Below the pieces are notes generated by a model. That model was not told where the DNA came from and made no database searches. It worked only from the letters and a program-made list of their open reading frames with translations. The position numbers were made by a program, and so were the translations under genes. Shown here in pieces: positions 1 through 64,000 of a stretch of DNA of 64,000 bases. The DNA comes from a phage: the sequence record PZ452611.1; one strand, written 5' to 3'. Within the stretch, counting starts at the first letter, position 1. Every line of letters begins with the position of its first letter.

Positions 1-25
1 CCTTTCGCTCCGGTAGGTTTGCAAT

Positions 26-649
26 ATGGCAAAAGTAGAATCCACGCATTGTAAGAGGTGCATCAAGTGCGGGGAGGTGAAAGACCTCTCCGAGTTCTAC
101 AAACACCAAAAGATGTCTGACGGTCATCTTAATAAGTGCAAAGAGTGTTGCAAGAAGGCCAGTAGGGAGGCTGACCAATTTTCCTACGACTCTTCAGAAA
201 AAGGTGTAATACGCGTGCTGTACAAGGCTCAAAAGTGCAACAGCAAGCAAAGAGGTCACCCGCCTCCGACTTACACCAAAAAAGAGTTTAAGGAGTGGCT
301 ATACCTAAACGGTTACAAAGAGTTGTATGATCAATGGGTAGCCAGCGGATACGACAAAAGGAAAAAGCCTTCTTGTGATAGGATAGATGATTTCAAAGGG
401 TACTCTTTTGATAATATCCGTTTAACTACCTGGGGAGAAAATAAAGACAAGCAGACGGAGGATATTCTGTTGCATAGAAGCACCAGCGGTAGACGGTGTA
501 AAAATGTAAGGAGACTGGACATGAATGGCAACGTTCTTAAAGAATGGGTATCCCACAATTCTTGTAGAAGAGAAACCGGAATATGTGTTGATTACTACAT
601 TCATGAAAAAATTCCAGCTCCCGATGGATACCTCTATGAATACTTTTAG
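26..649 (+). CDS. Cys-rich zinc-ribbon protein, possibly homing-endonuclease-like
   Basis: 207 aa ORF; N-terminal CxxC...CxxC cluster (CKRCIKCG...CKECCKK); weak RBS. Confidence 0.35.
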
Positions 650-711
650 CACCTAACTGACATAGCCCTGCCCGAAAGGGTGGGGCATTTTTGTATAAGG
701 AGATCTGAAAA

Positions 712-1128
712 ATGACATTAGAAGATATCATTGTTAAACCTGAGAACTATGACCAATACAACCTGTCAACTCAATCTGTAGACCTCGGATGCGCCACAGT
801 CAGTGCATGGCTGGTTAACGGAAAAGAGCTTGACGAGTGCCTGGAAGCACACATGTCGGTGAATAAATTTCTTGATGAAAATACCCACTGGCTAGAGGGT
901 GCAGGAGTATATGCTTCATGGTTGGAGAGTATGGGATTCGACTACCAATCTGAAGAGGGGTGGTGGAGCTATTTAGCTATCTGCCCAGAGACGCTGCAAT
1001 GCTTCATGAAATATTCTGAAGATTTGGAGTACCGGGCGGTGGTTGATAGTGCCATTGCCCGTTATAGCCGTAAACCTTTTTCCCACGACATTAAAACTGT
1101 GGAAGAGTTTGTTGAAGTTTTCTGTTGA
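712..1128 (+). CDS. hypothetical protein
   Basis: 138 aa ORF preceded by AAGGAGA RBS. Confidence 0.5.
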   Translation: MTLEDIIVKPENYDQYNLSTQSVDLGCATVSAWLVNGKELDECLEAHMSVNKFLDENTHWLEGAGVYASWLESMGFDYQSEEGWWSYLAICPETLQCFMKYSEDLEYRAVVDSAIARYSRKPFSHDIKTVEEFVEVFC

Positions 1129-1224
1129 CACAGGTTGAAAGGTGTGCAATTATAACTTCATAGAACGGGAGGACGTGATGAACGAAGAAAACTGGGATGT
1201 ATAACTAACAGGAGGCCACTGCCC

Positions 1225-1422
1225 ATGATTTATCGAATCCGTGTAAGAGAAGATGCACCAGGCTGTTACTTTGACTGGCGTGGGTGGTGGTTTCTCCACC
1301 CGATGGATGGACTCACAGATAGAATGCTGGATGCTGCCCTTTATACAGATACCGACATAGAATATAATCTCTATCTGAAGGACGGTATAGATAACGGTCT
1401 ATTTGAAGCAATTCCTGTGTAA
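1225..1422 (+). CDS. hypothetical protein
   Basis: 65 aa ORF preceded by AGGAGG RBS. Confidence 0.4.
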   Translation: MIYRIRVREDAPGCYFDWRGWWFLHPMDGLTDRMLDAALYTDTDIEYNLYLKDGIDNGLFEAIPV

Positions 1423-1490
1423 GAGACTGTGATAGCCATGTTTTATGATCTTCCTGTAGCACCACCACCTGTTGAACCTGGAGAACTAAG

Positions 1491-1916
1491 ATGATCTATG
1501 AAATTCCAAAACTGATTCGCGACGATGCCCAAAACGCCCACACCTTTATCATGGGCAAGCGCATGGATATTATTTGTCATAAAGATTTCTGGGAAAGTAG
1601 TTACTTCACAGAGTATTTTGGTAAACTGGACAATGGTCTGCTGATCCAGTTCTACACCGACGAGGAAAACAATATCTGCTGGGAGTTCGAAACTGAAGAT
1701 ATCCATAAACTTCTCACCTTCCTCGGTATTAAGGTTGAGGCCAAGTTTGAAGAAGGTGAGTGCGACGATTGTGGATTCTACGAGGTAACAGATTTCTATC
1801 TTCCGAGTGGTGAGAACCTTTACTATGAAAGCCACTTCGGTAACTCCAATATGCCACAGTGCTGGACTGAGTTTTTTGAAATTGCGGAAGAGGAGCTGGC
1901 ATACCGTGATTATTGA
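1491..1916 (+). CDS. hypothetical protein
   Basis: 141 aa ORF, GGAGA RBS. Confidence 0.5.
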   Translation: MIYEIPKLIRDDAQNAHTFIMGKRMDIICHKDFWESSYFTEYFGKLDNGLLIQFYTDEENNICWEFETEDIHKLLTFLGIKVEAKFEEGECDDCGFYEVTDFYLPSGENLYYESHFGNSNMPQCWTEFFEIAEEELAYRDY

Positions 1917-2364
1917 TACTGTAGAGGGAGATCTAATCTCTCTTTTCAAGAAAGGGTCGGGCCACATGATCCACGGTTGTAACTGCTTTCACACAATGGG
2001 TGCAGGCATAGCGAAAGATATTGCCCGTGAGTTCCCTCAAGCACTGGCAGCCGACAAAGAGACTGCCTATGGTAATCTGGACAAGCTGGGTATGTTTTCT
2101 TGTTGGGAGCATTTTGCCAAGAACAGGGTCGTATATGGAATCAACCTGTATACCCAGTTCTACCCAGGGCCCAATGCTGAATACTTCTCAATAATGAAAG
2201 GTTTTGAGCGAGTCAACGAGGTATTCAAAGGTGTGTCATTGCCGTTCTACATTCCTAAAATTGGATGCGGTATTGGCGGTCTAAAGTGGGAACATGTAGA
2301 AGATGTAATTAATCTTGCAACCACAGATATTGATGTGGTTGTAGTAGAGTACAAAAAGTGTTGA
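1906..2364 (+). CDS. macro-domain-like protein (ADP-ribose binding/processing), putative
   Basis: GDLISLF...IHGCNCFHTMGAGIAKDI resembles macro-domain N-terminal Gly-rich motif; start uncertain (GTG 1906 or ATG 1966), track ORF begins 1807. Confidence 0.45.
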   Translation: MIIDTVEGDLISLFKKGSGHMIHGCNCFHTMGAGIAKDIAREFPQALAADKETAYGNLDKLGMFSCWEHFAKNRVVYGINLYTQFYPGPNAEYFSIMKGFERVNEVFKGVSLPFYIPKIGCGIGGLKWEHVEDVINLATTDIDVVVVEYKKC

Positions 2365-2794
2365 CGACCATCTTCTGAGGTGATATAGTTTCCACAACAA
2401 CTAAGAGAGGAGAGCACTGTGGAGACTAAAATCTTAATTCTTGCTGTGGTAGATACAACCGAAGGAGCTATATTCGAATCTGCAGGAGGGTATTTCTACC
2501 TACCCTACGGAAAAAGAACTGCCGAACCGGGTAAAGATTCAATCATCAAAGTGTTCCCGTGTGCTTTCTGGCTGGAGATTCTGGCATGAAAACCTGCATG
2601 TGTGTGTCCACGCAATCGGATAATCAAGGGCTGTTTGAAGAATATCCAGTAATAGATGGGCCTAGCATATCCTTGTGCGACTTCCTGACTGGGACACGTG
2701 GTGGCTGTACAAAAGTGATGAATATTCAGGCTATTACTTTGCAAAAACATTTACCGGAGAGTTGGTATTTGTTCTGGAGGACTGAGGAGGGCTT

Positions 2795-2989
2795 ATGAGA
2801 AACAAGAAAGAACTTTACTCTGGCGAGTGGATCAACGATCAACAGATTGGAGAGGTAACCTGCTTCCGATGTTTTACCAGGTACAATATTAAAACTGCAC
2901 CAAAAAGTGTTCCAAAGACTGATGGTTATTACATAAAAGAACCTTATTGCCCAAAATGTAAATGCCGATTATATTGGAGTAACCTGTAA
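2795..2989 (+). CDS. small Cys-rich protein (zinc ribbon)
   Basis: 64 aa, CxxC...CxxC, GAGGAGG RBS. Confidence 0.4.
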   Translation: MRNKKELYSGEWINDQQIGEVTCFRCFTRYNIKTAPKSVPKTDGYYIKEPYCPKCKCRLYWSNL

Positions 2990-3251
2990 AAGATTGACAT
3001 CTGAAAACTGCAGTGTATAATATATGCATAAACTAACAGAGAGTGATGTATTATGGTAATTTTTAACCGGGATGGTATCATAGTTAGACAGCACCCGTTC
3101 CTTGAATACTATCAAATTGAGCAATGGTGCTACGGGGATTGCAGTCACTCCTATGGGCAAAGTTGGGGATATCGTACAGTTTTTGAATCCACAGACCTTG
3201 ACAAAGTAAGACAGAAAGTTTTAGAACTTATTAACAACAAGTGAGTATGAT

Positions 3252-3584
3252 ATGGTAACATTAGAAAGACGTAAAGCTATCGCCGCCACACTGGCAGACA
3301 TCTTTTGGGAGTGCAATTTAAAAGATACTAGATATTGTGGCGCATCTGTAGATGCATTGTTCCCACGGCCCACTATTGTTGCAATGGGGAACCTGTTAAA
3401 CGTAGTGTATGGAGCGTGGGACAAAGAAGGTGGATTTTATATCTGGCAACCTGACTACGGGACCTGGAAAGAGGTAAGGGGTGCGGATGACTTTGGGCCT
3501 GCAGTTGCTAAGATGGATGGCTGGGAAATCTATGTTGGAAACGACATGAAGCTGAAGGGCGAGATTGTTTACTGGTTACCTTAA
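3252..3584 (+). CDS. hypothetical protein
   Basis: 110 aa ORF in + early block. Confidence 0.4.
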   Translation: MVTLERRKAIAATLADIFWECNLKDTRYCGASVDALFPRPTIVAMGNLLNVVYGAWDKEGGFYIWQPDYGTWKEVRGADDFGPAVAKMDGWEIYVGNDMKLKGEIVYWLP

Positions 3585-3604
3585 GAAAGTGCAGGAGATA
3601 AAGT

Positions 3605-3850
3605 ATGAACAAAGGGTGGACATTTGTAGACGGCGTTAAAAACATGCCTCTAGGAAAGTATATTGTAGCCATGGCTGATGAGGATGGCAATGTAGATTTC
3701 GGAGCTTGCGAGGTTGTTCTTGCAGGATCTGGTAACTATGTGAGTAAAACCGGGATAATTAACGGTCAGTTCTACTTTGATCACAACCCTGTTGTAGCGT
3801 ATATGGCTATGCCAGAGTTTAAGTTCCCAAAGGAGGATGCAGATGTTTAA
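3605..3850 (+). CDS. hypothetical protein
   Basis: 81 aa ORF, AGGAGA RBS. Confidence 0.45.
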   Translation: MNKGWTFVDGVKNMPLGKYIVAMADEDGNVDFGACEVVLAGSGNYVSKTGIINGQFYFDHNPVVAYMAMPEFKFPKEDADV

Positions 3851-4040
3851 GCTTAAATCTGCATGGAACATCGCTGTGGGTGATGAGATCCGTATCCCCG
3901 GTGGGAAGACCATTATGAAGATATCTCGTATTGAGTACGAAGGTGACCGTGTATTCCACATCTTCGCAGAAGATGGTCGAGAAATTTATATACAGGCAGG
4001 TTCTCACATTTATATCCGTAAGAAAGGGGACGACAAATGA
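3837..4040 (+). CDS. hypothetical protein
   Basis: 67 aa ORF, AGGAGG RBS, 14 nt overlap with upstream gene. Confidence 0.45.
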   Translation: MQMFKLKSAWNIAVGDEIRIPGGKTIMKISRIEYEGDRVFHIFAEDGREIYIQAGSHIYIRKKGDDK

Positions 4041-4366
4041 CAGAGATCATCATTTCAACTGCAGGGTATGTGTTCCTGACAATCATTGCACTGACTATTT
4101 TGGTGACAGTGTATGGGTTTGTTATCCTTCCTATCCTTGAGACATTTAGTTTGTGTCGGTGTTGGAGAAAAGCTTACGGTCCACAACCATGGAAGGACTG
4201 GCCCCACCTAGTGCGCTTAGCGTTCTCTTATGCTTACGATCACTCCAGCAGTGCATGCATAACCGGATACCACGCCCACAACTGGAGCTGGGAAGGGTTG
4301 AGGAAATGGAATGTTACAAAGACCATACCTCTGCGCATGTACAAACCTAAAAACAAAGACAGCTGA
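4037..4366 (+). CDS. hypothetical membrane protein
   Basis: 109 aa, hydrophobic N-terminus, ATGA overlap with upstream stop. Confidence 0.4.
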   Translation: MTEIIISTAGYVFLTIIALTILVTVYGFVILPILETFSLCRCWRKAYGPQPWKDWPHLVRLAFSYAYDHSSSACITGYHAHNWSWEGLRKWNVTKTIPLRMYKPKNKDS

Positions 4367-4384
4367 TACTTGAAAATTCCTGGC

Positions 4385-4960
4385 ATATCAAGTATAAGGG
4401 GGATTTCTAAAATGGATTTCCTCCTTTTGATATTTCACCGGGCTGGATATTTTAAAATTCTTAGAAAATCAGAAAATGGATCGAAAACTAAAATGGATTT
4501 TTTCAGCACAGGCGCGGAAAATTGTGCCAATCTATCTAGCCGTTTGCACCATATTCGAGATCACCGTTCCAGATTTCCCACACATACACACCTCTCCACC
4601 ATACCTTTCTCCACTCACTCTTAGTGATTTATGACGGAAAACCCATCGCTATCAGTGAGTTGCGGTACAATTTTTCCAGTACTCGATCTACTTTTCATCT
4701 CATGGCTTGGATTTTCTGAAAATTTTTCTCGATAAATTTCTCAGTACTCGATCTGTTTTTCGTTTTCTGAATCGGATTTTCTGGAAATCGTTCCGGAGCT
4801 CGACCTGAAATTTTTGGGGACGAAATCGATTTTTCGTTTTCAGAAATGGATTTTTAAAATTTCTATATGGGAATATTTTATGGGATACTGTTTTATAGGA
4901 AATTGTTACGGAGGGTAATTAGCATGCTAACTAAATTTATGAAATGCGAAAAGTTCTCAT
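4385..4960. repeat. ORF-poor repeat region (AAAATGGATTT x4, GGATTTTCTGRAAAT x2, TACTCGATCT x2)
   Basis: short direct repeats read directly in sequence; no convincing RBS-led ORF. Confidence 0.6.
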
Positions 4961-4974
4961 TTAGAATTTTGAAT

Positions 4975-5190
4975 GATAATCATTCTCGTTTGCAGAATAA
5001 CGGGCACCCCCGGTGATTGTCTCCCGGCCCCTACTGCCCCGGCTTGTTATTATAGTAACACACAGGACAAAGAAAGCAAGAAGTTTTTGCATAAATTTTT
5101 AGACGATAATGATAATCGTTCTCATTTTATGCAGCGCCCATCCCCGGTGGTTGTCTCCCCCGTCACCGGTGCCTGCCGTCCTTTCGATAG
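4975..5190. repeat. two ~55 bp direct repeats (GATAATC..TTGCAG..CACCCCCGGTGATTGTCTCCC)
   Basis: copy at 4975-5030 and 5108-5165; related inverted copy at 13801-13850. Confidence 0.55.
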
Positions 5191-5381
5191 GTATATTGTG
5201 CCACCTGGCGGGGCCGCTGTCAACACTTTTCAAAAAATTTTTCTAACCTGATGCGCTAACCGCTGCAACCTGGCGGGGCCAGCCTGGCAGGACCTAACTG
5301 ACCAGGTAGGAGAGAATGAAGGCTTATAATCTGGTGGGCCTGTGCTATAGGATAGGTAACAATTGAAGAGGAGGTACAAAA

Positions 5382-5564
5382 ATGAAAGGTAATATGATCC
5401 CCCTGGAAAATGTAGCGATTAATGACGCTGAGGCTATCGCCCTGGTTGAAAAGGCTATGGCGGGAGCGTTGGAACATAAAGAAGAGTACGAAAAATGGTG
5501 GTTAACCTGGCGGGGGCGGCGGCTGGAGAATTCTGCCCAAAAAATAATTTTAACTAATGGTTGA
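5382..5564 (+). CDS. hypothetical protein
   Basis: 60 aa, GAGGAGG RBS. Confidence 0.5.
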   Translation: MKGNMIPLENVAINDAEAIALVEKAMAGALEHKEEYEKWWLTWRGRRLENSAQKIILTNG

Positions 5565-5643
5565 CAGCTCGGACAGTTCTTGTTATTCTTATCCTCGCAA
5601 GGTGAACAACACCACACTAATTAACAGAGAGGATAAAAAAATC

Positions 5644-5841
5644 ATGAACGCCTACGGAATCAAAGTACGTCGCAGCACTCGCCAGGTGGTCACCGATCAA
5701 ATGGTTTGCCAGGTGGACGTAACCATCAACAACGGGCAAGGCCTTTATAAATTTCGTCGCGGTCATAGCTATACCCTGCAACAGCTTAATCGTTGCGCCC
5801 TGACAAAAGGTCAGATCAACCACTGGTTTAATAAAAAATAA
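5644..5841 (+). CDS. hypothetical protein
   Basis: 65 aa from internal ATG with GAGAGGA RBS (track ORF starts 5557). Confidence 0.5.
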   Translation: MNAYGIKVRRSTRQVVTDQMVCQVDVTINNGQGLYKFRRGHSYTLQQLNRCALTKGQINHWFNKK

Positions 5842-5844
5842 GTA

Positions 5845-5873
5845 TTGACATATAGTCCGACACCAAATACACT
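5845..5873 (+). promoter_or_regulatory. sigma70-like promoter TTGACA-N17-TACACT
   Basis: consensus -35 and near-consensus -10 upstream of gene 5906. Confidence 0.5.
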
Positions 5874-5905
5874 AAAAGCACAAAAGACACTAAGAGGATA
5901 AAATC

Positions 5906-6304
5906 ATGAAAACCACTACCTTTAATTTTGATAATGCAGACTTTTCTTTTTCTGATGTCAAGAACTGCCGCCGTGATCGTGGATTTTACAAGGCTTATAA
6001 TCTGGTGGGCCTGGACGATGACAATAATTTGCACGAAGTAGCTGAGATCCGGTATTATGCCGCCGCCAGTGGGAACACTTACTACTGCGTTTTTTGGATA
6101 CACGACAACAAGAACAATAAGTACGGCTATACTGGCGGCAAGGCAAGCGGTCACGGTTATGATAAAGCTAACGCAGCACTTGAGAGCGCATTAAATGCCA
6201 TGGGGATCACTGCCGACGGCTGGATCTACGAAGAAGAGTTTTTGTCGGCACTTGCTGACCACCTAGGCTATAAAAAGCACATTGTAACATGCGCCCACGA
6301 ATAA
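5906..6304 (+). CDS. hypothetical protein
   Basis: 132 aa, AAGAGGA RBS. Confidence 0.55.
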   Translation: MKTTTFNFDNADFSFSDVKNCRRDRGFYKAYNLVGLDDDNNLHEVAEIRYYAAASGNTYYCVFWIHDNKNNKYGYTGGKASGHGYDKANAALESALNAMGITADGWIYEEEFLSALADHLGYKKHIVTCAHE

Positions 6305-6310
6305 AAATCA

Positions 6311-6338
6311 TTGACACGCTGCAAAATTTAAGTAAACT
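6311..6338 (+). promoter_or_regulatory. sigma70-like promoter TTGACA-N16-TAAACT
   Basis: followed by 5'UTR hairpin GGCGGGAAtgttTTCCCGCC (6349-6367) and RBS. Confidence 0.5.
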
Positions 6339-6386
6339 AGACACAAAAGGCGGGAATGTTTCCCGCCAGCACAAAGGAAAAAGATC

Positions 6387-6791
6387 ATGAATAAGAACGT
6401 ACGCCGCATCATGAACGAGTTGGCAAACGATGAAAAAATTATTGACATGCATTTGATCAACATTTGCCGCCGTTGTGTAACATATAACAACCGCGCCGCA
6501 AAAGCGCGTGAGATGAACGCAAAAGGCACCTTAAAGCCATTCCAGGTGGTGGTAAAGGCCATTAAAGATGTAACTAATACGGCAAACCAGGTACAGGGGA
6601 ACACCAACGAGAGTACCAATATTGATCCGGCTTACATCATGAAACGGATCCGGACCTGCAAGAACAAAGAGCAAGTGTATAATGTCATAGACTGGTTGGA
6701 TTCTATGGGCGATGTGGTTTACAATAGGTTTTCTGCAGCTATCGAGATCCAGCTTGACAGGTTGGACGGTAAAGTACTAAAAACTTACTAA
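6387..6791 (+). CDS. hypothetical protein
   Basis: 134 aa, RBS AAAGGAAAAAG. Confidence 0.55.
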   Translation: MNKNVRRIMNELANDEKIIDMHLINICRRCVTYNNRAAKAREMNAKGTLKPFQVVVKAIKDVTNTANQVQGNTNESTNIDPAYIMKRIRTCKNKEQVYNVIDWLDSMGDVVYNRFSAAIEIQLDRLDGKVLKTY

Positions 6792-6793
6792 GT

Positions 6794-6838
6794 TTATTTT
6801 TAGATGGCCTTGACTCCAGGGCCATCGATAAAGTAAAC
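6794..6838. promoter_or_regulatory. conserved palindromic cassette TTTTTAGATGGCCTTGACT-CAGGGCCATC-ATAAAGTAAAC (copy 1)
   Basis: near-identical 45 bp element also at 7424-7470 and 11166-11210; inverted repeat GATGGCC/GGCCATC flanks TTGACT. Confidence 0.6.
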
Positions 6839-6871
6839 TAATCCCAGTTAAGCGAAAAAGGAGGCTTGAAG

Positions 6872-6991
6872 ATGAGCACTACACGCCAACACACAAAGGT
6901 AACGATTATCGTTTGCATCATTGGTTACATCCTGGCGCAAATGTTGATGGGTAGCGCCAATGATTTCGCAAAATTTTTCTTAGACTTTTAA
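6872..6991 (+). CDS. small hydrophobic peptide (39 aa)
   Basis: AAAGGAGG RBS then ATG; single predicted TM; below track length cutoff. Confidence 0.4.
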   Translation: MSTTRQHTKVTIIVCIIGYILAQMLMGSANDFAKFFLDF

Positions 6992-7071
6992 TTGACAAGC
7001 TAACTTAAATCAGTATAATACTAAGCACATAAACGGGAAAACTTCCCAGAACACCAAAAGGAGAAAACATT

Positions 7072-7422
7072 ATGAATACTTCCATCACTATGACCGCCGA
7101 AGAAAAAGCCCTGCAGATCGCCGCTCTGAAAAAACAGATTGCAGAACTTGAAGACAAGATCGACAATTTTGAAATCGACGAAGACAAATACGACGATAAA
7201 TATGATGAATGGTTGGACGAGATCTACGGCGAAATTATGATCGGAAACATTTCTTTTCTTCCGTCGCGTATCCTCAAGGAGCTAGATCCTATCGCTTACC
7301 GCTGCGGATTTAGCGACTACATCGACAGCCTGGATATTGAGGACGATGAAGAATACCAGGAATTACAGACAGAGCTTGAAGAAGTGAAAGAAGAGCTTGC
7401 AGAACTGGAAGAAAACGAGTAA
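7072..7422 (+). CDS. acidic coiled-coil protein
   Basis: 116 aa, AAAGGAGAAAACATTATG. Confidence 0.55.
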   Translation: MNTSITMTAEEKALQIAALKKQIAELEDKIDNFEIDEDKYDDKYDEWLDEIYGEIMIGNISFLPSRILKELDPIAYRCGFSDYIDSLDIEDDEEYQELQTELEEVKEELAELEENE

Positions 7423-7423
7423 A

Positions 7424-7470
7424 TTTATTTTTAGATGGCCTTGACTTCAGGGCCATCAATAAAGTAAACT
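7424..7470. promoter_or_regulatory. conserved palindromic cassette (copy 2)
   Basis: same 45 bp element as 6794-6838. Confidence 0.6.
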
Positions 7471-7511
7471 TTAGACTGTTAACACTTAACCAATACAGAG
7501 GAGTTAAAACC

Positions 7512-7757
7512 ATGGCCGCACTAATTACCAAATATTATGCCCCTACCAACACCAAAAGCGCCCGTATCATGGTAAAAGGCTTCGGACGTAAAAAGGTGTA
7601 CACCTGGGATTATTCCCTAGACATGGAAGACAACTACACCAACGCGATGACAGATTTTATTAATGAGCTGAACACGCGGATCTTGACAAATTATAAAATT
7701 ACCGATATTGCCTATATAGGGGAAGGCGGGATCTGTTTTGTCGGTATCGTCAAATAA
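7512..7757 (+). CDS. hypothetical protein
   Basis: 81 aa, GAGGAG RBS. Confidence 0.5.
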   Translation: MAALITKYYAPTNTKSARIMVKGFGRKKVYTWDYSLDMEDNYTNAMTDFINELNTRILTNYKITDIAYIGEGGICFVGIVK

Positions 7758-7833
7758 ACTGTTTTTTCGGTGGTCCTGGTAGCAGGGCCATCTATAAAGA
7801 TAGTTTATCAGCACAATGAAAGGAGAAAGTAAC

Positions 7834-8187
7834 ATGATCAGCGGGGCAAGTTTTATTATTGGCGCTATTGCTACGGCTTTAATTGTAAACAAGATCCAAT
7901 CCAAAAACGAAAAAGAGAGCAACGCGCTTACAGAATACCCATTTTGGGTATTCAACGACAATGAAGACTACATTATCAAGTACAAGGATGAGAAAGGGGA
8001 CCAGGTAACACCGAGACCGATCCCAGCTTACAAGATGCAAGAAACATTATACCGCTTAAAGGCTGGCGGCGCAAAAATCGTAGACTTTTGGGGATATGAT
8101 TGCAAGGATCAGGAGACTATAAAACGTCGTATCCGGGCGATTCAGGCAAATATTGAGATCAGTAAAGGGGGCGTTTATGAAAATTAA
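7834..8187 (+). CDS. hypothetical protein with N-terminal TM
   Basis: start moved to ATG 7834 after AAAGGAGAAAG RBS (track 7816). Confidence 0.5.
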   Translation: MISGASFIIGAIATALIVNKIQSKNEKESNALTEYPFWVFNDNEDYIIKYKDEKGDQVTPRPIPAYKMQETLYRLKAGGAKIVDFWGYDCKDQETIKRRIRAIQANIEISKGGVYEN

Positions 8188-8374
8188 TTTCGAAAAAATT
8201 GTAAAGCGCCCCCACGATTCCGAAGAGCTGCCGGAACGCCGCCAGCGTAACAATAAACTGAATAAACCGAAAAGGTTCGGGAAGATCTGGAGAAATCACT
8301 ATGATCGCAAATTACCGGGCCTGCTTTTGGAACGTGAACGACAGGCGGAACGATACCGCCACAAAGACAAATAG
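8177..8374 (+). CDS. small basic protein
   Basis: Arg/Lys-rich 65 aa; internal ATG after AAAGGGGG. Confidence 0.4.
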   Translation: MKINFEKIVKRPHDSEELPERRQRNNKLNKPKRFGKIWRNHYDRKLPGLLLERERQAERYRHKDK

Positions 8375-8382
8375 CAACCAAC

Positions 8383-8410
8383 GCCCCGCCATTGTGCGGG
8401 GCTTTTTATT
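8383..8410 (+). terminator. rho-independent terminator
   Basis: GCCCCGCC-attgt-GCGGGGC followed by TTTTT. Confidence 0.7.
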
Positions 8411-8555
8411 TCTATCCCGCCGATAGCGCCCCTGGTTGGCCCTACAAGCGCCATAAAGGCCCCTACCTATGCAATCCCCTTTCTTAACCTGAAAACAGCG
8501 TCTAGGGCCGTTTTATGGCGTTAAAAATATTATTGACAGTAATTCTATTTAAAGC

Positions 8556-8584
8556 TTGACACCTTGGGATAGTCCGGATATACT
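8556..8584 (+). promoter_or_regulatory. sigma70-like promoter TTGACA-N17-TATACT
   Basis: second TTGACA at 8533; upstream of gene 8620. Confidence 0.5.
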
Positions 8585-8619
8585 AACCACATCAAAGCAA
8601 GAAGGAAGGAGTAAACGCC

Positions 8620-8880
8620 ATGCGTAAATTAAAAAATTTTGATAAAGTAGATGTTGTCCTGAATAATTTTTACTACTGCAATAATAAAGCCGTTTGGTGG
8701 CGTGATAGTTCCACCGATAAAGTTAAAGCGCGCTTTCTCCAAGGGCACTGGCAAGGCCGCCCAGTGATTAAAATCTCGGGGCAATTGGTAGCGTTTAAAA
8801 ATTGCCGCCGTGTTGATGACGTTGAAGAGATTCTAAACATTTTACGCCACAATAATTTAAAAAATAGTGTTGACAAGTAA
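8620..8880 (+). CDS. hypothetical protein
   Basis: 86 aa, GGAAGGAG RBS. Confidence 0.5.
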   Translation: MRKLKNFDKVDVVLNNFYYCNNKAVWWRDSSTDKVKARFLQGHWQGRPVIKISGQLVAFKNCRRVDDVEEILNILRHNNLKNSVDK

Positions 8881-8897
8881 GTCTCAATAAGTATACT
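8870..8897 (+). promoter_or_regulatory. sigma70-like promoter TTGACA-N16-TATACT
   Basis: followed by hairpin GGCGGGAAaacTTCCCGCC (8908-8926). Confidence 0.5.
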
Positions 8898-8954
8898 TAA
8901 ACACACAGGCGGGAAAACTTCCCGCCACTAACAAAGAAAATAGGAGAAAATATC

Positions 8955-9578
8955 ATGACCACCGTTAACATTACCACAGGTTACAATTTAGCTTTCGACG
9001 TGCTGACCGACGAACAAAAAGAAAAAGCCGTTGAAATGGTCCGAGAAAGAGAAGAACACAGCGGGGATAACTTTTTTGCAGAAAGTGTAATTGAAGACTA
9101 TAAAGAATATGTCTTTCCAGAGTATGGCCTTGAAGATACCAAGGTACATTGGTCCGGCTTTTGGTGCCAGGGTGACGGCGCGTCAATCAGTGCGGAAAAC
9201 GTGGATTTAGAAAAATTCTTGCGTAAAGTAAAGGCCCTGACCAAGTTCCGATCAATTCGTCACTTGTTCGGCACAATGCACGATGGCGAGCTATCCGCAA
9301 GTGTTGAGCGTGATCCATATAGCCGCTATAGTCACGAAAACACTGTAAGCGGGTACATCGATACTACATGGCTAGACCTGACCGCCAAACAAGAAAATAA
9401 AGTGGAAGATCTGGAAGAGCTGATCACCGAGACGGTACGGGAGCTATCCCGCAAGGTTTACGTAGACCTGGAGGAGGCCTATCTAGAACAGTTCACTACC
9501 GAAAACCTGATCGGCCTTATTGAGGCCAATGATTGGCGGTTTGATGTGGATGAATATGGAGAGATGAGTTTTTCATAA
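8955..9578 (+). CDS. hypothetical protein
   Basis: 207 aa, TAGGAGAAAATATCATG. Confidence 0.6.
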   Translation: MTTVNITTGYNLAFDVLTDEQKEKAVEMVREREEHSGDNFFAESVIEDYKEYVFPEYGLEDTKVHWSGFWCQGDGASISAENVDLEKFLRKVKALTKFRSIRHLFGTMHDGELSASVERDPYSRYSHENTVSGYIDTTWLDLTAKQENKVEDLEELITETVRELSRKVYVDLEEAYLEQFTTENLIGLIEANDWRFDVDEYGEMSFS

Positions 9579-9667
9579 ATAAAGTGTTGCAATAATCTAA
9601 AAACCTGCTATATTAAAACTCAAGGGGCAAGACGTTTGCCCCCACACAAAACAAAGAGGAAAACATC

Positions 9668-10048
9668 ATGAAAAACACTACCAAAGCTATTTACACCGTT
9701 ATGTTTAACCTGGTTACCTTTCGCGAGGATATGAAAGATCTTCCGCGTGAAACAGTGTGCGACCATATCGAAAACTATCGCAAACTAATCAAAGAGTTGC
9801 CTTTAAAACGTGATCAGTATGCGGCTAACGCCATGCTTAATGCCATGATCAAAAAGATGATCCAGTGTGATTTAATTCTAGCCTATGATTATGCGGGTGG
9901 TCGTTTTGCAGTATACAATCAGCCCGTGCCCGGTATGGGCACCATCGAAGAATTGCACGCGCTCAATCTAAAACAAGATGTGTGGGATAGTATGCCCCGC
10001 GTGGTGGTGTGGGCAGAAAGCGGGAAGATTTACGGCGATAGTTTTTAA
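9668..10048 (+). CDS. hypothetical protein
   Basis: 126 aa, AAAGAGGAAAACATCATG. Confidence 0.55.
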   Translation: MKNTTKAIYTVMFNLVTFREDMKDLPRETVCDHIENYRKLIKELPLKRDQYAANAMLNAMIKKMIQCDLILAYDYAGGRFAVYNQPVPGMGTIEELHALNLKQDVWDSMPRVVVWAESGKIYGDSF

Positions 10049-10112
10049 TCAGGTAACAGGCGGCATATTTGCCGCCTTATTGTTAAACAAAACTGCAAAA
10101 GAGGTACATAGA

Positions 10113-10484
10113 ATGGAATTTATTATTTTGGCTGTATTGGTTGCCTTGTTTAACGCCTGGATCGCTGGCAAGATGGGCAGATCCGCCTTTTTATGGTTTA
10201 TTATATCTATTTTCCTGGGGGTGGTTGCAACTATTGTATTGGTTATCCTTGCAATTGTTGACAAGGGGAATAATAGAAAGGGTAAAGTATTTTCAGACCT
10301 GTACGACGCTCAAACGTTTGTCAACGCCTATTATAGTGATCTTCCAGTCTCCCTACGCTGCAGCTTGGCACAACAGGTTTTTGATGAGGCTAAAACCAGA
10401 GATCAAGCCCATGAGATATGTTTAACTGAGGCGGATCGCCTATTTGAGAGGAATAGAAAATATGTGGGCCAACCGTTTAAATAA
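10113..10484 (+). CDS. membrane protein (2 TM)
   Basis: internal ATG with AAAAGAGG RBS; two hydrophobic helices. Confidence 0.5.
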   Translation: MEFIILAVLVALFNAWIAGKMGRSAFLWFIISIFLGVVATIVLVILAIVDKGNNRKGKVFSDLYDAQTFVNAYYSDLPVSLRCSLAQQVFDEAKTRDQAHEICLTEADRLFERNRKYVGQPFK

Positions 10485-10707
10485 TGCCACGTTAATTAAT
10501 CCCTTTAGTGAAGATTTGAAGCCAGCCGCCTGGCGTGACGGATTCAATAACGAACGCTTTATTTTCAGGCCTGATCTTGAGGAATTTTATAACAATGGAT
10601 CGAACAACAGCGGAGATAATTTTTCTTGTGGTGTGTGTCGTGATAGGACTCCTGGGGGCCATTGTAGATCGCGTCACTACTACCAGAAGGAAAGGGGGAG
10701 ACGATGA
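10444..10707 (+). CDS. hypothetical protein
   Basis: ORF ending in ATGA overlap with next small gene; true start possibly ATG 10462. Confidence 0.3.
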   Translation: MRGIENMWANRLNNATLINPFSEDLKPAAWRDGFNNERFIFRPDLEEFYNNGSNNSGDNFSCGVCRDRTPGGHCRSRHYYQKERGRR

Positions 10708-10823
10708 CAACCAAGGATAAGCCATGCACCGATAAGGTGCGCCGCGTTATGGTATGGCTTGAGATTATCGCCCTTGAAATATTGCTAGGCGTAGGGATGT
10801 ACTTTATCGCTGTAAGTAACTAA
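10704..10823 (+). CDS. small membrane peptide (39 aa)
   Basis: AAAGGGGGAG RBS; hydrophobic core; followed by terminator. Confidence 0.4.
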   Translation: MTTKDKPCTDKVRRVMVWLEIIALEILLGVGMYFIAVSN

Positions 10824-10827
10824 GAAC

Positions 10828-10856
10828 GGCCCCCGATCATGGGGGCCTATCTTTTA
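10828..10856 (+). terminator. rho-independent terminator
   Basis: GGCCCCC-gatcat-GGGGGCC followed by T-rich run. Confidence 0.65.
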
Positions 10857-10963
10857 AAAAAAAATTTTCTTCCGGGGTGTTGCAATCCGGTCCGGAATGT
10901 GGATAATAACAATCAACGGGGAGCTAATCCCCACCACCACAAAAACCAGAAAGGAGAAACAAA

Positions 10964-11164
10964 ATGAGCAACAATATCCGCGTTATTAACTTCAAAAAAG
11001 AAGAAAAAATTGCCGTGCTGATTGACGGTCAAGAAATCTTCAAGGGCGACTATGAAGATCATCAAACGGCGATTAGTATCACTCGCGTGATTGGTTACCA
11101 TAATTTCTACCCCCAAGGCGCTGAGGCAGCAGTTAAACGAATCAAAGAGATTGTAGGCCTGTAA
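10964..11164 (+). CDS. hypothetical protein
   Basis: 66 aa, AAAGGAGAAACAAAATG. Confidence 0.5.
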   Translation: MSNNIRVINFKKEEKIAVLIDGQEIFKGDYEDHQTAISITRVIGYHNFYPQGAEAAVKRIKEIVGL

Positions 11165-11165
11165 A

Positions 11166-11210
11166 ATTTATTTTTAGATGGCCTTGACTTCAGGGCCATC
11201 AATAAAGTAA
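11166..11210. promoter_or_regulatory. conserved palindromic cassette (copy 3)
   Basis: same 45 bp element as 6794-6838. Confidence 0.6.
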
Positions 11211-11255
11211 ATTTAAACCCTGTTAAAATAATCAGTGCAAAAAGGAGTAATGATC

Positions 11256-11555
11256 ATGTTTATACCCGCCAATAATCTTTATTTCTTTGATGGTCAGATC
11301 GTAGACGGTGTGGAAGTGGAGATCACTGGGTGCCCTGGTGGTCAGGCTATGACTTTTCGGAATAATGCCTTTGATGATTCTCGTATCGTTATGAGAATGG
11401 AAGTTACAAAGCTGGACGACAAGAAAACGCTCATTGACTATTCCGTGAAAGATCATCCAGACTACCACATGATCTATGGTGATTTGTGTATTGTTGACCG
11501 TGACAAGGTGGGCGGCATTGTGATCGCTATTGTGAACGATGTTTTCTCTGAATAA
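11256..11555 (+). CDS. hypothetical protein
   Basis: AAAAGGAG RBS then ATG 11256 (track 11235). Confidence 0.5.
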   Translation: MFIPANNLYFFDGQIVDGVEVEITGCPGGQAMTFRNNAFDDSRIVMRMEVTKLDDKKTLIDYSVKDHPDYHMIYGDLCIVDRDKVGGIVIAIVNDVFSE

Positions 11556-11779
11556 TTCCGGCAAATGATGCAAAATAAGGCCCCTAGCAGGGCCTGCAGC
11601 GATATAATCACATAAAGGCTATGCGGTTGCATGGCCTTTATTATTTTAGCGTTACAGCGTCCCCAAGGCGCTTAAAAAATTTTTAAAGAAGTACTTGCAT
11701 CAAGTCCTACAATATGGATAATAGGACGTGTCAGGGGGGCGGCCCCCAATCATTAACCGGATAGATAGGAGTTAAAATC

Positions 11780-12064
11780 ATGGCTATTGTCACCGTTGGC
11801 GATGTAGTGGAAATGGAAGCAAAATACTTAAAAGCGGGTATGCATATCCTACGGAATGATCAAGAATTGTTATTAACGATGGTAGACTATAATCCCGGCC
11901 AGGATTATCCAAGCATCGACATACTTTTTGAGTATGTTGATGAAGAATTGAAAGAGGATGAGGCTTATCAGGGTGAATTCTGCAATTTCTTTTGCCCTGA
12001 TGAGGTTGTAAAAGTTATCTATCAACCTGGCGTACCTTTCCCGCTGCACGCTATCAATAAATAA
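11780..12064 (+). CDS. hypothetical protein
   Basis: 94 aa, TAGGAG RBS. Confidence 0.5.
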   Translation: MAIVTVGDVVEMEAKYLKAGMHILRNDQELLLTMVDYNPGQDYPSIDILFEYVDEELKEDEAYQGEFCNFFCPDEVVKVIYQPGVPFPLHAINK

Positions 12065-12118
12065 ACCTGGCGGGGCCGAAAAGGCCCCAATTATGAAAAT
12101 AAAGAGAGGTAAATCATC

Positions 12119-12352
12119 ATGATGGAACAAATTAAACGCGCTGAGGCTATTAATGGCAATGTGATCTATTTTGTCAGCAAAAACGAAAAAGGCGTACCAT
12201 ATGCGGCGGTAATAGTACAACCTGACGGCGATTATTGGTTTACTGTATACGGATCTTATTCTTTCGGGCGTCCGGTTCATGATAGAATTTTGAAAGTAGC
12301 GAATCCGACCGGGAAAAATATCACAGCAGAAAAATTTTTTGAAAATAGTTGA
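12119..12352 (+). CDS. hypothetical protein
   Basis: 77 aa, AAAGAGAGG RBS. Confidence 0.5.
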   Translation: MMEQIKRAEAINGNVIYFVSKNEKGVPYAAVIVQPDGDYWFTVYGSYSFGRPVHDRILKVANPTGKNITAEKFFENS

Positions 12353-12428
12353 CATGACCATATAAGACTGTAATATATAAATCAAAGGGGGGCAACAAGC
12401 CCCACCAACCACAAAGAGGATAAAAATC

Positions 12429-12608
12429 ATGGCTATTATTGCAAAGACTGAGATCGTAGGCTTAGATTCTATTCTCCTCGCATATGAGGAAGCTATAGAA
12501 ATGTATGTGGTTTCCTATGGTGAATATATCCGTGAATATAAATCTATTGATCTGGCTTTTGAATGTTATATTCGCCAGGTTAATAAAGCGTACGATGATT
12601 ATCGTTAA
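12429..12608 (+). CDS. hypothetical small protein (59 aa)
   Basis: AAAGAGGATAAAAATCATG; below track cutoff. Confidence 0.4.
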   Translation: MAIIAKTEIVGLDSILLAYEEAIEMYVVSYGEYIREYKSIDLAFECYIRQVNKAYDDYR

Positions 12609-12698
12609 AATAGCTTGACAACAAACAACCATCTAACAAAGCATAATACATAAGGCGGTGGAATGGTCCGCCACCTGGAACAAGAAGAGGAAAACAAG

Positions 12699-12803
12699 AT
12701 GAAACAGAAATTAATTGATGCGGTGATCCTGGTTATTGCCCTGGGTATTGGCCTGATTGCAACCATGTCTAATATGATCTTGTCTTCCAACGGTATCGGG
12801 TGA
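12699..12803 (+). CDS. small membrane peptide (34 aa)
   Basis: AAGAAGAGGAAAACAAGATG; hydrophobic. Confidence 0.35.
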   Translation: MKQKLIDAVILVIALGIGLIATMSNMILSSNGIG

Positions 12804-12812
12804 GGTTGGCAA

Positions 12813-13028
12813 ATGATCACTAACAAAACAGGCAAAACAGAATTTTTACGCAACTTACAGATCGGCAAGCCTGAGATCTGGTATTGCACTAAAACACCAC
12901 GTGACGAAATGAAAGACTTCACCGCCACGCTGCAACGGGTAAAGATATCCATCACGCAGAAAAAGGCCTTATTAGTGGTGGAAGGTGAGATCCCCCAAAC
13001 CGTTGTTATAGTTGAGCGTACAGCATAG
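12813..13028 (+). CDS. hypothetical protein
   Basis: 71 aa ORF. Confidence 0.4.
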   Translation: MITNKTGKTEFLRNLQIGKPEIWYCTKTPRDEMKDFTATLQRVKISITQKKALLVVEGEIPQTVVIVERTA

Positions 13029-13119
13029 TTTAATTTATACCGATACCCGAAAATTAACCAACAAAGCATAAACAGGCGGTTACCGCCGCCTTAAACGTAG
13101 CAGAAAGAGGATAGACACA

Positions 13120-13404
13120 ATGAAAAAGATGATCGCAGTGGTTGCCCTGGTTGTTGGACTTAATGCGCCTGTAATGGCTAAAGAGCTGGCAAAAGAGGTT
13201 AATCTAACGGATATTCATGCCGTCAATCAAATCGGGGTTACTTATCGCTTATGCCTTGCCGCTAAAACTTTTAATGACGGTACAACAGAGTACTACGGAT
13301 TCGAGGGTATCCGGTGCGGTGAGCTTGCTCGCGACCTTAAGGAAGATTCAGACCTGGAGGATCTGCCCATAACCGTGAACGGGAAAACTTACGTGAACCG
13401 TTAA
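13120..13404 (+). CDS. secreted protein (signal peptide)
   Basis: MKKMIAVVALVVGLNAPVMA signal-like N-terminus; AAAGAGGA RBS. Confidence 0.5.
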   Translation: MKKMIAVVALVVGLNAPVMAKELAKEVNLTDIHAVNQIGVTYRLCLAAKTFNDGTTEYYGFEGIRCGELARDLKEDSDLEDLPITVNGKTYVNR

Positions 13405-13406
13405 CC

Positions 13407-13541
13407 ATGAAAAAGATAATCATCACCTTGGGGATTGTGGTGGCAATATTGGCGCTCTTCCCCCTTATGGTTAGGTATGTGCTGATCAGTGTTATTCTAG
13501 TGGTCAGCGATCTGGTGTTATATATTAACTCATTGTTTTAG
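13407..13541 (+). CDS. small membrane peptide (44 aa)
   Basis: hydrophobic ORF directly after previous stop. Confidence 0.35.
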   Translation: MKKIIITLGIVVAILALFPLMVRYVLISVILVVSDLVLYINSLF

Positions 13542-13549
13542 GTGCGATA

Positions 13550-13741
13550 ATGACCACTGATGAAGCTGTAAAAGTGTTGGCGGTATTGAGATATCATAAT
13601 CAAACAAAGGTTATAAACGATCCTGATTATGTTGACTCAAAGCGTGAAGATGAGACATTGACCGCAATATGGATTATTCAAGAATTGCTAAAGCGCATGA
13701 CAGAGAAAAACCGACCGGACTACATAGGCGAAAAAATATAA
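13550..13741 (+). CDS. hypothetical protein
   Basis: 63 aa ORF. Confidence 0.45.
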   Translation: MTTDEAVKVLAVLRYHNQTKVINDPDYVDSKREDETLTAIWIIQELLKRMTEKNRPDYIGEKI

Positions 13742-13756
13742 TATTTATAAACTACA

Positions 13757-13787
13757 AAACAGGGCTTGCAATGGTCCTGTTTTTTGT
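13757..13787 (+). terminator. putative rho-independent terminator
   Basis: ACAGG-loop-CCTGT followed by TTTTTT. Confidence 0.45.
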
Positions 13788-13800
13788 TATACTTATTCCA

Positions 13801-13850
13801 CGGCAGGCACCTGGCGACGGGGGGAGACAATCACCGGGGGGTGCCTGTCA
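13801..13850. repeat. inverted copy of GGAGACAATCACCGGGGG element, internally palindromic
   Basis: reverse complement of the 4995-5022 / 5143-5190 motif. Confidence 0.55.
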
Positions 13851-13953
13851 TATAAGAACTATAAAAACCGTTGACATCTGCCAGGGGGTGGGGTAACATT
13901 TATCTTGAAGGGGCAAAAGTGCCCACACAACAACCAGAAGAGAGGAAAACATT

Positions 13954-14226
13954 ATGTCAAGCTGGATTAATCAAGAAGTCGAATCACGTTTTAATGCTAT
14001 TTGGGATCTCATCGAAAAAGAGGACGGAACATCAAGCCCTTACCTCAATAATCTTGAATTCCATTTTGTGGAAGCGATGAACGCAGAACATGATCACGAA
14101 GGTGGTGCGGACGAGTTCGCTAAAAGGTATGGCTTCAACAATGCCAACGAAATGATCGAGGCGGTTGTACTCCAGGCTGAGGAAGATTATCAATTAAAAA
14201 CGCTTGAATTCTGCCGCCGCAAGTAA
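13954..14226 (+). CDS. hypothetical protein
   Basis: 90 aa, AGAGAGGAAAACATTATG. Confidence 0.5.
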   Translation: MSSWINQEVESRFNAIWDLIEKEDGTSSPYLNNLEFHFVEAMNAEHDHEGGADEFAKRYGFNNANEMIEAVVLQAEEDYQLKTLEFCRRK

Positions 14227-14286
14227 TAAGATAATGACACGGGCCAAAAGGCCCACTAATCAGAACCACACAAAGAGAGAAAGAAA

Positions 14287-14505
14287 ATGACAACCCGTAA
14301 AATTAAAGTTGTTTGCATTGAATCTACTGGGGGCGCTTTTGTAGTTGGTCAGGAATATAATGCGGTTTTAATGGGTACGGATTGGAAGGTTAAAGGCCTT
14401 AATGGTTACGAGTACGGCACTACTTGCGGCTTGCGTGGTCGAATCGGATACGTGAGTTTAGACAATAAAGAAAAATTTGTTTTCGACACCCTTGTGAGTA
14501 AATAG
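14287..14505 (+). CDS. hypothetical protein
   Basis: 72 aa, AAAGAGAGAAAG RBS. Confidence 0.5.
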   Translation: MTTRKIKVVCIESTGGAFVVGQEYNAVLMGTDWKVKGLNGYEYGTTCGLRGRIGYVSLDNKEKFVFDTLVSK

Positions 14506-14582
14506 CATGAATTGCTAAAGACTGATCTGCGAACTGCTGTATTATCAACTAATCAAAACGAACCACATAAAGAGGAAACATC

Positions 14583-14846
14583 ATGAAACGTCTGGATCAG
14601 CTTAAATTAGTTCAGTACATGGCCTACAGAATTCTTGAAGTCCAAAAAGGTAGCAAAAAAGAGGTTTGCGAGAAAGCTTATAAGATCTTTACCCGCAAAA
14701 AAGATGACTGGATGCTACGCCAGACCAAAAAGGCTGACATCTTGGGGTACCTGGAAGAAGAGATCCGACTTGAAGAGCAAGAAGAGATCCGCCGCAGTGA
14801 GGCAGATTATCAGGCAGCTTGGGAAAACTGGATGAGTAACAAATAA
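14583..14846 (+). CDS. hypothetical protein
   Basis: 87 aa, AAAGAGGAAACATCATG. Confidence 0.5.
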   Translation: MKRLDQLKLVQYMAYRILEVQKGSKKEVCEKAYKIFTRKKDDWMLRQTKKADILGYLEEEIRLEEQEEIRRSEADYQAAWENWMSNK

Positions 14847-14992
14847 TACAACAAGTTGCACGATCAGGGGGGCAATAAAGCCCCTTGATCACATAAAAAT
14901 TATGCTATCCTTGGTTGACAAGGATCGGCAGTTTTGCTATATTCTTTTTTGAAGGGAAGTTGTAAGAAAATTAACTAAGAGGTAAAAACACC

Positions 14993-15412
14993 ATGAACAT
15001 TAAATCTAATAATCCGGCATATAGCTTTGATAACGCTTTTTGTCACGGTCCGGCGGCGAAAGGATTCGAAATCGATGGTAAACTAATTATTGTCAATGTT
15101 GACGGGGAAGAGGTTGCAGTATATCCGGTGGCAGACGTTAAAAGCCGTTTGCAATGCCGCATGGATGTTACCGCCTACCAGCTTGATCCGGTCCGCATAG
15201 TTGCCCTGGTCCTGGAGGAAGAGATCAAAGCCATGCATCATAGCAATAAGTTTATCGGTGACGCGCAAGATAATATGAAGGTATGCCGCTATAAAGTTAA
15301 TGAAGTGCTTAAAGAATACGGCTTCAAAGATCTGATGATCAAGCGTGATGAAAAATTCCGTTATCGTAACGACCTGGCAAATCGAATCTATGAAATATAC
15401 GAATCATTATAA
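14993..15412 (+). CDS. hypothetical protein
   Basis: 139 aa, TAAGAGG RBS; last gene of + early block. Confidence 0.55.
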   Translation: MNIKSNNPAYSFDNAFCHGPAAKGFEIDGKLIIVNVDGEEVAVYPVADVKSRLQCRMDVTAYQLDPVRIVALVLEEEIKAMHHSNKFIGDAQDNMKVCRYKVNEVLKEYGFKDLMIKRDEKFRYRNDLANRIYEIYESL

Positions 15413-15429
15413 TTTCTTAACTAAACTAT

Positions 15430-15459
15430 CAGGGGCTTTAAAAGGCCCCTTTCTTTTGT
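15430..15459 (+). terminator. rho-independent terminator
   Basis: AGGGGC-ttttaaaa-GGCCCCT followed by TTCTTTTG. Confidence 0.7.
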
Positions 15460-16059
15460 CTGTATTTCTCCTACCACAAACGGCCCAGCCTGGCAAGTGG
15501 AATAATTGACTAGCCAGCAATTACCAACACTGTACAAATATACATATAAAATAACTATTGCATAATCTTTCATCTTGTGGTAGCAGGGCCATTTTTACAC
15601 GTTTTCCTTCCAAAATTGCACGTAATGCAGCTATTGCATAAAATTTAACCTGATGCACATCTTCAATAGCTTGTCAACAACTAAAAATCTTTATAAGTCA
15701 TACACTTACATAACCACAAAAGCGTGTTCTACGTGAAAAATCGAGTATAACTATAGCCGCCAGATCTCAGAATTTACGTACGCTCACCATTCTATAGTCT
15801 GCTAAGTATTTATTCCAACCATAGAATAACAGAATAGTCAATACCTGCATAAAATAATTATTCGTGTAAACTGCATAACATAAATCAGCCGGGGTGTCAA
15901 CATTTTTCGTAAACGGCTCGAAATTATCACTGTGAGCTATCATAAACAGAGAAATCTTTAGTCGTCTAATGTTTACTGTACGTTACTATACTAACTGGAA
16001 TCATTAGATGACTAATAAAAAGATAAGAAATCATTAACAATGCAATTGTTTTATTCATA

Positions 16060-16395
16060 ACAATAAGGCAACTATGCAAACGAATGGCATGGCGCGACGG
16101 AGTCGCGACATAATATAAAAGCAGTAACCATCACCCCCGTGATAGTTTGTCTGCAAACTATTAATCAGATCATAGTTGCCTTGTATTTAGTTAATCATGA
16201 CATAAACTCAGGCATAGCCTTCGTCTCGAGGATGTTAACAAGCAAGGCAACTATAGATCTTCTAATAGTTGCCCTGCTTTTATATTATGTCATAGAAACA
16301 CCCGAAGGGGTGACCAAAGGTCACCTGGCATAGCCAGTGAAATATTGTAAACAAGTTAATTATTATCATGCAAACGAATGGCATGGCTTATCATC
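16060..16395. repeat. repeat cluster: TGCAAACGAATGGCATGGC x2 and GGCAACTAT/ATAGTTGCC x4 in alternating orientation
   Basis: read directly; no coding support. Confidence 0.55.
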
Positions 16396-16560
16396 TCTGT
16401 GTAAATAGTTTGTTTGTAAACAGTTTATACGTGAACAGTTAGCTGTGTAAACTATCAGGCATGTAAGCTATTGAGCATGTAAACAGTAAAGGTCGTGAAC
16501 AGTAAGCGAGCGAATAGTAATGGCGTGAACAATGACAGCGTAAACAGTCAGGCATGTCAA
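16395..16560. repeat. iteron-like array, about 9 copies of GTRAAYAGT at 12-17 bp spacing
   Basis: GTAAATAGT, GTAAACAGT, GTGAACAGT, GTAAACTAT, GTAAACAGT, GTGAACAGT, GCGAATAGT, GTGAACAAT, GTAAACAGT. Confidence 0.6.
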
Positions 16561-18016
16561 TTATGTTCAGTGTGTCACCATTATGTCATATTGTGTCAGA
16601 CAAGTTTTTCTCCTCTTTGTCAAGTGCTGCATGAAAAATTTACAATCTGGTATGGTAGCATTTTTGCGGCCCTGTTTACATTCAGTACTGTATGTATAAG
16701 CCTTGTTGTGTGGGCGCTTAGACGTCTAGACGGTTGGAAGTCTGCAGGTCAATATCTAATCTATTGGTTGCTAACTATATCCCACACAAATAGTAAGAAA
16801 TGCAATTGTTATATGCGTAAACTGTAACTCATGTTATCAATCCCTGTATGGATCGCCAGTGGTGCGCATAATAGGTATTATGTTAAATTGCCAGTAATGA
16901 TAACTATTCTCACAGTGATAGGTATTCTCATTCAACCCCACAAGATAGGTTGCAAATGTTGTGCCACTGTGTGAACGGCCTCGCCTATTAATTTGCCTCA
17001 CTGCCTCGATATTTGAGAATTATTATAAGAATGAGAAGTATTCCCATTTCGTCCGCCTGGCAGCACTCCTGTAGGTCAGGTCAAAATCGGGAGAGAACTG
17101 GACCTGTTCAGATATTTCTGGCTGGCTCTTCAGGTCTGTGTGGGAAAAGCCGACCCCTCCGGCGGCGGGGAGGGGGTCAATTAAAAAATTTACGGGGCAT
17201 ATGAAGCGCTCTTCAGGTAAGGCATGTATTATGGGATGAAACCCTCTTCAGGAAATGATATTTGTGGGTGTGATATTTGCTGGAAAGCTAGATATGACTG
17301 GACTCCTGGCGGGGCAGGGGTAGTACAGACAGGGGAAATATGGGGGATGTAGTTGGGTAAATTGATCAGGCAGGTAGAGTATGGAATATGTTACGAGTAT
17401 GTTAAATATGGAGGGTGAATATCTGCAGGATTTGTGTGTAAAATCAAAGACTTAAGTGGTGTTGTGGTATTTTCTATAAATAATTCAAGTTTAATAGGTG
17501 ATATTTGTCCCTATCCACTTTGTGTGGTAAACAGATTCAGATGAGATTGGTTTACGAGTGTATACATAATATACAAATTAAAGATACAAGAAACCCCCCT
17601 CCCCCTTCGGCTACCATTCACCTTTTCCTCTGACTGGTACTTAAACACTTATTCAGACTCTTCAGGTTATCACCCATATATCATATGGCAGTGACTGGTG
17701 TCCTCCGGCCCCTCTTTCGTCACCCGTCCGCTTCGCCATGCTAATGCCATAGCCAATGGTTCGGTTGTTCACCCTGTTCACTCAGGTGTATCTCCATACC
17801 CCTTCAAACCGAAGAGAACAGAAAACCCGAATTACTCGGTAAAAGAAAAGAGAAGAACTTAATTTTATCAGGATAAGCAAGAATGTCAAGGCATGACTGC
17901 TCACTAAACAAGCAAACAGTCATGTGTGGGAGGTAAGTGATTGTGGTGGTAGGAAATTTAGTTGAAAGATGTGTTATAGGTGCTCCCAGCACTTTAGCCG
18001 GGTAGCTAATTGTGTG

Positions 18017-18298
18017 TCAGTCCAGCGGTTCATCCTCTACTTCACTGAAATCAATGTTCATGGTCTCTTCCCAACCATCGATCTCAGCACAAGAGTGAAG
18101 TTCTTTAGGGTTTACTCCCAAAGCCTCAGCAACAGAGTCTATATTTAACACCTCTGGCAGGTATGATTCATCGAATTCAAGGTAAATCAGGCCACGAGTG
18201 TTGTCAGCCCCACCAAATATTTCTATCTTCATGAAATCTCCTCTGGAAATGAGAGTGTGAACAGGGTTTATACGTTCCAATGCACTGGAATTATGCAC
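18017..18298 (-). CDS. acidic hypothetical protein
   Basis: 93 aa; first ORF of minus-strand block. Confidence 0.45.
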   Translation of the reverse strand: MHNSSALERINPVHTLISRGDFMKIEIFGGADNTRGLIYLEFDESYLPEVLNIDSVAEALGVNPKELHSCAEIDGWEETMNIDFSEVEDEPLD

Positions 18299-18352
18299 GT
18301 TTGCCTCTTCAGGCCATGCTTTAGCATGAGGAACCTGTGTGGGCTCGGTGCT

Positions 18353-18658
18353 TCATAGTCTACCACCCCTGAACTCTTCGTGCTCAGGCATAATAGAGAA
18401 CCAGATATCTACGATGTCCTCCCACGTCAGGTCATCAGCCTCAGGATCTATCTGGAGCGAAGATGGAGAATCTTCAGAATCGAAGTTTTCCTCTTTCGCT
18501 GGCTCAGCCAAGGGACATATAGTCACTCCTTTGGATGTCTCTTCAGATGCATGTGTGTTTATCATGTTCCACCCGTGAGTATTCCTGCAACAGCTGCTAT
18601 GGACGTAATGATCATCAGGATCACCACCAAAACTTCGGACAATGTTTTCATTGTGCAC
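18353..18658 (-). CDS. acidic hypothetical protein
   Basis: 101 aa ORF. Confidence 0.45.
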   Translation of the reverse strand: MHNENIVRSFGGDPDDHYVHSSCCRNTHGWNMINTHASEETSKGVTICPLAEPAKEENFDSEDSPSSLQIDPEADDLTWEDIVDIWFSIMPEHEEFRGGRL

Positions 18659-18925
18659 TCCATATTCTCTAGACTATGTGTTGATACTATCACTGGAGCG
18701 GTAATGTGTCAACAGAAACGCCGCGAGGGTTTGGTTAAAATCCGAGCGTATGGTGATTTGGGTCAAAACGGACGTGCGTTCTCGCTACGCTCGAAAGAGA
18801 GATTTGTTTGTAGACCGTCCTTAAACGCTCTGTAACGAGATTATCTGTCCAAGGTATGCAATCGTGCACCAGATAAAGAAAAGGACGCCACAGAGCGTCC
18901 TAGGTGTCTTAAATTTGATATTTTG

Positions 18926-19237
18926 CTATACCCATGAGGGTTTATCAAGGTTGGAGTAGCTGAAAGGTGTCAAAAGGTGATTGTCAAAATCTCTCAAACT
19001 ATCCAGATCTTTTTCCTCGTCCTGGCACCATCTGTGCCTACATTTATTGTTGTAGTGCATAGAATGCATAGCGTTCTGCAACTTAACAGGTACAAGTGAT
19101 TCAGGAGTAGATAGTATTGTTGGGTATGCCAGAACCACCTCAAACAGTGGAAACACATCGAAACTAAAGTCTACCTCTGCAGAGGTTGATGGCATATAGG
19201 AGTATTTAGCCGCCTTTGTAGACATAATCCACCTCAC
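18926..19237 (-). CDS. hypothetical protein
   Basis: 103 aa, 4 nt overlap with upstream gene. Confidence 0.45.
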   Translation of the reverse strand: MRWIMSTKAAKYSYMPSTSAEVDFSFDVFPLFEVVLAYPTILSTPESLVPVKLQNAMHSMHYNNKCRHRWCQDEEKDLDSLRDFDNHLLTPFSYSNLDKPSWV

Positions 19238-19566
19238 ACAGGTTTGATAATACCTTTACCGAATAACTCTTCGTATCTAATCCTATCCGGATCCCACTCC
19301 TGGATAATTTCGAAGACAATATCCAACCCTGGGATGATCACTTCTCCAGTGTCAAGCTTAGCAAGAACAAAACCGGAAGGTTGAATGGTTTCCCAGTTAC
19401 GGCGATCAGAGTAGAGTACTTCGAAAATATCACCAACCTCAACCCGTTTCTGTTGCTCAAGATGCTCCAGGTTCTCTTTCATGCGGATGCAGCGGATTTT
19501 TCGTGCAGGCCATAGACCGCCTGCATCACGTTCATTTAGCTCTTTTACAGTAATCGGTATACCCAT
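19234..19566 (-). CDS. hypothetical protein
   Basis: 110 aa ORF. Confidence 0.5.
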   Translation of the reverse strand: MGIPITVKELNERDAGGLWPARKIRCIRMKENLEHLEQQKRVEVGDIFEVLYSDRRNWETIQPSGFVLAKLDTGEVIIPGLDIVFEIIQEWDPDRIRYEELFGKGIIKPV

Positions 19567-19621
19567 CCCAAATCTCCTTCATAGATAGTAAAAAGAGGGG
19601 CCCAAGCCCCCCTCTTTGTCA

Positions 19622-19927
19622 TTATTCTACAGAGCGTTTGAACAGAATGTCTGCCTCGGACATGTGCTCAACCTCTTCTTCGATTTTAGCTCGACGTTTT
19701 TCAGCCTCATAGCGAATATCGAACTCAGTAGCCACCAGAGATTTGATGAATTTAGGAGAATACAGATGATCCTGCTTCTCAACGAGAATGATATCCTTAA
19801 TGGCATCTTTCAGATCTTTAATCTGAAGTTGGAGTTCCACCAGTTCTTCGATTGTTTTGCGAAGGCGATCACGCTCTGCAGTGTCAGAAGGAAGAGAGGT
19901 GAACAGTTCAACTTTAGATTTAGCCAT
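19622..19927 (-). CDS. coiled-coil hypothetical protein
   Basis: 101 aa; preferred over antisense + ORF 19616-19954 because the flanking ORF block is on the minus strand. Confidence 0.45.
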   Translation of the reverse strand: MAKSKVELFTSLPSDTAERDRLRKTIEELVELQLQIKDLKDAIKDIILVEKQDHLYSPKFIKSLVATEFDIRYEAEKRRAKIEEEVEHMSEADILFKRSVE

Positions 19928-19955
19928 AGTAAGAGTCTCCTTATGTTGTTTTAAA

Positions 19956-20273
19956 TTAACGTTCTACAAAAATACCGTTCAGTTCAATAACCAGGAATTT
20001 CTGGTCTTCACTATCGTCTCGTGCCAGCACCTCACAGACGTATCGGTCATCTCCATCATCATCGCAGTCAAATACAAGACTGAGAACTTTATCATGATAA
20101 ACCTTCGCCACTACCGCCTCGTAAGTATTGCCGATTGTGAATCCAAGATAATCTCCAATGCATTTGACAACAACATGATCGCCAGCATTCAAGTCAATCT
20201 TCGTCATTACTGCGCTCCTTGGGTAATAATATTGTATGTAAAACTTTAACCAGAGATGTGAATAACGCCCCAA
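19956..20273 (-). CDS. hypothetical protein
   Basis: ORF; real start probably internal Met (MTKIDLN). Confidence 0.45.
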   Translation of the reverse strand: MGRYSHLWLKFYIQYYYPRSAVMTKIDLNAGDHVVVKCIGDYLGFTIGNTYEAVVAKVYHDKVLSLVFDCDDDGDDRYVCEVLARDDSEDQKFLVIELNGIFVER

Positions 20274-20362
20274 AACACACCGATAGCGCTAAAACAGACA
20301 AGGCCATCATTAAAGCTTCAGTAAAATCAGTCACTCCTCACCTCTTGTTAGTCACTATACTG

Positions 20363-20626
20363 TCATTTATCCTTGCCGTCAAGAACTTTTTTAAATCTTT
20401 CAGGGATATCGCCTGTTCTTAGATAGCTCATGACCTCACAAGGTTCCCACTTGAATTTCTTACAAAGCAGGGCGGCTGAGATTGTTTCATTGCGAAAAGA
20501 AAGGATATTAATATCCCATTCTGAGAACCCCAACTTCCGAAGGGTAGCTACAGAAATCCTCACCGCAACCCAGCAGCAAAAACATGCAACAAACGCCACT
20601 GCTATAACCCACATCAGGATGTTCAT
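20363..20626 (-). CDS. membrane protein
   Basis: 87 aa, N-terminal TM helix. Confidence 0.45.
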   Translation of the reverse strand: MNILMWVIAVAFVACFCCWVAVRISVATLRKLGFSEWDINILSFRNETISAALLCKKFKWEPCEVMSYLRTGDIPERFKKVLDGKDK

Positions 20627-20715
20627 ATAAGCACCTTACTGAAATACAAGACACAGTGTTAAGGTTACTGACCAGCAAATAATTAATAGTGCCGTTGCAA
20701 CCTTGGCAAGATTTA

Positions 20716-21003
20716 TCATAGTGCCTCTAAGATTTCATATCCTTCTGGTCGGAATACAAGCCACTCCGTGGCTCCGTTTGGTCGATACGCTTTATACAGA
20801 ACAACCTGATCTCGGCACATGCACATGGCTACATAGTTTTCATCCACACCTGCAGCCTGCATTGCATCTTCTTCTCCGGCAACTGCTTTGCTTACAACTT
20901 CCTTGGTAGGCAGGTGTGCGATCAGCTCGTCACCATCATTAATTCCAAAATGGCGGAGTTCTCCATTGGTATCTTTAATCTTAATCTTAACCAGATCTTT
21001 CAT
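20716..21003 (-). CDS. small acidic protein, paralog family B
   Basis: 95 aa; MK-I/V-K-I N-terminus shared with neighbours. Confidence 0.5.
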   Translation of the reverse strand: MKDLVKIKIKDTNGELRHFGINDGDELIAHLPTKEVVSKAVAGEEDAMQAAGVDENYVAMCMCRDQVVLYKAYRPNGATEWLVFRPEGYEILEAL

Positions 21004-21332
21004 TAGTCTTCCTCCAGGTTCAAAGGCCCTAAGATTTCATATGCCAGATTAGAAGTTACCAGAGGGTCTTCTGCATCTTTAGTATTATACCACCCGTGGA
21101 TAACTAGAGCTCCACCACGCTGCATGTCAAACTGGAACTGTTTTGCCATGTACTCATCAATCTCTAGGATTTCCATGAGGTATTTAATGTTTGGAAGATA
21201 CGCAGTCACTACAGTTCCTTCCACCAATCCTTCAGGCCAACCCACGTCCGGATGACAATCTGGAACTAGAGTGGTCAGCTTAATGGTGTACGCTTTTTCT
21301 GCACGAGCCTTCAGTAACGGGTCAATCTTCAT
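21003..21332 (-). CDS. hypothetical protein
   Basis: 109 aa; start abuts upstream stop. Confidence 0.5.
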   Translation of the reverse strand: MKIDPLLKARAEKAYTIKLTTLVPDCHPDVGWPEGLVEGTVVTAYLPNIKYLMEILEIDEYMAKQFQFDMQRGGALVIHGWYNTKDAEDPLVTSNLAYEILGPLNLEED

Positions 21333-21682
21333 TATTCGTCCTCCTCTTCGGTGCCTGCTTCCAGTAATAAGTTAAGAATATCTTCTGCACAAGGCTCATA
21401 GAACTCTTGACCTTCATTATCGATGATTTTGTAGTCATCCCCGCGAATAATCAGAGGATCACTCTCAAAATTATCGAGACCTTTAACAACGACAACACGA
21501 TCGATTGCCATCATTGTAAGAACTTTATCGACATCTTCCTCTGCTACACCATACTGCAGTAGAATGTCTTTGGTAGGAGGAACAGCATCTACCACAACAC
21601 CGTTACCAAAACCTTCCGGCAAGTTAGCTAAAATATCTTCCGGAACCACACTAACATCAAAACCAGTAATTTCTACTTTCAT
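21332..21682 (-). CDS. small acidic protein, paralog family B
   Basis: MKVEITG N-terminus, acidic C-terminus. Confidence 0.5.
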   Translation of the reverse strand: MKVEITGFDVSVVPEDILANLPEGFGNGVVVDAVPPTKDILLQYGVAEEDVDKVLTMMAIDRVVVVKGLDNFESDPLIIRGDDYKIIDNEGQEFYEPCAEDILNLLLEAGTEEEDE

Positions 21683-21943
21683 TTACAGCACCTCTTCGTC
21701 AACTACTTCATAAAAATGGCCTGGGATTGCAATAGCGTTCTCACCTTCACCTACAAACACAGTTCCGTCAAGAATCAACATCATAAGAATTTCTGGAATA
21801 TCCTCTTCCGGAACGTTGCCAAAACCTTTAATCAGTGTGTAGGTTGGAAGATTTACCTCTAAGATGTCACCATCTTTAGAGCGGAAATCAACACCATCCT
21901 GAATCTCTGCCATTTCAAGGTTTTTCAGTTTAATCTTCATCAA
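21683..21943 (-). CDS. small acidic protein, paralog family B
   Basis: MMKIKLK..., ends YEVVDEEVL. Confidence 0.5.
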   Translation of the reverse strand: MMKIKLKNLEMAEIQDGVDFRSKDGDILEVNLPTYTLIKGFGNVPEEDIPEILMMLILDGTVFVGEGENAIAIPGHFYEVVDEEVL

Positions 21944-22019
21944 TCAGTCTCCCGTCTTGTTAAGATGAAGGTATTATTTCACACAGGGTTGGTGTTGTCA
22001 ACACCTGTGTGCAAGAAAA

Positions 22020-22415
22020 TTACTGAAACAGTGCAGATAAATTACCTTCTGGTGGGAACTTATCTGCCAAAAACGGTGTTAGCACAGTAGCCTTCTGAAG
22101 ATCTGGGGTCCACTCGTTGTTCAGAACATCCCAGTAGTACGCAATGTTGCTGTGTGGGTGCCGCATTACGAACTTTTTCCCTTCGTAGTCATCTGAAACC
22201 TCTACAGAAGAAATAACAACAGAATCTTCAAGGGTTTCTTCATAGAAAGATCCGCCTTCAAATTTCCAACGAGATGCAAGAGCCCCTGCCTTGAACGCTG
22301 CAGATAACGGACTGTCGGCAAGAACATACATTTCTTGCACTCTGTCGCTGCGATCTTTGCTTCTTACGTTGTACACAGTATCTGAGCTATACTCAACACG
22401 GTATAGGCTTACCAT
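22020..22415 (-). CDS. hypothetical protein, paralog family C
   Basis: HPHSNIAYYWDVLNNEWTP matches HPDSRVKHYWNSRTKTWTP in ORF 24222-24620. Confidence 0.55.
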   Translation of the reverse strand: MVSLYRVEYSSDTVYNVRSKDRSDRVQEMYVLADSPLSAAFKAGALASRWKFEGGSFYEETLEDSVVISSVEVSDDYEGKKFVMRHPHSNIAYYWDVLNNEWTPDLQKATVLTPFLADKFPPEGNLSALFQ

Positions 22416-22774
22416 TACCGCACCTCCTCAATAACTTCCACATCTGAACCCACCACAAATGCAAAAGGACAGGTTTCATGAAAGACATCCGGATCGCCGC
22501 CAAGCTTGCTAACAATTTCTCCACCACTAATAAACACAAGCTCACCGATATTCATCAGATTGCTGAAATAGTATCCATAATGATTAAAGAATGCAGCAGG
22601 GTCAGGTAGACTAGTAGCCTCAAGTTCTACATCGGTTGAGATTACTTTCTTATCATAACCTCTCGCCTTCTGAGATGCAAGATCTGCAGAATCTTCAGGC
22701 GACCGGAGATGCACAGGAATTGTTTCACCAATAAAGCGTACTTTCATATTATCACCCAACAACCATAGCTTCAA
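22415..22774 (-). CDS. hypothetical protein, paralog family A-like
   Basis: 119 aa; MKVRFIG internal motif; acidic C-terminus VEVIEEV. Confidence 0.5.
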   Translation of the reverse strand: MKLWLLGDNMKVRFIGETIPVHLRSPEDSADLASQKARGYDKKVISTDVELEATSLPDPAAFFNHYGYYFSNLMNIGELVFISGGEIVSKLGGDPDVFHETCPFAFVVGSDVEVIEEVR

Positions 22775-23015
22775 AAGGGGTCATGAACGAATAAACGGCA
22801 TCATCATCTGCTTCAGGGAATGCTCCCAAAGACTTCATGTCCGAGCCCTTGACAAATACAAGGTTTTGATCAAAAGCTTCTTGGGGGTCAATCCGATACA
22901 TATTTCGTAGAATATCACCTACCTCTTCATCAAGAGGTGAGTATGCTGTGCACGTTTTTCCGATCAAGCTTTGAGAATCAGGGTATCCACCTGAAGTTTT
23001 AAAATAAACAATCAT
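22752..23015 (-). CDS. small protein, paralog family A
   Basis: GYPDSQSLIGKT...VFVKGSDMKSLGA resembles ORF 28532-28765. Confidence 0.5.
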   Translation of the reverse strand: MIVYFKTSGGYPDSQSLIGKTCTAYSPLDEEVGDILRNMYRIDPQEAFDQNLVFVKGSDMKSLGAFPEADDDAVYSFMTPFEAMVVG

Positions 23016-23106
23016 ATAGTATCACCTCTGGTAAGAGATTGGGATTCCTTTCCCACAAATAATTACAAATCTTCCTTATCGAGGAAGTATGCTAATCCAA
23101 GCAGGA

Positions 23107-23376
23107 TTATTCCTCTACAATCTCATACACATCAGGAGTTACAATCAACTCTTCTCCGTTACCCGGTGCAACAAACACCACCAAACCTTCAGGTGTGTGC
23201 TTTTTAGCCATCTCGATAACATCTTCGCGCAGAGCTGGCTCCATCAGATCAAAACCTTCACCCAGGGCATCACGAACCACCTTCATATAGTCCACTGGTT
23301 GTGCTTCAACAATCATGCCTTCAACCAGTCCACAGTTTTTGTCTGCCAGCTCAGTTTTGAATAATTTAATTTTCAT
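23107..23376 (-). CDS. small acidic protein, paralog family B
   Basis: MKIKLFK..., ends YEIVEE. Confidence 0.5.
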   Translation of the reverse strand: MKIKLFKTELADKNCGLVEGMIVEAQPVDYMKVVRDALGEGFDLMEPALREDVIEMAKKHTPEGLVVFVAPGNGEELIVTPDVYEIVEE

Positions 23377-23513
23377 TTAGAGGTCTCCTCAATTATTTGA
23401 TATTAATAGCCGTAACCTAACACATTAACTACAATTGCGATTGCAAACATAATTTCAAAGCATGCAATCTCTACATTTGGGACTAATTTCTTAATCACAC
23501 CCATTGTAGCACC

Positions 23514-23831
23514 TCATTCTCCAAAGTCAATCTTTACTTTGCCTTTCCCCTTACCTTTCTTTCCACCACATTTAGCCAGCTGACGTGCTGCAACATCTAC
23601 CATACGGTCAGTTGCCTCGTAAGCATCACTGCCTTTAGCTTTGGCAATAACTTCTTTTCCAGAATTGTCAAAAATGAACGCCATAACTTCCTGGTGATCA
23701 TTTTCAACTTTTACACTCACACGTGCATAGTTGGCAGAGGGGTGCAAACGCTCCAGCTTAGACATTTTGTGGGAAATGAAAGACACCATACCTTCAGTGA
23801 TTTCTACGTTGCCAGTGATTTCAATTTGCAT
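23514..23831 (-). CDS. hpf: ribosome hibernation promoting factor / RaiA-like protein
   Basis: MQIEITGNVEITEG...KLERL...VSVKVEN...AKAKGSDAYEATDRMVDVAARQL aligns by eye with E. coli HPF recalled from memory (MQLNITGNNVEITEA...ARQL); Lys/Gly-rich tail. Confidence 0.7.
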   Translation of the reverse strand: MQIEITGNVEITEGMVSFISHKMSKLERLHPSANYARVSVKVENDHQEVMAFIFDNSGKEVIAKAKGSDAYEATDRMVDVAARQLAKCGGKKGKGKGKVKIDFGE

Positions 23832-23913
23832 AACGTGTTCCTTTTAAAGAAGAGGGAACCAAACCCTCTTTGAAAACAATGATACTAAATCTGAAGCGTT
23901 GTGTCAACAGTTT

Positions 23914-24204
23914 TTACAGCTTGTTGTCGATAGTTTTTAAAATATCTACAGCAAGATCTGCCATTTTTCGAACATACTCTGCAAACTCAACAGGATCCTT
24001 GATCAAAGAATTCACAGGGTCGTACCCTAGAGCGTTCAAAATGGCTGCAGCATCTACAACCTTCTCATCATTTGCGAAGATCTCTCCGTCAAACTTGTAG
24101 GTCCATTTTGAGTCAACCTTAGCAGAGCAGGGTTTGTCCATGCTTGTTACACCATCGTCTTTAAACTCTCCTGCGTTATCAATATTCAGAACTAAATCCA
24201 TCAT
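23914..24204 (-). CDS. hypothetical protein
   Basis: 96 aa ORF. Confidence 0.45.
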   Translation of the reverse strand: MMDLVLNIDNAGEFKDDGVTSMDKPCSAKVDSKWTYKFDGEIFANDEKVVDAAAILNALGYDPVNSLIKDPVEFAEYVRKMADLAVDILKTIDNKL

Positions 24205-24221
24205 AGTGGTACCTCACTGTT

Positions 24222-24620
24222 TCAGTTTAGCTTTTCTTCAACAACCCCATAGCTTGGGACAGAATCAAGAGCTTTCTGGTTTAAAAGTGGTGTAGCAGAA
24301 TCTGCAAACGGTGTCCAAGTTTTTGTTCTGGAATTCCAGTAATGCTTCACTCTGGAATCTGGATGCACTATAACAAAAACTTTTTCACTTGTCAACACAT
24401 TAATTTCTTCTACACCCTTGCTGATAATTTCTCCGTCATAGCCCCCAGTCTGGTATCCTTCGTACCAGGTTCTTGCATAGGCATAGCCAGCCTGCCAGCA
24501 TGCAGCCTCCTCCGAGGTGGAGATTACGTAGAAGTCCTTCTCAAATTCCGGAATACGCCCTTGCTTTACGCTCCAAGCTCCGCGAATTTTCATTGTAACT
24601 TTGAACAGTTTATTTTTCAC
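24222..24620 (-). CDS. hypothetical protein, paralog family C
   Basis: paralog of 22020-22415. Confidence 0.55.
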   Translation of the reverse strand: MKNKLFKVTMKIRGAWSVKQGRIPEFEKDFYVISTSEEAACWQAGYAYARTWYEGYQTGGYDGEIISKGVEEINVLTSEKVFVIVHPDSRVKHYWNSRTKTWTPFADSATPLLNQKALDSVPSYGVVEEKLN

Positions 24621-24632
24621 AACGGTTACCCA

Positions 24633-24887
24633 TCACAGCTCTGCAATATCTGCATCTGACCCTACCCCAAAGGCATAATAGGACTCTTCCCCGAAATAAT
24701 ATTCAGGTGCACCAGCGGTGATCAGGTCTGATCCTAAGATAAACACCACGTTGTGGCCTACATAACTGTGATGTTGCCGCACAGGATCATCCCACGGCAA
24801 CCCTTCAAAGTATACCGCAGGAACGACCTTTCCCTTCAGGAAGGATTGTCCCAAGTAGACGTTAGAATCAAGAATTTTAACCTTCAT
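24633..24887 (-). CDS. small protein, paralog family A
   Basis: MKVKILDSNVYLGQ...GKVV...GSDLITAGAP. Confidence 0.55.
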   Translation of the reverse strand: MKVKILDSNVYLGQSFLKGKVVPAVYFEGLPWDDPVRQHHSYVGHNVVFILGSDLITAGAPEYYFGEESYYAFGVGSDADIAEL

Positions 24888-25104
24888 GATCGTCCTCCAC
24901 TACCTCTACATCCTCGCCTAGGGCAAAGTTGTAGGTCCACTGACTGTCAAAGCAGTCCTGAGGTGCACCAGCGGCAATAAGATCTGCTCCTTTTATTTTT
25001 AAAAGGTCAGGGTAATCTTCGTTAGGGACAGCAGTAAACACTTTTCCTACTAAAGGCTCCTGACCAATATAGAAGCTTGAATCTAAAACTTTAACTTTCA
25101 TCAA
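24877..25104 (-). CDS. small protein, paralog family A
   Basis: MMKVKVLDSSFYIGQ...GKVF...GADLIAAGAP. Confidence 0.55.
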   Translation of the reverse strand: MMKVKVLDSSFYIGQEPLVGKVFTAVPNEDYPDLLKIKGADLIAAGAPQDCFDSQWTYNFALGEDVEVVEDDHEG

Positions 25105-25388
25105 CGGTCTCCATCAGGTGGTTGTGGGACGTAAACACTGTTACGAATATCGTCCGCAGTATAGTAATAAGTGTCTCCAACCCTATCTCTGGCTGCAATG
25201 TACTCTGCTATGCCAATAAGTGCCATTGATTTGGTGGCGTATCTTCCCAACTCGTTAGCTCCCCAGTAGAATTTAGACCAATAGGGAATAAGACCGAACA
25301 AATATACCTTTTGACGAACTTCCCAGTAAGTGCCTTTCCCGACAAGTTTAAACTCGACTTCACCACTGTTAATCTTTTTCATTATCAA
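25101..25388 (-). CDS. hypothetical protein
   Basis: 95 aa, 4 nt overlaps both sides. Confidence 0.45.
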   Translation of the reverse strand: MIMKKINSGEVEFKLVGKGTYWEVRQKVYLFGLIPYWSKFYWGANELGRYATKSMALIGIAEYIAARDRVGDTYYYTADDIRNSVYVPQPPDGDR

Positions 25389-25681
25389 TCTCCCTCCACC
25401 GTGGTCGGATTGTCAGTAAGAAATTGAGCATTAGCTGGAGGCACACCTGACATTTTCCACACAACCATAAGTTTGTAACCAGGCACTCTATTAAGTGCAG
25501 ATCGAGTAGAGTTTGTGCACGTATATTTTCGCTTTCCAAACCCGTTCTCAAGCATGATCCAGTATCCCGTGTCTTTATCACCTGGAATTGGTAATCCCTC
25601 ATCGTCCACCCATTGAATGGACCATGGCACGATGGCTACAGCTTTATATTTAAACTTTTTAAACCACTCAAAAAGTTTCAT
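25385..25681 (-). CDS. hypothetical protein
   Basis: 98 aa; chosen over overlapping 25369-25602 frame. Confidence 0.45.
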   Translation of the reverse strand: MKLFEWFKKFKYKAVAIVPWSIQWVDDEGLPIPGDKDTGYWIMLENGFGKRKYTCTNSTRSALNRVPGYKLMVVWKMSGVPPANAQFLTDNPTTVEGD

Positions 25682-25776
25682 AATTCAGCCTCGCATAGAC
25701 ATAATCACTATAAACAGGCAAACAATGAATCCGAATGCCACGCCACCCATAAACGTTAATATTGATGCAATCATAG

Positions 25777-25962
25777 TCAATCAGCCTCGCTTGGCAACTC
25801 TTCCACCTTAACATGCCGAAAAGTGTTACCGTAATGGTTGATCCATGACATCAGCTCACTTTCTTGCTCTTCCTCTGGGATGAACTCTCGAATACTGACA
25901 AGTTTTAAGAAAACCCAATCACAATCTGCACCCATTCTACCAGACAGACAATAGTGCTTCAT
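25777..25962 (-). CDS. hypothetical protein
   Basis: 61 aa ORF. Confidence 0.35.
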   Translation of the reverse strand: MKHYCLSGRMGADCDWVFLKLVSIREFIPEEEQESELMSWINHYGNTFRHVKVEELPSEAD

Positions 25963-25981
25963 AAAAACCCTCCATCCTGGT

Positions 25982-26182
25982 TTAGAATACTGCCTCTTTT
26001 AATGATCCAAGGAGCAGCAGGTGTGAAATCTGATCCACATCCATGGTAGATTCAATCTCCTCTTTTTTGAAAGGTTCTCGGCAAAACAGTACTACATTTG
26101 GGTTTTCGCTACGCACTATATAATACAGATCGTTCAAATCATTCTCATAGTAGGTATTAAATTTAAGAATTTTGTCACTCAT
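25982..26182 (-). CDS. hypothetical protein
   Basis: 66 aa ORF. Confidence 0.35.
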   Translation of the reverse strand: MSDKILKFNTYYENDLNDLYYIVRSENPNVVLFCREPFKKEEIESTMDVDQISHLLLLGSLKEAVF

Positions 26183-26466
26183 TTTCTAATCCTCTTCTTA
26201 GATTTTTGTGCAGAAACGCTTTCTGCAATACGAGACAGGCGTTCTTCTGAAGCTTTACCTACCCCAGGTTTCTTGAGCGGGTTATCTTTATGACCGCAAT
26301 CCAATTGGATGCTAGATACCTCCCCAACCTTGTAAGTCAATTCTAACAAAAGGTTGTCGTCCTTGTCAAATGTTTTTACGATAAATTTTTTATCGTCCTC
26401 CTGAACTTCATACCTAGTACCTGCAGTATACAGCATGGTGCCATCAGTGTAGGATATCCAAATCAT
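26179..26466 (-). CDS. hypothetical protein
   Basis: 95 aa, coupled. Confidence 0.45.
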   Translation of the reverse strand: MIWISYTDGTMLYTAGTRYEVQEDDKKFIVKTFDKDDNLLLELTYKVGEVSSIQLDCGHKDNPLKKPGVGKASEERLSRIAESVSAQKSKKRIRK

Positions 26467-26810
26467 TGCACCTCCTTCTGCTGCAACAGCATTAACTCTT
26501 TGTTGGAAATCTTTACTGCTGTCTTTATTGTTCCATCTTCACGGAACCACGACCAGAATTCTACAGTGTCACCACTATCAAGCAAGGCATGACCATGGTA
26601 AAAATCCTTGTCCTTAGACAGTTTCTCATCTATATCTGCATCGACACATTCGTGATCCATAGCATTTTGCCTGAATGCATCGGTTATGCCAATGCATGCC
26701 TTGCTCTCAAGACTGGTATATCCGATATCTTTTAATTCAGTTTCCCAAGTCCAGTATCCTACAAAAGCCACAACAGCTACCCACATTAATATCGATTTAA
26801 TCTTTGACAT
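26463..26810 (-). CDS. secreted or membrane-anchored protein
   Basis: N-terminal hydrophobic segment MSKIKSILMWVAVVAFVGYW. Confidence 0.45.
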   Translation of the reverse strand: MSKIKSILMWVAVVAFVGYWTWETELKDIGYTSLESKACIGITDAFRQNAMDHECVDADIDEKLSKDKDFYHGHALLDSGDTVEFWSWFREDGTIKTAVKISNKELMLLQQKEVQ

Positions 26811-26870
26811 TCTCTCTACCTCTTTCTTAATTTGTTTAATTATGGCACATCCTTTGTGCCTTGTTGCACA

Positions 26871-27332
26871 CTACTTAAACAACAGTTCAAAATAGTGCAA
26901 AATTAACAGAAGTTGAATTACGCCTAGCACAACAGCAAGTATGTTAATCTTAGAATCAAAAAACTTCTTAACTTTTACCCTAAAAGGTTCCTTAATGTCC
27001 TTTACGATCCTATCTATAGATGACCTCATATCCCTGATTACCATCCTGAACATTAAAGACGGATGATCCCTCTCTGTAACGGAATCGAAAACATACTCTC
27101 TTTGATCACAAGGGCCGCCAGCTCTGCGTATTAACCTCTCCACAGAGACCTCGTACGACACACCTGTAACGTAATCATCTATGACAAGGAGTGACGGGTC
27201 TTTATCGTCCAAGGGTATCAAAGTTATCTTTCCAGATTTTGTTAAAATTTCTCCTTTTTCAAGTAAGGTGTACCAATGCTCTCTGCCAAGACTGTTGAGG
27301 CACGTTTTTACATATTTAACAAACATCGTCAC
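26871..27332 (-). CDS. hypothetical protein with C-terminal TM
   Basis: 153 aa; C-terminal LAVVLGVIQLLLILHYF. Confidence 0.45.
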   Translation of the reverse strand: MTMFVKYVKTCLNSLGREHWYTLLEKGEILTKSGKITLIPLDDKDPSLLVIDDYVTGVSYEVSVERLIRRAGGPCDQREYVFDSVTERDHPSLMFRMVIRDMRSSIDRIVKDIKEPFRVKVKKFFDSKINILAVVLGVIQLLLILHYFELLFK

Positions 27333-27532
27333 CCCTCATCGCACGTCTGATATAACCACTCTATAAAATCTTGATACCATTCGCCCTCTGAGCGCTCCGT
27401 AGGCCAATAATCTTCACCCTCTCGTGCATTAAAATCTGAGTATTCAACTTTCCACTCCTTTACCAGCTCGTGGAGAAGGTTTTCAGCCTGCTCTAAAGAT
27501 TTATTTTTTGCCATTGCTGTCTCCTTTTTCAA
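27329..27532 (-). CDS. hypothetical protein
   Basis: 67 aa ORF. Confidence 0.4.
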   Translation of the reverse strand: MKKETAMAKNKSLEQAENLLHELVKEWKVEYSDFNAREGEDYWPTERSEGEWYQDFIEWLYQTCDEG

Positions 27533-27733
27533 GATAGTTATACATCAGAACTGCACCACCTAAGATGGCTACCAGTAACAATACCCCAGATAGCATCTCA
27601 ATAAACATGGCTTGAAACACTGGAAGGTCTCCCTAAATTAACGCACCATTTTAAATACATGCTCTTTTCCCATAAAGGTGCCTGGCTAAGATCTGCGTAG
27701 AACGCAATCTCTTTAAGAACAGTATAAACAGTT

Positions 27734-27970
27734 TTAGGTGCGGTCTCCATCCCTACTCTCCTTTTTCTCCTTACGGATATTCTTGTAGTAATCAACTAGG
27801 CACATTATTACAATGAAGATAACAATAGGCCAAAAAGGTGCAGCAGTGATGATGGTGATAAAATCATCAAACTTCACCTTTCGTCTAGCTACGATGCATA
27901 CACCTGTCAAGAATACCGCTGTTATAACGGCTATTACCAGGTAACCTATTAGCACAGCATTTATACTCAT
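27734..27970 (-). CDS. small membrane protein (2 TM)
   Basis: two hydrophobic helices, basic C-terminus; holin-like topology, weak support. Confidence 0.45.
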   Translation of the reverse strand: MSINAVLIGYLVIAVITAVFLTGVCIVARRKVKFDDFITIITAAPFWPIVIFIVIMCLVDYYKNIRKEKKESRDGDRT

Positions 27971-28001
27971 TAGTCCTCCCTTTTGTAGGTTAAATTATAT
28001 A

Positions 28002-28535
28002 CTACAGATGGTTGCTTATGGTGTCAAGAAAATTATCTCGTTCTTTCTCGGAGTTTTCACAGGTGTAGCTGAAAAACATATCTAGAATAACCTTATTGAT
28101 ATATTCCAGCTCCTCTGTGTTCAGGTACTTAGCAGGATCTACAATGACATCCCAAATATCATACAGACCACACTCATGATATCCATAACGCCACTCAATT
28201 GTCAAGCTGAGCGGCAAATCTTTACCGTCACAAACAACCTTCCATCTACATATGTTGGTATCTGGGCGTATCTGTGCACGGTATACCTGTACAAAATCCA
28301 ATTTGAATTTGAGGTATTCGTCATGCAATTTAAGCACAAAGCTCTCGATTTGTGGAGACACTTTTGCAGCAAACTGTGCGTATTTGTATTTGCACTGGAT
28401 GATCTTTCTGCGTTTTGCAGTTAAATTTTTTGCCGCCAGTTGTTCTTCAGTGTATCTCCACCTACGATCAACAAACGCAACAGGGTCTTTGTCCCCATAG
28501 AGGTCTTCCCAGTTAATCAGAAGCATACCTGTCAC
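28002..28535 (-). CDS. hypothetical protein
   Basis: 177 aa ORF. Confidence 0.5.
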   Translation of the reverse strand: MTGMLLINWEDLYGDKDPVAFVDRRWRYTEEQLAAKNLTAKRRKIIQCKYKYAQFAAKVSPQIESFVLKLHDEYLKFKLDFVQVYRAQIRPDTNICRWKVVCDGKDLPLSLTIEWRYGYHECGLYDIWDVIVDPAKYLNTEELEYINKVILDMFFSYTCENSEKERDNFLDTISNHL

Positions 28536-28765
28536 TCCTCCACAACTTCAAGGCCTTTGCCGCCTCGTTCTGGTAGATTACTTAAAGACAGGTAATACGT
28601 ATAGTCAGGAGAGATCCTGCCAGACTCTGCACCTGCAGCTAATAAATCTTTTCCCTTAACCATGACAACATTATCGTTTGCAGATAACCGTTTTGCTTCC
28701 ACAATTTTACCAATGCAGTCAACCAAGGAAGGGTATCCTAAATCTGTAAGAAATTTAACTTTCAT
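28532..28765 (-). CDS. small protein, paralog family A
   Basis: MKVKFLTDLGYPSL...GKIV...GKDLLAAGA. Confidence 0.55.
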   Translation of the reverse strand: MKVKFLTDLGYPSLVDCIGKIVEAKRLSANDNVVMVKGKDLLAAGAESGRISPDYTYYLSLSNLPERGGKGLEVVEE

Positions 28766-28804
28766 GCTACCTCCTACTTCTACCGTCCCTGGTAAGATAA
28801 ATTA

Positions 28805-29203
28805 TTACTGAACAGAGCGCGGAGCTGGGAAGGATAACTCTTCTAAAGAGAAGATTTCATTTCCCACAATCCATGTTGCCGGATCATCTGGGTTGACTGG
28901 ATAGATAATCATCACCTCGTCCGTGTTACATACCCGCTTTTTACCTGTGAGGTTATCAGCAACCCGCATGCGCGGTTCTTCAGAAATACACAGGTAGCCT
29001 CCTCGGCCCACTGTTCCTTCCACAGGATCCTGCCCTTTGATTACAATGATTATCTTCTCCCCTGTGGCGATATTGCCTTGCACACTAACAGTTTGACCAA
29101 CTTTAGATGTGCCGAACTTGGTGGTTTCAAACATTAAATCTCGAATTACTGTTGCATAGTCTCCAGACACTTTCTTACCTTCTTTAGTGATCTCAATCTT
29201 CAT
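28805..29203 (-). CDS. hypothetical protein, family B-like N-terminus
   Basis: 132 aa, MKIEITK. Confidence 0.5.
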   Translation of the reverse strand: MKIEITKEGKKVSGDYATVIRDLMFETTKFGTSKVGQTVSVQGNIATGEKIIIVIKGQDPVEGTVGRGGYLCISEEPRMRVADNLTGKKRVCNTDEVMIIYPVNPDDPATWIVGNEIFSLEELSFPAPRSVQ

Positions 29204-29472
29204 ACACTGGGCTCCTTAAATGAATCTATGTAATCAATTAAATCCCAAGCATCCCTATGACCTGTCAGAGGGTATACTTCTCCAAGAGGGATCATAGCAA
29301 TAAGTCTATCAAAAACCCAATCTGGACGCAACATTTTATGGTGATACTCCCACTCACCTTCTACAGACTTTTTCTGAGTGATCAGGATCTCTGTGTAGTG
29401 TTTCGCCTGTCTTGAGTAGATTGAGAATGACTTGTACATAAATGACCCCCTCTTGTTGAAAACAAAATACAC
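29200..29472 (-). CDS. hypothetical protein
   Basis: 90 aa ORF. Confidence 0.45.
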   Translation of the reverse strand: MYFVFNKRGSFMYKSFSIYSRQAKHYTEILITQKKSVEGEWEYHHKMLRPDWVFDRLIAMIPLGEVYPLTGHRDAWDLIDYIDSFKEPSV

Positions 29473-29474
29473 TA

Positions 29475-29789
29475 CTACCAGGTCACTGTCAAGTAGGCAA
29501 CTGTGTTATTTTTCTCCGGAGAGATGCCAACAACATCCACCTGCAGACCTCCTGCCCTCAAATCCCCAACAATGTGCGGGAAGTAATCTGAGAGATGCGA
29601 GGGTAGATTTATCGAAAATCCGCATCCCAGAAAGCCTGCTAACGCTTTATTTTGTATCTCCCCTACAATCGCATCATAAATGGAGTTAAGCTCGTCAGGG
29701 AGCGTTACAGGACGTTTTAGCGCTAACTGGTGTAATTTGTCCTTAGCACTCATTTTCATTTCAGGTCTACCTCTGGTGGTGCCAACCAC
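29475..29789 (-). CDS. hypothetical protein
   Basis: 104 aa ORF. Confidence 0.45.
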   Translation of the reverse strand: MVGTTRGRPEMKMSAKDKLHQLALKRPVTLPDELNSIYDAIVGEIQNKALAGFLGCGFSINLPSHLSDYFPHIVGDLRAGGLQVDVVGISPEKNNTVAYLTVTW

Positions 29790-30289
29790 ATAAATGGCGG
29801 CAAGCCTAAACGGTTTTTCTTATCCCACACAAAATATGCATATGCTTGCCCGTCAGTTCTGCCATTTGATTGAAATGACGGACGCTTAGATATTGTGATC
29901 ACAGTGGTAGGTGCATTATCAAGCCACCATTCAAATCTGGCTTTGCTTTCCAGAAAATTAAGACGTAAAAGCATAATAACTACGTCAGCATCTTTCAACG
30001 CCTTGTCTACAAACTCACGAGCCAAGCTGTATGGTGGGTTGGTGATAATACAGTCAACATGGTTGTATTCTGTATTCAGATAGTCAACACCTTCTTGGAT
30101 TTCTCCCCATGCAGATCCTAACGGCATACGGGAGTAGAACACACCTGAGGCACTATTCCTGCAAGGCTCTAAGTAGGTCCAGTCTTCTGGGAACGGAATA
30201 AGGTCATACAGCCCTTCTGCACACCACTCCGGTGTCACATACTCATCGTAGGCGTTACGTTGTTCATCAGGTTTTCTAGCACAAGTCAT
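29756..30289 (-). CDS. DNA methyltransferase (N6-adenine/N4-cytosine class, small phage Dam-like)
   Basis: CIITNPPYS catalytic motif IV. Confidence 0.6.
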   Translation of the reverse strand: MTCARKPDEQRNAYDEYVTPEWCAEGLYDLIPFPEDWTYLEPCRNSASGVFYSRMPLGSAWGEIQEGVDYLNTEYNHVDCIITNPPYSLAREFVDKALKDADVVIMLLRLNFLESKARFEWWLDNAPTTVITISKRPSFQSNGRTDGQAYAYFVWDKKNRLGLPPFMWLAPPEVDLK

Positions 30290-30306
30290 GCAAATCTCCA
30301 GATCAT

Positions 30307-30328
30307 AAAAGCCCTCCGAAGAGGGCTT
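30307..30328 (-). terminator. hairpin terminator or attenuator between ClpP-like gene and methyltransferase gene
   Basis: AAAGCCCTC-cgaa-GAGGGCTTT. Confidence 0.5.
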
Positions 30329-30340
30329 TAGAATTAATGT

Positions 30341-31390
30341 TTAAACTTCTTCGACAATTCCTGCACCCAGGATTTTTTCATTGAGCTCTTTTGCTGTTTT
30401 AATAATATTATCTACCAGACGCTTGCGAGTCTTATCTTTCACCTTAACCTCTTCACCGCCGTTCAGAGTAGTCTTCAATTGAGACAGAATATCCTGAAGT
30501 TCAACGACAGAGAATCTCTGCAGATCTTCTGAAGTAATCTCACCCAGGGCAATTCGGACGGTCTCGCCACTTTCCATCTGCAGATTCAGGAACACAGTGT
30601 GAACATCACCTTTCGAACCACCCGCTTTTGCAGATTCAACAGCATGAACTAACTCATCTAAAGATGTGCACTGGTGAATCTCCGGAAGACCTGCTTCACC
30701 TAACACGCCTTCTTCATCACCTTTTGCCAGAAGCTTTTTCGGTTTTTGTCCGTTCTGGATGCGTTGTATGTTGCCTTCATCCAGAATAATAGCTCCAGTG
30801 CGTGCTGCCAGCTCTTCTCCGTCCAACCACACTTCGCCACCAGCTGTGATGGATGCGATCTCATCTTCTGTCAGCACCCCACCGTAGTATTTTTCGATTA
30901 AGCGTTCGAAACGTTTTTTCCAGTAGCTGACCTGAGTATTCATGTTCACACCGTTACCATAAGTGCCACCTTGGTAGTAGTGGAACATAAACTCTGTGTC
31001 CGGAGCCACAGTGCGTTCTTTGCAACCCAGCCATAAGATTGTTCCCGCAGAGCAGCACATCCCTTCAGCATGTGCAACAACGCTTGCCTGAGACTCGCGG
31101 AATGCCTGCAGATAAGCCATTGCAATGTGCACGCAACCCCCAGGACTATTGATGATCACCCGAATGCTTTCTTCCGGCTGAGCCATACGGATCGTCTGCA
31201 GACGAGACATATGATCTTGTAAGTCTTCCAAATCGTCGATATAAAGAACGTGGTCAACAACTGGTGTTGGGTAGCTGTATGTTTCCATAATACCACCCGG
31301 CATACCGAACATTTTATTACTCATAGGTTCGAAACCGTTCTGTTTTTCTTTCATGCCGTGTACCATGGTGCTACGAGGTGTTAAATTCAT
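30341..31390 (-). CDS. ClpP-family serine peptidase (S14) with long C-terminal extension
   Basis: IINSPGG motif and ClpP-like core in N-terminal half; 349 aa. Confidence 0.6.
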   Translation of the reverse strand: MNLTPRSTMVHGMKEKQNGFEPMSNKMFGMPGGIMETYSYPTPVVDHVLYIDDLEDLQDHMSRLQTIRMAQPEESIRVIINSPGGCVHIAMAYLQAFRESQASVVAHAEGMCCSAGTILWLGCKERTVAPDTEFMFHYYQGGTYGNGVNMNTQVSYWKKRFERLIEKYYGGVLTEDEIASITAGGEVWLDGEELAARTGAIILDEGNIQRIQNGQKPKKLLAKGDEEGVLGEAGLPEIHQCTSLDELVHAVESAKAGGSKGDVHTVFLNLQMESGETVRIALGEITSEDLQRFSVVELQDILSQLKTTLNGGEEVKVKDKTRKRLVDNIIKTAKELNEKILGAGIVEEV

Positions 31391-31450
31391 GAGAAATCCT
31401 TAATATTGGAAGTTGAAAGCTATTTATTTAAACCTGATTCACATTTACCT

Positions 31451-31762
31451 TTATTTAGCAATCACTATAGAGTACTTACGATTGTCAGAAGCATCGCAGC
31501 TCAATGATTGCCAGTCTACCACATACCACGTATCATTGTCAACAATCACTTTATCGCCTGTTCTGTAGCAGGTGCTGCTTTCAATAATCCGAGACTCGAT
31601 AAAGAATCTGTGTCGGCGCTCACGTAGCAACGCTAAGTTGATTATATTGCCACCACTGTCCTTGATCCATACATTCTTGGATCCTTTATATGCCAGAATT
31701 GTCTCGCCGTTATAGACAAACAGGCAGTATATTTTATTTAGTTTCTCTTGTATTGTGGCCAT
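31451..31762 (-). CDS. hypothetical protein
   Basis: 103 aa ORF. Confidence 0.45.
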   Translation of the reverse strand: MATIQEKLNKIYCLFVYNGETILAYKGSKNVWIKDSGGNIINLALLRERRHRFFIESRIIESSTCYRTGDKVIVDNDTWYVVDWQSLSCDASDNRKYSIVIAK

Positions 31763-31865
31763 ACTATCTCCTTCTCCTTGTCTTGTCCGATAATAATATC
31801 TAAAGCTTACCTGTTTGTCAACAACTGTTTTAGATATTTAAGGGTGGAATAACCACCCTTCTGTA

Positions 31866-32654
31866 TTACTCGGAAACAGGGGTCCAAATATGATTTGCAC
31901 GATCCTCTATAAGATTGAGAGCAATCTGACGACCCAACCCGGAACGAACGACATCGTCTGGACTATCAAAGCTGATCATTCCAACCTCGGGATCTGGATG
32001 ACGAGTAAAGAAATCCGTCACCCATGCAAGGCCAGATTTACCAGGGATGTCACGTTGACTATTATCGCCCATAATTACAAGGGTGGCCTGATCAGAGATC
32101 CTTGTAATAATTGACAACATTTCTTCAGGGTTAGTTTGCTGTGCCTCGTCAATCAGGACAAAGCATCGCTCATCGAAACTACGACCACGAATGCTTTCAA
32201 CTTCACAAATCTCGATACGGCTGTTCTGACCATCTCCCAGCATTGCGGCAAAAGCACCTTTGCCAACACGACGACAAATAGTGTCCATCATGCTTCGAAG
32301 ATAGGGCCACAGTTTTTGCATTGCATTCCCTGGTTTAAATCCTGAAGTCTTTCCTGTCTGAACGTAAGGACGTGCAACAATGATCTTATCAATCTCGTTC
32401 TTACGCAGAAGATCACCTGCATATGCAGATGCCATGAATGTCTTACCGGATCCAAACACACCGTTTACAATAATAATCTTACGTGACCCTAGATAATCAA
32501 GATACTTTTGCTGCTTCTTATTCATTGGTCGGAGAGCTGGAGCAGTGTGCTCTCTTTCGTCAGCAAATTTCTCAGCAGCCTTACGCAGGCGATCAGATTT
32601 GCGAGCCTCTCTAGCTTCATCACGCATGCGTTTTGTTTCTTTAGCTCGACCCAT
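31866..32654 (-). CDS. phoH: PhoH-like ATPase
   Basis: Walker A GVFGSGKT, LIDEAQ motif, overall PhoH architecture. Confidence 0.8.
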   Translation of the reverse strand: MGRAKETKRMRDEAREARKSDRLRKAAEKFADEREHTAPALRPMNKKQQKYLDYLGSRKIIIVNGVFGSGKTFMASAYAGDLLRKNEIDKIIVARPYVQTGKTSGFKPGNAMQKLWPYLRSMMDTICRRVGKGAFAAMLGDGQNSRIEICEVESIRGRSFDERCFVLIDEAQQTNPEEMLSIITRISDQATLVIMGDNSQRDIPGKSGLAWVTDFFTRHPDPEVGMISFDSPDDVVRSGLGRQIALNLIEDRANHIWTPVSE

Positions 32655-32692
32655 GTTGGGACTCCTTTCAGATTGAGATGTGCCAAGTACTT

Positions 32693-33043
32693 TTACTGCA
32701 ACAGTTTTTCAATAGCCGCTTCCATGCTGCTTGCAACAGCCTGAACTCGGATATTCATCTCTTCTTGGTGGATCAGCTCCTTAAGCTCTTTAACGGTAAA
32801 TTCTTTAGAGAAACCTTCCACCATGATCTTGTGCAAGGCTTCTTGCGTGTCCACTTGCAAGAACTTTTCCAGTTTGTTGGCAGAGGCTTCTAAATCAGCC
32901 CGAATACGAGGGTCATCTGTGCGATTCAGCATTAGACGTAAGCCATCAAGATTAGTAGAAATAGCATCTGCATGTTGAGTAACTAACCGTGGCAAAATGA
33001 GATCTACAAACTTATTAGCCAAATCGATACGTTCTTGTGTCAC
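32693..33043 (-). CDS. hypothetical protein
   Basis: 116 aa, GTG start. Confidence 0.45.
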   Translation of the reverse strand: MTQERIDLANKFVDLILPRLVTQHADAISTNLDGLRLMLNRTDDPRIRADLEASANKLEKFLQVDTQEALHKIMVEGFSKEFTVKELKELIHQEEMNIRVQAVASSMEAAIEKLLQ

Positions 33044-33153
33044 TGTTGCACCCCCTCTTCATCCTCATGATATTTCTTTTCACGCTTGTGTTTTTTCTTA
33101 AGCTCAAGCGCAATCTCTTTTTTGTACGCCTTCTTCAAGGCTTTTTTAGCCAT
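33040..33153 (-). CDS. small Lys-rich basic protein (37 aa)
   Basis: GGAGGTG RBS; stop overlaps downstream start; below track cutoff. Confidence 0.35.
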   Translation of the reverse strand: MAKKALKKAYKKEIALELKKKHKREKKYHEDEEGVQQ

Positions 33154-33215
33154 TTGGCACCTCCTCTGCTTTCATTACGACAATTATAACCAACTTAACA
33201 AAGCTTTGTCAACGA

Positions 33216-33689
33216 TTAGTCAACCTGAACCCAACCACCTGCTACCTTTTTAAACATTCTTTGGTTATCACTGCCTCTAAAGGGTTTTTTGGTGGGGTTA
33301 TCTTTTTCGTACTTACCATCCATAATGTAATCAACACTATCTTTAATGTGATCAGGGACTTCTTCAAACAAATACCCTGTGTACACCCAGATAGTTTTTG
33401 TGTTGCCGAAGCGTTCACGGATAGCACAAATGATTGAATACATACCATCAATATTGTAAGGCGCTAAAGGCTCGCCACCGCATAATGTAACGCCGGTAAT
33501 ATGGTTTGGTTCTATAGAGCTAAGTATGCTCTCAATTGTGTCATTTGTTAACGGTTCCCCTTTAGCTGGGGACCAAACACTTTTGTTTTGGCAACCTACG
33601 CAGTGATGTGGACAACCAGAACAGAACACTGTTGTCCTAATACCTGGGCCGTCAACCATGCTACACTCTATAATATTAACAACATTCAT
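33216..33689 (-). CDS. nrdG: anaerobic ribonucleotide reductase activating protein (radical SAM)
   Basis: CPHHCVGC radical-SAM cysteine motif; adjacent to nrdD. Confidence 0.85.
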   Translation of the reverse strand: MNVVNIIECSMVDGPGIRTTVFCSGCPHHCVGCQNKSVWSPAKGEPLTNDTIESILSSIEPNHITGVTLCGGEPLAPYNIDGMYSIICAIRERFGNTKTIWVYTGYLFEEVPDHIKDSVDYIMDGKYEKDNPTKKPFRGSDNQRMFKKVAGGWVQVD

Positions 33690-33922
33690 TCCTTGCCCTC
33701 TTTGAGGTAGGGATATTCAGGCCCACAATAATCTCTATCTAAGAAAACAGCTTCTTCCCCTCTGGAATCAGTAGATTTATAATACCCATCACCCTGGTAA
33801 CTAACGAACCAGTAGCACCCATCATCGCTTTCTACTGTTGTGGCTCTGTCCGAATGAAAGATAATTTCGTAATCCTTACCGAATGTAAACCATCTGTTAG
33901 CTTTTACACAGACACCTATCAT
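33686..33922 (-). CDS. hypothetical protein
   Basis: 78 aa, coupled to nrdG. Confidence 0.45.
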   Translation of the reverse strand: MIGVCVKANRWFTFGKDYEIIFHSDRATTVESDDGCYWFVSYQGDGYYKSTDSRGEEAVFLDRDYCGPEYPYLKEGKE

Positions 33923-34073
33923 AAGGAACCTCTCTTCTGTGGTGTGCTTCTATTCAAGATAAGCTTATAAAAGTCCATTTGATGAAGCCGTATAACTTTT
34001 TATACTTACGCTTCAATGCTAACAATTTTATCTTGATTTTCTTGATAGATTTCCGCATTTCGACCCCTTATGC

Positions 34074-34190
34074 TTATAAGTACTCCGCGTCGCATTCAGG
34101 ACAATGCCAAATAAAATCGTCCAGTGCCTTGCACCAACGAAGATTGCAACGACAACCACACTTGCAAATTTTATAAATACCTTTAGACAT
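34074..34190 (-). CDS. small Cys-rich zinc-ribbon peptide (38 aa)
   Basis: AGGAGG RBS; CKCGCRC...HCPEC. Confidence 0.35.
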   Translation of the reverse strand: MSKGIYKICKCGCRCNLRWCKALDDFIWHCPECDAEYL

Positions 34191-34251
34191 ACTGTACCTC
34201 CTAGTTCACTGTGCCAACAATATGCCACATCCTTGTGGCTTTTGTCAAGTA

Positions 34252-36375
34252 TCAGCAACCACAACTTCCGTAGTGCTTAACCCGTTCTATAACTTCCGCT
34301 TGCTTACCTTTATTGTAAGGACGGGAGTTAGGACTGGAAAGGTATCCAGACACACGTCGAATTACGCTGATCGTTCCCTCTTCATGGTTTCCACACTCTG
34401 GACATACAAAGCCTTTAGCTGTTGCACTGAACTCACCAGAGAAACCACACTTGAGACATTTATCCACAGGCTGGTTGATACCAAAATACATAATGTGTTT
34501 ATATCCGAAATCAACAAGAGCTTCCAAAGCATCTAAGTTGTTTTTCAGATTTGGTGTCTCTACGTATCCGATGTTGCCACCAGAAGAGATCATAGCAAAA
34601 CCTTCCTCATACTCCCACTTATCAAAAGGAGAGCTATTGATCCATACTGGCTGATGGAAACTGTTGGTGAGATATTCATGCTCGTGCTTCAACACTTCAG
34701 GATATTCACGATCCAGACAGGTTGCAGCTTTATAGCATAGACTCTCAGAAGGGGTGCCGTACAAGCTAAACGCTAGTCTACTTTCCTTCTTGTATCGCTC
34801 ACAAGCATCTCTCATGTGCTGAAGTATTCCAAGAGCTAAAGCCTTGTCACCCTCCCTGCCCAAAATCTGACAGGTTTCATACACACCAATATACCCAATA
34901 CTGATGGAAGCGTACCCGTCATAGAAGAGTTTATCAATACTCTCTTCAGGATCCAGGCGAGCAAGAGCGCCTTCACACCACATGATAGGGTTCTGCCCTG
35001 CCTTTGTTCCTTTTAGACGGTTAACCCTTACAAGGTGAGCTTCATACGCCAAATCCAGATACTCGTCAAGAACTGCAAAGAAATCAACACCTTCCGTTTT
35101 AGCTTTTGCCGCAATCATTGGCAGGTTAAGGCTAACAACGCCTAAGTTAAATCTGCCAAGGTATTTCTCCTCGCCTGTTTCCAAGTCATTGTATTTGCTA
35201 AGAAAACTCCGGCAACCCATGCTCGTTACTTTACCATCTGTCGAGCCTGTCACTTTACGATTTAGTGGAACAGAAACAAAGTCAGGATAAATCCGCTCTG
35301 CAGAGCATTCCAGAGCTAATCGTTTCAAATCATAGTTAGGATCTCCAGGGTTCATGTTGACACCCTCTTCTAGGAAGAACAGCACTTTAGGGAACACAGG
35401 TGTGATACGTTCTTCACCAAGACCCATTTTGTGGACTTTCAAGTAGTTTTTGGTAATCATTCTACCAAAGACCGAGGTATCCAGTCCTAAACTTAATGTT
35501 ATGAATGGAGTTTGCCCGTTGACAGAAGTTAACGTATTGATTTGATAGAGCAAAGTCTGCATGCTGTCAAATACGTCTTTATCTGTCATTTGCATTGCAA
35601 CAGTCTCAGCATCTGGCAACCAATGTTCCTGGCAAAATTTAAGGTTCTTCTCATAGGTCGCTTCAGCATACTGTGCCAGATAATGATCAATATGGCTCAT
35701 AGTCTGACCCCCATATTGAGCACTAGCTACTGCACTAGAGATTTGGCTAAGGATTGTTGTTGCAACCCCTATTGACTTAGGCTTACTGACATGGGCGTTA
35801 CCAATGTTGAATCCGTTTTCCAACATATCTGGATAATTTACCAAACAACAGTTTGTTAACGGACTGATCAAGTAGTCAAGATCATGCACATGGATGAAGC
35901 CTCTATTGTGCTCTTCTGAGACACGGTCTGGCAGGATCTGTGTTGATGCAAGGTGTTTGCTAAGGATGCCTGCAAGCAGGTCACGATGAGTGTGTACATG
36001 ATTGGTAGGCTTATTTGCGTTTTCTTTTGTAAATTCATCACAAGTGCGATCCAAGAAGCCACTAATATCTGCAAGCAGTTTTCCACCTGCCTCTCTGTTA
36101 TTATCTCTTGTCTGCCTATACTGGATGTATTCTCTGGCTGCACATTTTAAACCCATATCCATAAGAGCGTCTTCAACAAGGATATGGATATTTTTTACAG
36201 AGATCGTGCACTGGTCGGTTGGTAGATTGTTAGCAACAACTTCATTAACCGCGCAGGCGATCCGGTAAGCTTCTTCTTCAGTATGTCCAGACTCAAGTAA
36301 GGCGGACTCTGCCGCCTTGATCACCTTAATTCCGTTATAGAACTCTTCTCTACCGTCCCGTTTTACAACTTTCAC
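34252..36375 (-). CDS. nrdD: anaerobic ribonucleoside-triphosphate reductase (class III)
   Basis: 707 aa; C-terminal glycyl-radical motif RVSGYL and Cys cluster. Confidence 0.9.
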   Translation of the reverse strand: MKVVKRDGREEFYNGIKVIKAAESALLESGHTEEEAYRIACAVNEVVANNLPTDQCTISVKNIHILVEDALMDMGLKCAAREYIQYRQTRDNNREAGGKLLADISGFLDRTCDEFTKENANKPTNHVHTHRDLLAGILSKHLASTQILPDRVSEEHNRGFIHVHDLDYLISPLTNCCLVNYPDMLENGFNIGNAHVSKPKSIGVATTILSQISSAVASAQYGGQTMSHIDHYLAQYAEATYEKNLKFCQEHWLPDAETVAMQMTDKDVFDSMQTLLYQINTLTSVNGQTPFITLSLGLDTSVFGRMITKNYLKVHKMGLGEERITPVFPKVLFFLEEGVNMNPGDPNYDLKRLALECSAERIYPDFVSVPLNRKVTGSTDGKVTSMGCRSFLSKYNDLETGEEKYLGRFNLGVVSLNLPMIAAKAKTEGVDFFAVLDEYLDLAYEAHLVRVNRLKGTKAGQNPIMWCEGALARLDPEESIDKLFYDGYASISIGYIGVYETCQILGREGDKALALGILQHMRDACERYKKESRLAFSLYGTPSESLCYKAATCLDREYPEVLKHEHEYLTNSFHQPVWINSSPFDKWEYEEGFAMISSGGNIGYVETPNLKNNLDALEALVDFGYKHIMYFGINQPVDKCLKCGFSGEFSATAKGFVCPECGNHEEGTISVIRRVSGYLSSPNSRPYNKGKQAEVIERVKHYGSCGC

Positions 36376-36650
36376 TTTTTCTCTCCAAAACCATTTTTAA
36401 CAAAAGAGATGAAATCGTCGGCACCGCCTATATGGACACTTTCAAGATTGCTTTCTAAGAAGATCTGCGGCAACGTTCTGGGTACGATTGGACTGCACTT
36501 CTCAATAAGCTCTTCTTTTGTGTAACCCTCGCCAAGTGTCTTATATACAAAAGGCAGACCTTTACTGACTGCAAATTCTTTTGCTCTTACACAATGTGGG
36601 CAGTTATCTTTACCGTAAATAATAAAGAAAAAAGATTTTTCACAGCTCAT
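36372..36650 (-). CDS. glutaredoxin-like protein
   Basis: CPHC active site, 92 aa, between nrdB and nrdD. Confidence 0.7.
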   Translation of the reverse strand: MSCEKSFFFIIYGKDNCPHCVRAKEFAVSKGLPFVYKTLGEGYTKEELIEKCSPIVPRTLPQIFLESNLESVHIGGADDFISFVKNGFGEKK

Positions 36651-36653
36651 GTA

Positions 36654-37742
36654 TTAAAACTCCCAAATTTCTTCTTCAGCGTCGTTAACAGTTGTGTTGA
36701 CGCGGTAGTCAGTGTTCGACATTTCTTGGTTCGCCGTCTGTTGCAATGAAGGTTTCATCCACACCTGCATAAACGGTAGAGGGTCCTTTGTTGGCGGCAC
36801 AAAGTCTTTGTCGATGCCATAGTAATCATAAATTGGTGAGCAGTTATAGTCAACCCATTCTTTAAGCAACGGTGAGTTAAGACCTATAATCGCTCTTCCC
36901 TCGCTGAAAATATAGTCACTCCAACCGTACTCTTTGGTTCGTACTTCATCAAGAATCTCTTTTAACTCCCCTTTTATCTCAAGGAAGCTTTTCTCCCATG
37001 CCGGATCATTAAGCAGGATATCAATGATGGCAAAATCACCTTTCGAGTGTAGCATTTCGTCAAGCATGATTTTTTGAACAAGCTGCGCCACCTGAACAAA
37101 AATACCCTGTTCAGCTACTGCGAAAGTGCATGCAAAACTTGCAATAAACTCAATACTTTCCAGGGCTAAAAGTGCAAAAAGCGCTCTAAGAATGCATTTC
37201 CGCACAATATCTTCTTTAACACTAGAAGGATCCAGTCGGTATTTTGCACCAATAACCTCAAGCTCTTGCATGTATTTGACAATAACGCCAGATCTGCTCA
37301 GAACGTTTTGGTTTTCCTGAATCTCTTCTATAATCTCACGGGCATTGGGGAGGCATTGTCTAACAATCTCTGAGTAAGTTAGTGCGTGAAGAACTTCAAT
37401 CTCTGACTGTTTCATCAATAGAGTGAAAAGCTCACTATTAGTGATGAATGGTGAAAAGAGGCAGATGATCGATCTTGCCGCAACGCTATCAGCCTCCCAT
37501 TGCCACATCAAGGTCTGCACCATCACATCATAAGTTGACTTGGAGCATGTTACAAAATCTGAAATAGATTGCGACAAATCAACTTCATCCTCTGCCCAGT
37601 CTTGTTCTTTTTGTTTTTTGTATAGTTCAAACAGTTGTGGATATTTTTTGTTGATAGAGTCGTACATACCCATTTGCTGTCCTAGAAACAGCGGATAGTC
37701 ACCAGTTTTATGAGCGGTGTTCTCAGCATTAAATACAGCCAT
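36654..37742 (-). CDS. nrdB: ribonucleotide reductase class Ia small subunit
   Basis: 362 aa ferritin-like protein immediately downstream of nrdA. Confidence 0.8.
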   Translation of the reverse strand: MAVFNAENTAHKTGDYPLFLGQQMGMYDSINKKYPQLFELYKKQKEQDWAEDEVDLSQSISDFVTCSKSTYDVMVQTLMWQWEADSVAARSIICLFSPFITNSELFTLLMKQSEIEVLHALTYSEIVRQCLPNAREIIEEIQENQNVLSRSGVIVKYMQELEVIGAKYRLDPSSVKEDIVRKCILRALFALLALESIEFIASFACTFAVAEQGIFVQVAQLVQKIMLDEMLHSKGDFAIIDILLNDPAWEKSFLEIKGELKEILDEVRTKEYGWSDYIFSEGRAIIGLNSPLLKEWVDYNCSPIYDYYGIDKDFVPPTKDPLPFMQVWMKPSLQQTANQEMSNTDYRVNTTVNDAEEEIWEF

Positions 37743-37781
37743 TATTCTAACCTCTAAAATGGGGCCGAAGCCCCTTTAAAA

Positions 37782-40097
37782 TTATAGTGCACAACTTTCG
37801 CAATACGGATCTTCAACTGAACTATCTGCAATCAAAGGATAGTTCTTTCTGGTTTCATCTTCAGCCTGCTTCTTGGCATGAAGTTCCTCTGCCAAGGAGT
37901 CACCAGCACCAACCCTGGAGTTTAAATAATACCATGTCTTCATCCCGAATTTAGTGGCACGGATAAGGTACCCTAGCTGCTCCTTCATTGAAATTTTACC
38001 ATCTTTCAACTTGGTGTAGTCTATGTATAAATCCGCGCTGATTGCCTGACCTGTGAATTTTTGAATCACAGCATACATATCGATCATGTCGTTAGTATCA
38101 ACGTCCCAAGCCGAGGTGTAATACTCTTTCAACTCATCATAGTCAGGAACGATAAACAGCACCTGCCCTTGTGGCGATTTTTTAAAGATAATGTGCTCAC
38201 GGACAGGATAAACCCCATTAGTGGTGTTTGTTGCCAGCGAAGAGCTTTCATTAGGCATATATGCTTCAAGAACGCTATTACGTAGCCCACCATTTTCAAT
38301 GATTTCTTTACGTAACCCTTCCCAATCCTGTTTAAGAGAAGGATCTTTCACCACGCTATCGACCTCTTTGTTATAGGTGTCGATTGGTAACCAACCTTCT
38401 GGATATTTTGTTTTATGCATCCACTCGCAGACACCACGCTCTTTTGCCAACCGTAAACTTGCCTTATGCAAGCTGTAGCTGTGAAGTTCTGCAAGATCGT
38501 GAACAAGCTGTTTACTTTCAGGAGATCCGTAAGTAACCTTGTGGCTGGCAATAAAATGTGCAACATTGGTAAGGCCAACTCCGATGGATCTGCGTTTTTT
38601 AACAGTGCTCTCCATATTTTCATACGGATATGTCATGATTTCCATAACATTGTCAATCATAAGCACCGTGTAATATGCAACATCCTCATACTCCTCTGGG
38701 GTAACCCTTCCAGCTACAAGTGATGACAGGAAGCACAATGCAACTTCGCCATCATCAACATCGTGCTTGAAGATATTACGCATATCTGAATAGCCTTTTG
38801 TCGGGAGGGCTATTTCTGCACACAGGTTACTTGAATAGATCACATCTTTAAAAGGTGTATGTCTATTCATCTCGTCTGTCCAGTATACGAACAGCCTTCC
38901 AACCTCAATACGCTGCGTGAGCAGTTCAACAGCAAGATCTCTAGCTCGGATCCATGTTTTAGGAATACTGTCATCTTTAGCGATACGATCAACCTCTGCA
39001 TCAAACTCCTCCATAGACATGGTGAAGATACCTTCATGCAGTTGAGGCGCGTGCTTATAAGAAACAAGCATCCAATCTAAATTCTTAGCCACACGGTTGA
39101 TAAACGACCTATTAATACCTATAGAGTAGTCCATGGTGTTGATTCTTTTTGAAGCAACAGTCATAGGGTTTCTCAAACGGATTAGCTCATCAATCTGCGG
39201 GTCTAGTGCAAGGAATGATACTGTTGCAGAACCGCCACGTGATTGTTGTCTGTTCTCCTTAACCCCAGCATCAATACCTCGATAATATGGAATCTTACCC
39301 ATGTGTTTAATAGTGTTACCACGAACACCATCGCCTGCAGATCTTGATGATAAATAGTAGCCGATACCTGCTTGGTTAACCGTCATTGTGTACGCAACTT
39401 CACGTGCCACACCAATAGATTTTGCTGTATCATCAGCTTTTATTACACAACAAGATGCATACCCTGTCTTACCTGTGCGCAGCCCGTTTAAGTACGGTGT
39501 CGGGGCATTGATCTTTAAGTCGGACAGATAAGTGTATAATTTTACAACATCGTTGATACGACGTTCTTTCGGCATATTCTTCATGACAGCCATTGCTATC
39601 CCCATAAACATCATCTGGGGAGATTCAAACAAGGTGTCTTTAAGAGTATCCTTGATCCCGTATTTGTCGCGAAACTGTTTAAGGACTGCATAGCCATAAC
39701 CGAGATCTTTACTGTGGTCAATAACAGCGTCTAAAGTGTTTAGCTCGGTAAAGCTATAGCCCATATCCTCCCAATACCCTTTCTCAACCATGGTATTGTA
39801 AAATGATGGTAAGGAAGGGATCTTTGTAAACCCTCCAAAAGCCTCTTTATAAATCTGACCAATAAGAACACGACCAGCCATACGGGAATGTTCTTCGTCT
39901 TTACGGCTAACACAGGAGTCTATGATAGCTTGGTTAACTTCTTTGGTTGTACATCCATCATACAGTCGTTTGTATGCATCCAGTGCAATATGTGACCAAT
40001 TGCCGTTACCGTCGTCACCGAAAATAGCTGCCTTATTTAAACGTTCTGGATCGAATGCCACTTCACATCCGTTGCTTTTAATTACCTTGGTGATCAA
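37782..40097 (-). CDS. nrdA: ribonucleotide reductase class Ia large subunit
   Basis: 771 aa; N-terminal ATP-cone, NLCAEIALPT active site, C-terminal CESC. Confidence 0.9.
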   Translation of the reverse strand: MITKVIKSNGCEVAFDPERLNKAAIFGDDGNGNWSHIALDAYKRLYDGCTTKEVNQAIIDSCVSRKDEEHSRMAGRVLIGQIYKEAFGGFTKIPSLPSFYNTMVEKGYWEDMGYSFTELNTLDAVIDHSKDLGYGYAVLKQFRDKYGIKDTLKDTLFESPQMMFMGIAMAVMKNMPKERRINDVVKLYTYLSDLKINAPTPYLNGLRTGKTGYASCCVIKADDTAKSIGVAREVAYTMTVNQAGIGYYLSSRSAGDGVRGNTIKHMGKIPYYRGIDAGVKENRQQSRGGSATVSFLALDPQIDELIRLRNPMTVASKRINTMDYSIGINRSFINRVAKNLDWMLVSYKHAPQLHEGIFTMSMEEFDAEVDRIAKDDSIPKTWIRARDLAVELLTQRIEVGRLFVYWTDEMNRHTPFKDVIYSSNLCAEIALPTKGYSDMRNIFKHDVDDGEVALCFLSSLVAGRVTPEEYEDVAYYTVLMIDNVMEIMTYPYENMESTVKKRRSIGVGLTNVAHFIASHKVTYGSPESKQLVHDLAELHSYSLHKASLRLAKERGVCEWMHKTKYPEGWLPIDTYNKEVDSVVKDPSLKQDWEGLRKEIIENGGLRNSVLEAYMPNESSSLATNTTNGVYPVREHIIFKKSPQGQVLFIVPDYDELKEYYTSAWDVDTNDMIDMYAVIQKFTGQAISADLYIDYTKLKDGKISMKEQLGYLIRATKFGMKTWYYLNSRVGAGDSLAEELHAKKQAEDETRKNYPLIADSSVEDPYCESCAL

Positions 40098-40345
40098 TTT
40101 GCTTCCTCCACTTCATTAACGTATTTATCAAGGCAGGTATCAGTATCTTGCTGGATAAAGGTATCCTCTTCTACAGAGATATTTATAATTTTACCTGTAT
40201 ACTCGTCATAATAAACATCATCATACATTTTAATATCGTTTGTCAGGCCGTTGAACCAAAGCCAGCCAACATATTCTGCCCGACTTGCAAAACCAAGATC
40301 CTTCCACTTGGAGTTATGACTCATCTTCACCACCTTAGCTTTCAA
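40094..40345 (-). CDS. hypothetical protein
   Basis: 83 aa, coupled to nrdA. Confidence 0.45.
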   Translation of the reverse strand: MKAKVVKMSHNSKWKDLGFASRAEYVGWLWFNGLTNDIKMYDDVYYDEYTGKIINISVEEDTFIQQDTDTCLDKYVNEVEEAN

Positions 40346-40835
40346 TACCGAATAATTTTTCTAGGCGATGCAGATCTTCAAAATTGAAAGGTTCATCAAC
40401 AATATGAATATCTTCAGCCTTTTCAGATTGTTTTGTATATTTTCTTACATTAACACGATCCTCTACAGGGATATCATACGGAAGATCTTGAACAAGCATT
40501 GCCTCACCAGGTGCTTTATCTACATCTAAAATATCTACACCGTTATACATTTGTGGGTATCTAAAGTCTGCACGCATGACACCAGCAAATACATCTGCCT
40601 TTCGATAATGGGTTGGCTTATTTTTGCATCTAACGTTTTTTCCACGAAGAACATCAATATTTTTTAAATCAAACCCTACGGCGAAGAGTGCAGCTCGGAG
40701 ACCGTTTCGTGTGCGAACGTTAAACCCAGGTACGGTAGCTAGGAAATCTAAAGTAACTGAAATAAATGTCTTTTTAGGAATCATAACATTACTCATATCT
40801 GTCTCCATTTCTGGCTCACCAACAAAGTGAGCCAT
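40335..40835 (-). CDS. hypothetical protein
   Basis: 166 aa; no motif recognised. Confidence 0.45.
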   Translation of the reverse strand: MAHFVGEPEMETDMSNVMIPKKTFISVTLDFLATVPGFNVRTRNGLRAALFAVGFDLKNIDVLRGKNVRCKNKPTHYRKADVFAGVMRADFRYPQMYNGVDILDVDKAPGEAMLVQDLPYDIPVEDRVNVRKYTKQSEKAEDIHIVDEPFNFEDLHRLEKLFGIES

Positions 40836-40894
40836 TATTATAGATTATCTGATACTATTAGTCAACACAAAAGTTACCTATCGCTGTGATAGGA

Positions 40895-41878
40895 TTAACC
40901 TTTCACGAAGTGGTTATTAAGCAGTTGTCTGTGCTGAACCCACCCACAAAAGTTGGCAGACCAGAATTTACCATCACGGTCTTGATGGGTTACACCTTCC
41001 TGCCAAGTACTAATGTCTTGTGTGATTTCACATGAAGACAGGTAGTAGTTTAAACGTTCCATTGCGTTATCGTGATCCATAGGTGTTGCCTGGTGTTCGT
41101 AAGGGCTTGCATGAATACGATCCCCACCAATCAATTTTTTAGCCACACTGTCTGCCTTTTCAAACGTACTGTCAATATTTCGATAAGATACTTGTGCACA
41201 GCAACTAGCACTAATAGACAGAGCTTCTTTAGTATCAAGAATGCAGAGCTTTCCTTCTGTGTCACGTACAGCGTAGTTAAACTCTCCGTCCAAATAAACG
41301 TGCTCTACATATGGAGTGTGCCATTGACCTGGTTTAAGGATTTCAGGAGTGCTATTCACAAGAGCTTCCCACATACAATTAGCCAACATCTGAATCGTAG
41401 GATCCGCATCGTGCCAGCAACGGAGATGGAAAAAATTATTCCACTCTGTGCTTGTTACAACTGTTTTCATGCGTTGGAACGGCTCTACTAAGCGGTTACA
41501 TACTTGTTTATGGTAACCAGCAAGGGCGAACTTCTCTGCATGCCAAGCGGCGTTTTTTGCAGCTTCTTTCCAAAACTCTTCAGGGGTTAGCTCCATGTCA
41601 GTGTACTCTACACGGATCTTTTGATCGTGTTCCCCACCATCTTCCATCCCTTGCTTATTTACACCGAAGCGAACTGGCATTGCCGGATTCTCCACAATCT
41701 GCTGCAGCATCTTGCCGACAGGCACTGCACGGGAAGACATGGCGTTTCGGCTGAATACTCGATGCGTCATAAGCTCTGAGTGAATAATTCGAGGATACTC
41801 TAGCTCAAAAGTGGTGATGCGCTTACCTTTCTCGGAAATGCTGTCAGCAATGATCTTTGCAGTGCACAGTTTTAGCAT
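40895..41878 (-). CDS. ThyX-like flavin-dependent thymidylate synthase, putative
   Basis: HRVFSRNAMSSR resembles ThyX RHR-x7-S motif; nucleotide-metabolism context; 327 aa is longer than typical ThyX. Confidence 0.4.
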   Translation of the reverse strand: MLKLCTAKIIADSISEKGKRITTFELEYPRIIHSELMTHRVFSRNAMSSRAVPVGKMLQQIVENPAMPVRFGVNKQGMEDGGEHDQKIRVEYTDMELTPEEFWKEAAKNAAWHAEKFALAGYHKQVCNRLVEPFQRMKTVVTSTEWNNFFHLRCWHDADPTIQMLANCMWEALVNSTPEILKPGQWHTPYVEHVYLDGEFNYAVRDTEGKLCILDTKEALSISASCCAQVSYRNIDSTFEKADSVAKKLIGGDRIHASPYEHQATPMDHDNAMERLNYYLSSCEITQDISTWQEGVTHQDRDGKFWSANFCGWVQHRQLLNNHFVKG

Positions 41879-42078
41879 TATTTAGCTCTCCTTGTTTTAA
41901 TTTTGGAAATTTCGTCTGGGTTTATATTGGCCTTAAATGCAAGGTATCTGTTAAACATATCAGAGCACATGTCTTGGGTGATCCTGGAGGCATACACTAG
42001 CTTACCCCCCAGATCATATACCTCCAGCCAGTCACCGTATCTGACTACAGGATCTCCACCTTTAGAACATCTGCCCAT
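41878..42078 (-). CDS. hypothetical protein
   Basis: 66 aa ORF. Confidence 0.4.
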   Translation of the reverse strand: MGRCSKGGDPVVRYGDWLEVYDLGGKLVYASRITQDMCSDMFNRYLAFKANINPDEISKIKTRRAK

Positions 42079-42079
42079 T

Positions 42080-42673
42080 TCAAATACCTTCTAAAAACTT
42101 TCCTATTTTATACCAACTATTAGCGGTATAGTCAACACTGACCTTTAACTCCTCGAATTGCTCATAAGGCGTATCTTTTAGGATTTTAATAACTTCAGGT
42201 CGTGAAGCGAATTGGTTAAGGTATTCATGCCTGTCGTCAATTATAACATCTACAGCCACATTTCCTTTGAAATGTGTGGCGTAGAAGCCGTGACCCTGGG
42301 TGTGATCGTCCAGATCCATAAAATCACTGGTCCAACGCTTTAAGAACCTTGATTTAGATGCAAGGTGACCTTTCTTGCATACCGAGATAAATGCAAGCTT
42401 GTGACCACGAGCCACCAAATCTTTCATAACCTCAATAGCCCCCTCTTCAGGCTTAAGAAAGTCGTAGAGGAATGGGTCACTCCAGAAATCAAAAGGCCCT
42501 ATGATGTTTTCTTTGGGGCGATCAGGCCAATACTTTGGCAGATCGTAATACATCAGCCCATTAGAAGGTTTAACGACTGTCTTACTGGCTGGACCATACA
42601 AACGCTCCAACCACTCCCACCATGCTGTTCCTGAATCTACCAGTGTCAAATCTACATCAATTCCGATTAACAT
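42080..42673 (-). CDS. HAD-family phosphatase, putative 5'-deoxyribonucleotidase
   Basis: N-terminal GIDVDLTL (DxDxT) HAD motif. Confidence 0.5.
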   Translation of the reverse strand: MLIGIDVDLTLVDSGTAWWEWLERLYGPASKTVVKPSNGLMYYDLPKYWPDRPKENIIGPFDFWSDPFLYDFLKPEEGAIEVMKDLVARGHKLAFISVCKKGHLASKSRFLKRWTSDFMDLDDHTQGHGFYATHFKGNVAVDVIIDDRHEYLNQFASRPEVIKILKDTPYEQFEELKVSVDYTANSWYKIGKFLEGI

Positions 42674-43284
42674 TCTTCTTGGGCCTCTTTAGCATCAATA
42701 TACTTGCACACAATCTCCGATGCACATTCCCAAGGTGCACCTTCAGGATTTACAACATCGAACTCAATCCCTTTTATTCCGTTCTTTTCCAGACTTAGAT
42801 AGGTTCTGGAATCATTTCCCCAGTCATATCCGACACGGTGAATACGGAACAACAACAGATCTCCACCTGTGCTGTATGCGTACTCACTAAGGCATGCCAG
42901 CTCCTCTTTGAATCCACCATCGGAGTAAACAACAACCCCTTTACCTTTAGGGAAATCTTTCTTCAAGGATGTGACTGCGGCCTTACCGAAAGCATCTTCA
43001 CCAAAGATAGGTTTAATCAGATTTTCACTACAATGGATCATCCATTCTCGCGGAGAAACATGCTTGCCGTCTATCATTAAGAAAGGGCAAGGCTCTTCTT
43101 TGTAGTGGCGGTCATAAAGTGCATTCCAGAGTTGAGGAGTTACACCAGCTGCCTTAATTGCCACGCTGAAGAGCATCTCCTTAACCTCACGGTGGTGTGA
43201 GTTAGGAATAGCTTCCAACAAGAGATCTGCAATGTGATCCTTACCACTGCTGGGTGGGGCGTTAAGAACAATAATATCCATCAA
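42667..43284 (-). CDS. deoxynucleoside monophosphate kinase-like P-loop protein
   Basis: P-loop NAPPSSGKD; resembles T4 gp1 N-terminus. Confidence 0.55.
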   Translation of the reverse strand: MMDIIVLNAPPSSGKDHIADLLLEAIPNSHHREVKEMLFSVAIKAAGVTPQLWNALYDRHYKEEPCPFLMIDGKHVSPREWMIHCSENLIKPIFGEDAFGKAAVTSLKKDFPKGKGVVVYSDGGFKEELACLSEYAYSTGGDLLLFRIHRVGYDWGNDSRTYLSLEKNGIKGIEFDVVNPEGAPWECASEIVCKYIDAKEAQEEC

Positions 43285-43484
43285 AAACCTCCGTGGTATT
43301 CTTCAACTGCATCAATAATACTTTTACACTTATCTACCAGCTCGTTAGCCACTACAGCATCGTCTTCCCAAACAGCTTCCTCAATCTGATCAAGCAATGA
43401 TCGCATCTTGCCCATCATTTCTGGGATAAAGTTTTCTGAAAAGCTGTCTGGAATTGTTAACTTTAGTGTCATTGCGGTCTCCAA
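43281..43484 (-). CDS. hypothetical protein
   Basis: 67 aa ORF. Confidence 0.4.
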   Translation of the reverse strand: METAMTLKLTIPDSFSENFIPEMMGKMRSLLDQIEEAVWEDDAVVANELVDKCKSIIDAVEEYHGGF

Positions 43485-43499
43485 CCATACTATGCGTTA

Positions 43500-43958
43500 T
43501 TAGAAGTTTGTTTTTACACGTCCCTTTTCATCGACCTCGTTATTAGCTAAAAGCGTTACAAAGTCTGTGAAACGGACATGAAGAACTCTTTTCTTATCAA
43601 GGTATCCTAAAGCCACCCCTGAGAAATTTAGCATCAAAGGGGCTAAAGAAGCTCTGGCACTGAAATGCTGTTGTTCTACCCTTCCAACACCCTTAGTGTA
43701 GGATGGGTTAAGATTGTAAGTTCTGAATCCTAGTTTTGTTGGAGCTTTAGAATTAAAAACAACTTTATAGCGTTTCTTACTCAACTTATGCTCCAGGATA
43801 AGCATTCCCTTATCACCCTTGATAAGTTGAAAATCTGTAAAGTGCTCTTTTAAGACGAAAGGTAGTGCCAGCCCCATCGCCTGCCCCCTTTGTACCGCTG
43901 TCTCACCAAAAGCTTTTGCATCAGTAAGTTCTTTGGTCAAGTCTATGCTTTTGATCAT
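43500..43958 (-). CDS. hypothetical protein
   Basis: 152 aa ORF. Confidence 0.45.
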   Translation of the reverse strand: MIKSIDLTKELTDAKAFGETAVQRGQAMGLALPFVLKEHFTDFQLIKGDKGMLILEHKLSKKRYKVVFNSKAPTKLGFRTYNLNPSYTKGVGRVEQQHFSARASLAPLMLNFSGVALGYLDKKRVLHVRFTDFVTLLANNEVDEKGRVKTNF

Positions 43959-44769
43959 ACCTAGTCTCCAAAATGTATTGTAGTTCTTTCTTACCTATAC
44001 TCTTCATTCCGGCAGTCTTACCTGCTTCTTCTTGAAAAGAAGAATAGCATTCAGCAAACACTCTGTCAACACCGTCAACTAAAGATTTTATGAAATATGT
44101 TGATTCTTCAGATTTTGGGTCATCATCCCCCAATACTTTTCCAGCATTATACCCAACACGTCTTACACAGAAGTCGTAGTCATCTGGTGTGCTAAAAGAA
44201 AATAACTTATTCTCTCCAATCTTTACAGGATCCCTATTGCACTCCTTTTTCTCCCAAATTTGGAAAACACATGGCACGTCATAAGGTTTGCCATTAAGTA
44301 AAAACGAGTTCTTAGGGCACCTTTCGCTGTAGACAAGGTGCATCGACATGTCCAATTTGTTTGCAAAAAATATTTTTTCAAATGTCCTCGGCAAGATGAA
44401 GGCTATGGCCCCTCCAAGCTCTAGCAATGATGCACAATGGTTGAAGAATTTGCAAGCTAAAGATGAATTCTTGCCAAATGGTGGGTTACCTATGAAGACA
44501 TCTGCCTTGGGGTGCACCTCCAAGAAGTTTGCCTGAATGCACGGTGTTGGCCCTTCAAATTCAGGATCTGGTACTAAATCGTACGACAGTATCTCTGAAA
44601 ATAGTTTTGAAAAAGAACCCCTTCCAGCAGAGGGCTCAACGTATGCACAATTCCCATACTTATCTTTTACTTTACCAACAAGATATTCTGCATACTCAGG
44701 GTTTGTGTAATATTTGTCGTTGGACTCTTTCTTGCTCAAAGTGCCTCCAAAAGGAAAAGGGAGGCGCAA
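43921..44769 (-). CDS. DNA N6-adenine methyltransferase
   Basis: motif I VEPSAGRGSF and motif IV GNPPFG. Confidence 0.7.
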   Translation of the reverse strand: MRLPFPFGGTLSKKESNDKYYTNPEYAEYLVGKVKDKYGNCAYVEPSAGRGSFSKLFSEILSYDLVPDPEFEGPTPCIQANFLEVHPKADVFIGNPPFGKNSSLACKFFNHCASLLELGGAIAFILPRTFEKIFFANKLDMSMHLVYSERCPKNSFLLNGKPYDVPCVFQIWEKKECNRDPVKIGENKLFSFSTPDDYDFCVRRVGYNAGKVLGDDDPKSEESTYFIKSLVDGVDRVFAECYSSFQEEAGKTAGMKSIGKKELQYILETRYDQKHRLDQRTY

Positions 44770-44784
44770 GCCTCCCCATAATTG

Positions 44785-45774
44785 TTAGATTATCTGAATC
44801 AGGGTGTTTTTCATTTCTTCTCTGGTACGGATGTTGTTACGGTCACGAACAACAGATCCACAACCTTCGCAGCGGTATGTTTTAAATGCACTCAGCTGAG
44901 TATATGCCAAAGCTTCTTCCTCGTGAAGGTGTTCTCCACCACAGCGTGGGCAACGAACCTTTGGCTCCTCGTCCTGGTAGTACAATGACATGTTTGGGTG
45001 CTGCTTAGCAAACGGGCGAGCCAGCAAATACAGTCCTTCCAGAGACAGGATATCACCAACATTATACTCCCGCATCTGTTTAAATGCCTCAAGATCGCCA
45101 TGGACACACTTGATCCACATTTCAAATGTGTGGTCAATCAGTTTCTGCCGGGCTAGTTGGAAGTATTTGCATGCATACTCCAAAGTGTTTGCATTCAAAC
45201 GAAATGCCTTCTTGATCATTTTAAGGGTGTCAACCTCTTTGTAGGGGCTTGTTGGAGGCAACCCGTGAAATGCAAATCGTTGGTTGGCCCACCCGCAGTC
45301 AAAACCTGAATTGTGGGCTACTGCGACATCGCATTTATCCAGATAATACCACAAATCCTGAATCAATTCGAGATCATTGTGAATATCCTCATCCCACATT
45401 TTGTAATCGGGAAGAGCGCAGTCAACCACACTAGGGCTGTCTAACCACTTACCTGCGAAAGTTAGCATATAAGGCATAACTTCAATACCACAGGTTTGAA
45501 TGTTGGTCTTATAGTGCCCAAAGAACCAGCCGTTTGTTGGGGATGTCTCTGTATCATACACCCAAACTTTAGCGCCTTTGTGCTCTTCAAGGAAGCGCTC
45601 CGTTGCTTCTCCTACAATCTCTGACATATTCTCTTGTGCACGTTTAAGCTGTAGTCGGATCCAACTCTCACGTGACTCACGGCCTAAAAATTCACGAGCG
45701 ATTTGTCTATTAGTGTATCCTTGTTGCTTTAGTGTTAAAATTTGCTCAAGAGTTAACTTTGTCATCATCGTCAA
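44785..45774 (-). CDS. DEDD-type 3'-5' exonuclease with C-terminal zinc finger
   Basis: VWVYDTETSP (Exo I), AVAHNSGFD (Exo II), CPRCGG...CEGCG. Confidence 0.6.
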   Translation of the reverse strand: MTMMTKLTLEQILTLKQQGYTNRQIAREFLGRESRESWIRLQLKRAQENMSEIVGEATERFLEEHKGAKVWVYDTETSPTNGWFFGHYKTNIQTCGIEVMPYMLTFAGKWLDSPSVVDCALPDYKMWDEDIHNDLELIQDLWYYLDKCDVAVAHNSGFDCGWANQRFAFHGLPPTSPYKEVDTLKMIKKAFRLNANTLEYACKYFQLARQKLIDHTFEMWIKCVHGDLEAFKQMREYNVGDILSLEGLYLLARPFAKQHPNMSLYYQDEEPKVRCPRCGGEHLHEEEALAYTQLSAFKTYRCEGCGSVVRDRNNIRTREEMKNTLIQII

Positions 45775-45780
45775 GATTCC

Positions 45781-46002
45781 TTAGTAAAACTGAAGAATGT
45801 CTTTTAAAGCGAAGTCACGATATTCGCCCTTGTCTACATCGAAGGCATGCATCAACCACTGCTCTTCTTTATGATATTCTGTAGAGCCAAACCATAAATT
45901 AGGCTCAGTAACGCAGCGATCTGCAACAACACCTTTCCAGTTACGGTATTTCATCCTGATCAGAACTGAATCGCAAGGATTGAATACCTTTTTCATCCCC
46001 AT
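45781..46002 (-). CDS. hypothetical protein
   Basis: 73 aa ORF. Confidence 0.35.
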   Translation of the reverse strand: MGMKKVFNPCDSVLIRMKYRNWKGVVADRCVTEPNLWFGSTEYHKEEQWLMHAFDVDKGEYRDFALKDILQFY

Positions 46003-46546
46003 AGAAATCTCTCTCCTCAGTTTTCTTTATAAACTCCTGCATGTAGAACTCAATAGCCTCATGCTTGGTGCACTCTGGATTAATGACAAGATTGAGATCT
46101 GATTCTGCTCGTGCAATGATCGTAGCTTTAGAGCATCTCCTCAAGAACTTTGTCATATCATCTCTGTAGTTTTTGTGGAGCGGGAAGTCGCTGTAGTCTT
46201 TCTCCAGATAGTCAGCCATCCGGCGCAACGCCTCTGATAAACTGCAATCTGTATACTCGTTACAGTATTTCATCCAGTATTTAAGCACATACCCCTCAAA
46301 GGTATTAGTGCACTGAGACAAAACACCCCTGCAACGACCAGTCAGATGATCATGATCTAGACAAGGCTTACGAAGTGGCTCGCACAAGATAGGATCAAGA
46401 CCATCCTGCTCCTCTGACAATTCTTTTCGAAAGTTGGCTATGTCTTTAGAATCTTTTAGCCACCCGTTATGAACGGGTGCTTTGACAGCTTTCTTTCTTA
46501 TTTTACGCTTTGCGATAATCCCTCCAGATGCGCCCTGCCTATCCAA
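45941..46546 (-). CDS. endonuclease VII-like Holliday junction resolvase
   Basis: CLDHDHLTGRCRGVLSQCTN matches T4 gp49 zinc/HNH-like motif. Confidence 0.65.
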   Translation of the reverse strand: MDRQGASGGIIAKRKIRKKAVKAPVHNGWLKDSKDIANFRKELSEEQDGLDPILCEPLRKPCLDHDHLTGRCRGVLSQCTNTFEGYVLKYWMKYCNEYTDCSLSEALRRMADYLEKDYSDFPLHKNYRDDMTKFLRRCSKATIIARAESDLNLVINPECTKHEAIEFYMQEFIKKTEERDFYGDEKGIQSLRFSSDQDEIP

Positions 46547-47127
46547 TAAGCATCTGCAAGATCGGCCTTACCTTGTACCAAATTGATCCCATCTAGGAAC
46601 CCAGGTTCAGATACTTCACAGGCCTTAACCATCAACTTTTTATCCATCGTAACAGGTTTCTTCACAGTATGCTCTTTACCTGTCTTTTTGTCAAGCTTTT
46701 TCTTCTCCTCGAAAGCAAGTTCCTCAGGAAGATGACTACGAGCAAACTTTTTGGCAGTTGTTGGTGTCACTGTGTGGACCTTAAATAGGCCGTCATTTTC
46801 ACAATCAGCTAAAGCATCCCAAAGCATAACTTCAAGACCGTAAAACAATCCAGCCAGTTCACGTGTGGCATCCCCGCGTGATCCAAAGGAAAGCCCTTCC
46901 ATAACTACGGTGTCAACGCCGTGCGTGTGGATATAATATCTGACCTGTTTGCAGATCCAGTCAATACGCTCAGCAGCTGTTGCAAAAGAAACCGTCCCTG
47001 GTTTCTTCTCTTTTGCAGATGAGCTTTGAGTTCGTAACACAACCTTATGAACAGGCTTTCCATCGTCCCATACAACGCAAGCTGTGTGTGTCAACGACTG
47101 GTCTATGGATAATAGACGCTCTCTCAT
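46498..47127 (-). CDS. RuvC-like Holliday junction resolvase
   Basis: LSIDQSLTHTACVVW, VVMEGLSF, DLADAYWIGRAH resemble RuvC catalytic motifs. Confidence 0.6.
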   Translation of the reverse strand: MRERLLSIDQSLTHTACVVWDDGKPVHKVVLRTQSSSAKEKKPGTVSFATAAERIDWICKQVRYYIHTHGVDTVVMEGLSFGSRGDATRELAGLFYGLEVMLWDALADCENDGLFKVHTVTPTTAKKFARSHLPEELAFEEKKKLDKKTGKEHTVKKPVTMDKKLMVKACEVSEPGFLDGINLVQGKADLADAYWIGRAHLEGLSQSVK

Positions 47128-47456
47128 ACTTCCTCATCCTCCTCTCCTTCATCAGGAGCATAAGCCTTATCTTTGAACAAGACGAGAGAGCAAAGCTTAA
47201 CATCTGTTTCCACACTGGTGAACATGCATAACCGCTCGCCCTCAATCAGTTCACAATCCTCTTTTAAAACAGCAGACCATACACGGTCATCTGCGTAATC
47301 ATCCGTGTACAGGATGTATGAAATGGTGTCATCTTCATACAACCGCCACATACCTGTGGCAACAACGAATGTATTTTTTGTTTTAAGTGTCCCTGTTGTA
47401 TGATCATCCTCAAAAACAGCTTCCATAATTGCGTTATCTACAGCATTTTTAGTCAT
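47124..47456 (-). CDS. hypothetical protein
   Basis: 110 aa, acidic C-terminus. Confidence 0.45.
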   Translation of the reverse strand: MTKNAVDNAIMEAVFEDDHTTGTLKTKNTFVVATGMWRLYEDDTISYILYTDDYADDRVWSAVLKEDCELIEGERLCMFTSVETDVKLCSLVLFKDKAYAPDEGEEDEEV

Positions 47457-48595
47457 CAGATTGCTCCAACATTTCTAAGAACGTTAACAAGTTTTGTCTG
47501 GTCATTAAATGTCCGCTTCATATACAAACAGTCAAAAATTATACTCATCCATTGACCTACGGAAATTCTACGATCAATACCATTGAAGTCAGTATACTTA
47601 ACAACACCTTTCGGGAACCACTTCTTGTACTGATCAATAATAGCCACCCACATCTCCTTTGGAGTGCTGCACTGAGACAGTAGGTAGAATGCTGAGGCAT
47701 CCCCAAACTTACCCTTACCGATAAGTCCTTGATACGGCTTGATGTTGTCAGCAGAGTCACCACACAGCATTTGGTATCCGAAGAACAGCATTCCGTAACC
47801 ACCAACCTCTCCATTAGGCTTCATGAAGATGTTACCCATACCGTTATCGATCAGCATAGGGGTTTCCCTTACAAAATCTCCCTTATCGTTTCGCATAGGA
47901 TCGAACACAAGCCCTGGTAGTGTTCTTTGGTCCTTATCAATAGAGATAATAAACTTGTTGAACTTACCTGTTTTTTGGTAGTGGTTCCAACCTTCAAATT
48001 GCTGGATAGCTAACCAGTCGTCAGCCTCGATACCGTTGATCACTTGAGCATTATACTGCTTTTGGAGATACTGTCTTGCATCTCCAAGCAGCAGTGGTCG
48101 AAGAGTATTGTTACGGTTGGCTTTATATCTTTCCGGCATTGGAAGATCTAGCCTGAAGTTACCTGTGCCTCCAAGTACCCCAACGCACCGATCTTCCGGA
48201 ATACCGAGATAATTAAGGACTGCATTAGCTTTACACTTAATTGTGTGCAAGCAGTTCTCTACAGGATCAGGGGTTTGGATATCCAAGACATCGAAATCCT
48301 CTCGTGTCCACGGAATAAACTCCTTGCCAGCCTTTTTACATGCAGCTTCACGGTTGGTATTCTCAGCTTTTAACCAACCACCAACGGTGTTCTTCTGCCG
48401 CCCCCAGAACTCTGTTCGTGTTTTAAACATCTTCTTACGTCCGGAGGCTTTGTGTGTTACCTCAATTGTCCTTTTTTCACAACTTGCTGCAGCTTGATAT
48501 GCAACCTGATCGAAGTCATAATAAACTATAGCGTCAGGTTCAAGAAGATCAGCCAGACAATCTATGGACTCAATAAGTGGATATTCTCTACTCAA
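47456..48595 (-). CDS. flap endonuclease / 5'-3' exonuclease (T5 D15 / RNase H family)
   Basis: INGIEADDWLAI and GDSADNIKPYQGLIGKGKF match FEN motifs; about 150 aa N-terminal extension. Confidence 0.65.
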   Translation of the reverse strand: MSREYPLIESIDCLADLLEPDAIVYYDFDQVAYQAAASCEKRTIEVTHKASGRKKMFKTRTEFWGRQKNTVGGWLKAENTNREAACKKAGKEFIPWTREDFDVLDIQTPDPVENCLHTIKCKANAVLNYLGIPEDRCVGVLGGTGNFRLDLPMPERYKANRNNTLRPLLLGDARQYLQKQYNAQVINGIEADDWLAIQQFEGWNHYQKTGKFNKFIISIDKDQRTLPGLVFDPMRNDKGDFVRETPMLIDNGMGNIFMKPNGEVGGYGMLFFGYQMLCGDSADNIKPYQGLIGKGKFGDASAFYLLSQCSTPKEMWVAIIDQYKKWFPKGVVKYTDFNGIDRRISVGQWMSIIFDCLYMKRTFNDQTKLVNVLRNVGAI

Positions 48596-48896
48596 AGACC
48601 CTCCTGTTAGTTATTCTGCAAGATGGTTGGATGCTGTAATGGAATGCATCATCACTTTCTGCAATAAGTGACTCAACATCCCAATACTTTTCAAAAAGGA
48701 ACGGATTAGAACCCCAGTGATGAGTTATTTTCATCAAGGAGTCTGGTATCAGATAACCAGAGATCTTAACTACATCGCCAGGTTGAATTGTGTTTTCATG
48801 AAGGTTGCTTGCCTTCTTCAGGATCATACCTTTATGATTCTCGTTTGCATACAACTGGACAATATCTTTATCTTCAACAATAAAAATTTTAAGCAT
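48588..48896 (-). CDS. hypothetical protein
   Basis: 102 aa ORF. Confidence 0.45.
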   Translation of the reverse strand: MLKIFIVEDKDIVQLYANENHKGMILKKASNLHENTIQPGDVVKISGYLIPDSLMKITHHWGSNPFLFEKYWDVESLIAESDDAFHYSIQPSCRITNRRVFE

Positions 48897-48955
48897 ATCT
48901 AGTTCTCCTGGTTTATAAATATCTGAACGATAATATCAGATTAATAACACTTTTG

Positions 48956-49249
48956 TCAAGACTTTTTAGTCTTTCTTGGAGAGCTTTTTGTTGATCTTTT
49001 CCTTTTGTGGTAGATTCCAAGTGCAGCGTTTTCTTGGGCGCACGTTTTAACAGTTCTCAGACAAGAACTTTCAGCTTTAGGCAGGTTTAACTCCCACCAA
49101 CCAAGCCAGTAAAGTTCTGATTCAGACAACTGCTCAGATTCAGCCTTCCGATACAAGGTTCGCATACCTCTGATGATATCGTCCAGAGGTGTATCGAATA
49201 CAAAAGCTGTCTTATCGAATTTCTCTTTTACAGGTCTCTTAGCCATCAA
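48956..49249 (-). CDS. hypothetical protein
   Basis: 97 aa, basic C-terminus. Confidence 0.4.
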   Translation of the reverse strand: MMAKRPVKEKFDKTAFVFDTPLDDIIRGMRTLYRKAESEQLSESELYWLGWWELNLPKAESSCLRTVKTCAQENAALGIYHKRKRSTKSSPRKTKKS

Positions 49250-49703
49250 GGTAACCCTCTATCCACGAAAAGTCAGTCTTCCATTCTGGAACTTTACTAA
49301 GCTCACGCCACTCTGCAAAGCAGTCTCGGTAATACGCCTCTGCCATACCTTTGGTGATCTTATTCACCTTAGCCAACTGATTAACTGCCTGAGCATACTT
49401 TCCACGGATATTTGCTAACCCAGGATGCACCGATGTGTGACAATCTGGGCACAACGCTATCAGTCCGACAAGCCGGATCACTCCCTCTTCGAAAGTGTAA
49501 AGTTCATGGCACTCCACTGGATGTTTGCTACCTTTACCGCCGCACACCTCACAAGTGTAGTTGGCTTCTCTATAGCACTTCTTACGGATCTTATCCCACT
49601 CACTCTTCTTCACAGCGTTTCGGAGGTTATTATACCAAGCTGTTTCTGGGATCAGTTGCACAATAAGCCTGCGTTCAGACTTCATTAAACGTCCGTCTTC
49701 CAC
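49239..49703 (-). CDS. HNH endonuclease-like protein
   Basis: CEVCGG...HPVECHE...CPDCHTSVH pattern. Confidence 0.45.
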   Translation of the reverse strand: MEDGRLMKSERRLIVQLIPETAWYNNLRNAVKKSEWDKIRKKCYREANYTCEVCGGKGSKHPVECHELYTFEEGVIRLVGLIALCPDCHTSVHPGLANIRGKYAQAVNQLAKVNKITKGMAEAYYRDCFAEWRELSKVPEWKTDFSWIEGYLDG

Positions 49704-49712
49704 GTATCCTCC

Positions 49713-49919
49713 TCATTCAAAGAAATGGGTGCGAGGGCAGGAACCTGCCTCACCTTGTTTCACAAGTTCGTAGAGCTCACCTTGGCTTGTCTCATAAAGG
49801 CAAATACGTTTACCATTGTCCCGATATACATCGACAAGATACGCTGTTTCACCTGCAAACACGACACCACAGGCCAGACATGCTGCCATGAACAAAATTG
49901 CCAACAGAAAATCTTTCAT
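49713..49919 (-). CDS. small lipoprotein
   Basis: signal peptide with lipobox AACLAC; downstream of endolysin. Confidence 0.45.
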   Translation of the reverse strand: MKDFLLAILFMAACLACGVVFAGETAYLVDVYRDNGKRICLYETSQGELYELVKQGEAGSCPRTHFFE

Positions 49920-49982
49920 GGTTAAACCCTCCTAAACATTTTATGAGGTAAAAATACCACGTCCGTGTGGTTATGTCAATGA

Positions 49983-50453
49983 TCAATCAAGGACAACACC
50001 GCCTGCCTTTTTAAACACCTCGATCAACTTCTCAATCTTCTGTTCATGCTGACCATATCCAGCACCAGGTAACGAAGCCCAGCGGGAACGGCATTTATGG
50101 ATAGCCTCGTGGATACGCCCTTCGTCAATGTCAGCGAGAGCCTTGCACTCACGGATCAGTTGCAACGCAATCTTGTCCTGACTGGCAGGGCCAAAATCTG
50201 GTAATCCTAACTGTTTCATATAGTGTTTAGCAAACTTCTCCAAAACCTGGTAACGCCCAGCAGCGGAGGAGGTAAGTTTAGCATTTAGCTTAACGTAAAC
50301 ACCGGGGTGCTTGCTGTAATCGCTGAACAGCTTGCCGCCGACTATGACATCGTACCCCCGATCCTTGGTAGGTTGTCTACCATTATCTGTGCCTTCCGAA
50401 TATGCGATCATATCCAAGAAAGCTTTTCGTTGAACATTTTTATCAAGTTTCAT
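49983..50453 (-). CDS. endolysin, lambda R-like lytic transglycosylase
   Basis: NVQRKAFLDMIAYSEGTDNGRQ...YDVIVGG...WASLPGAGYGQHE closely parallels lambda R as recalled. Confidence 0.85.
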   Translation of the reverse strand: MKLDKNVQRKAFLDMIAYSEGTDNGRQPTKDRGYDVIVGGKLFSDYSKHPGVYVKLNAKLTSSAAGRYQVLEKFAKHYMKQLGLPDFGPASQDKIALQLIRECKALADIDEGRIHEAIHKCRSRWASLPGAGYGQHEQKIEKLIEVFKKAGGVVLD

Positions 50454-50576
50454 TTTTCATACTCTCCAGTTTACTCATAACTAACCCGATCAACAACACT
50501 GCATAGTGTGGTTATGTAGGTGCCAATTGAAAACCATCATTCAATTGGTTACCGTTACCTACTAGACCTTCCTACA

Positions 50577-51842
50577 TTATTCCAGCACCTCCCAAGTTTC
50601 TGGATTAAGATTGCGGAATGCGATACCCACAGGGAATTGAGGCACACCGTCCACCGTACGCTGTTGGAATTTTATCGTGATAAATTTGCCAACATATGAG
50701 CAGCATTTTTCGTAGTTCCTTACGGCAAAAGTGCCTTTCATTTTGCATTTGCATTGTGTCCCATCTTTCTCTTCGCAGATAAGAACACCTTCCCCGTTTT
50801 TATCTTTTTCAACACCGATCACTTTTGCTTCAACATCGGTGAACAGTTTCCACTTGAGCAGATCAGTAGAGCGTTGACCGTATTCGTAGGTGCCACGGAA
50901 GTTACGAATAATAGATCCTTCATAACCTTCCTGCATGTACTGTCCGATGGAGTTGCGAACCTCTTCCTCGTTGTAGGAGATCTTGAAAGGAACACCCTCG
51001 ACGTTGGTGAGATGGTTAACTTCACAATAATCAATAACTTCCTGAAGATTTGTGGCCCGATCTTCCCAGCGATGGATGCAATCAGGAACATCGAACACCA
51101 TCAGTTTCAGGTCATAAGAGCAGTAACCTCCATACCGATCAGAATCACGGACAGGTTCTTCATAAACCGGATGATCAACCTTGTTGAAGTCTTTCCATGT
51201 CTCCTCTCCGGCCTTGATCGCTTTCTCACGGCGTTTTATGTCTGCCATGAAATCCTTATCAATTTCTTTCTCAATGTCTTCCAGACTACGCCATTTCTTA
51301 ACGAGGGAGGTTATTTTCTGCAACGGTAAACCGTGAATGTAGAACTCCCCATCAAATTCATCAAAGCCTGTTTCTTCATGCAGGTCTTGTAGCTCACGGA
51401 GGATGTTACCTTTCGGCTCATACACTTTGTTACCGCGAGAGATGAATTTAGGTACACCGTCTACGAATTTGACAAAGCAACGGTTCCCGTCAAGTTTGTG
51501 TTGCAGGTGGCATGGATACACAATAGCGTGTGGTTTTTTCGAAGCATCTTGCGCCAGCATAGGTGAAATGTCAATGGCCTCAAGGTCTTCGACATTTTCT
51601 TTGTAACCCAGCCGGACTTGCTTTTCCCATTTAGACTGCGCCTCTAAAACAGCTTGTTCTTCTGCTGTAGTTTCGTTGGATCGCCCGATGTTTTTGGCTT
51701 CACATTTTGTGGTTTTTGATTGTACAGCGCCACCAACCCTGCCGAACACAACAATAACCTCGTTGCCGCTTGTATCTACTTTCCACATCTGGATGGACCC
51801 GTCTTTATTGCGAGCATAAAGTGTTGTTTTGAATTGATGCAT
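50577..51842 (-). CDS. ATP-dependent DNA ligase
   Basis: KLDGNR motif I; C-terminal EGSIIRNF...GQRS and PQFPVGIAFR match virus-type ligases. Confidence 0.8.
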   Translation of the reverse strand: MHQFKTTLYARNKDGSIQMWKVDTSGNEVIVVFGRVGGAVQSKTTKCEAKNIGRSNETTAEEQAVLEAQSKWEKQVRLGYKENVEDLEAIDISPMLAQDASKKPHAIVYPCHLQHKLDGNRCFVKFVDGVPKFISRGNKVYEPKGNILRELQDLHEETGFDEFDGEFYIHGLPLQKITSLVKKWRSLEDIEKEIDKDFMADIKRREKAIKAGEETWKDFNKVDHPVYEEPVRDSDRYGGYCSYDLKLMVFDVPDCIHRWEDRATNLQEVIDYCEVNHLTNVEGVPFKISYNEEEVRNSIGQYMQEGYEGSIIRNFRGTYEYGQRSTDLLKWKLFTDVEAKVIGVEKDKNGEGVLICEEKDGTQCKCKMKGTFAVRNYEKCCSYVGKFITIKFQQRTVDGVPQFPVGIAFRNLNPETWEVLE

Positions 51843-52111
51843 TACTCTACCTCTTCCTTAAAAATTTTAAACATCTCTTCTTTACTCATTACCAACCAGT
51901 CACCCATAAAATCAACAAGCCAATCACCCTGGTACAAGACTAGGTTACCAAACGGCTCTACAAGCTCACACATACGACGAAGATCTCTGGTCCGAACAGG
52001 TGACGATGTAAACACACCTGTATCAATCCACCGTTGCAGATCAGATACTGATGAAGAGCTTCCGTCAAACTGGTGTGCTTCTACAGGTTTAGCAAGATTA
52101 AATAACGGCAT
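51842..52111 (-). CDS. hypothetical protein
   Basis: 89 aa, start abuts upstream stop. Confidence 0.45.
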   Translation of the reverse strand: MPLFNLAKPVEAHQFDGSSSSVSDLQRWIDTGVFTSSPVRTRDLRRMCELVEPFGNLVLYQGDWLVDFMGDWLVMSKEEMFKIFKEEVE

Positions 52112-52406
52112 TGCAGTCCTCCTTCTCTAATAGGTCTTTTATCGGGTAAACAAGCAGGTGTGGATCGTAATAATTTATAGTTTTATTCTGCCACACTATG
52201 AACTTAATTACAACTAAATTTACCACATCTTTATCTCCATGTAGTCCAACACACAGATTTGTCCATATTTTGTGGTTGAATACTTTGCTGTCGATGTAGA
52301 TCTTAGTGTCAAACTTATCCTCTATCCTACCTATAAGTTTAACCAATTCTTTCATCTGATCTCCAAACACAGCATCGTTTTCAAGATCTCTGGAGTGCTT
52401 GTACAT
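52098..52406 (-). CDS. hypothetical protein
   Basis: 102 aa ORF. Confidence 0.45.
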   Translation of the reverse strand: MYKHSRDLENDAVFGDQMKELVKLIGRIEDKFDTKIYIDSKVFNHKIWTNLCVGLHGDKDVVNLVVIKFIVWQNKTINYYDPHLLVYPIKDLLEKEDCNAVI

Positions 52407-52469
52407 AACTTTCTACCTCACTTGCATACTTTCCGAAACAAGTAAAGCCGGGTAATCCCGGCTATGTTG

Positions 52470-53183
52470 TTAAATATACTCTGTTACATCCTTGAAGCTC
52501 GAAGGCTTCATGATCTTACCTTTACTGTCAAGGAATATGATAACTTTATTACCGTTGTAGAATTCTTCCTTGGCAACAAAACCTTCATATCGACCATCAA
52601 AGCGTCGTTCAAGATCTTTAATCTCCAACTCGATTAGTTGTTCAGCAGGCATATCTGCACTGGCACCGTGTGAATACCGTAGATGGTTGACCCGTGCAAA
52701 CTTGCTGTCATTCGATTTGAGAACCTTACGCATCATCCCGCACACATCGCCGCGAAGCTGGAACAGCAAAGCTGTTGACAACTCTGCTAAGCGGTAAGCA
52801 GACGCTCTTTGCTTAGAGGTGTTTTTCGCAGCGATCAGTGTATCATAGAACTCGCCGATCTTGAACTTAAGACCTCGCGGATTATCAAACAGGTTTGACC
52901 ACTTTTCGTGATTATCATTAACAAGATAAGCGGCATAACTTGTGACAACGTGAAGATCGCAGGCCTCTTTTAGCAGGTGATCTCCACCATCACCTTTCTC
53001 CAGCTCTTCCAAAACCTCATTGAACTCTTCCTCAATGAAGCTAAGCTGTAATTCGAATGGTGTGTATGATTTTTTCACTTTAGCTGCCACACGGTTCCAG
53101 TTTTCCACCCAATTGGCAGACCAAAGGTAGTTTTCAGGCTGAGACAGTTTTTCCAGGTTGTCGATCAGTTTAGTATTCAGCAT
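52470..53183 (-). CDS. MazG-like nucleotide pyrophosphohydrolase, putative
   Basis: FIEEEFNEVLEELEKGD...LKEACDL resembles MazG EExxE/D box; weak. Confidence 0.35.
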   Translation of the reverse strand: MLNTKLIDNLEKLSQPENYLWSANWVENWNRVAAKVKKSYTPFELQLSFIEEEFNEVLEELEKGDGGDHLLKEACDLHVVTSYAAYLVNDNHEKWSNLFDNPRGLKFKIGEFYDTLIAAKNTSKQRASAYRLAELSTALLFQLRGDVCGMMRKVLKSNDSKFARVNHLRYSHGASADMPAEQLIELEIKDLERRFDGRYEGFVAKEEFYNGNKVIIFLDSKGKIMKPSSFKDVTEYI

Positions 53184-53196
53184 TAAAGGTCTCCTT

Positions 53197-53958
53197 TTAA
53201 AGTTCCATAAAGTTTTCTACAGTTTCAATAAATGCTTTATCAGAGAAAGCGTCAACAGCACCGTTAAACCATACAGGGATCCCGCGATCCTCATATTGAT
53301 AAAGGTCGCTACGTGAAATGCCACTTCCATCTGCACTCTGCGAATCATACTTGTTTACAATCAGCAGTTTTGTTCCTTTACAAGTAGCAGGAAACAATTC
53401 CCAGTTAAAATTAATAACTGTGTTAGAACAACCCACTAGGATCACCATATCATTGCTGGTGAGAGATGTCAACAGGTCATACATGTCTGTATACTTAGGA
53501 GCAACCTCGCCGAAGAACACTACATTGGGCTTAACCCAGGTATACTTGCCTGTATCTACCTCCGTGTATCCGATATTTTTAATTACATCATTACCTTCAG
53601 CATCTTCGTAGGTGATTTCAGGCAAATACCCGTGGACATGTAAAATATCTTCATGTTTTACACCAGCACGCTCCAGCAAATCATCTACATTGGTGGTAAG
53701 GTTGATCACACGACCAGACCAGCGGGAATACCACTCAGCGATCCGAAGATGTGCAAGGTTAGGATCAACACTGCCCAGAGCTACACGACGTGCATTGTAA
53801 AAGTCATGCACCTTATAGTAGTTCTTGGCAAAGGTGTGGATGTTGCACACCTCATCGATGCTGAAATTCTCCCACATTGCAGTGCTACCAGATCGGAAGG
53901 TGGGAATACCAGATTCTGCGCTCAAACCAGCACCAGAAATAACAATAAGTCGTCGCAT
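53197..53958 (-). CDS. Sir2-family NAD-dependent deacylase / ADP-ribosyltransferase
   Basis: ISGAGLSAESGIPTFR sirtuin signature, HG motif. Confidence 0.8.
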   Translation of the reverse strand: MRRLIVISGAGLSAESGIPTFRSGSTAMWENFSIDEVCNIHTFAKNYYKVHDFYNARRVALGSVDPNLAHLRIAEWYSRWSGRVINLTTNVDDLLERAGVKHEDILHVHGYLPEITYEDAEGNDVIKNIGYTEVDTGKYTWVKPNVVFFGEVAPKYTDMYDLLTSLTSNDMVILVGCSNTVINFNWELFPATCKGTKLLIVNKYDSQSADGSGISRSDLYQYEDRGIPVWFNGAVDAFSDKAFIETVENFMEL

Positions 53959-53966
53959 AAATGTCC

Positions 53967-54317
53967 TTAGTAGATGTTTTGTTTGATCTCTATTCCAAAC
54001 TTCTTGAATGAGTCAGCAGCAAGCATAAATTTACGAGCTGCCGATGGATTAGAAGTATGCACGAAAATAATCACGTTGTCAATAAGTGGTGGCTTTCCGA
54101 ATACAAGTTTCTCCTCTAGCGCAGAGAAGCAGTCGTACCCTTCAAGAACTTCACCTAGATCATTGTCAAAATACCATTCAGATACGCGTCTGTAGAGCTT
54201 TCTCTTATCATTAAGAAAATCCATAAATTCAGAAGAATTCTTTAGCCACAGAGCGTCTGGGAGTCCATAATCTGACGGATCTCTAAAATCATCAAGCCAC
54301 ACAATCCACTTCTTCAT
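53967..54317 (-). CDS. hypothetical protein
   Basis: start set to internal Met MKKWIVW overlapping RNA ligase stop (track 53967-54389). Confidence 0.4.
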   Translation of the reverse strand: MKKWIVWLDDFRDPSDYGLPDALWLKNSSEFMDFLNDKRKLYRRVSEWYFDNDLGEVLEGYDCFSALEEKLVFGKPPLIDNVIIFVHTSNPSAARKFMLAADSFKKFGIEIKQNIY

Positions 54318-55249
54318 TGCATATAGTCCTCGTTGTGGAAATAGCAGTCCAGTATCTCGCGACGCTCCTGCTCTAATAAGCAATTCCACACATCTTCTGT
54401 ATAGTTGCTACGAATAAATTTTACCATACCGTAAAACTCCTCGTCAACACGTTTAAAAATATCGTCATCCCAAATCTTCCATGCTTTACCTCTCATTACG
54501 GCCTTCCGTGCCAAATAGTATGGAGACTTGATCTTCAGCTGCAGGTCATAAGGGTAGTAAGGCTTACGGATCATATACCCTTCGCCCCTTGTTTCTGCAG
54601 CTAATTCTTTTGCATAGCTGAACGGGATTTCACGCACAGTGTGAGGACGTTTTGCACCAAGGTATTTGGCAATCCCATCTAAAGCTGCTTCTGGTAGCAT
54701 TATTCCAGAATCATTATATCTGCAACCTATCAAATATGCGCCATGGTCTTCTTGAACAATATGCGGATCTGAAGGGTGACAAATTTCAAACATGAATGTC
54801 ATGTTTTCATTGCCCATAACCTTCTTGATAAGATCTAAATCACCACATTGCTCTTGGATGGTTTCCTTTGCAAGGTTACAATATGGAGAATCAAGAGACC
54901 CGGTTGTTGAGAACAATAGGTCACCTTTATGAGATGATACCACACCAAGGAATCCGTTCTTTTTCTCTACCGCAGTAACAAGTTTACTGTCCGGTAGGTT
55001 GGTGGAGTTTTCTCCTAAGTTGAATACTTTTGTGAAAGGCCATGCCACAACATTCCCCTCATTGCCAACAACAATACCTCGGCACTCCAGTAAACGCGGA
55101 GACAAATGCCACAGATTGTTGTAGAATACTTTTCTGGCATATTTATAGATCTTTAATCCAAGATCTGGATAATACCGACTGGTTACAAGACCTTTGTCTA
55201 CTAGGTCATCTGCATTAAAATACTTCATCATACGTTCCTCATTTGTCAT
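54314..55249 (-). CDS. RNA ligase, T4 Rnl1-like
   Basis: LLECRGIVV and KVFNLGEN match T4 Rnl1 (LPDALECRGIMF, KFFNLNEN); nucleotidyltransferase KxNG motif EKKNG. Confidence 0.8.
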   Translation of the reverse strand: MTNEERMMKYFNADDLVDKGLVTSRYYPDLGLKIYKYARKVFYNNLWHLSPRLLECRGIVVGNEGNVVAWPFTKVFNLGENSTNLPDSKLVTAVEKKNGFLGVVSSHKGDLLFSTTGSLDSPYCNLAKETIQEQCGDLDLIKKVMGNENMTFMFEICHPSDPHIVQEDHGAYLIGCRYNDSGIMLPEAALDGIAKYLGAKRPHTVREIPFSYAKELAAETRGEGYMIRKPYYPYDLQLKIKSPYYLARKAVMRGKAWKIWDDDIFKRVDEEFYGMVKFIRSNYTEDVWNCLLEQERREILDCYFHNEDYMQ

Positions 55250-55293
55250 TTTGTCAGTCTATCCTGCCACACAAATAACCTAGTGTCAACACT

Positions 55294-55321
55294 TGAAATT
55301 AACAAAACAGTTAGGTATACT
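55294..55321 (+). promoter_or_regulatory. sigma70-like promoter TTGAAA-N16-TATACT in divergent intergenic region
   Basis: strand switch between Rnl1 (minus) and kinase (plus). Confidence 0.45.
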
Positions 55322-55349
55322 ATCATTAAAATTAAAACGGAGGATTGCT

Positions 55350-55760
55350 ATGTCTAAAATGCTATATATCGTGCGTGGTCTGCCAGGGTCTGGCAAATCA
55401 ACACTGGCAAATGCGCTATCTTTAGAAGGTCTGTATCCACATTTTGAGAACGACATGTTCTGGTATGACGATGACGGCAATTACAACTGGGATGCAAGTA
55501 AAGTAACACTCGCAGCAAAATGGTGCAAAGATAACGTAGAAGATATGATGCGTATGGGATACGACCGTATCGTGGTAAGTAATACGTTTACAAAAGAAAA
55601 ACATGTGCAGGAATATGTTGACATGGCAATCAGTCATGGGTATAGTTATACCGTGATCGTGGTTGAAAACCGCCACGGTAATAAAAGCATTCATGATGTT
55701 CCAGACAAGGTTGTGGATCGTATGGAACGCCAGCTTAAAAACTGCATTAAACTTAAATGA
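55350..55760 (+). CDS. P-loop polynucleotide kinase-like protein
   Basis: LYIVRGLPGSGKST Walker A as in T4 Pnkp kinase domain; start moved to Met after GGAGG (track 55293). Confidence 0.6.
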   Translation: MSKMLYIVRGLPGSGKSTLANALSLEGLYPHFENDMFWYDDDGNYNWDASKVTLAAKWCKDNVEDMMRMGYDRIVVSNTFTKEKHVQEYVDMAISHGYSYTVIVVENRHGNKSIHDVPDKVVDRMERQLKNCIKLK

Positions 55761-55767
55761 GGAATGT

Positions 55768-56322
55768 ATGAAATACTTTGTAACAAGCGACACACACTTT
55801 CTCCACCAGCGGGTCATGGAGTTTGATTCATGTCAAAAACACAGATCTCAGTATGATCACAATCTTGACAGTATGAATGCGGGAATCATCGCCGAGTGGA
55901 ACTCTGTTGTGTCACCTGCAGACACTGTGTTCCACTTGGGAGATATTGCGTGCACTAATGATAAGAATATCAACAAATTACTTCCAGATATTCTAAATAT
56001 GTTGAACGGACATATTATTCTTGTTCGTGGCAACCATGACACAAGGACGACTGTCAGAATTATGAAAGAGTTCTATCACGAGGTTGTAGATTATTACGAG
56101 CTTCGCCACAACAAGAATTTGATCTGTATGAGCCATTACCAATTTGCAAAGTGGAACAGAAAGCCTCACGGATCAGTCCAACTGTTCGGTCATGCTCACG
56201 GAACCACACAACAGTTGTTTGGCAGGCAGCTTGATGTCGGTTGGGATGTGTGGGGGAGACTCTTACCATTAGAAGAGGCATACCGTACTGCAATGAGTTT
56301 TGATATTGACAGCAGGGAGTAA
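55768..56322 (+). CDS. calcineurin-like metallophosphoesterase
   Basis: DTHF, GDIA, VRGNHD motifs; start moved to MKYFVTSD (track 55663). Confidence 0.7.
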   Translation: MKYFVTSDTHFLHQRVMEFDSCQKHRSQYDHNLDSMNAGIIAEWNSVVSPADTVFHLGDIACTNDKNINKLLPDILNMLNGHIILVRGNHDTRTTVRIMKEFYHEVVDYYELRHNKNLICMSHYQFAKWNRKPHGSVQLFGHAHGTTQQLFGRQLDVGWDVWGRLLPLEEAYRTAMSFDIDSRE

Positions 56323-56369
56323 TCCCTGCTATTTTAAAGAAAATTGCCACACAAGGAGAATCAGGAGAT

Positions 56370-56720
56370 ATGAAAGATGGGGATAAGCTGCTATATCTTA
56401 AAGTCCCCCTTGAAATACTATCTATGTCAAAAGTTTTGAATGACACAACTGGGGAGGTTGTTGTTCTTGACTTGTATGACAAGATCGTATACTGCTACCT
56501 GCACAACTGGTATAAGCTTGGAGGAAATTCACGCTTCACACCAAGCACAAGGAAAATTGCAGCAGATGTTGGGATAAAGAAAACAAAAGCAGCAGCGTGC
56601 GTTAAAACTTTAGAATGTGCAGGAGTGGTTGAAACATCCACACAAGGGAGAGGTAAAAGATGCACATTTTCCAAAGTTTTGCCACCAGAAAAAGTTATTC
56701 GAATGTCAACAACTGGTTAG
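56370..56720 (+). CDS. putative HTH DNA-binding protein
   Basis: helix-turn-helix-like STRKIAADVGIKKTKAAACVKTLECAGVV; directly upstream of 21-bp repeat array. Confidence 0.4.
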   Translation: MKDGDKLLYLKVPLEILSMSKVLNDTTGEVVVLDLYDKIVYCYLHNWYKLGGNSRFTPSTRKIAADVGIKKTKAAACVKTLECAGVVETSTQGRGKRCTFSKVLPPEKVIRMSTTG

Positions 56721-56794
56721 ACCAGTAAAAACTTAAATATCTGTACTATAAGGATTCGTATGTTTTATGTTCGCTCTGGAACAGAGGTTAGTAA

Positions 56795-56876
56795 CTGTCC
56801 GTGATACGGACACTACTGTCCGTCACGCGGACACATCTGCCCGTAATACGGACACTAACTGTCCGTGATACGGACA
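56795..56876. repeat. four tandem 21-bp repeats with palindromic core CTGTCCGTGATACGGACAC
   Basis: copies at 56795, 56816, 56837, 56858; GTCCGT/ACGGAC inverted repeat in each. Confidence 0.75.
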
Positions 56877-57363
56877 CATAAAGAATATAACTAAAATAAC
56901 TAAATAATAAAAAATAAAAGATCTAGTACTTATGGTACTAAAGTACATATACTTAACTTATGTAGAATATACTAGATCCTAAGTACCATGTTTTAAATTT
57001 ATTACTTACCATAGGTAGTGTCGGCCCTTCATTGGCACTCGCCTACGAGGGGCGAGATGCCGGGCCTCCGTAGTGCACACATGCAGGTCTGTTAACATGT
57101 GTGGGAGCGAAGCGATAGCGCAGGCCAAAGGCCGAGCACTAATGTGGACCACCGACGAAAGCTTGCCAGCGCCGTAAGGAGTCGGTTGAGAGCCTCCCGC
57201 GCGAGTTTGGATAAAGTTTATGTGTGGAAACGGACAATGAGGCCCCTAAATCGCTCCACAGCCATATAAACTATACCAAGTAAGGCAATCGCACCAGTTT
57301 GATAGAAAAGCTCGTTACAAAGCGATACAGTGAGTTTTTCTATAACTTGAAGAGGAGGCAGCT

Positions 57364-57942
57364 ATGAGTCCACGCAAAGATGACCGTGAAAAGATTGCAA
57401 AACGTTATCAGAATGAAGAACAGATGGAGAAAACTTTCAAGTGGAAGCCAGGTTTCCAGCGTAATCATTCTAACGCTCGTGATCGTAAGCATCCGGATAA
57501 GTGGTTAACACCGCCAAATGATGGCATGCAGGTTGGTGATGAGAAGGAGCTGTCACCTGGAAAAGATGGCAACTACATTCGCACTAAGGACGCTGGTCCA
57601 AAGGATGACAGCTATCTTGTAGATAAGGTTCTTGATGGTATCAATGTAGATGTTGACACTGCACGAAACCTTTTTCTTGGGTGGTATCGCACAGGTTTTT
57701 TCGACATCAAGGCTATTCGTCGTGTTTGTGATATTAAAAAGTCTGCATATGATGACGACTCGTTACATCGCACCCTGAGACAATATTCAGAAAGATATGG
57801 TCATCCGGTTATCACTCTTGACGATGTTAACGAAGTGATGTATCATGCAGAGGTTGTTGCAGGAAGATTTGGTGATGCATATCTTGATATCCTTTCTGCA
57901 AAGGATGAGGTAATGTTAAATAAGATTTACTATGAACGCTGA
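57364..57942 (+). CDS. hypothetical protein
   Basis: 192 aa, GAGGAGG RBS. Confidence 0.5.
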   Translation: MSPRKDDREKIAKRYQNEEQMEKTFKWKPGFQRNHSNARDRKHPDKWLTPPNDGMQVGDEKELSPGKDGNYIRTKDAGPKDDSYLVDKVLDGINVDVDTARNLFLGWYRTGFFDIKAIRRVCDIKKSAYDDDSLHRTLRQYSERYGHPVITLDDVNEVMYHAEVVAGRFGDAYLDILSAKDEVMLNKIYYER

Positions 57943-58141
57943 GGGGCGATTAATGAACAATCCGGTAGCAAAGAACTGTAATAAATTCAACAAGTCTGCT
58001 ATTCACACTGACAGGAAAAAGAGTTGGTTTCCTGACATTGACGAGGAGCTTGAGAGTTACTTTGAAGATTTAGTCACCAATGCGGATGAGGTTGCGATTA
58101 AAGAATACGCAGACAGGCGAGATAAGGCCGGAATCTGTTGA
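57932..58141 (+). CDS. hypothetical protein
   Basis: 69 aa ORF. Confidence 0.4.
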   Translation: MNAEGRLMNNPVAKNCNKFNKSAIHTDRKKSWFPDIDEELESYFEDLVTNADEVAIKEYADRRDKAGIC

Positions 58142-58217
58142 CAAAAATAATGTTACCTGATAAGATCTGCAATATGATGTGATACAATTTTAACTTACGA
58201 GGTCTACAGGTAATGCT

Positions 58218-58460
58218 ATGTTTAAGGTTAAGCTCGTTTTTCGTTCCATGAATGAGGATTATTTAGAAGATGAAGGTGAATTTCGTGCACTGGATGATGC
58301 AATAGATTTTGCCAACGACTTAGCTTGTATGAATACGGGTTATGGGCTATGCTGTTGGGATGGTGGTGTTCAGATCGGTGATAGCAAGATCTTCTACTTC
58401 TACCCTGAGCCTGATAACAAACAAATTAAGTATGTTTTATTTATTTGTGCTTTACAATGA
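58218..58460 (+). CDS. hypothetical protein
   Basis: 80 aa ORF. Confidence 0.4.
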   Translation: MFKVKLVFRSMNEDYLEDEGEFRALDDAIDFANDLACMNTGYGLCCWDGGVQIGDSKIFYFYPEPDNKQIKYVLFICALQ

Positions 58461-58747
58461 GGTTGTTTTCGTGTATCATGATGAATATCCAATTTAAAGA
58501 TGAATTTGATGGCTTTATCTCCGGATGCTTTGAAACAGGGTTCGGAGAAGGCTGAGTTCCCCTTAGAGGGCTTGATAGTGCACCACACTTAAAATGGTAG
58601 GGGCAGCCAGCACATGACGATGTGACCCCAGCCAACCTGTAATAAGGTCGAGCCAAAGTGCGGTAATGGGCTCTGGTAACCCACTTGTTGGGTCTTGCTG
58701 GTCCAGGACGCTGGACAAGTCGCAGGGAATACCACCCTGCGGCGAAC

Positions 58748-58776
58748 TTGACAATCAGTATTTGCTATGATAAAAT
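58748..58776 (+). promoter_or_regulatory. sigma70-like promoter TTGACA-N17-TAAAAT
   Basis: upstream of gene 58805 with RBS GGAGGAAAC. Confidence 0.5.
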
Positions 58777-58804
58777 CCACCTATCACGTGATAATGGAGG
58801 AAAC

Positions 58805-59143
58805 ATGGCGGATACAACTAAAAAGCGTCGCCGTAGAGGCAGACCTCTGAAAGAGGAGTCCAACGCCATTCAGCTAGAGAAGAACATCCTTGATATGAAG
58901 GAATCTTTTATAGCGATGGTTCCAGAAGCTCACAAAGTTTTAAGAGAGCTGATGTTGGACCCGAAAACCAAACAAAATATTCGTCAAAGCATTGCAGAGT
59001 ATGTTCTTGATAAGGCAGACCGAATGCAGGAAGAATATGATGAGATGTTTGGTGAAGAGGAAGAGGTGGTAGTGGAAGAGGCTGAAAAACCAGCACCTTT
59101 TATGCCATTTACTACAGAAATACAGCCTGTTAGCAATAGCTAA
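58805..59143 (+). CDS. hypothetical protein with Lys/Arg-rich N-terminus
   Basis: start at MADTTKKRRRRGRP (track 58685). Confidence 0.5.
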   Translation: MADTTKKRRRRGRPLKEESNAIQLEKNILDMKESFIAMVPEAHKVLRELMLDPKTKQNIRQSIAEYVLDKADRMQEEYDEMFGEEEEVVVEEAEKPAPFMPFTTEIQPVSNS

Positions 59144-59239
59144 AATATTTTCTTGACAAACTTTGCTTAACAGTGTAATATTGTAAACATGGTCTCCCAC
59201 CTTTTCTGGCGGCTAAGGTGTAAAAGAAAGCCACCCAGT

Positions 59240-59314
59240 GCCCTGTTAGCTTAGTGGATAAAGCAGCGGCCTTCTAAGCCGTTGACACTGGTTCGAGTCC
59301 AGTACGGGGTGCCA
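59240..59314 (+). tRNA. tRNA-Arg (anticodon TCT)
   Basis: hand-folded cloverleaf: 7 bp acceptor with two G-U pairs, anticodon loop CTTCTAA, T-loop TTCGAGT, CCA encoded. Confidence 0.75.
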
Positions 59315-59318
59315 AATT

Positions 59319-59405
59319 GGGGAGTTATCCCGTAGAGGTAGCGGTGTAGACTGTAAATCTATTGTCATTGCGACTCGGGTGGTTCGACTCCACCACTCCC
59401 CACCA
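59319..59405 (+). tRNA. tRNA-Tyr (anticodon GTA)
   Basis: perfect 7 bp acceptor GGGGAGT/ACTCCCC, loop CTGTAAA, long variable arm, T-loop TTCGACT, CCA. Confidence 0.8.
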
Positions 59406-59519
59406 AATTTATATTTTTAGATGCATAAATAATACAGATAATGGCATTGATATTTATCGTCGTTTATACTAGTCACTAACTGCTCGAAAATCAGTGTCAT
59501 TATCAGTATAATTTATAAA

Positions 59520-59610
59520 GGAGGGTAGGGAGCAATGGTGCTCAAGCGGTCTTGAAAACCGTCCCGTTGAGGATGACTCGATGATGGTTCGATTCCATTA
59601 CTCTCCGCCA
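59520..59610 (+). tRNA. tRNA-Ser (anticodon TGA)
   Basis: acceptor GGAGGGT/ACTCTCC, loop CTTGAAA, long variable arm, T-loop TTCGATT, CCA. Confidence 0.75.
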
Positions 59611-59708
59611 CATTGTTGACCTTGTAATTAAGCGAAAGCCGGAAGCAGAACCGGATTATCAAATGTTACAGTCGTCATCGCCGACTAGCAACATGGTCAA
59701 CATACTGA

Positions 59709-59805
59709 GCTAGGTAAGCCCTTTGGCAAGGGCGAGGATTTTTAATCCTGAAAATAGACGAGGTAGTCGTTGAATACATAGGTGGTTCGATTCCATCACC
59801 TAGCA
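59709..59805 (+). tRNA. aberrant tRNA-like element (possible tRNA-Lys TTT-like with about 30 nt extra arm)
   Basis: perfect acceptor GCTAGGT/ACCTAGC, canonical D-arm and T-arm (GGTGGTTCGATTCCATC), anticodon-like loop TTTTTAA, but 30 nt insertion between anticodon and T arms. Confidence 0.35.
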
Positions 59806-59812
59806 CCTTTTT

Positions 59813-59888
59813 GCTGATGTAGCACAATCGGTAGTGCAATTGATTTGTAATCAATAGGTTGTAGGTTCAAGTCCTGCCATCAGCACCA
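59813..59888 (+). tRNA. tRNA-Thr (anticodon TGT)
   Basis: acceptor GCTGATG/CATCAGC, loop TTTGTAA, T-loop TTCAAGT, CCA. Confidence 0.8.
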
Positions 59889-59889
59889 A

Positions 59890-59964
59890 GGCCCTGTAGC
59901 TGGAAGGTTCAAGCAAGCGACTCATAATCGCCAGACGGTGGTTCAATTCCACCCAGGGCCACCA
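59890..59964 (+). tRNA. tRNA-Met (anticodon CAT; Ile-lysidine type not excluded)
   Basis: acceptor GGCCCTG/CAGGGCC, loop CTCATAA, T-loop TTCAATT, CCA. Confidence 0.75.
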
Positions 59965-59975
59965 AATAGTAAATA

Positions 59976-60052
59976 CTCCGCGTAGCTCAGCTTGGTAGAG
60001 CGCCTGATTTGGGATCAGGAGGTCGAGTGTTCGAATCACTCCGTGGAGACCA
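59976..60052 (+). tRNA. tRNA-Pro (anticodon TGG)
   Basis: C1-G72 acceptor, D-arm GCTCAGCTTGGTAGAGC, loop TTTGGGA, T-loop TTCGAAT, CCA. Confidence 0.8.
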
Positions 60053-60098
60053 CTTTCAGTTATACTTTAAACATATATAAACAAAAGGAACCTTTAAA

Positions 60099-60368
60099 AT
60101 GTATACACTTAAAATTGTAGAGCGTGTAAATCCAACCCATACCGTAGATTTTCGTGACGATTTCAATCCTCTGGCTGTAAATCTTCGAGAGTCATATCAT
60201 GAACTCAGCTGCGATGCAGTGGTGGTCTTTTTTGAAGACAACTCTGAAGGGGCGGTAGCTTGTGTTGTTGATAGTGAGCAGAAGTTTTATATTTACAGAG
60301 ATGTAGATGCATACTTGATGAATGAAAACGCAGTTACTGTTAGAATCATCCACCGAGTGCCTCGATAA
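60099..60368 (+). CDS. hypothetical protein
   Basis: 89 aa, AAAAGGAAC RBS. Confidence 0.45.
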   Translation: MYTLKIVERVNPTHTVDFRDDFNPLAVNLRESYHELSCDAVVVFFEDNSEGAVACVVDSEQKFYIYRDVDAYLMNENAVTVRIIHRVPR

Positions 60369-60423
60369 GTATTAGTCTCCTTTTAGTTAGTTTCGATCTA
60401 TTTAGGTTACTCAATTTTAACCC

Positions 60424-60457
60424 GCCCCGTTAGCTGTATAGCTGCGGGGTTTTTTCG
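60424..60457 (+). terminator. rho-independent terminator
   Basis: CCCCG...CGGGG hairpin followed by TTTTTT. Confidence 0.7.
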
Positions 60458-60473
60458 TTTCTGGAGCCTTAAA

Positions 60474-60872
60474 ATGATTTCAGGTTTAACATGGCTGAGT
60501 AGGTATAGAGGGATCATAAAAGGTTTAGTTTTTGCAGCGGCTATAGGTACAGCTTATCTTGGGGCCGTGTATTGGTTTAACTCTAAGCTTAATGAAGCCT
60601 ACCAAGAAGGTGTGTTAGCAACAGAGTTGAAGTGGGAACGGATCCTTGATCAGCAACAAAAGCAGGCCGACAAAATTAAAATGGGCCACGCAGAGGAGGT
60701 TAAAAACCTTGAAAAATCCCTTTCTGATCTACAGGATAAATTAAATATAGCTGAGAGGGCAGGTAGAGAAAAGCAGATTATCTACCTCCAATCACCTGAA
60801 GGTAAGAAGTCAACACTTCCTGATCAGCTTATAGATATTTATAATGAGAGTATCAATCAGGAGGATCGATGA
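60474..60872 (+). CDS. i-spanin (Rz-like), putative
   Basis: N-terminal TM helix then coiled-coil domain; overlaps downstream lipoprotein gene. Confidence 0.55.
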   Translation: MISGLTWLSRYRGIIKGLVFAAAIGTAYLGAVYWFNSKLNEAYQEGVLATELKWERILDQQQKQADKIKMGHAEEVKNLEKSLSDLQDKLNIAERAGREKQIIYLQSPEGKKSTLPDQLIDIYNESINQEDR

Positions 60873-61156
60873 GAGTTGCCACACTGTTTATTGCGTGCTT
60901 GTTATTATGTGGGTGTGCAACCAGCGTTGAGAGAGAATACAAGATTGACCCTCCGGATGTAGGAAGGTTGATTGTTAAACCCCCAGAAGGTGCCATGAAA
61001 CCACCTGCTAAAGCTATGCCTTTGAAGAAAGGTGCGCCAGATGCAGTGAATTCTGGCATTATGAGGGATAATAATCTGTCTTGTAGCAATGATAGAGCTA
61101 AATTGATCATTTTGCAAGACTATATTAGAACACTGTTTCCAAAGGAGAGAGGTTAA
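60869..61156 (+). CDS. o-spanin (Rz1-like outer-membrane lipoprotein), putative
   Basis: lipobox LLLCGCA, Pro-rich periplasmic segment. Confidence 0.6.
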   Translation: MRVATLFIACLLLCGCATSVEREYKIDPPDVGRLIVKPPEGAMKPPAKAMPLKKGAPDAVNSGIMRDNNLSCSNDRAKLIILQDYIRTLFPKERG

Positions 61157-61584
61157 TGTCTAAGATTTACGGACCGTGTTCTGAAAAGCAGAAGATGATC
61201 CTCGAAAACGATGCAGATATCTTGGTAATCGGCGGTGCAGCAGGGTCTGGCAAGTCGTTCCTCTTGCAGTTGATGCCACTTAAAATTATTGATGACCCCC
61301 ACAGCTCTGTGGTTATGTTCCGAAGAACAACCCCACAGTTGGAAGGTGAGGGTGGGCTATGGCCTAAAGCAGTAGCTATTTATAGTGATCTGCCTGAAAA
61401 CATTAAGCCAAAGTTTAGAGAGAAGGATCATAAGTTCATTTTTCCACGGTTTGATCCGAACACTGGCAAGTGGGATAGAAGCAAAAAGGGAGCTGTTGTA
61501 AAATACTGCCACATGGAGTATGTACAAGATAAGCTTAACCATCAGGGGCTTGAGTACACCATGGTTTGCTTCGATGAGGGTTAA
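61156..61584 (+). CDS. terminase large subunit, exon 1 (ATPase N-terminus)
   Basis: Walker A GGAAGSGKS, Walker B-like CFDE; frame closes at TAA inside putative intron. Confidence 0.6.
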   Translation: MSKIYGPCSEKQKMILENDADILVIGGAAGSGKSFLLQLMPLKIIDDPHSSVVMFRRTTPQLEGEGGLWPKAVAIYSDLPENIKPKFREKDHKFIFPRFDPNTGKWDRSKKGAVVKYCHMEYVQDKLNHQGLEYTMVCFDEG

Positions 61585-61587
61585 TTT

Positions 61588-61920
61588 GTAGCTCTCGTAA
61601 AACCTCCCTAATTGCGGGGAAATCTTTATTATTGACACCACCAACCTGTTATGGTAACATAATAGAGGCTTCGAAGAGAGATCGAAGGTATGGTAACAGT
61701 GTGTTAATTTAGATAATCCGCAGCGAAGCATCCGAGAGGATGAACGTTCAACGACTAGTCGAAAGACGTAGAATCAAGCGATTCGAAACGGGAGGGTAAG
61801 CGATTGTTGTCGCTTATAAGATATAGTCTGGTCTGCATGGAGACATGCAGCTGCCTGAGAATGGCGGGGCAAGACTAGCGACCTTGCCTGAACATAAACG
61901 ACACAATTCGAATGGGAGCA
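61588..61920 (+). mobile_element. group-I-like intron 1 (no ORF), boundaries approximate
   Basis: ORF-free insert between terminase frames; shares AATTGCGGGGAAATC and ATAGTCTGGTCTGCATGGAGACATGCAGC blocks with second insert. Confidence 0.5.
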
Positions 61921-61933
61921 GATAGACTATCTG

Positions 61934-62221
61934 ATGTCTCGTCTGCGATCTCAGTCAAAGTATCCATCAAGAATGGTTATCAGCTGTAACCCTGATTCAG
62001 AACACATGCTTGCCAAACTGGTTAGATGGTGGTTGGATGATGAAGGGTATCCAGATCCGGAGAAATGCGGTAAGAAAAGATATTTTATCCGACGCGACGG
62101 TGAATTTATTTGGGGAGACTCTAAGGAAGAGTTGATAGAGAAATACACCACGGTTAACGGACTGGGTGTAGAGATCAAGCCAAGACCGTTGTCATTCTCG
62201 TTCATAGGCGCAACCATTAAA
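61934..62221 (+). CDS. terminase large subunit, exon 2 (approximate)
   Basis: short reading frame (open from about 61898) between the two inserts; assigned by position, no terminase motif recognised in this segment. Confidence 0.45.
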
Positions 62222-62224
62222 TGA

Positions 62225-63194
62225 TAGTGGCTTCGTGCAGAAATGCACGTCGAATAACTTCGTTAATTGCTGGGAAATCCGATTGCTAAACGGACAATCA
62301 GCAGCTATAATTACCCTTCCGAACCTGTAGTAGGGAGATGTTTGAAATGAAAAATTTAGGCTTTTTAGGCTACAATCATTATTGTGCTACATACGATGGC
62401 AGAATTTACAGTCTGTATTCTAATAAATTCCTCCATCCTAATGTGCAGAAAAAGACTGGCTATGCTATGGTAACTTTGTGCGAGGACGGTAAAAAGTTCC
62501 AAGTGCTCGTTCACAGAGTGATTGCTATGACTTTTGTTGATAATGACAATCCCAGCGTGAAAACTCAAGTAAACCACCTAGATGGTAATAAGTTGAATAA
62601 CGCCGCATGGAACCTTGAGTGGACAACGCCTGAGGAAAACACACATCACGCTCATGAAATGGGACTTAAAAAGGACTATGTCAATAAATACAGGTCCCTG
62701 GATGATGCCACCGCTCTTGAAATATGTAGGCTGTTAGAGCAAGGCGCAAGGGTAAAAGACATTTGTGAAATGTTTGGTGTCAATCAACCACTTGTAAGTG
62801 GTATAAAGAATGGCTCAGTATACCCAGATATTTCTAAAGAGTTTAACTTTAGAAAAGTGCCAACCTCTAATCGGATAAGTGAGCACAAGATAATAGGTAT
62901 CTGCGAGGATCTTAGTGATAAGGTCTTGTGTGTAAATAAAATAGCTAAGAAGTGGGGAGTAAGTTTTAGTGTTGTTAAAGGAATAAAAGACCGTAAGACT
63001 TACACCTATATTTCAAACAATTACGATTGGTAATGTAGTTCAACGACTATCCTGAGAGGGAGTAGGGCGCAAGCTTATGGCGCTCGAAAAGCGAAGCACC
63101 CTGAAATGGGTGGTGATATAGTCTACTCTGCATGGTAACATGCAGCAGCACGTAAAGGTGCGGAAGGTGGTGTTGCGACCACCTTTGAATATAA
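62225..63194 (+). mobile_element. group-I-like intron 2 carrying HNH homing endonuclease, boundaries approximate
   Basis: conserved blocks shared with intron 1 (TTAATTGCTGGGAAATCC; ATAGTCTACTCTGCATGGTAACATGCAGC at 63118-63146); internal free-standing ORF. Confidence 0.55.
62338..63033 (+). CDS. HNH homing endonuclease (HNH_3 with C-terminal NUMOD/HTH-like repeats)
   Basis: VHRVIAMTF...NHLDGNKLNNAAWNLEWTTPEEN HNH motif. Confidence 0.85.
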   Translation: MFEMKNLGFLGYNHYCATYDGRIYSLYSNKFLHPNVQKKTGYAMVTLCEDGKKFQVLVHRVIAMTFVDNDNPSVKTQVNHLDGNKLNNAAWNLEWTTPEENTHHAHEMGLKKDYVNKYRSLDDATALEICRLLEQGARVKDICEMFGVNQPLVSGIKNGSVYPDISKEFNFRKVPTSNRISEHKIIGICEDLSDKVLCVNKIAKKWGVSFSVVKGIKDRKTYTYISNNYDW

Positions 63195-64000
63195 GGATTC
63201 GATAATCCTGTCTGCTTAAGAGACAACCCAGAATACCTTGCTTTTCTTGAAGGTCTGCCCGAGCTTGAAAAAGCCCAGCTTCTTCATGGCAACTGGTTTG
63301 CAAAGCCTGAGGGTGCAAACTATTTTCAAAGATCTTTCCTTCGTGATGCCGATAGAGTACCCCTTGGATCAGTATCTTGCAGGGCATGGGATAAGGCAGG
63401 AACCGAGAGAACTTCCGGTAATAAATTTCCTGACTTTACCGCCAGTATTAAGGTAAGTAAAGATAGCGACGGCTTTTATTACCTGTCCGGTGATTATTGT
63501 CCTGAGAACGTGGATGACGGGAGGTATTCCACAGGTCTGGAAGGCAAGTTCTGTAAAAAGGCTGGTGAACGAGATGTGATCATCAGGAAACAGGCGCAGT
63601 TTGATGGTGATGATTGTATAATCGTATTCTCTGTGGACCCTGGTCAGGCAGGTAAGAGTGAGTTCTTAACCTCATCCAGATCCTTGCTCGCCGAAGGGTT
63701 CAGGGTTGAAGAAGACCCAATGCCTTCCAACAAATCTAAACTGACAAGGTTCTCACCTTTTGCCAATCTTGCACAACAAGGAATGGTGAGGATTGTAAAA
63801 TCCAGTTTCCATCCTGATACTCTGGAAGCATTTCTGACTGAACTTGAAAAATTCAACGGGGAAAGATCAACATTTAACAGAAAAGACGACTGGGCCGACT
63901 GTGTAGCTTCTGCGATTAATTTCCTGGAGAAAGAGGAGGTAGCACTTCCTTGTGTGATTCCATCAATCTCATCACCTTCTATGTTCAAGCGTTTTATCTA
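63195..64000 (+). CDS. terminase large subunit, exon 3 (nuclease domain), truncated at window end
   Basis: open frame without ATG: LLHGNWF..., VFSVDPGQAGK..., RKDDWADCVASAINF typical of terminase nuclease domain; not in ORF track because no start codon. Confidence 0.65.

Follow-up and report, generated by a model that had tools for sequence, protein, structure and literature searches.

Genes of the rV5 locus

The window (the whole 64,000-nucleotide stretch of phage DNA analysed) carries five open reading frames that coincide in position and strand, at 100% identity, with the deposited coding sequences rv5_gp080 to gp076 of Escherichia phage rV5 (NC_011041), just where the original prediction had placed them. 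An RNA ligase gene, gp078 (54314–55249, minus strand), is divergently transcribed, as claimed, from genes for a stand-alone P-loop kinase, gp077 (55350–55760, plus), and a metallophosphoesterase (MPP), gp076 (55768–56322, plus), which starts 7 nt past the kinase stop. On the minus strand, the start of gp079 (53967–54317) overlaps the ligase stop by 4 nt, the divergent sirtuin gp080 (53197–53958) follows after an 8-nt gap, and gp081 (52470–53183) begins 13 nt beyond the Sir2 stop. The motifs reported earlier are all found in the translations (ligase LLECRGIVV, TKVFNLGEN and EKKNGF; kinase RGLPGSGKST; MPP VRGNHD). Each Pfam match of SIR2, RNA_lig_T4_1, AAA_33 and Metallophos exceeds its gathering score, and the motif-residue and Pfam matches of the module proteins are far above chance.

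The 100-bp divergent intergenic region between ligase and kinase genes (55250–55349) holds sigma70-like hexamers, TTGAAA-17-TATACT (55293–55321), oriented toward the kinase gene; they are a consensus match only, the region having 16 promoter-like sites versus 11.2 ± 2.6 in shuffles, not clearly above. Just downstream of the gp081 stop, a GC-rich hairpin (AGCCGGG-TAAT-CCCGGCT, 52446–52463; 7-bp stem, six G-C pairs), terminator-like on either strand, likely ends the minus-strand unit, although this too is a consensus match only and terminator-like sites are no more numerous in the region than expected from shuffles. An ATP-dependent DNA ligase gene (50577–51842) lies 2.5 kb from the gp078 gene, and seven phage tRNA genes, including an atypical 97-nt tRNA-Lys(UUU), are clustered 3 kb downstream.

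The 311-residue gp078 matches RNA_lig_T4_1 (PF09511, 1.9e-14) and belongs to a ligase family found in 760 phage records. In agreement with the Rnl1-like character first proposed for it, the best solved relative of the family by profile is T4 Rnl1 (2c5u, E 5.9e-13), and a Foldseek search with the AF2 model (pLDDT 91.3) returns Trl1-LIG (6n0t) and T4 Rnl1 (2c5u) first. We assign gp078 to the ATP-dependent RNA ligases, with T4 Rnl1 and fungal Trl1-LIG as its nearest relatives of solved structure. Ligase motifs I, III, IV and V do not vary among 42 divergent homologues (R57, K96/N98/G99, E155, E223/G224 and K239/K241), and R57, K96, E155, E223/G224 and K239/K241 align to T4 R54, K99, E159, E227/G228 and K240/K242. 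The profile alignment covers T4 Rnl1 residues 31–249 only: in gp078 the Rnl1/Trl1-type adenylyltransferase domain is followed by a short helical C-terminal stretch of ~65 aa, whereas T4 Rnl1 ends in a domain that, according to Shuman-lab work, reportedly confers tRNA specificity. Because gp078 lacks that domain and is no orthologue of T4 RnlA (37 bits against the equivalog TIGR02308, cutoff 242), tRNA is a candidate substrate only.

The kinase, gp077 (136 aa), matches AAA_33 (1e-10) and phrog_505 'polynucleotide kinase' (4.7e-10), and its best full-length profile matches in the PDB are Pnkp1, PSTK, T4 Pnk and CthPnk. The polynucleotide-kinase relationship that had been posited is borne out by hhalign, which pairs the family with the T4 Pnk kinase domain (96.6%, E 5.5e-10), and by Foldseek, which places T4 Pnk (1ly1) and CthPnk (4gp6) first, with PNKs or PSTK taking all of the top 13 positions. 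G15/K16/T18 and D35 are invariant across 43 kinases, and the family conserves the P-loop Lys/Ser, Asp35, Thr79 and Arg108. T4 Pnk Asp85 corresponds to Asn78 in gp077, and the essential acceptor-site Arg of T4 Pnk (Arg38) and CthPnk (Arg41) is absent from the kinase family alignment, where F/W occupies the position. We place gp077 in a polynucleotide-kinase-like clade and predict that it is an RNA 5'-OH kinase.

For gp076 (184 aa), matches to Metallophos (PF00149, 5.2e-07), PF12850 (1.6e-06) and phrog_547 (2.7e-51) are accompanied by five metal-binding motifs that are all invariant among 27 MPPs (H10, G58/D59, G88/N89/H90, H123 and H142/H144). Its closest solved relative, Aquifex aeolicus aq_1665 (1xm7; 3.9e-11 by sequence, 1.3e-23 by profile), is an uncharacterized metallophosphoesterase and no guide to substrate; the CthPnkp and lambda-phosphatase domains went undetected in the profile search of the PDB. 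Judged by sequence, gp076 belongs to the aq_1665 clade, outside the lambda-phosphatase/CthPnkp clade. In RNA repair, MPPs with proven 2',3'-cyclic phosphodiesterase/phosphatase activity include CthPnkp and lambda-Pase (PMC2190708, PMC3675462), and we predict gp076 to be a 2',3'-cyclic phosphodiesterase and 3'-phosphatase.

The 116-residue gp079 had been listed as an unknown, but it matches cREC_REC (PF20274; 9.1e-14, 52.3 bits, cutoff 27), a cyclic-phosphate-processing receiver-like domain. Invariant positions are D9 D10 R12 D13 P14, F50 D51 N52 D53 L54 G55 E56, H87 S89 N90 P91 and K96, and the Rec-like Asp residues are kept. Its suggested membership of the island stands, because the cREC domain is linked to RNA ligases: in other phages it adjoins a gp078-family ligase or an MPP, locus L158 fuses it to a CCA-adding-type tRNA nucleotidyltransferase, and locus L156 encodes the operon cREC-MPP-Rnl2-Rnl1like-kinase.

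The sirtuin, gp080 (253 aa), matches SIR2 (PF02146, 6.9e-28) and phrog_2162 (2e-108). Its clade keeps GAGxSxESG, TTNVDDLLERAG, H109-G110 and KPNV-FF invariant, so that the NAD-binding motifs and catalytic His109 are retained. The Cys4 zinc ribbon is absent from the clade, the homologue alignment having zero CxxC pairs between H109 and K143, and this loss disfavours an ordinary protein-lysine deacylase role; scores against CobB equivalogs are far under their cutoffs. The last minus-strand gene, gp081, encodes a MazG-like all-alpha nucleoside triphosphate pyrophosphohydrolase (237 aa; phrog_671, 5.4e-22) whose EExxE and ExxD motifs are kept in 15 homologues. It falls outside the island as first delimited, yet within the published neighbourhood, of which a gp081-type MazG is a listed component (Iyer et al. 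2022, PMC9503650).

Linkage and gene fusions across phages

The rV5 module is already known from a computational description: Iyer, Burroughs, Anantharaman and Aravind (2022, Viruses 14:1977, PMC9503650, section 3.7.3) presented the same neighbourhood with phage V5 as prototype, and other independent predictions of an RNA-repair role have been published (PMC7824862, PMC12846349). New here are linkage counts across 80 diverse phage loci with the ligase family, taken from IMG/VR, with ligases 37–89% identical to that of rV5 and chance expectation calculated from uniform gene placement. A kinase gene is present in 68 of these loci and lies within 1 kb of the ligase in 65 (10.1 expected); an MPP gene is present in 62 and within 1 kb in 56 (9.2 expected). 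Both are nearly always on the same strand as the ligase, and 56 of the 80 loci have the full triad. As kinase and MPP adjoin the ligase in most loci, the composition of the module is common; the description of it as unusual holds relative to T4 but not for this ligase family, in which it is the usual arrangement.

Gene fusions point the same way. Kinase–ligase fusion ORFs of the Rosetta-stone type occur in 12 loci (for example, L055:7563-8825, with AAA_33 at residues 4–103 and RNA_lig_T4_1 at 172–355), the 737-residue phrog_8238 is matched by the rV5 kinase and the rV5 ligase alike, and an unrelated 283-kb contig has a kinase–MPP gene pair overlapping by 4 bp. In thirteen fusion loci no MPP lies within 8 kb, and the ligase can therefore do without one. 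The other rV5 genes are rarer companions: Sir2 occurs in 11 of the 80 ligase loci, cREC in 10 and MazG in 14, never within 1 kb, and their association with the ligase is confined to the rV5/phi92-like lineage. The phosphoesterase and the kinase are thus the ligase's constant partners, with sirtuin, cREC and MazG occasional. What these data show directly is the family membership of the proteins, the conservation of their catalytic residues and gene linkage, and the existence of gene fusions.

A predicted RNA-repair pathway and its alternatives

Profiles, structure models and gene context support the earlier RNA-repair interpretation of the locus, a genuine gene cluster whose predicted task is the repair of RNAs, tRNAs most likely, that bacterial defence nucleases have cut. 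We think it probable that the module is a phage system for RNA end-healing and end-sealing with a core of three separate enzymes, and we infer its enzymatic activities, substrate and counter-defence role as follows. Host metal-independent ribonucleases leave a 2',3'-cyclic phosphate on the 5' fragment, which gp076 would open and then remove; gp077 would add a phosphate to the 5'-OH of the 3' fragment; and gp078, adenylylated at Lys96, would activate this 5'-phosphate and seal the break. The likeliest substrates would be tRNAs whose anticodon loop has been cleaved by a defence or toxin nuclease of the host, which would make the module a counter-defence system that the phage can spare in permissive laboratory hosts. 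Three accessory genes would be co-transcribed with the ligase in the rV5 lineage. The cREC protein gp079 is probably an extra metal-independent route for opening cyclic phosphates at RNA 3' ends; the role of gp080 and gp081 is uncertain, NAD-dependent processing of either 2'-phosphate ends or ADP-ribose by-products being one possibility.

How far the sirtuin belongs to this island, as had been suggested, is a separate question. It is quite possible, if tentative, that the repair unit stops at ligase, kinase and MPP, or at most includes cREC as well, and that Sir2 and MazG are mere neighbours in the rV5 lineage with other tasks, such as manipulating host NAD+/ADP-ribose or the host's nucleotide pools or signals, or modifying a host protein by deacylation or ADP-ribosylation. 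Besides the low Sir2 and MazG counts at ligase loci, a survey from the Sir2 side finds the ligase in 11 of 60 loci (absent in 49) and cREC in 8. Most gp080-clade Sir2 genes lie in genomes of ~104–123 kb, without ligase, kinase or MPP within 8 kb, and in two contigs (2974717474 and 3300045988_074297) cREC adjoins the ligase but Sir2 is ~31 kb distant. However, the four rV5 minus-strand genes are tightly packed, with gaps of at most 13 nt, and the missing zinc ribbon speaks against an ordinary deacylase. Most relatives of this ribbon-less Sir2 are placed away from the ligase; in T5-like genomes they lie ~300 bp upstream of HAD_SAK_2 (PF18143, 4e-20), a phosphatase family named after RNA-repair contexts. 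Thus two unrelated gene arrangements place the clade next to RNA-end-processing enzymes, a point made by Iyer et al. By both surveys, nonetheless, the sirtuin's tie to the module is only a loose one.

At the other extreme, all the genes could form a yeast-like, 2'-phosphate-dependent tRNA ligation pathway, the published proposal for the V5 prototype (PMC9503650). In this scheme cREC would generate a 2'-phosphate by opening the cyclic one, the kinase would phosphorylate the 5'-OH, the Trl1-like ligase would seal, the sirtuin would strip the 2'-phosphate with NAD+ as Tpt1/KptA does, and MPP and MazG would deal with by-products such as ADP-ribose 1'',2''-cyclic phosphate. Every needed component is encoded in a row, the ligase model matches Trl1-LIG and T4 Rnl1 equally well, and gp080 has kept its catalytic His and NAD-binding motifs without the peptide-binding zinc module. 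We know of no sirtuin that acts on RNA 2'-phosphates, however, and we regard the full pathway as unlikely. Most ligase-bearing phages have kinase and MPP but neither Sir2 nor cREC, which therefore cannot be a general requirement of the ligase family, and most Sir2-clade phages lack such a ligase nearby. In addition, an MPP can by itself give 2'-OH/3'-OH ends, as in CthPnkp (PMC2190708), and a 2'-phosphate route would then be superfluous.

Essentiality data bear on what the module is for. In a transposon screen of the V5-like phage Bas54 in E. coli K-12, ligase, kinase, MPP, Sir2 and MazG-like genes were rated non-essential and cREC intermediate, a dispensability consistent with a counter-defence role. 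There is a slim chance that the module instead serves the phage's own RNA metabolism, such as maturation or quality control of tRNAs or transcripts. The tRNA cluster downstream fits this idea, as does the lack of a conditional requirement in the two accessible Bas54 host comparisons on clinical isolates, where none of the six module genes was depleted, a result that also counts against the main reading. But non-essential genes are hard to square with obligatory processing, no splicing endonuclease or intron was found, and tRNA content probably varies widely among triad-carrying phages.

Kinase and MPP might alternatively heal DNA ends (5'-OH and 3'-phosphate) for the nearby ATP-dependent DNA ligase, as part of a DNA-repair cluster. 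DNA is a substrate of both T4 Pnkp and mammalian PNKP, a homologue of this DNA ligase is found within 8 kb in 42–43 of the 80 loci, and the MPP faintly matches the ligase-associated PdeM of NCBIfam. This is very improbable, however: that match reaches 19 bits against a cutoff of 150, the kinase is fused with RNA ligase and never with DNA ligase, and the DNA ligase is typically 2–5 kb off where kinase and MPP are within 1 kb of the RNA ligase. Least credible of all is a tail-fibre attachment catalyst like T4 gp63/Rnl1, an idea derived solely from the transferred RefSeq product name 'RNA ligase 1 and tail attachment protein', given the low T4 RnlA equivalog score of gp078 and a Bas54 orthologue that tolerates insertions in 56 of 60 TA sites, whereas the N-terminal domain of T4 rnlA was intolerant of them in the same study.

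Comparison with known systems

The rV5 locus corresponds to configuration 2 of the sirtuin-centred neighbourhood of Iyer et al. (2022), all six components of which are found here. Our ligase-anchored survey reverses that emphasis, and the Tpt1-like role of the sirtuin is still hypothetical.

The predicted RNA-repair module would carry out the same three chemical steps as T4 Pnkp and Rnl1, which repair tRNA against the anticodon nuclease PrrC, and gp078 shares with T4 Rnl1 an Rnl1-type adenylyltransferase domain with all catalytic motifs. T4 Pnkp, however, joins its kinase to a DxDxT/HAD acylphosphatase, whereas rV5 splits healing between two proteins and uses a binuclear metallophosphoesterase, as originally proposed.

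The likeness also drawn to bacterial Pnkp/Hen1 systems holds by analogy. Clostridium thermocellum Pnkp combines the same superfamily trio of PNK-like P-loop kinase, MPP and ATP-dependent RNA ligase, and its kinase domain is among the best structural matches of gp077. But CthPnkp unites in one polypeptide what rV5 encodes in three genes, its ligase is of the Pnkp type where that of rV5 is Rnl1/Trl1-like, the rV5 MPP is of another clade, and no Hen1 methyltransferase is annotated near the module.

Finally, fungal and plant Trl1 and Tpt1 offer a parallel that extends to the accessory genes, with Trl1-LIG tying T4 Rnl1 as the best structural match of gp078. Their pathway of cyclic phosphodiesterase, kinase, ligase and NAD-dependent 2'-phosphate removal has its logical counterpart in cREC, kinase, ligase and sirtuin. 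By this analogy, a Rec-fold cREC would stand in for the 2H phosphodiesterase, and a sirtuin for the ADP-ribosyltransferase fold of Tpt1/KptA.

The rV5 locus and its three core enzymes

The 3.1-kb region at 53197-56322 is 100% identical, in reverse orientation, to Escherichia phage rV5/V5 (DQ832317, NC_011041); it shares 90-99% identity with some 118 further V5-like (Vequintavirus) records. It carries a Sir2 gene (gp080, 53197-53958, minus strand), a 116-residue protein (gp079, 53967-54317, minus), an RNA ligase (gp078, 54314-55249, minus), a P-loop kinase (gp077, 55350-55760, plus) and a metallophosphoesterase, or MPP (gp076, 55768-56322, plus), with a MazG-like gene adjoining (gp081, 52470-53183, minus). 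RefSeq names the five, in the same order, Sir2, hypothetical protein, 'RNA ligase 1 and tail attachment protein', ATPase and phosphoesterase, and records of the BASEL collection already label gp077 orthologs 'polynucleotide kinase'. All five ORFs of the original prediction, with their strands, coordinates and quoted motifs, were found in the sequence, and Pfam profiles recovered the families above the gathering score (SIR2, 6.9e-28; RNA_lig_T4_1, 1.9e-14; AAA_33, 1e-10; Metallophos, 5.2e-07). The ORF it had called a 116-aa unknown is genuine and belongs to a named domain family, cREC_REC (PF20274, 9.1e-14). A promoter and terminator scan returned 16 promoter-like sites against 11.2 +/- 2.6 in shuffled sequence and three terminator-like sites against 3.3; as neither exceeds expectation, transcription-unit boundaries are suggestions. 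The MazG-like gene is followed immediately by a GC-rich hairpin with a perfect 7-bp stem (52446-52463), terminator-like in both orientations, which separates the repair operon from gp082 and gp083. We also note 18 GenBank 'Campylobacter phage' records (MG0656xx, host Campylobacter jejuni) that are ~98% identical to rV5 over 53197-56322; these look like V5-like coliphage genomes, and their host label is doubtful.

The ligase gp078 matches PF09511 (RNA_lig_T4_1) at 54.5 bits, against a gathering score of 28.3, along the whole profile (1-227 of 227). Searching the PDB by phmmer with single sequences gave nothing meaningful for either gp078 or gp077, and family profiles were required for both. With a profile of 42 homologs (41-50% identity), the first PDB match was T4 Rnl1 (2c5u, E 5.9e-13), covering T4 residues 31-249, the adenylyltransferase domain only. 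Invariant across the 42 ligases are R57 (ECRG), K96/N98/G99 (motif I), F154/E155 (III), E223/G224 (IV) and K239/K241 (V); R57, K96, E155, E223/G224 and K239/K241 align with T4 R54, K99, E159, E227/G228 and K240/K242. An AlphaFold model (pLDDT 91.3) placed the fungal Trl1 ligase domain (6n0t) and T4 Rnl1 (2c5u) first by Foldseek against the PDB, both at 4.7e-12, followed by archaeal Rnl3 (2e-11 to 1e-8), Rnl5 (~4e-6) and Rnl2 (~4e-5), with DNA ligases far behind. The Rnl1-type assignment originally made is thus borne out by both profile and model, and the predicted fold lies nearer to Rnl1/Trl1 than to Rnl2, Rnl5 or DNA ligases. Orthology to T4 RnlA was rejected (TIGR02308, 37.2 bits against an equivalog cutoff of 242.25). 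T4 Rnl1 has a C-terminal domain of roughly 120 residues (~255-374), the all-helical tRNA-specificity domain, whereas gp078 has only ~65 residues past motif V, modelled as short helices. The family comprises 1680 protein clusters and occurs in 760 phage records, including phages of Escherichia, Pseudomonas, Streptomyces, Vibrio, Klebsiella and Acinetobacter among others.

The kinase gp077 belongs to a family of stand-alone kinases of ~130 aa with >7989 matches. Its P-loop, G10-x-P-G-S-G15-K16-S17-T18, is invariant or nearly so, and the GxxxxGK[ST] pattern is kept, including its catalytic Lys and Mg-binding Ser. The best full-length PDB matches of the family profile were Capnocytophaga Pnkp1 (5.5e-5), PSTK (9e-5), T4 Pnk (1.2e-4) and CthPnk (8.6e-4), all four polynucleotide- or tRNA-acting. 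Comparison of the family with the T4 Pnk kinase domain by hhalign (T4 query 100% identical to X03007) gave 96.6% probability and E 5.5e-10. For the AF2 model (pLDDT 83), Foldseek ranked T4 Pnk (1ly1, 8e-6) and CthPnk first; the top 13 matches were T4 Pnk, CthPnk or PSTK (8e-6 to 9e-5), with small-molecule kinases at ~1e-4, a small margin. These comparisons agree with the predicted kinship of the P-loop protein to polynucleotide kinases.

The active site sets a limit to that kinship. In CthPnk and T4 Pnk the essential residues include a general-base Asp (T4 Asp35, Cth Asp38) and an acceptor-site Arg (T4 Arg38, Cth Arg41), with a phosphodiester-contacting Thr at T4 Thr86 and Cth Thr80 (PMC3902929). 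D35 of gp077 is invariant, aligns with the Asp of the Pnkp1 'NRDDF' motif and, by hhalign, lies at most one residue from T4 Asp35. At the acceptor-site Arg, neither alignment register offers an Arg or Lys (D35-M-F-W38 in rV5; family consensus EADMFF). In a region where hhalign confidence is modest, invariant T79 aligns with T4 Thr86 and invariant R108 with T4 Arg122 of the lid, T4 Asp85 is replaced by Asn78, and T4 Arg126 aligns with Lys112. As the essential acceptor-site Arg is missing and Asn78 stands in for Asp85, we call gp077 PNK-like and not a member of the T4/Cth Pnk family. Its predicted activity as an RNA 5'-kinase is supported by context, namely fusion and adjacency to the ligase, and not by family membership. 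A link to eukaryotic N4BP2-type kinases is suggested by a single GenBank product name; a literature search combining N4BP2, polynucleotide kinase and phage found nothing.

The metallophosphoesterase gp076 scores 30.7 bits against PF00149 (cutoff 21.5). Among 27 MPPs (homologs at 29-48% identity), H10, G58/D59, G88/N89/H90, H123 and G141/H142/H144 are invariant and D8 nearly so, which preserves the DxH, GD, GNH[DE], H and GHxH motifs. The nearest solved protein is Aquifex aq_1665 (1xm7), at 3.9e-11 by sequence and 1.3e-23 by profile. At E <= 0.1 the profile retrieved no CthPnkp or lambda-phosphatase chain from the PDB, only aq_1665, GpdQ-like proteins, 6unc, 3ck2 and YfcE. Healing of 2',3'-cyclic phosphate ends by the MPP superfamily is established for CthPnkp and lambda-Pase (PMC2190708, PMC3675462).

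Gene context across phages

The first hint that kinase and ligase cooperate came from a single 737-aa PHROGs family, phrog_8238, to which the rV5 kinase aligns at profile positions 2-109 and the rV5 ligase at 440-686. We then surveyed 80 IMG/VR loci anchored on ligases 37-89% identical to gp078, calling ORFs within +/-8 kb and counting with HMMs rebuilt from curated alignments. A kinase was present in 68 of the 80 loci (71 with a kinase HMM that includes kinase-ligase fusions) and at most 1 kb from the ligase in 65, against 10.1 expected under uniform placement; an MPP was present in 62 and within 1 kb in 56, against 9.2 expected on the same basis. Both genes share the strand of the ligase in all loci except one, and the full triad occurs in 56/80. 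The composition of the rV5 module had been thought unusual, and this part of the prediction holds only in comparison with T4: separate ligase, kinase and MPP genes are the norm for the gp078 ligase family. What is exceptional in rV5 is its divergent layout, the commonest arrangement being a co-directional MPP-ligase-kinase operon.

Kinase and ligase are also joined in one polypeptide. Fusions of 421-432 aa occur in 12-13 of the surveyed loci (L039, L040, L044, L045, L047 and L050-L057); that at L055:7563-8825, for example, combines AAA_33 (residues 4-103) with RNA_lig_T4_1 (172-355) by Pfam. Such fusions predict that the two proteins form a complex. An unrelated 283-kb contig has a kinase homolog whose gene runs 4 bp into the start of a Metallophos gene. 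Comparative genomics could hardly give stronger support for a functional link between ligase, kinase and MPP. None of the 13 fusion loci has an MPP within 8 kb. A search of these loci for a substitute phosphatase led to a conserved upstream ORF of 229-237 aa that matches nothing in Pfam, PHROG or the PDB; this ORF (for example L055:6398-7087 and L040:6283-6990) could be an unrecognized 3'-end healing enzyme.

Three further observations concern ligases in and around such loci. First, an operon on contig L156 (from 7983 to beyond 11436) runs cREC, MPP, Rnl2-type RNA ligase (PF09414), Rnl1-like ligase and kinase, placing two RNA ligase families within a single repair operon. Second, the rV5 gene for an ATP-dependent DNA ligase (50577-51842, minus) is separated from that of the RNA ligase by 2.5 kb; in 42-43 of the 80 loci a homolog of this DNA ligase is no more than 8 kb from the RNA ligase, a looser but recurrent co-location. 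Finally, an unannotated 285-aa ORF upstream of a kinase-MPP pair at locus L083 does not belong to the gp078 ligase family.

The cREC and Sir2 neighbours

The protein gp079 matches PF20274, the 'cyclic-phosphate processing receiver domain', at 52.3 bits against 27. Its invariant residues include receiver-like acidic positions (D9/D10, D51/D53) together with H87, S89 and K96. The domain was defined, tied to RNA ligases and predicted to be active on cyclic phosphates in a study of jumbo phages, which reports it in the company of RNA-repair genes and in no case with histidine kinases (Iyer et al. 2021, PMC7824862). In our survey of 21 cREC-anchored loci, 20 of them informative, a gp078-family ligase was present in 11/20 and an MPP in 13/20, often directly downstream of cREC; among the 20, one operon also includes an Rnl2 ligase, and one locus has a nucleotidyltransferase fusion. 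In the fusion (L158:7920-9521, on a 518-kb viral contig), cREC (PF20274, 2.6e-18) is N-terminal to a PolyA_pol/CCA-adding-type nucleotidyltransferase (PF01743, 7.7e-34) with an RNA-binding domain. Bacterial CCA-adding enzymes carry a phosphohydrolase (HD) domain, an arrangement of which this fusion is reminiscent. The fusion supports action of cREC on tRNA 3'-terminal phosphates and suggests that cREC clears them ahead of CCA repair. The texts of Iyer et al. 2021 and 2022 (PMC9503650) make no mention of this fusion. A predicted role for cREC as an auxiliary 3'-end healing enzyme is therefore credible.

The Sir2 protein gp080 is well assigned (PF02146, 98.2 bits against a gathering score of 24). 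Its clade keeps G9-A-G11, S13, E15-S-G17, T88-T-N-V-D92 and the catalytic H109-G110 (GAGxSxxxG, TxNxD) as invariant residues, and segment 111-142, which separates the catalytic His from the FGE motif, is devoid of CxxC pairs in 11/11 members; by sequence, the clade appears to have lost the Cys4 zinc ribbon while keeping the NAD-binding motifs and His109. Scores for CobB-type deacylases fall far short of the curated cutoffs: the best NCBIfam equivalog gave 123 bits against 243 and others 57-105 against 221-395. The adjoining MazG-like protein gp081 belongs to phrog_671 and has EExxE and ExxD motifs.

Of the 80 ligase loci, 11 carry Sir2, 10 carry cREC and 14 carry MazG, the last at no point closer than 1 kb to the ligase; all of these belong to rV5/phi92-like genomes of ~145 kb. 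Conversely, 60 Sir2-anchored loci include a ligase in 11 and cREC in 8. Most of the Sir2-anchored loci are ~104-123-kb genomes, which we read as T5-like, where Sir2 sits ~300 bp upstream of a phosphatase gene, HAD_SAK_2 (4e-20), the 'HAD domain in Swiss Army Knife RNA repair proteins' of Pfam. None of these pairs has an RNA ligase within 8 kb. One such contig, L085, has Sir2 at 8001-8816 and HAD_SAK_2 at 9142-9645, and about 40 contigs of ~104-123 kb are similar, with PhoH and anaerobic ribonucleotide reductase genes near. On two contigs with both genes, Sir2 lies ~31 kb from the ligase and cREC is still beside it. The original proposal that Sir2 and the 116-aa ORF share the island thus stands for cREC as an auxiliary, and for Sir2 it is real within the rV5 lineage, where the operon is tight, and loose overall.

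Two readings of Sir2 and MazG fit the data. That Sir2 and MazG are unrelated neighbours of the repair unit accords with the wandering of Sir2 away from the ligase and sits less easily with the tight rV5 operon; it is a serious possibility, though somewhat less than an even one. The sirtuin-HAD pairing corresponds to configuration 3 of Iyer et al. 2022 and was recovered here independently; these authors proposed that the sirtuin acts on 2'-phosphates like KptA/Tpt1 (PMC9503650). Tpt1-like 2'-phosphate removal by gp080, the second reading, seems to us unlikely. So does the wider scheme in which gp080 would be an NAD+-dependent RNA 2'-phosphate remover and gp079 a receiver-fold RNA 2',3'-cyclic phosphodiesterase, together giving a second, yeast-like route beside the MPP, kinase and ligase. 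If true, both activities would be new to their folds, and gp080 would do the work of Tpt1/KptA with the fold of a sirtuin.

A predicted heal-and-seal pathway and its known counterparts

Cleavage of tRNA is a widespread bacterial antiphage strategy. In the pathway we propose, gp076 would remove the 2',3'-cyclic phosphate, gp077 would phosphorylate the 5'-OH, and gp078 would seal the ends through Lys96-AMP, with cREC as an auxiliary opener of cyclic phosphates; the substrates would be RNAs, probably tRNAs, cut by host nucleases. All these steps are drawn from homology and gene context. We consider the pathway, with cREC as auxiliary, to be probable. The initial observation is confirmed, and its interpretation as tRNA repair is supported.

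Essentiality data bear on the alternatives. They come from Bas54, a V5-like phage in which all six genes recur in unchanged order and at equal length (HIDEN-SEQ preprint, 10.1101/2025.11.20.689424); orthology here is by identical gene order, lengths and product names in the preprint table. Five genes are rated non-essential, with TA sites hit in 56/60 for the ligase, 33/36 for the kinase, 26/27 for the MPP, 48/51 for Sir2 and 35/40 for the MazG-like gene; cREC, at 16/21, is rated intermediate. In two host comparisons of the preprint, none of the six genes is significantly depleted. That the genes are dispensable in K-12 accords with an accessory or counter-defence role. A role in processing RNA of the phage itself is unlikely. 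A DNA-end repair cluster is likewise unlikely, and we reject it. A tail-fibre assembly or attachment role for gp078, as its transferred annotation implies, is also unlikely and rejected: the Bas54 ligase is dispensable while the N-terminal domain of T4 rnlA is intolerant of insertions (10.1101/2025.11.20.689424), which argues against that annotation.

The tRNA genes of the window offer a possible complement to repair. A 97-nt tRNA at 59709-59805 (plus) is not one of the six tRNAs that RefSeq annotates in rV5. ARAGORN reports it as 'tRNA-???', and the Rfam tRNA model scores it at 35.5 bits against a gathering score of 29; it has a full cloverleaf, the anticodon loop UUUUUAA with anticodon UUU (Lys), and a 26-nt hairpin in the variable region. 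Its orthologs are named tRNA-Lys in BASEL records and tRNA-OTHER or tRNA-TERM in others, and it is at least 99% conserved in 108/124 V5-like records. PrrC classically targets tRNA-Lys(UUU), which PARIS is also reported to target, so replacement and repair of tRNA may go together in V5. Nearby, the tRNA at 59890-59964 (plus, anticodon CAT) is tRNA-Met in RefSeq rV5 and by ARAGORN; its BASEL ortholog is named tRNA-Ile (ATA), which implies a lysidine-modified CAU anticodon. Further along, at ~61156-64000 (plus; L001:13960-15126), the terminase large subunit of rV5 is annotated as a CDS in three joined pieces (ORF64ABC) interrupted by intervening sequences.

Much of this is already known: the locus is annotated, its composition is common, and a prediction at system level is already in print, with V5 as its prototype, so that our finding adds little beyond a well-supported experimental target. 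A 2025 Pakpunavirus paper likewise read an adjacent kinase and ligase as tRNA repair, with a kinase lacking a phosphatase domain (PMC12846349). Our literature search found no report of an activity for any protein of the module, and cREC and the zinc-less sirtuin are candidates for new enzymology. Evidence that the triad mends cleaved tRNA, and of the nucleases it defeats, would shed light on the host range of those V5-like and Pakpunavirus phages that are used in therapy.

The likeness to bacterial Pnkp/Hen1 systems that had been suggested proves to be a superfamily analogy and not membership. Kinase, phosphatase and ligase form one polypeptide in CthPnkp, whereas rV5 has three separate coding sequences; its phosphatase is not of the lambda-phosphatase/CthPnkp clade, the CthPnkp module being undetected by the gp076 profile, and, of the 39 annotated features in the surrounding +/-6 kb, none is a methyltransferase that could be a Hen1 partner. 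To our knowledge, T4 Pnkp with Rnl1 is the only experimentally established phage repair answer to tRNA cleavage, and the ligase-kinase-metallophosphoesterase triad, whose ligase family spans those 760 phage records, is far more widespread than the T4 pair.

Follow-up and report, generated by a model that had tools for sequence, protein, structure and literature searches.

A zinc-less phage sirtuin encoded among RNA-repair genes: conserved residues, relatives and possible functions

Few NAD-dependent enzymes have been studied as much as the sirtuins. To our knowledge, all validated sirtuins have proteins or NAD itself as substrates. A sirtuin-like gene located among RNA-repair genes of a phage raises the question of which substrate its product serves. 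Such a gene was analyzed here in a stretch of phage DNA of 64,000 nucleotides (sequence record PZ452611.1), hereafter the window.

Both the gene and its RNA-repair context have already been annotated and published. Escherichia phage V5 and Proteus phage Mydo were presented as the prototypes of the neighbourhood, which consists of a sirtuin, a T4-like RNA ligase, cREC, a kinase, MazG and a calcineurin-like phosphoesterase with no adjacent Macro gene (Iyer et al. 2022, Viruses 14:1977, PMC9503650, section 3.7.3). A further version with 2H, Nudix, cREC and PIN domains was described from jumbo phages, and the removal of RNA 2'-phosphates in the manner of Tpt1/KptA was proposed for the viral sirtuin (PMC9503650). 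The phage that carries the present gene is thus itself the published example for the RNA-repair reading. The cREC domain was defined in 2021 by the same group. Literature searches for experimental work on phage sirtuins, Tpt1-like sirtuins, the follow-up of cREC and active sirtuins without zinc revealed nothing beyond the two surveys by Iyer and Aravind. Added here are the coupling between the loss of the zinc cysteines and a Gln-to-Thr change, the boundaries of the operon, the lack of an Rnl1-type RNA ligase in phage T5, and genomic contexts unlike RNA repair, including a solitary copy on a bacterial chromosome.

The sirtuin gene and its operon

The open reading frame at the locus is preceded by a ribosome-binding site (AAGGA, 6 nt 5' of the ATG, read from the sequence), and its product, here designated as gp080, matches rv5_gp080 of Escherichia phage V5 (rV5, Vequintavirus) with 100% identity. 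The GenBank label of rv5_gp080 is "Sir2-like" or "Sir2 (NAD-dependent deacetylase)", and the gene was found in 119 phage records. The window as a whole corresponds approximately to the reverse complement of NC_011041 at 58-122 kb, its far end being shifted by 7 bp.

The protein matches the Pfam SIR2 profile PF02146 with the E-value 6.9e-28 (98.2 bits, cut-off 24; alignment to positions 1-178 of the 180 in the profile), PHROG 2162 "Sir2" with 2e-108, and the PDB sequence of Escherichia coli CobB (1s5p) with 2.4e-21. The open reading frame is confirmed as genuine, and a chance match is excluded. A preliminary description made from the sequence alone had recognized a phage-encoded Sir2 homolog by the signature GAGLSAESGIPTFR; the signature was read correctly, as residues 9-22, and Pfam, PHROG, the CobB match and the fold search all agree with the identification. 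The same description had considered a non-sirtuin Rossmann family. Another Rossmann family is ruled out, as the profile, PDB and fold matches are all sirtuins, of the CobB/SIRT5 type.

The AlphaFold (AF2) model of gp080 (pLDDT 88.5, pTM 0.87) predicts a Rossmann domain and a small domain in the sirtuin fold. Foldseek ranked CobB first (TM 0.75-0.84), followed by Af1 Sir2, SIRT2 and SIRT5, with E-values down to 2e-18. gp080 is a single-domain protein with no sensor or oligomerisation domain. Curated CobB-type NCBIfam models all match it below their cut-offs: the best, NF001753, gives 123 versus 243 bits, and the CobB equivalog model gives 105 bits versus a cut-off of 320. No SIR2 match was obtained with the PADLOC defence models, and the score for Pfam SIR2_2 (13.2 bits) is below the cut-off of 24.5. 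Based on the residues described below, the fold ranking, the sub-cut-off NCBIfam scores and the lack of a PADLOC match, gp080 is a sirtuin of class III descent (CobB/SIRT5-like) and belongs neither with the equivalogs of bacterial deacylases nor with the defence-type NADases.

The preliminary description had also placed the sirtuin next to RNA-repair genes, which the domain calls bore out (Table 1). The genes for Rnl1 and cREC share 4 nt, while 8 nt separate cREC from Sir2 and 13 nt separate Sir2 from MazG. The start of MazG is preceded by an AAGGAG site. This tight spacing and the hairpin directly after MazG led us to read Rnl1, cREC, Sir2 and MazG as one unit; the four genes look like one transcription unit with gp080 as the third gene. 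The kinase gene is divergent from this unit. A sigma-70 scan for minus-strand promoters gave no convincing candidate upstream of Rnl1; its total count was within the shuffled expectation.

Table 1. Positions in the window of gp080, its motifs and the genes and features discussed.
Feature	Position	Strand	Basis or remark
Sirtuin CDS, rv5_gp080 (YP_002003582)	53197..53958	-	253 aa; ATG-to-TAA ORF, Pfam, V5 identity, AF2, fold match
NAD-binding motif GAGLSAESGIPTFR, aa 9-22	53893..53934	-	direct reading; G9, A10, G11, S16, F21, R22 invariant in 48 clade members
YNARR, aa 54-58, class III Tyr54/Arg57 pair	53785..53799	-	aligned to CobB FYNARR
TTNVD, aa 88-92	53683..53697	-	N90 and D92 kept; Thr89 for Gln of TQNID (alignment)
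HVHG, aa 107-110, catalytic His109	53629..53640	-	aligned to CobB HMHG
Small-domain segment replacing the zinc ribbon, aa 111-143	53530..53628	-	no cysteine; CobB has zinc cysteines here
VVFFGE, aa 146-151, sirtuin FGE loop	53506..53523	-	F149 and E151 invariant
cREC (cyclic-phosphate-processing receiver domain), rv5_gp079	53967..54317	-	Pfam cREC_REC PF20274 E=9e-14; annotation
T4 Rnl1-type RNA ligase, rv5_gp078	54314..55249	-	Pfam RNA_lig_T4_1 E=2e-14; PHROG 562 E=9e-66; annotation
MazG-like nucleotide pyrophosphohydrolase, rv5_gp081	52470..53183	-	PHROG 671 E=5e-22; annotation
P-loop kinase (polynucleotide-kinase-like), rv5_gp077	55350..55760	+	Pfam AAA_33 E=1e-10; PHROG 505 polynucleotide kinase E=5e-10
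Calcineurin-like metallophosphoesterase, rv5_gp076	55768..56322	+	Pfam Metallophos E=5e-7; PHROG 547 E=3e-51
ATP-dependent DNA ligase	50577-51842	-	domain calls
GC-rich hairpin with T-rich tail, probable terminator	52446..52463	-	consensus match only; regional total not above shuffled expectation
Six phage tRNA genes	59240-60049		about 3 kb away
Macro-domain gene of V5	1906-2364		only Macro gene; about 51 kb from gp080, not operonic

Conserved residues and the loss of the zinc site

gp080 was aligned with CobB and with first 17 and later 47 homologues that show 50-93% identity. The Rossmann motif pattern GAGxS...GIPxFR, common to CobB, is present. In addition to the residues listed in Table 1, R58, G110 of the catalytic HG, G176, S178 and N202 are invariant, and the catalytic positions are also invariant in 992 homologues from a large protein database. 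In the alignment, Y54 and R57 correspond to Y92/R95 of CobB and Y102/R105 of SIRT5. This Tyr/Arg pair binds acidic acyl groups in SIRT5 and class III sirtuins, and the Gln of TQNID, which binds NAD, is reported to be conserved in all sirtuins (PMC9499238). As judged by alignment, the set of NAD-binding and catalytic residues in gp080 is complete except for Thr89 in place of this Gln.

The preliminary description had named the catalytic His and the zinc-binding Cys residues as the positions to be compared, and a loss of NAD-binding or catalytic residues as evidence against a sirtuin. His109 is invariant in the alignments, and no loss was found among the NAD motif, Asn90, Asp92 and His109. The zinc cysteines fared differently; they are absent from gp080 and throughout its clade. 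gp080 contains only three Cys residues (aa 38, 177 and 194) and no CxxC motif. The four-cysteine zinc ribbon is absent, and the members of the clade have 0-1 Cys in the corresponding segment. At this site, the AF2 model includes a beta-hairpin (strands 110-118 and 124-128) with a pLDDT of about 93.

When 1.84 billion representative proteins were searched exhaustively, 5,528 matches were obtained. In an alignment of 257 proteins, Thr89 was combined with 0-1 Cys in 152, Gln with at least 3 Cys in 73, and 17 were mixed; these counts are alignment-based and the sequences are not phylogenetically independent. Thr89 is observed in 98% of the zinc-less clade, and Gln in all 73 zinc-containing relatives. 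Y54, R57, N90, D92 and H109 are nearly invariant in both groups alike. Among the zinc-less members, the alignment counts are 152 of 152 for H109, 151 of 152 for Y54 and 146 of 152 for R57, and H109, N90 and D92 are overall kept in 151-152 of 152. Thr89 is the only strongly clade-specific residue of the zinc-less clade. The loss of the zinc cysteines and the Gln-to-Thr change co-occur across a large, mostly phage-borne clade, which thus lacks two supposedly universal features of sirtuins, the zinc site and the glutamine of TQNID.

Gained basic residues were sought in the zinc-less clade as a sign of RNA binding, and none were found. The clade is markedly acidic (median pI 5.1, net charge -12); the corresponding pI of the zinc-containing relatives is 6.3. 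This acidity says little about RNA binding, because the Rnl1 of V5 is also slightly acidic.

Genomic neighbourhoods of the zinc-less clade

Seventy-six related loci from viral contigs were searched with iterated profiles built from the neighbours of the sirtuin in V5 and T5. About 16 loci from rV5-like and Mydo-like genomes of 140-150 kb have the order phosphoesterase, Rnl1, (cREC), kinase, Sir2, DNA ligase and MazG. This module persists down to 44% identity of Sir2, despite rearrangement of the kinase and phosphoesterase genes. Because these loci are syntenic relatives, they amount to roughly one evolutionary observation.

In about 31 T5-like loci, the sirtuin has DUF7415 genes nearby, together with a gene for HAD_SAK_2, an RNA-repair phosphatase of the "Swiss Army Knife" type. 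In T5 itself, 323 bp separate the sirtuin from the start of the HAD_SAK_2 gene downstream, and no homologue of Rnl1, cREC, the V5-type kinase or MazG was detected at E<=1 in positions 1-112,000, the rest being the terminal repeat. In about 14 loci of the clade, including phi92-like groups, no RNA-repair neighbours were found within 6 kb; only DUF7275/DUF7277 and unknown proteins are encoded nearby.

Among more distant zinc-less members, the contexts are diverse. On a marine T4-like contig (L082), the zinc-less sirtuin lies between an RlaP nucleotidyltransferase and NADAR. In two loci (L062 and L084) it is close downstream of NAMPT, and in L084 RlaP lies about 4.5 kb off; this placement was counted among the marine T4-like contigs. 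Another sirtuin is near a PARP gene with one gene between (L083), another is embedded in a jumbo-phage module of PrkA, DUF444 and SpoVR (L086), and two have no informative neighbours (L085 and L087). One zinc-less sirtuin gene (L080) stands alone on a Marinobacterium chromosome of 4.5 Mb. RNA-end repair, seen in three independent layouts, is the most recurrent neighbour theme of the zinc-less clade without being universal. The second theme is the metabolism of NAD and ADP-ribose.

Possible functions and comparison with known systems

The best explanation, with a rough probability of 0.38, is that gp080 catalyzes an NAD-dependent step in phage repair of cleaved RNA, a 2'-phosphate removal by analogy with Tpt1. 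The target would mainly be tRNA that anticodon nucleases of the host have cleaved. In a scheme that follows Iyer et al. 2022, cREC or the phosphoesterase would open the cyclic 2',3'-phosphate end to a 2'-phosphate. The 2'-phosphate oxygen would then attack C1'' of NAD in the sirtuin pocket and nicotinamide would leave, and His109 would activate the ribose 2''-OH, which would attack the phosphorus. The ADP-ribose by-product would be cleared by cREC and the MazG-like pyrophosphatase, and the kinase and Rnl1 would complete healing and sealing. The two attacks would be the chemical steps that sirtuins carry out on acyl-lysine, and the net reaction would be that of Tpt1/KptA.

RNA repair is ranked first because it explains the operon as well as the recurrent enzymes for cyclic-phosphate and phosphate ends and the recurrent pyrophosphatases. 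It is also favoured by the retention of the catalytic residues, the tight packing of the four-gene unit, the persistence of the module in about 16 viral contigs, and the location of zinc-less sirtuins next to HAD_SAK_2 or RlaP in unrelated phage lineages. A by-product of the ADP-ribose type fits the observation that a pyrophosphatase accompanies the sirtuin twice, MazG here and Nudix in jumbo phages. The Tyr54/Arg57 pair, an anion-binding site in CobB and SIRT5, and the proximity of the six phage tRNA genes point in the same direction.

Several observations stand against RNA repair. The kinase, phosphoesterase and Rnl1 already constitute a complete T4-type heal-and-seal set, which leaves no 2'-phosphate. 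T5 keeps the sirtuin while lacking Rnl1, cREC, the kinase and MazG, about 14 loci have no repair neighbours, and other members are found by NAMPT, PARP or PrkA-SpoVR genes or are solitary, as in Marinobacterium. No distinguishing basic residues have been gained, and such strong acidity is unusual in an RNA-binding enzyme. A sirtuin acting on an RNA phosphate was not found in the literature searched.

A broader proposition is that the zinc-less, Thr89-containing phage sirtuins are the first with a nucleic acid as the physiological substrate, removing 2'-phosphates from broken or re-ligated tRNA with NAD as analogues of Tpt1 on another fold. This generalization, already in print as a prediction, is doubtful at present. 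If it is true, phages have gained a yeast-type branch of RNA repair against host anticodon nucleases. If the clade acts on RNA, sirtuin chemistry extends to nucleic acids, and the clade adds a new arm to the response of phages against defences that cleave tRNA.

The main rival, which is tentative but has a real chance of being correct, is that gp080 deacylates protein lysines with NAD in the manner of CobB, stripping host or phage proteins during infection, probably with a preference for acidic acyl groups (succinyl, malonyl) or for acetyl groups, with a metal-free hairpin in place of the zinc ribbon and its function unchanged. Its best matches in sequence and structure, E. coli CobB, SIRT5 and Af1 Sir2, suggest this activity, and so do the invariant F21, R22, N90, D92, H109, FGE loop and Tyr54/Arg57, with one pocket residue alone being clade-specific. 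The small domain is modelled confidently without zinc. A solitary chromosomal copy as in Marinobacterium is expected of a housekeeping deacylase, and the many phage members outside repair neighbourhoods, the ligase-less T5 and the acidity of the clade favour a protein deacylase as well. The loss of both the zinc cysteines and the NAD-binding Gln argues against it; we know of no validated deacylase that lacks both. Protein deacylation would also leave unexplained the tight operon with Rnl1 and cREC and the recurrent RNA-repair, NADAR and pyrophosphatase neighbours, and the score of gp080 is far below every CobB-type NCBIfam cut-off, even for the best model. If gp080 is a zinc-free deacylase, phages edit the acyl-proteome of the host, and the zinc ribbon is dispensable.

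It is unlikely that gp080 is instead an NADase acting on NAD itself, or an ADP-ribosyltransferase with a protein or small molecule as acceptor. Such an enzyme would reshape the NAD/ADP-ribose pool, make or destroy an ADP-ribose-derived signal, or modify a host factor in host takeover or counter-defence, roles that the preliminary description had also put forward. Zinc-less sirtuin domains of defence systems are NADases, and the Gln substitution and the remodelled small domain could loosen the coupling to acyl-lysine. Members of the clade adjoin NAMPT, NADAR and PARP genes, V5 encodes a Macro-domain protein, and a pyrophosphatase gene is immediately downstream of gp080. Against these points, gp080 has no similarity to the models of defence-type SIR2 NADases, its SIR2_2 score being sub-cut-off, and the Macro gene is distant and not operonic. 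NAD depletion would harm the phage, and no NAD-salvage genes are annotated in the ~75 kb of the V5 record examined, which lie between its first 56 kb and its last 8 kb. The invariance of Tyr54 and Arg57 speaks for a specific substrate that is an anionic macromolecule.

Deacylation of an RNA-linked substrate, for example N-acetyl-aminoacyl-tRNA generated by GNAT-type toxins or an acetylated nucleobase such as ac4C in tRNA, would reconcile the deacylase-type pocket with the RNA-repair operon, as a class III pocket that appears almost unchanged is found amid tRNA-repair genes and near phage tRNAs, but it is very improbable given the heterogeneous neighbourhoods of the clade and the acidic protein.

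Compared with known systems, CobB (PDB 1s5p, 6rxj) and SIRT5 are the best sequence and fold matches of gp080. CobB is 36% identical to gp080 over 182 residues in a MAFFT alignment. Shared with CobB and SIRT5 are GAGxS...GIPxFR, N-x-D, the catalytic HG, the FGE loop and the Tyr/Arg pair for acidic acyl groups. gp080 differs from them in the lack of the zinc-ribbon cysteines, in Thr for Gln, in the divergent C-terminal 70 residues, and in the location of its gene in a phage RNA-repair operon.

The SIR2 NADases of defence systems (ThsA, DSR1/2, SIR2-HerA, SPARSA and KomC of Kongming) share with gp080 the SIR2 superfamily and the absence of the zinc ribbon; KomC also works with a nucleotide pyrophosphatase partner. 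They differ in that gp080 is phage-encoded and in an anabolic or repair setting. A defence-type SIR2 NADase is ruled out for gp080 by the lack of a PADLOC match, the sub-cut-off SIR2_2 score and the lack of a partner domain. gp080 is in the same superfamily as the NAD-depleting defence effectors mentioned in the preliminary description, but it is not related to their SIR2 families. A SirTM-type toxin with a Macro antidote is likewise ruled out; the neighbours of gp080 are cREC and MazG, with no adjacent Macro gene.

Tpt1/KptA is the proposed analogue. In its reaction, NAD is used, nicotinamide is released, an oxygen nucleophile attacks C1'', and the attack of the ribose 2''-OH follows (PMC6097658 and PMC6573784), as in the scheme proposed for gp080. 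Tpt1/KptA is associated with RNA ligases, as is gp080. It has the ART fold in contrast to the Rossmann-type sirtuin fold, and no sequence similarity is recognized; gp080 gave no Tpt1-type match and only SIR2-type matches in Pfam, PDB and Foldseek. The likeness would therefore be a functional analogy only.

Among phage proteins, T5.102 of phage T5 (YP_006930, "Sir2-like") is an orthologue with 56% identity, and it has TTNVD and is zinc-less like gp080. Its gene differs in location, lying between the nrdD region and the genes for the HAD_SAK_2 phosphatase and two DUF7415 proteins. Finally, the RNA-repair clade of viral sirtuins recognized by Iyer et al. includes the same gene, all five of the named neighbours were found here, and there is no difference in kind between that neighbourhood and the present locus.

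Other features of the window

The gene rv5_gp204 is annotated as a "Tk.4 phosphatase", but its product is instead a Macro-domain protein. The top NCBIfam match was the DarG antitoxin macrodomain with the E-value 6e-12, which is under the model cut-off. This gene lies ~51 kb from the sirtuin gene. The protein may act on ADP-ribose products, or it may undo DNA ADP-ribosylation of the DarT type.

The cluster of tRNA genes is located ~3 kb from the kinase, phosphoesterase and RNA-ligase genes, and thus replacement tRNAs and tRNA-repair enzymes share one region of the phage. The terminase large-subunit gene contains the group I intron, and in the V5 record this gene is described as three joined pieces with an inserted HNH endonuclease gene.

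The V5 record annotates no gene in a stretch of ~2.6 kb (window ~15410-18015; 104013-106618 in that record), and no ORF there exceeds 110 aa. This stretch is flanked by divergent gene blocks and includes direct, inverted and iteron-like repeats. The stretch looks like a replication origin or a regulatory region.

Within positions 1-2400, at the window's far end, the coordinates predicted from the RefSeq V5 sequence (NC_011041) are 7 bp off, as in the case of 1491-1916 observed versus 1484-1909 predicted. This offset indicates a small indel between the window and NC_011041, somewhere from ~2.4 kb to 42 kb of the window.

Features in the window and at loci encoding sirtuin relatives
Feature	Location	Strand	Support or source
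Macro-domain protein rv5_gp204	window 1906-2364	+	Pfam Macro, 25.9 bits (cut-off 22)
Perfect 20-nt direct repeat	window 16074 and 16368
Perfect 18-nt inverted repeat	window 16107-16124 and 16274-16291
Iteron-like GTAAAC-type repeats, 16-nt spacing	window 16431-16487; more copies at 16540, 16817
Six-tRNA gene cluster	window 59240-60049	+	Rfam
Group I catalytic intron	window 61572-61850	+	Rfam RF00028, 84.9 bits, full-length model
Zn-less sirtuin shortly downstream of NAMPT	L062/L084 4057-6705
Zn-less TSNVD sirtuin, same clade	L080 6001-6723		Marinobacterium sp. YM272 chromosome, CP194171
Zn-less sirtuin flanked by RlaP nucleotidyltransferase and NADAR domain gene	L082 4917-7181
Zn-less sirtuin close to phage WGR-PARP gene	L083 6001-8574
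Zn-less sirtuin inside PrkA-DUF444-SpoVR stress module	L086 4005-9610		323 kb jumbo phage

Database names and deposits

Eighteen unannotated "Campylobacter phage" records (within GenBank MG065654-MG065682; host C. jejuni) include a sirtuin gene 99.0-99.5% identical to that of E. coli phage V5 (window 53197-53958). Host mis-assignment or contamination is the most likely explanation for these deposits. The true sirtuin of phage T5 is T5.102. T5.105 (7142-7648 of the T5 loci L003/L078), named "Sir2 (NAD-dependent deacetylase)" in RefSeq, is instead a phosphatase of the family HAD_SAK_2 (Pfam, 73 bits). A sirtuin homolog from a Klebsiella phage (P0040) is misnamed "tail assembly protein" in its record.

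Zn-less sirtuins at other loci

The company of the Zn-less sirtuins at L062/L084, L082, L083 and L086 was unexpected. The Zn-less sirtuin of Marinobacterium is a solitary chromosomal gene, with an AIM24-family gene on one side and an OmpA-like gene on the other, and no phage genes were found near it on the chromosome. This solitary copy indicates that the Zn-less clade is not exclusively viral.

Follow-up and report, generated by a model that had tools for sequence, protein, structure and literature searches.

The locus considered here lies in a stretch of phage DNA of 64,000 nucleotides (in the following, the window), in which a gene for a small putative DNA-binding protein is followed by tandem palindromic repeats and by strongly AT-rich DNA. 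The question raised by this arrangement is whether it serves the initiation of DNA replication or the control of transcription. A preliminary description made from the letters of the sequence had left both options standing, namely an origin of the lambda O/ori type and a repressor-operator array.

The DNA of the window is that of Escherichia phage V5 (rV5). Positions 56300-57400 are 100% identical to NC_011041 / DQ832317 in reverse orientation, and a window position x corresponds to coordinate 65728 - (x - 56300) of the V5 record. A further 117 records match this region at 88-99%, nearly all of them classified as Vequintavirus. The full V5 genome with a size of 137,947 bp and a GC content of 43.6% was used as the basis of the genome-wide scans. 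The gene at 56370-56720 is rv5_gp075 (ORF 79) of the V5 record; it was named 'putative transcriptional regulator' by the depositors and is now listed by RefSeq as 'replication initiation protein'. In a few GenBank records the repeats have been entered as an unexplained 'repeat_region'. A literature search returned no paper on the origin or the repeats described here, and searches on iterons, replication initiation, CRISPRi essentiality and transcriptomes of Vequintavirus as well as on DUF6945 returned nothing relevant. In the rV5 genome paper the origin had been sought by skew analysis, by which only transcription-linked shifts were found.

The repeat array was delimited with two search procedures. 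Tandem Repeats Finder reported a period of 21 bp with 4.0 copies at 56794-56877, in agreement with the four tandem 21-bp palindromic units described before; the starts given there are correct for units 1 to 3, while unit 4 begins at 56859 and had been placed one base early at 56858. The dyad GTCCGT...ACGGAC that had been ascribed to every unit is present as GTCCGT-N3-ACGGAC with the exception of unit 3, which has GCCCGT in its place. The repeat search yielded four 22-nt copies starting at 56792, 56813, 56834 and 56856, with spacings of 21, 21 and 22 and identities of 77-100%. Taken as dyads, the iteron-like array (56796-56876, without strand) consists of four 17-bp palindromes of the form TGTCCGT-NNN-ACGGACA at 56796-56812, 56817-56833, 56838-56854 and 56860-56876, the third with one mismatch, with centres 21-22 bp apart. 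The eight half-sites begin at 56796, 56807, 56817, 56828, 56838, 56849, 56860 and 56871, that is, 10-11 bp apart or about every 10.5 bp, which corresponds to approximately one half-site per helical turn and to one face of the helix. As imperfect inverted repeats the units are candidate sites for a dimeric protein.

With at most one mismatch allowed, and both strands counted, the motif GTCCGTNNNRCGGAC was matched 10 times in the window, where 0.12 matches are expected; 10 matches were reached in 0 of 100 shuffles, and 8 of the 10 belong to the array itself. In the genome-wide scan (137,947 bp) the array was the sole cluster of the dyad, accompanied by one extra site with one mismatch inside a gene. 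A scan of IMG/VR with the exact repeat-unit pattern gave no match. The array starts 76 bp past the stop codon of gp075, which places the origin candidate outside the gp075 gene.

The array is followed by an A-rich, purine-biased tract on the plus strand (56878-56923; A 67%, purines 72%, GC 11%), which is proposed as a DNA-unwinding element. The 13-mer consensus of E. coli oriC is GATCTnTTnTTTT, and the 3' end of the tract, AAAATAAAAGATC (56911-56923), is the genome's single match to the complement of this consensus and ends in GATC. This match should not be over-read, given that AAAATAAAAGATC sits in A-rich DNA and that 12 of 100 window shuffles yielded at least one match. The unwinding element of oriC comprises three 13-mers with adenine-methylation sites (PMC5043065). 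The tract runs into an AT-rich palindrome block (56920-57019, without strand) composed of outer arms and inner dyads. The outer arms are GATCTAGTA at 56920-56928 and, paired with it, TACTAGATC at 56970-56978, each containing a GATC Dam site, and the inner dyads include AAGTA-N-TACTT and, at 56925-56939, the palindrome AGTAC-TTATG-GTACT, which had already been reported from the AT-rich stretch. The A-rich tract and the palindrome block together (56874-57013) hold the lowest GC contents of the genome at lengths of 60, 100 and 140 bp (0.15, 0.18 and 0.21, respectively). No DnaA box was found in the region.

On its far side the AT-rich core is flanked by a conserved GC-rich element (57020-57265, without strand) with 55-62% GC as compared to 43.6% for the genome. 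This element is possibly part of the origin; it may act as a limiter of DNA unwinding, or as a structured RNA or DNA. The z-scores of RNA folding were weak (-1.4 on the plus strand and -2.7 on the minus strand), and the 2 covarying pairs are too sparse to judge an RNA role. The Rfam search over the region returned no family above its gathering score, and rli43 (24 bits versus a gathering score of 100) was judged a chance match in AT-rich DNA. ORF 78 is open in all relatives and yet shows no codon-position bias (11/12/10 variable sites), and it was rejected as a coding sequence. The neighbouring gp073 is confined to the genus and was uninformative.

For the analysis of conservation, the interval from gp075 to gp073 was aligned from 12 other Vequintavirus genomes or metagenome contigs, and the diversity was calculated for each segment. 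All 12 distinct relatives spanning the region keep three or four units; a loss of the repeats with retention of the gene, which the preliminary description had named as evidence against its proposal, does not occur among them. Copy number varies by whole 21-nt units only, phages A147 and V18 having three units each via exact 21-nt deletions, and the substitutions seen within the units affect chiefly the central triplet or the innermost position of the stem. The spacer of 25 nt between a conserved gene-end leader and the array (56770-56794, without strand) is unconstrained and provides a local guide to the neutral substitution rate; its nucleotide diversity is 0.30. The corresponding values are mostly 0.06-0.08 for the neighbouring coding sequences, 0.05 for the AT palindrome block, 0.03 for the A-rich tract and 0.02, the lowest of the region, for the repeat array. 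The repeats and the AT-rich core are under purifying selection, as shown computationally.

The protein of 116 aa with an HTH-like segment that had been noticed upstream of the repeats is encoded by the ORF at 56370-56720 on the plus strand, and the Pfam search and the AlphaFold2 model place a winged-helix HTH at about residues 35-103. Based on Pfam, PHROG, AlphaFold2 and hhalign, gp075 (ORF 79) is proposed to be an origin-binding initiator made up of a single winged-helix domain. Its two Pfam scores lie just below the cut-offs (DUF6945, 27.2 bits with a cut-off of 28; HTH_36, 24.5 with a cut-off of 25). PHROG 12838 was matched over the full length of the protein (residues 1-116) with an E-value of 1.1e-79, and weaker matches comprised the N-terminal parts of three longer families, PHROGs 8102, 428 and 270. 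All four PHROGs are labelled 'replication initiation protein', a label which is annotation only. The relatives of gp075 match lambda-O-like and DnaD-like loader PHROGs, the O-like matches being weak and limited to distant relatives. For gp075 itself, the Pfam search up to an E-value of 1 gave no match to Phage_rep_O (PF04492), RepA_N and DnaD_N were likewise without a Pfam match, and no terminase family was among the Pfam, PHROG and NCBIfam matches. In the remote homologues DnaD_N was matched weakly.

In the AlphaFold2 model of gp075 (pLDDT 69), a beta-hairpin is combined with three helices, a wing of two strands and, at the C-terminus, a short helix. Foldseek ranked 4RO3 first, followed by the iteron-binding N-terminal domains of the staphylococcal RepA initiators (4PQL, 5KBJ and 4PT7; probability 1.0 and TM of about 0.5 for the RepA structures). 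Since the fold is near to both 4RO3 and the RepA domains, it cannot on its own separate an initiator from a regulator. Close relatives of gp075 were found in Vequintavirus only, and an exhaustive profile search of 1.8 billion representatives returned one strong cluster and about a dozen remote matches (E-values of 1e-6 to 1e-3). When nine of the remote matches were scanned against Pfam, most proved to be small DUF6945/HTH_36 proteins. Some of the remote homologues carry acidic C-terminal tails ending in PF, which are absent from gp075, and in gp075, a bare DNA-binding domain of 116 aa, no part for the recruitment of a helicase or a loader is visible. Judged by sequence comparison, the relatives of gp075 are the DNA-binding domains of proteins annotated as initiators.

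Just upstream of gp075, the promoter scan and RefSeq place a sigma-70-type promoter, P76 of the V5 record (56306-56335, plus strand; TTGACA-18-TATTTT with an extended -10 TG), which suggests early expression of gp075 by the host RNA polymerase. Between 56720 and 57364, no sigma-70-type promoter was predicted on either strand by the scan, which covers the sigma-70 type, and none is annotated in the V5 record. On the scale of the genome, the cumulative GC skew reaches its global minimum 1.45 kb to the left, and transcription diverges at that point. The skew minimum is not independent evidence, because it coincides with the change in gene orientation, and the same shift was seen in the rV5 genome paper and ascribed there to transcription; as support for an origin it is weak. 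The large terminase gene starts 4.4 kb downstream, with five ORFs, a tRNA cluster and two spanin genes in between. The T7-type polymerase and the gp4-like primase-helicase encoded by V5, the latter being rv5_gp225, are located far off, at 127-132 kb of the record. The genome contains a second AT-rich, repeat-rich non-coding region of 2.6 kb, at about 15410-18015 of the window, which could be another origin, either an additional one or the true one.

In order to find the same module outside the genus, the remote homologues were used as queries, by which small winged-helix genes of the PHROG-8102 type were located in six other phage lineages. The hhalign comparison of gp075 with the PHROG-8102-type proteins of these six lineages gave a probability of 96.1% and an E-value of 2.9e-9. 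Three remote homologues used as queries in viral contigs gave no confirmed loci. A search by synteny in other genera, guided by the neighbouring phosphoesterase gene, revealed a different gene order and no winged-helix gene at that place, and when the intergenic region of V5 was aligned by MAFFT with its counterparts in other genera, nothing beyond short motifs could be matched. The layout common to the seven lineages, V5 included, is a small winged-helix gene, 2-7 repeats and an A-rich tract, the tract following the repeats on the coding strand of the gene with 62-78% purines. The repeats are three copies of GGACAAAATGTCC in the Pseudomonas phage phiPMW, whose paper makes no mention of them; GACAnnnTGTC in the Rheinheimera phage Barba (Barbavirus), with five tandem and two further copies, seven in all, 23-24 bp apart; TGACAAATTTGTCA and TGACACAAATGTC in Hena1 (Henunavirus); three copies of CCGGACA in KpS8 (Mydovirus); two copies of GACAAAAACG and an inverted copy in SPLA5a (Seunavirus); and two copies of TGCAAAATTTGCA in PVP-SE1 (Seunavirus). 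The repeat sequences thus differ between lineages; a GACA core is present in all except PVP-SE1 and hints at a conserved recognition helix.

The five Vequintavirinae lineages, including V5, have further features in common. Their tracts contain GATC sites and are partly conserved in sequence, a GC-rich block comes after the tract, and the gene is followed by the sites, which are separated from the gene's own promoter by about 460 bp. PhiPMW and Barbavirus have their repeats on the upstream side of the gene, within a divergent promoter region. The A-rich tract is opened, after the repeats, by TAAAGAATA in V5, KpS8 (Mydovirus) and Hena1 (Henunavirus); the tract of SPLA5a has the similar ATAATAAAGAA, and AAAACAAAAGATC is common to both Seunaviruses, SPLA5a and PVP-SE1. 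A GC-rich block with a GTGTGTGGAAG-like motif is also present 3' of the AT core in Seunavirus and Mydovirus.

The two Seunaviruses differ from each other at exactly this locus. Over hundreds of bases to the left and right of the gene and the repeats, SPLA5a and PVP-SE1 share 90-100% identity, but across the winged-helix gene and the repeats they are unalignable, with an identity of about 50% or below, and the two winged-helix proteins are 38% identical by tblastn and 36% in the alignment. On the right, the exchanged segment stops precisely at the junction of repeats and A-rich core. Protein and repeats are thus passed on together as a single unit of specificity, which functions with a core common to both phages, and the exchange argues that each protein binds its own adjacent repeats, for which it is the strongest evidence available. 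The pairing of a DNA-binding protein with its own neighbouring sites, as assumed at the outset for V5, thus gains strong support from the comparison of six lineages and from the swap in Seunavirus, as far as sequences can tell.

Of the two options of the preliminary description, the lambda-ori-like one is the better supported, and the locus is considered, with moderate confidence, to be the vegetative replication origin of the rV5-type phages, in which iterons and an unwinding element work like ori-lambda. According to this reading, gp075 would be made early from a host-type promoter, and dimers of it would bind the four phased palindromes. With a half-site at every helical turn, the bound proteins would line one face of the DNA and might bend or wrap it, comparable to the lambda O-some. 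The resulting stress would be absorbed by the adjacent tract with about 11-20% GC and a purine bias on one strand; the tract would then open and a helicase would enter, either the T7 gp4-like primase-helicase of the phage or DnaB of the host. Forks would leave both ways, in keeping with the diverging gene orientation and the minimum of the GC skew. Against the origin reading it has to be held that gp075 is devoid of a recruiting part, which leaves an essential step of the lambda mechanism without a candidate, and that the region at about 15410-18015 is an alternative or additional candidate. Moreover, large virulent phages can initiate replication from transcripts or recombination intermediates, and an iteron origin may be unneeded.

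The alternative that survives best, although it is regarded as unlikely, is that gp075 is a transcription factor whose four phased sites form an operator array governing a promoter inside the AT-rich region or close to it. This promoter might serve the GC-rich element and gp073 as well as the tRNA, lysis and late genes further downstream, or the bound protein might be a roadblock to read-through and act as a timing switch. The generic regulator fold of gp075 would suit such a role, and autoregulation is in keeping with phiPMW and Barbavirus, where the repeats precede the gene within the divergent promoter region. The origin-like reading is preferred for several reasons. At the V5 array, no sigma-70-like promoter is predicted or annotated (56720-57364) and accordingly none overlaps it, and in five lineages of the Vequintavirinae the sites are found downstream of the regulator gene and about 460 bp away from its own promoter. 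The site cluster is unique in the 138 kb of the genome, with no further operators at other promoters. An operator would leave unexplained why an AT-rich, strand-asymmetric tract, which in V5 combines the genome's lowest GC with a purine bias on one strand, always comes after the repeats, and why this tract was retained when protein and sites were swapped. Finally, the sequence-profile relatives of gp075 are annotated as initiator or loader domains, i.e. the DNA-binding domains of annotated initiators, and not as repressors. Due to the fact that initiators often autoregulate, the operator and origin roles are not mutually exclusive.

A variant of the origin reading, judged quite improbable, is a composite origin of an undescribed kind, in which a one-domain initiator would be responsible for site recognition only and the conserved core would do the rest. 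The core would comprise the oriC-like 13-mer with its Dam sites followed by the conserved GC-rich element. It might mimic the unwinding element of the host oriC and capture the DnaB-DnaC or DnaA machinery, or the GC-rich element might be a structured RNA or an R-loop which primes or gates initiation. Such a division of labour would account for the free exchange of the specificity cassette between phages.

That gp075 is the DNA-recognition subunit of the terminase and the repeats a pac site, from which headful packaging starts, is considered very improbable. The rV5 genome is circularly permuted with no small terminase subunit annotated, and both in V5 and in Barbavirus the gene and the repeats lie 4-5 kb upstream of terL and open the rightward unit to which terL also belongs; between gp075 and terL, however, there are tRNA, spanin and other genes. 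Lambda Nu1, a winged-helix protein with repeated R sites in cosB as its targets, may be counted in favour of a packaging role, but no terminase small-subunit family was among the Pfam or PHROG matches of gp075, the predicted protein is without an oligomerisation domain of the small-terminase kind, and the promoter of the gene is of the early host type and not late. In two metagenome contigs the sequence stops within the array or shortly past it, and a GenBank record begins a few bases ahead of the AT-rich tract, which speaks for a packaging site, but contigs often end at short tandem repeats as an assembly artefact. It is hardly credible that the repeats have arisen by slippage without a function, or that they form RNA hairpins where the gp075 transcript has its 3' end, a view for which the copy number of 3 or 4 and a possible 6-7-bp RNA hairpin per unit could be cited. 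Conservation in the region is highest in the array, which lies beside a fast-evolving spacer, analogous repeats with other sequences and arrangements accompany distant homologues, and the hairpins are followed by no T-run and by no predicted terminator.

With the origin reading preferred, the outcome is a precise origin candidate of about 230 bp for the rV5-type phages together with a named protein that is likely to bind it. Elements of this kind are well known, and the initiator label of gp075, which is homology-based, already exists; the unusual traits are the minimal one-domain initiator and the freely exchanged specificity cassette. The plan recurs throughout the subfamily and in two unrelated groups of myoviruses, and the natural swap between SPLA5a and PVP-SE1 provides a ready pair for work on specificity. 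The rV5-type phages (Vequintavirinae) are widely isolated and are used against pathogenic E. coli, Salmonella, Klebsiella and Cronobacter, and a defined origin would aid phage engineering, the building of replicons and the reading of copy-number data from infected cells. The mechanistic question that is raised is how replication could be started by a winged helix of 100 aa without a recruiting domain.

Among known systems, the structure with the closest fold, PDB 4RO3, is the N-terminal domain of a Vibrio cholerae protein of the Pfam DUF6945 type and gives no functional information. The best named Foldseek matches after it are the initiators of the RepA_N type (RepA of pSK41 and pTZ2162; 4PQL, 4PT7 and 5KBJ) and the N-terminal domain of DnaD. 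The modelled order of elements in gp075, with an N-terminal beta-hairpin, a winged helix and a C-terminal helix, resembles that of the RepA_N/DnaD-type N-terminal domains, which bind iterons as dimers. With the iteron plasmids P1, F, RK2, R6K and pSC101 the V5 locus shares phased repeats of about 20-22 bp beside an AT-rich unwinding element, the latter being proposed in the case of V5; the unwinding elements of RK2 and oriC contain 13-mers (PMC5043065). The repeats of iteron plasmids are direct and asymmetric and are bound by monomers of two-domain Rep proteins, whereas gp075 has a single domain, the V5 sites are palindromic and there is no DnaA box nearby.

The nearest counterpart in layout is ori-lambda, which has four 19-bp iterons with imperfect inverted repeats and a flanking AT-rich tract, and in which two iterons along with this tract are enough for unwinding (PMC7466680); the purines of the tract are nearly all on one strand (PMC5043065). 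Correspondingly, the V5 locus has four tandem, imperfectly palindromic sites about 20 bp apart which abut an AT-rich, purine-biased tract, and gp075, like lambda O, has a winged-helix DNA-binding domain. The V5 locus nevertheless does not belong to the lambda O family. Its origin candidate is located downstream of the gp075 gene, whereas ori-lambda is inside its gene; in contrast to lambda O, gp075 has no Phage_rep_O match and no C-terminal domain for a P-like loader; and no P-like loader gene was identified in V5, which has a T7-type polymerase and a gp4-like primase-helicase of its own. Moreover, the hosts of the module are large virulent myoviruses and not, as in the lambdoid case, temperate siphoviruses. 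In lambdoid phages the iterons and the N-terminus of O are reported in classical work to co-vary beside a shared AT tract, and the Seunaviruses are like them in that the specificity, consisting of protein and sites, is swapped while the AT tract is kept.

The AT-rich core to the right of the gp075 repeat array adjoins a conserved GC-rich block (57020-57265; 55-62% GC). In the region of this block the V5 record annotates ORF 78 (57099-57269), and its reading frame is open in all relatives. The variable sites of ORF 78 are spread evenly over the three codon positions (11/12/10), and it is therefore probably non-coding, as judged from this substitution pattern. The block had no match in Rfam, and covariation, examined as a check for RNA structure, was sparse. 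In the genera Seunavirus and Mydovirus the AT core is likewise followed by a GC-rich block, which carries a GTGTGTGGAAG-like motif. A second local GC-rich patch of 53-58% GC (58550-58750) is non-coding, lies upstream of ORF 74 and overlaps a strong sigma-70-like promoter (58748-58776).

Several database sequences end or begin at or close to the repeat array. Two metagenome contigs stop within it or just past it (L010, at 1839; L015, at 3519), and the GenBank record MG065672.1 starts a few bases ahead of the AT-rich tract, with its match running from base 87. These ends probably represent assembly breaks at the repeats; they could also reflect a preferred DNA end. The PLSDB record CP057073.1, an E. 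coli 'plasmid' of 137.5 kb that comes from cattle faeces, contains a gene for a homologue of gp075 and matches a Vequintavirus genome in size; it is therefore probably the genome of a phage that was filed as a plasmid. Furthermore, 18 records named 'Campylobacter phage' (GenBank MG0656xx) share 96-99% identity with this region, and the one that was checked is flagged UNVERIFIED and classified as Vequintavirus.

A second non-coding, AT-rich region was observed at about 15410-18015 (V5 record 104013-106618), where transcription converges and 2.6 kb are free of annotated genes. The genome map in the rV5 paper (Figure 2) shows a 'non-coding' box in which no ORFs are marked. This region contains the 100-bp window with the second-lowest GC content of the genome (15965-16064, GC 0.23) and is rich in repeats, among them an exact 20-nt repeat (16074/16368), a perfect 18-bp inverted repeat (16107/16274) and a GTAAAC-type motif that is spaced at 16-bp intervals across 16431-16487 and has additional copies elsewhere in the region. 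It could serve as a second origin, as a terminus or as a regulatory RNA region.

Elsewhere in the window, the large terminase gene is interrupted by a group I intron (61572-61850; Rfam RF00028, 84.9 bits) and carries, downstream of it, an HNH endonuclease ORF (62338-63033). The V5 record already lists both elements and gives the terminase CDS as a join of three pieces. The tRNA cluster (59240-60052) includes a 99-nt tRNA-like gene with the four-base anticodon atcc (59709-59807), detected with ARAGORN, which is listed as 'tRNA-OTHER' in the Murica record and is without annotation in the V5 record.

Two different genera of Vequintavirinae carry two tandem copies of a 24-nt, CTAATTATTCCCAAAAAGGAATGT-like unit with a TTCC...GGAA dyad, located in SSE121 (L019, 2706-2751) and in Klebsiella phage K18PH07C1 (L020, 2504-2551). 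These copies lie within or close to a divergent intergenic region, which has no relation to the gp075 module of gene, repeat array and AT core.

Among the distant relatives of gp075, several possess an acidic, disordered C-terminal tail whose last two residues are PF or NF, as in ...EDPDAPF; these are the remote homologues P0009, P0016, P0017 and P0019 and gp58 of phage KLEP7 (L024, 2480-2941). The C-terminal tip of bacterial SSB recruits partner proteins, and the tails of the remote homologues resemble this tip, whereas gp075 itself differs from them in having no such tail.
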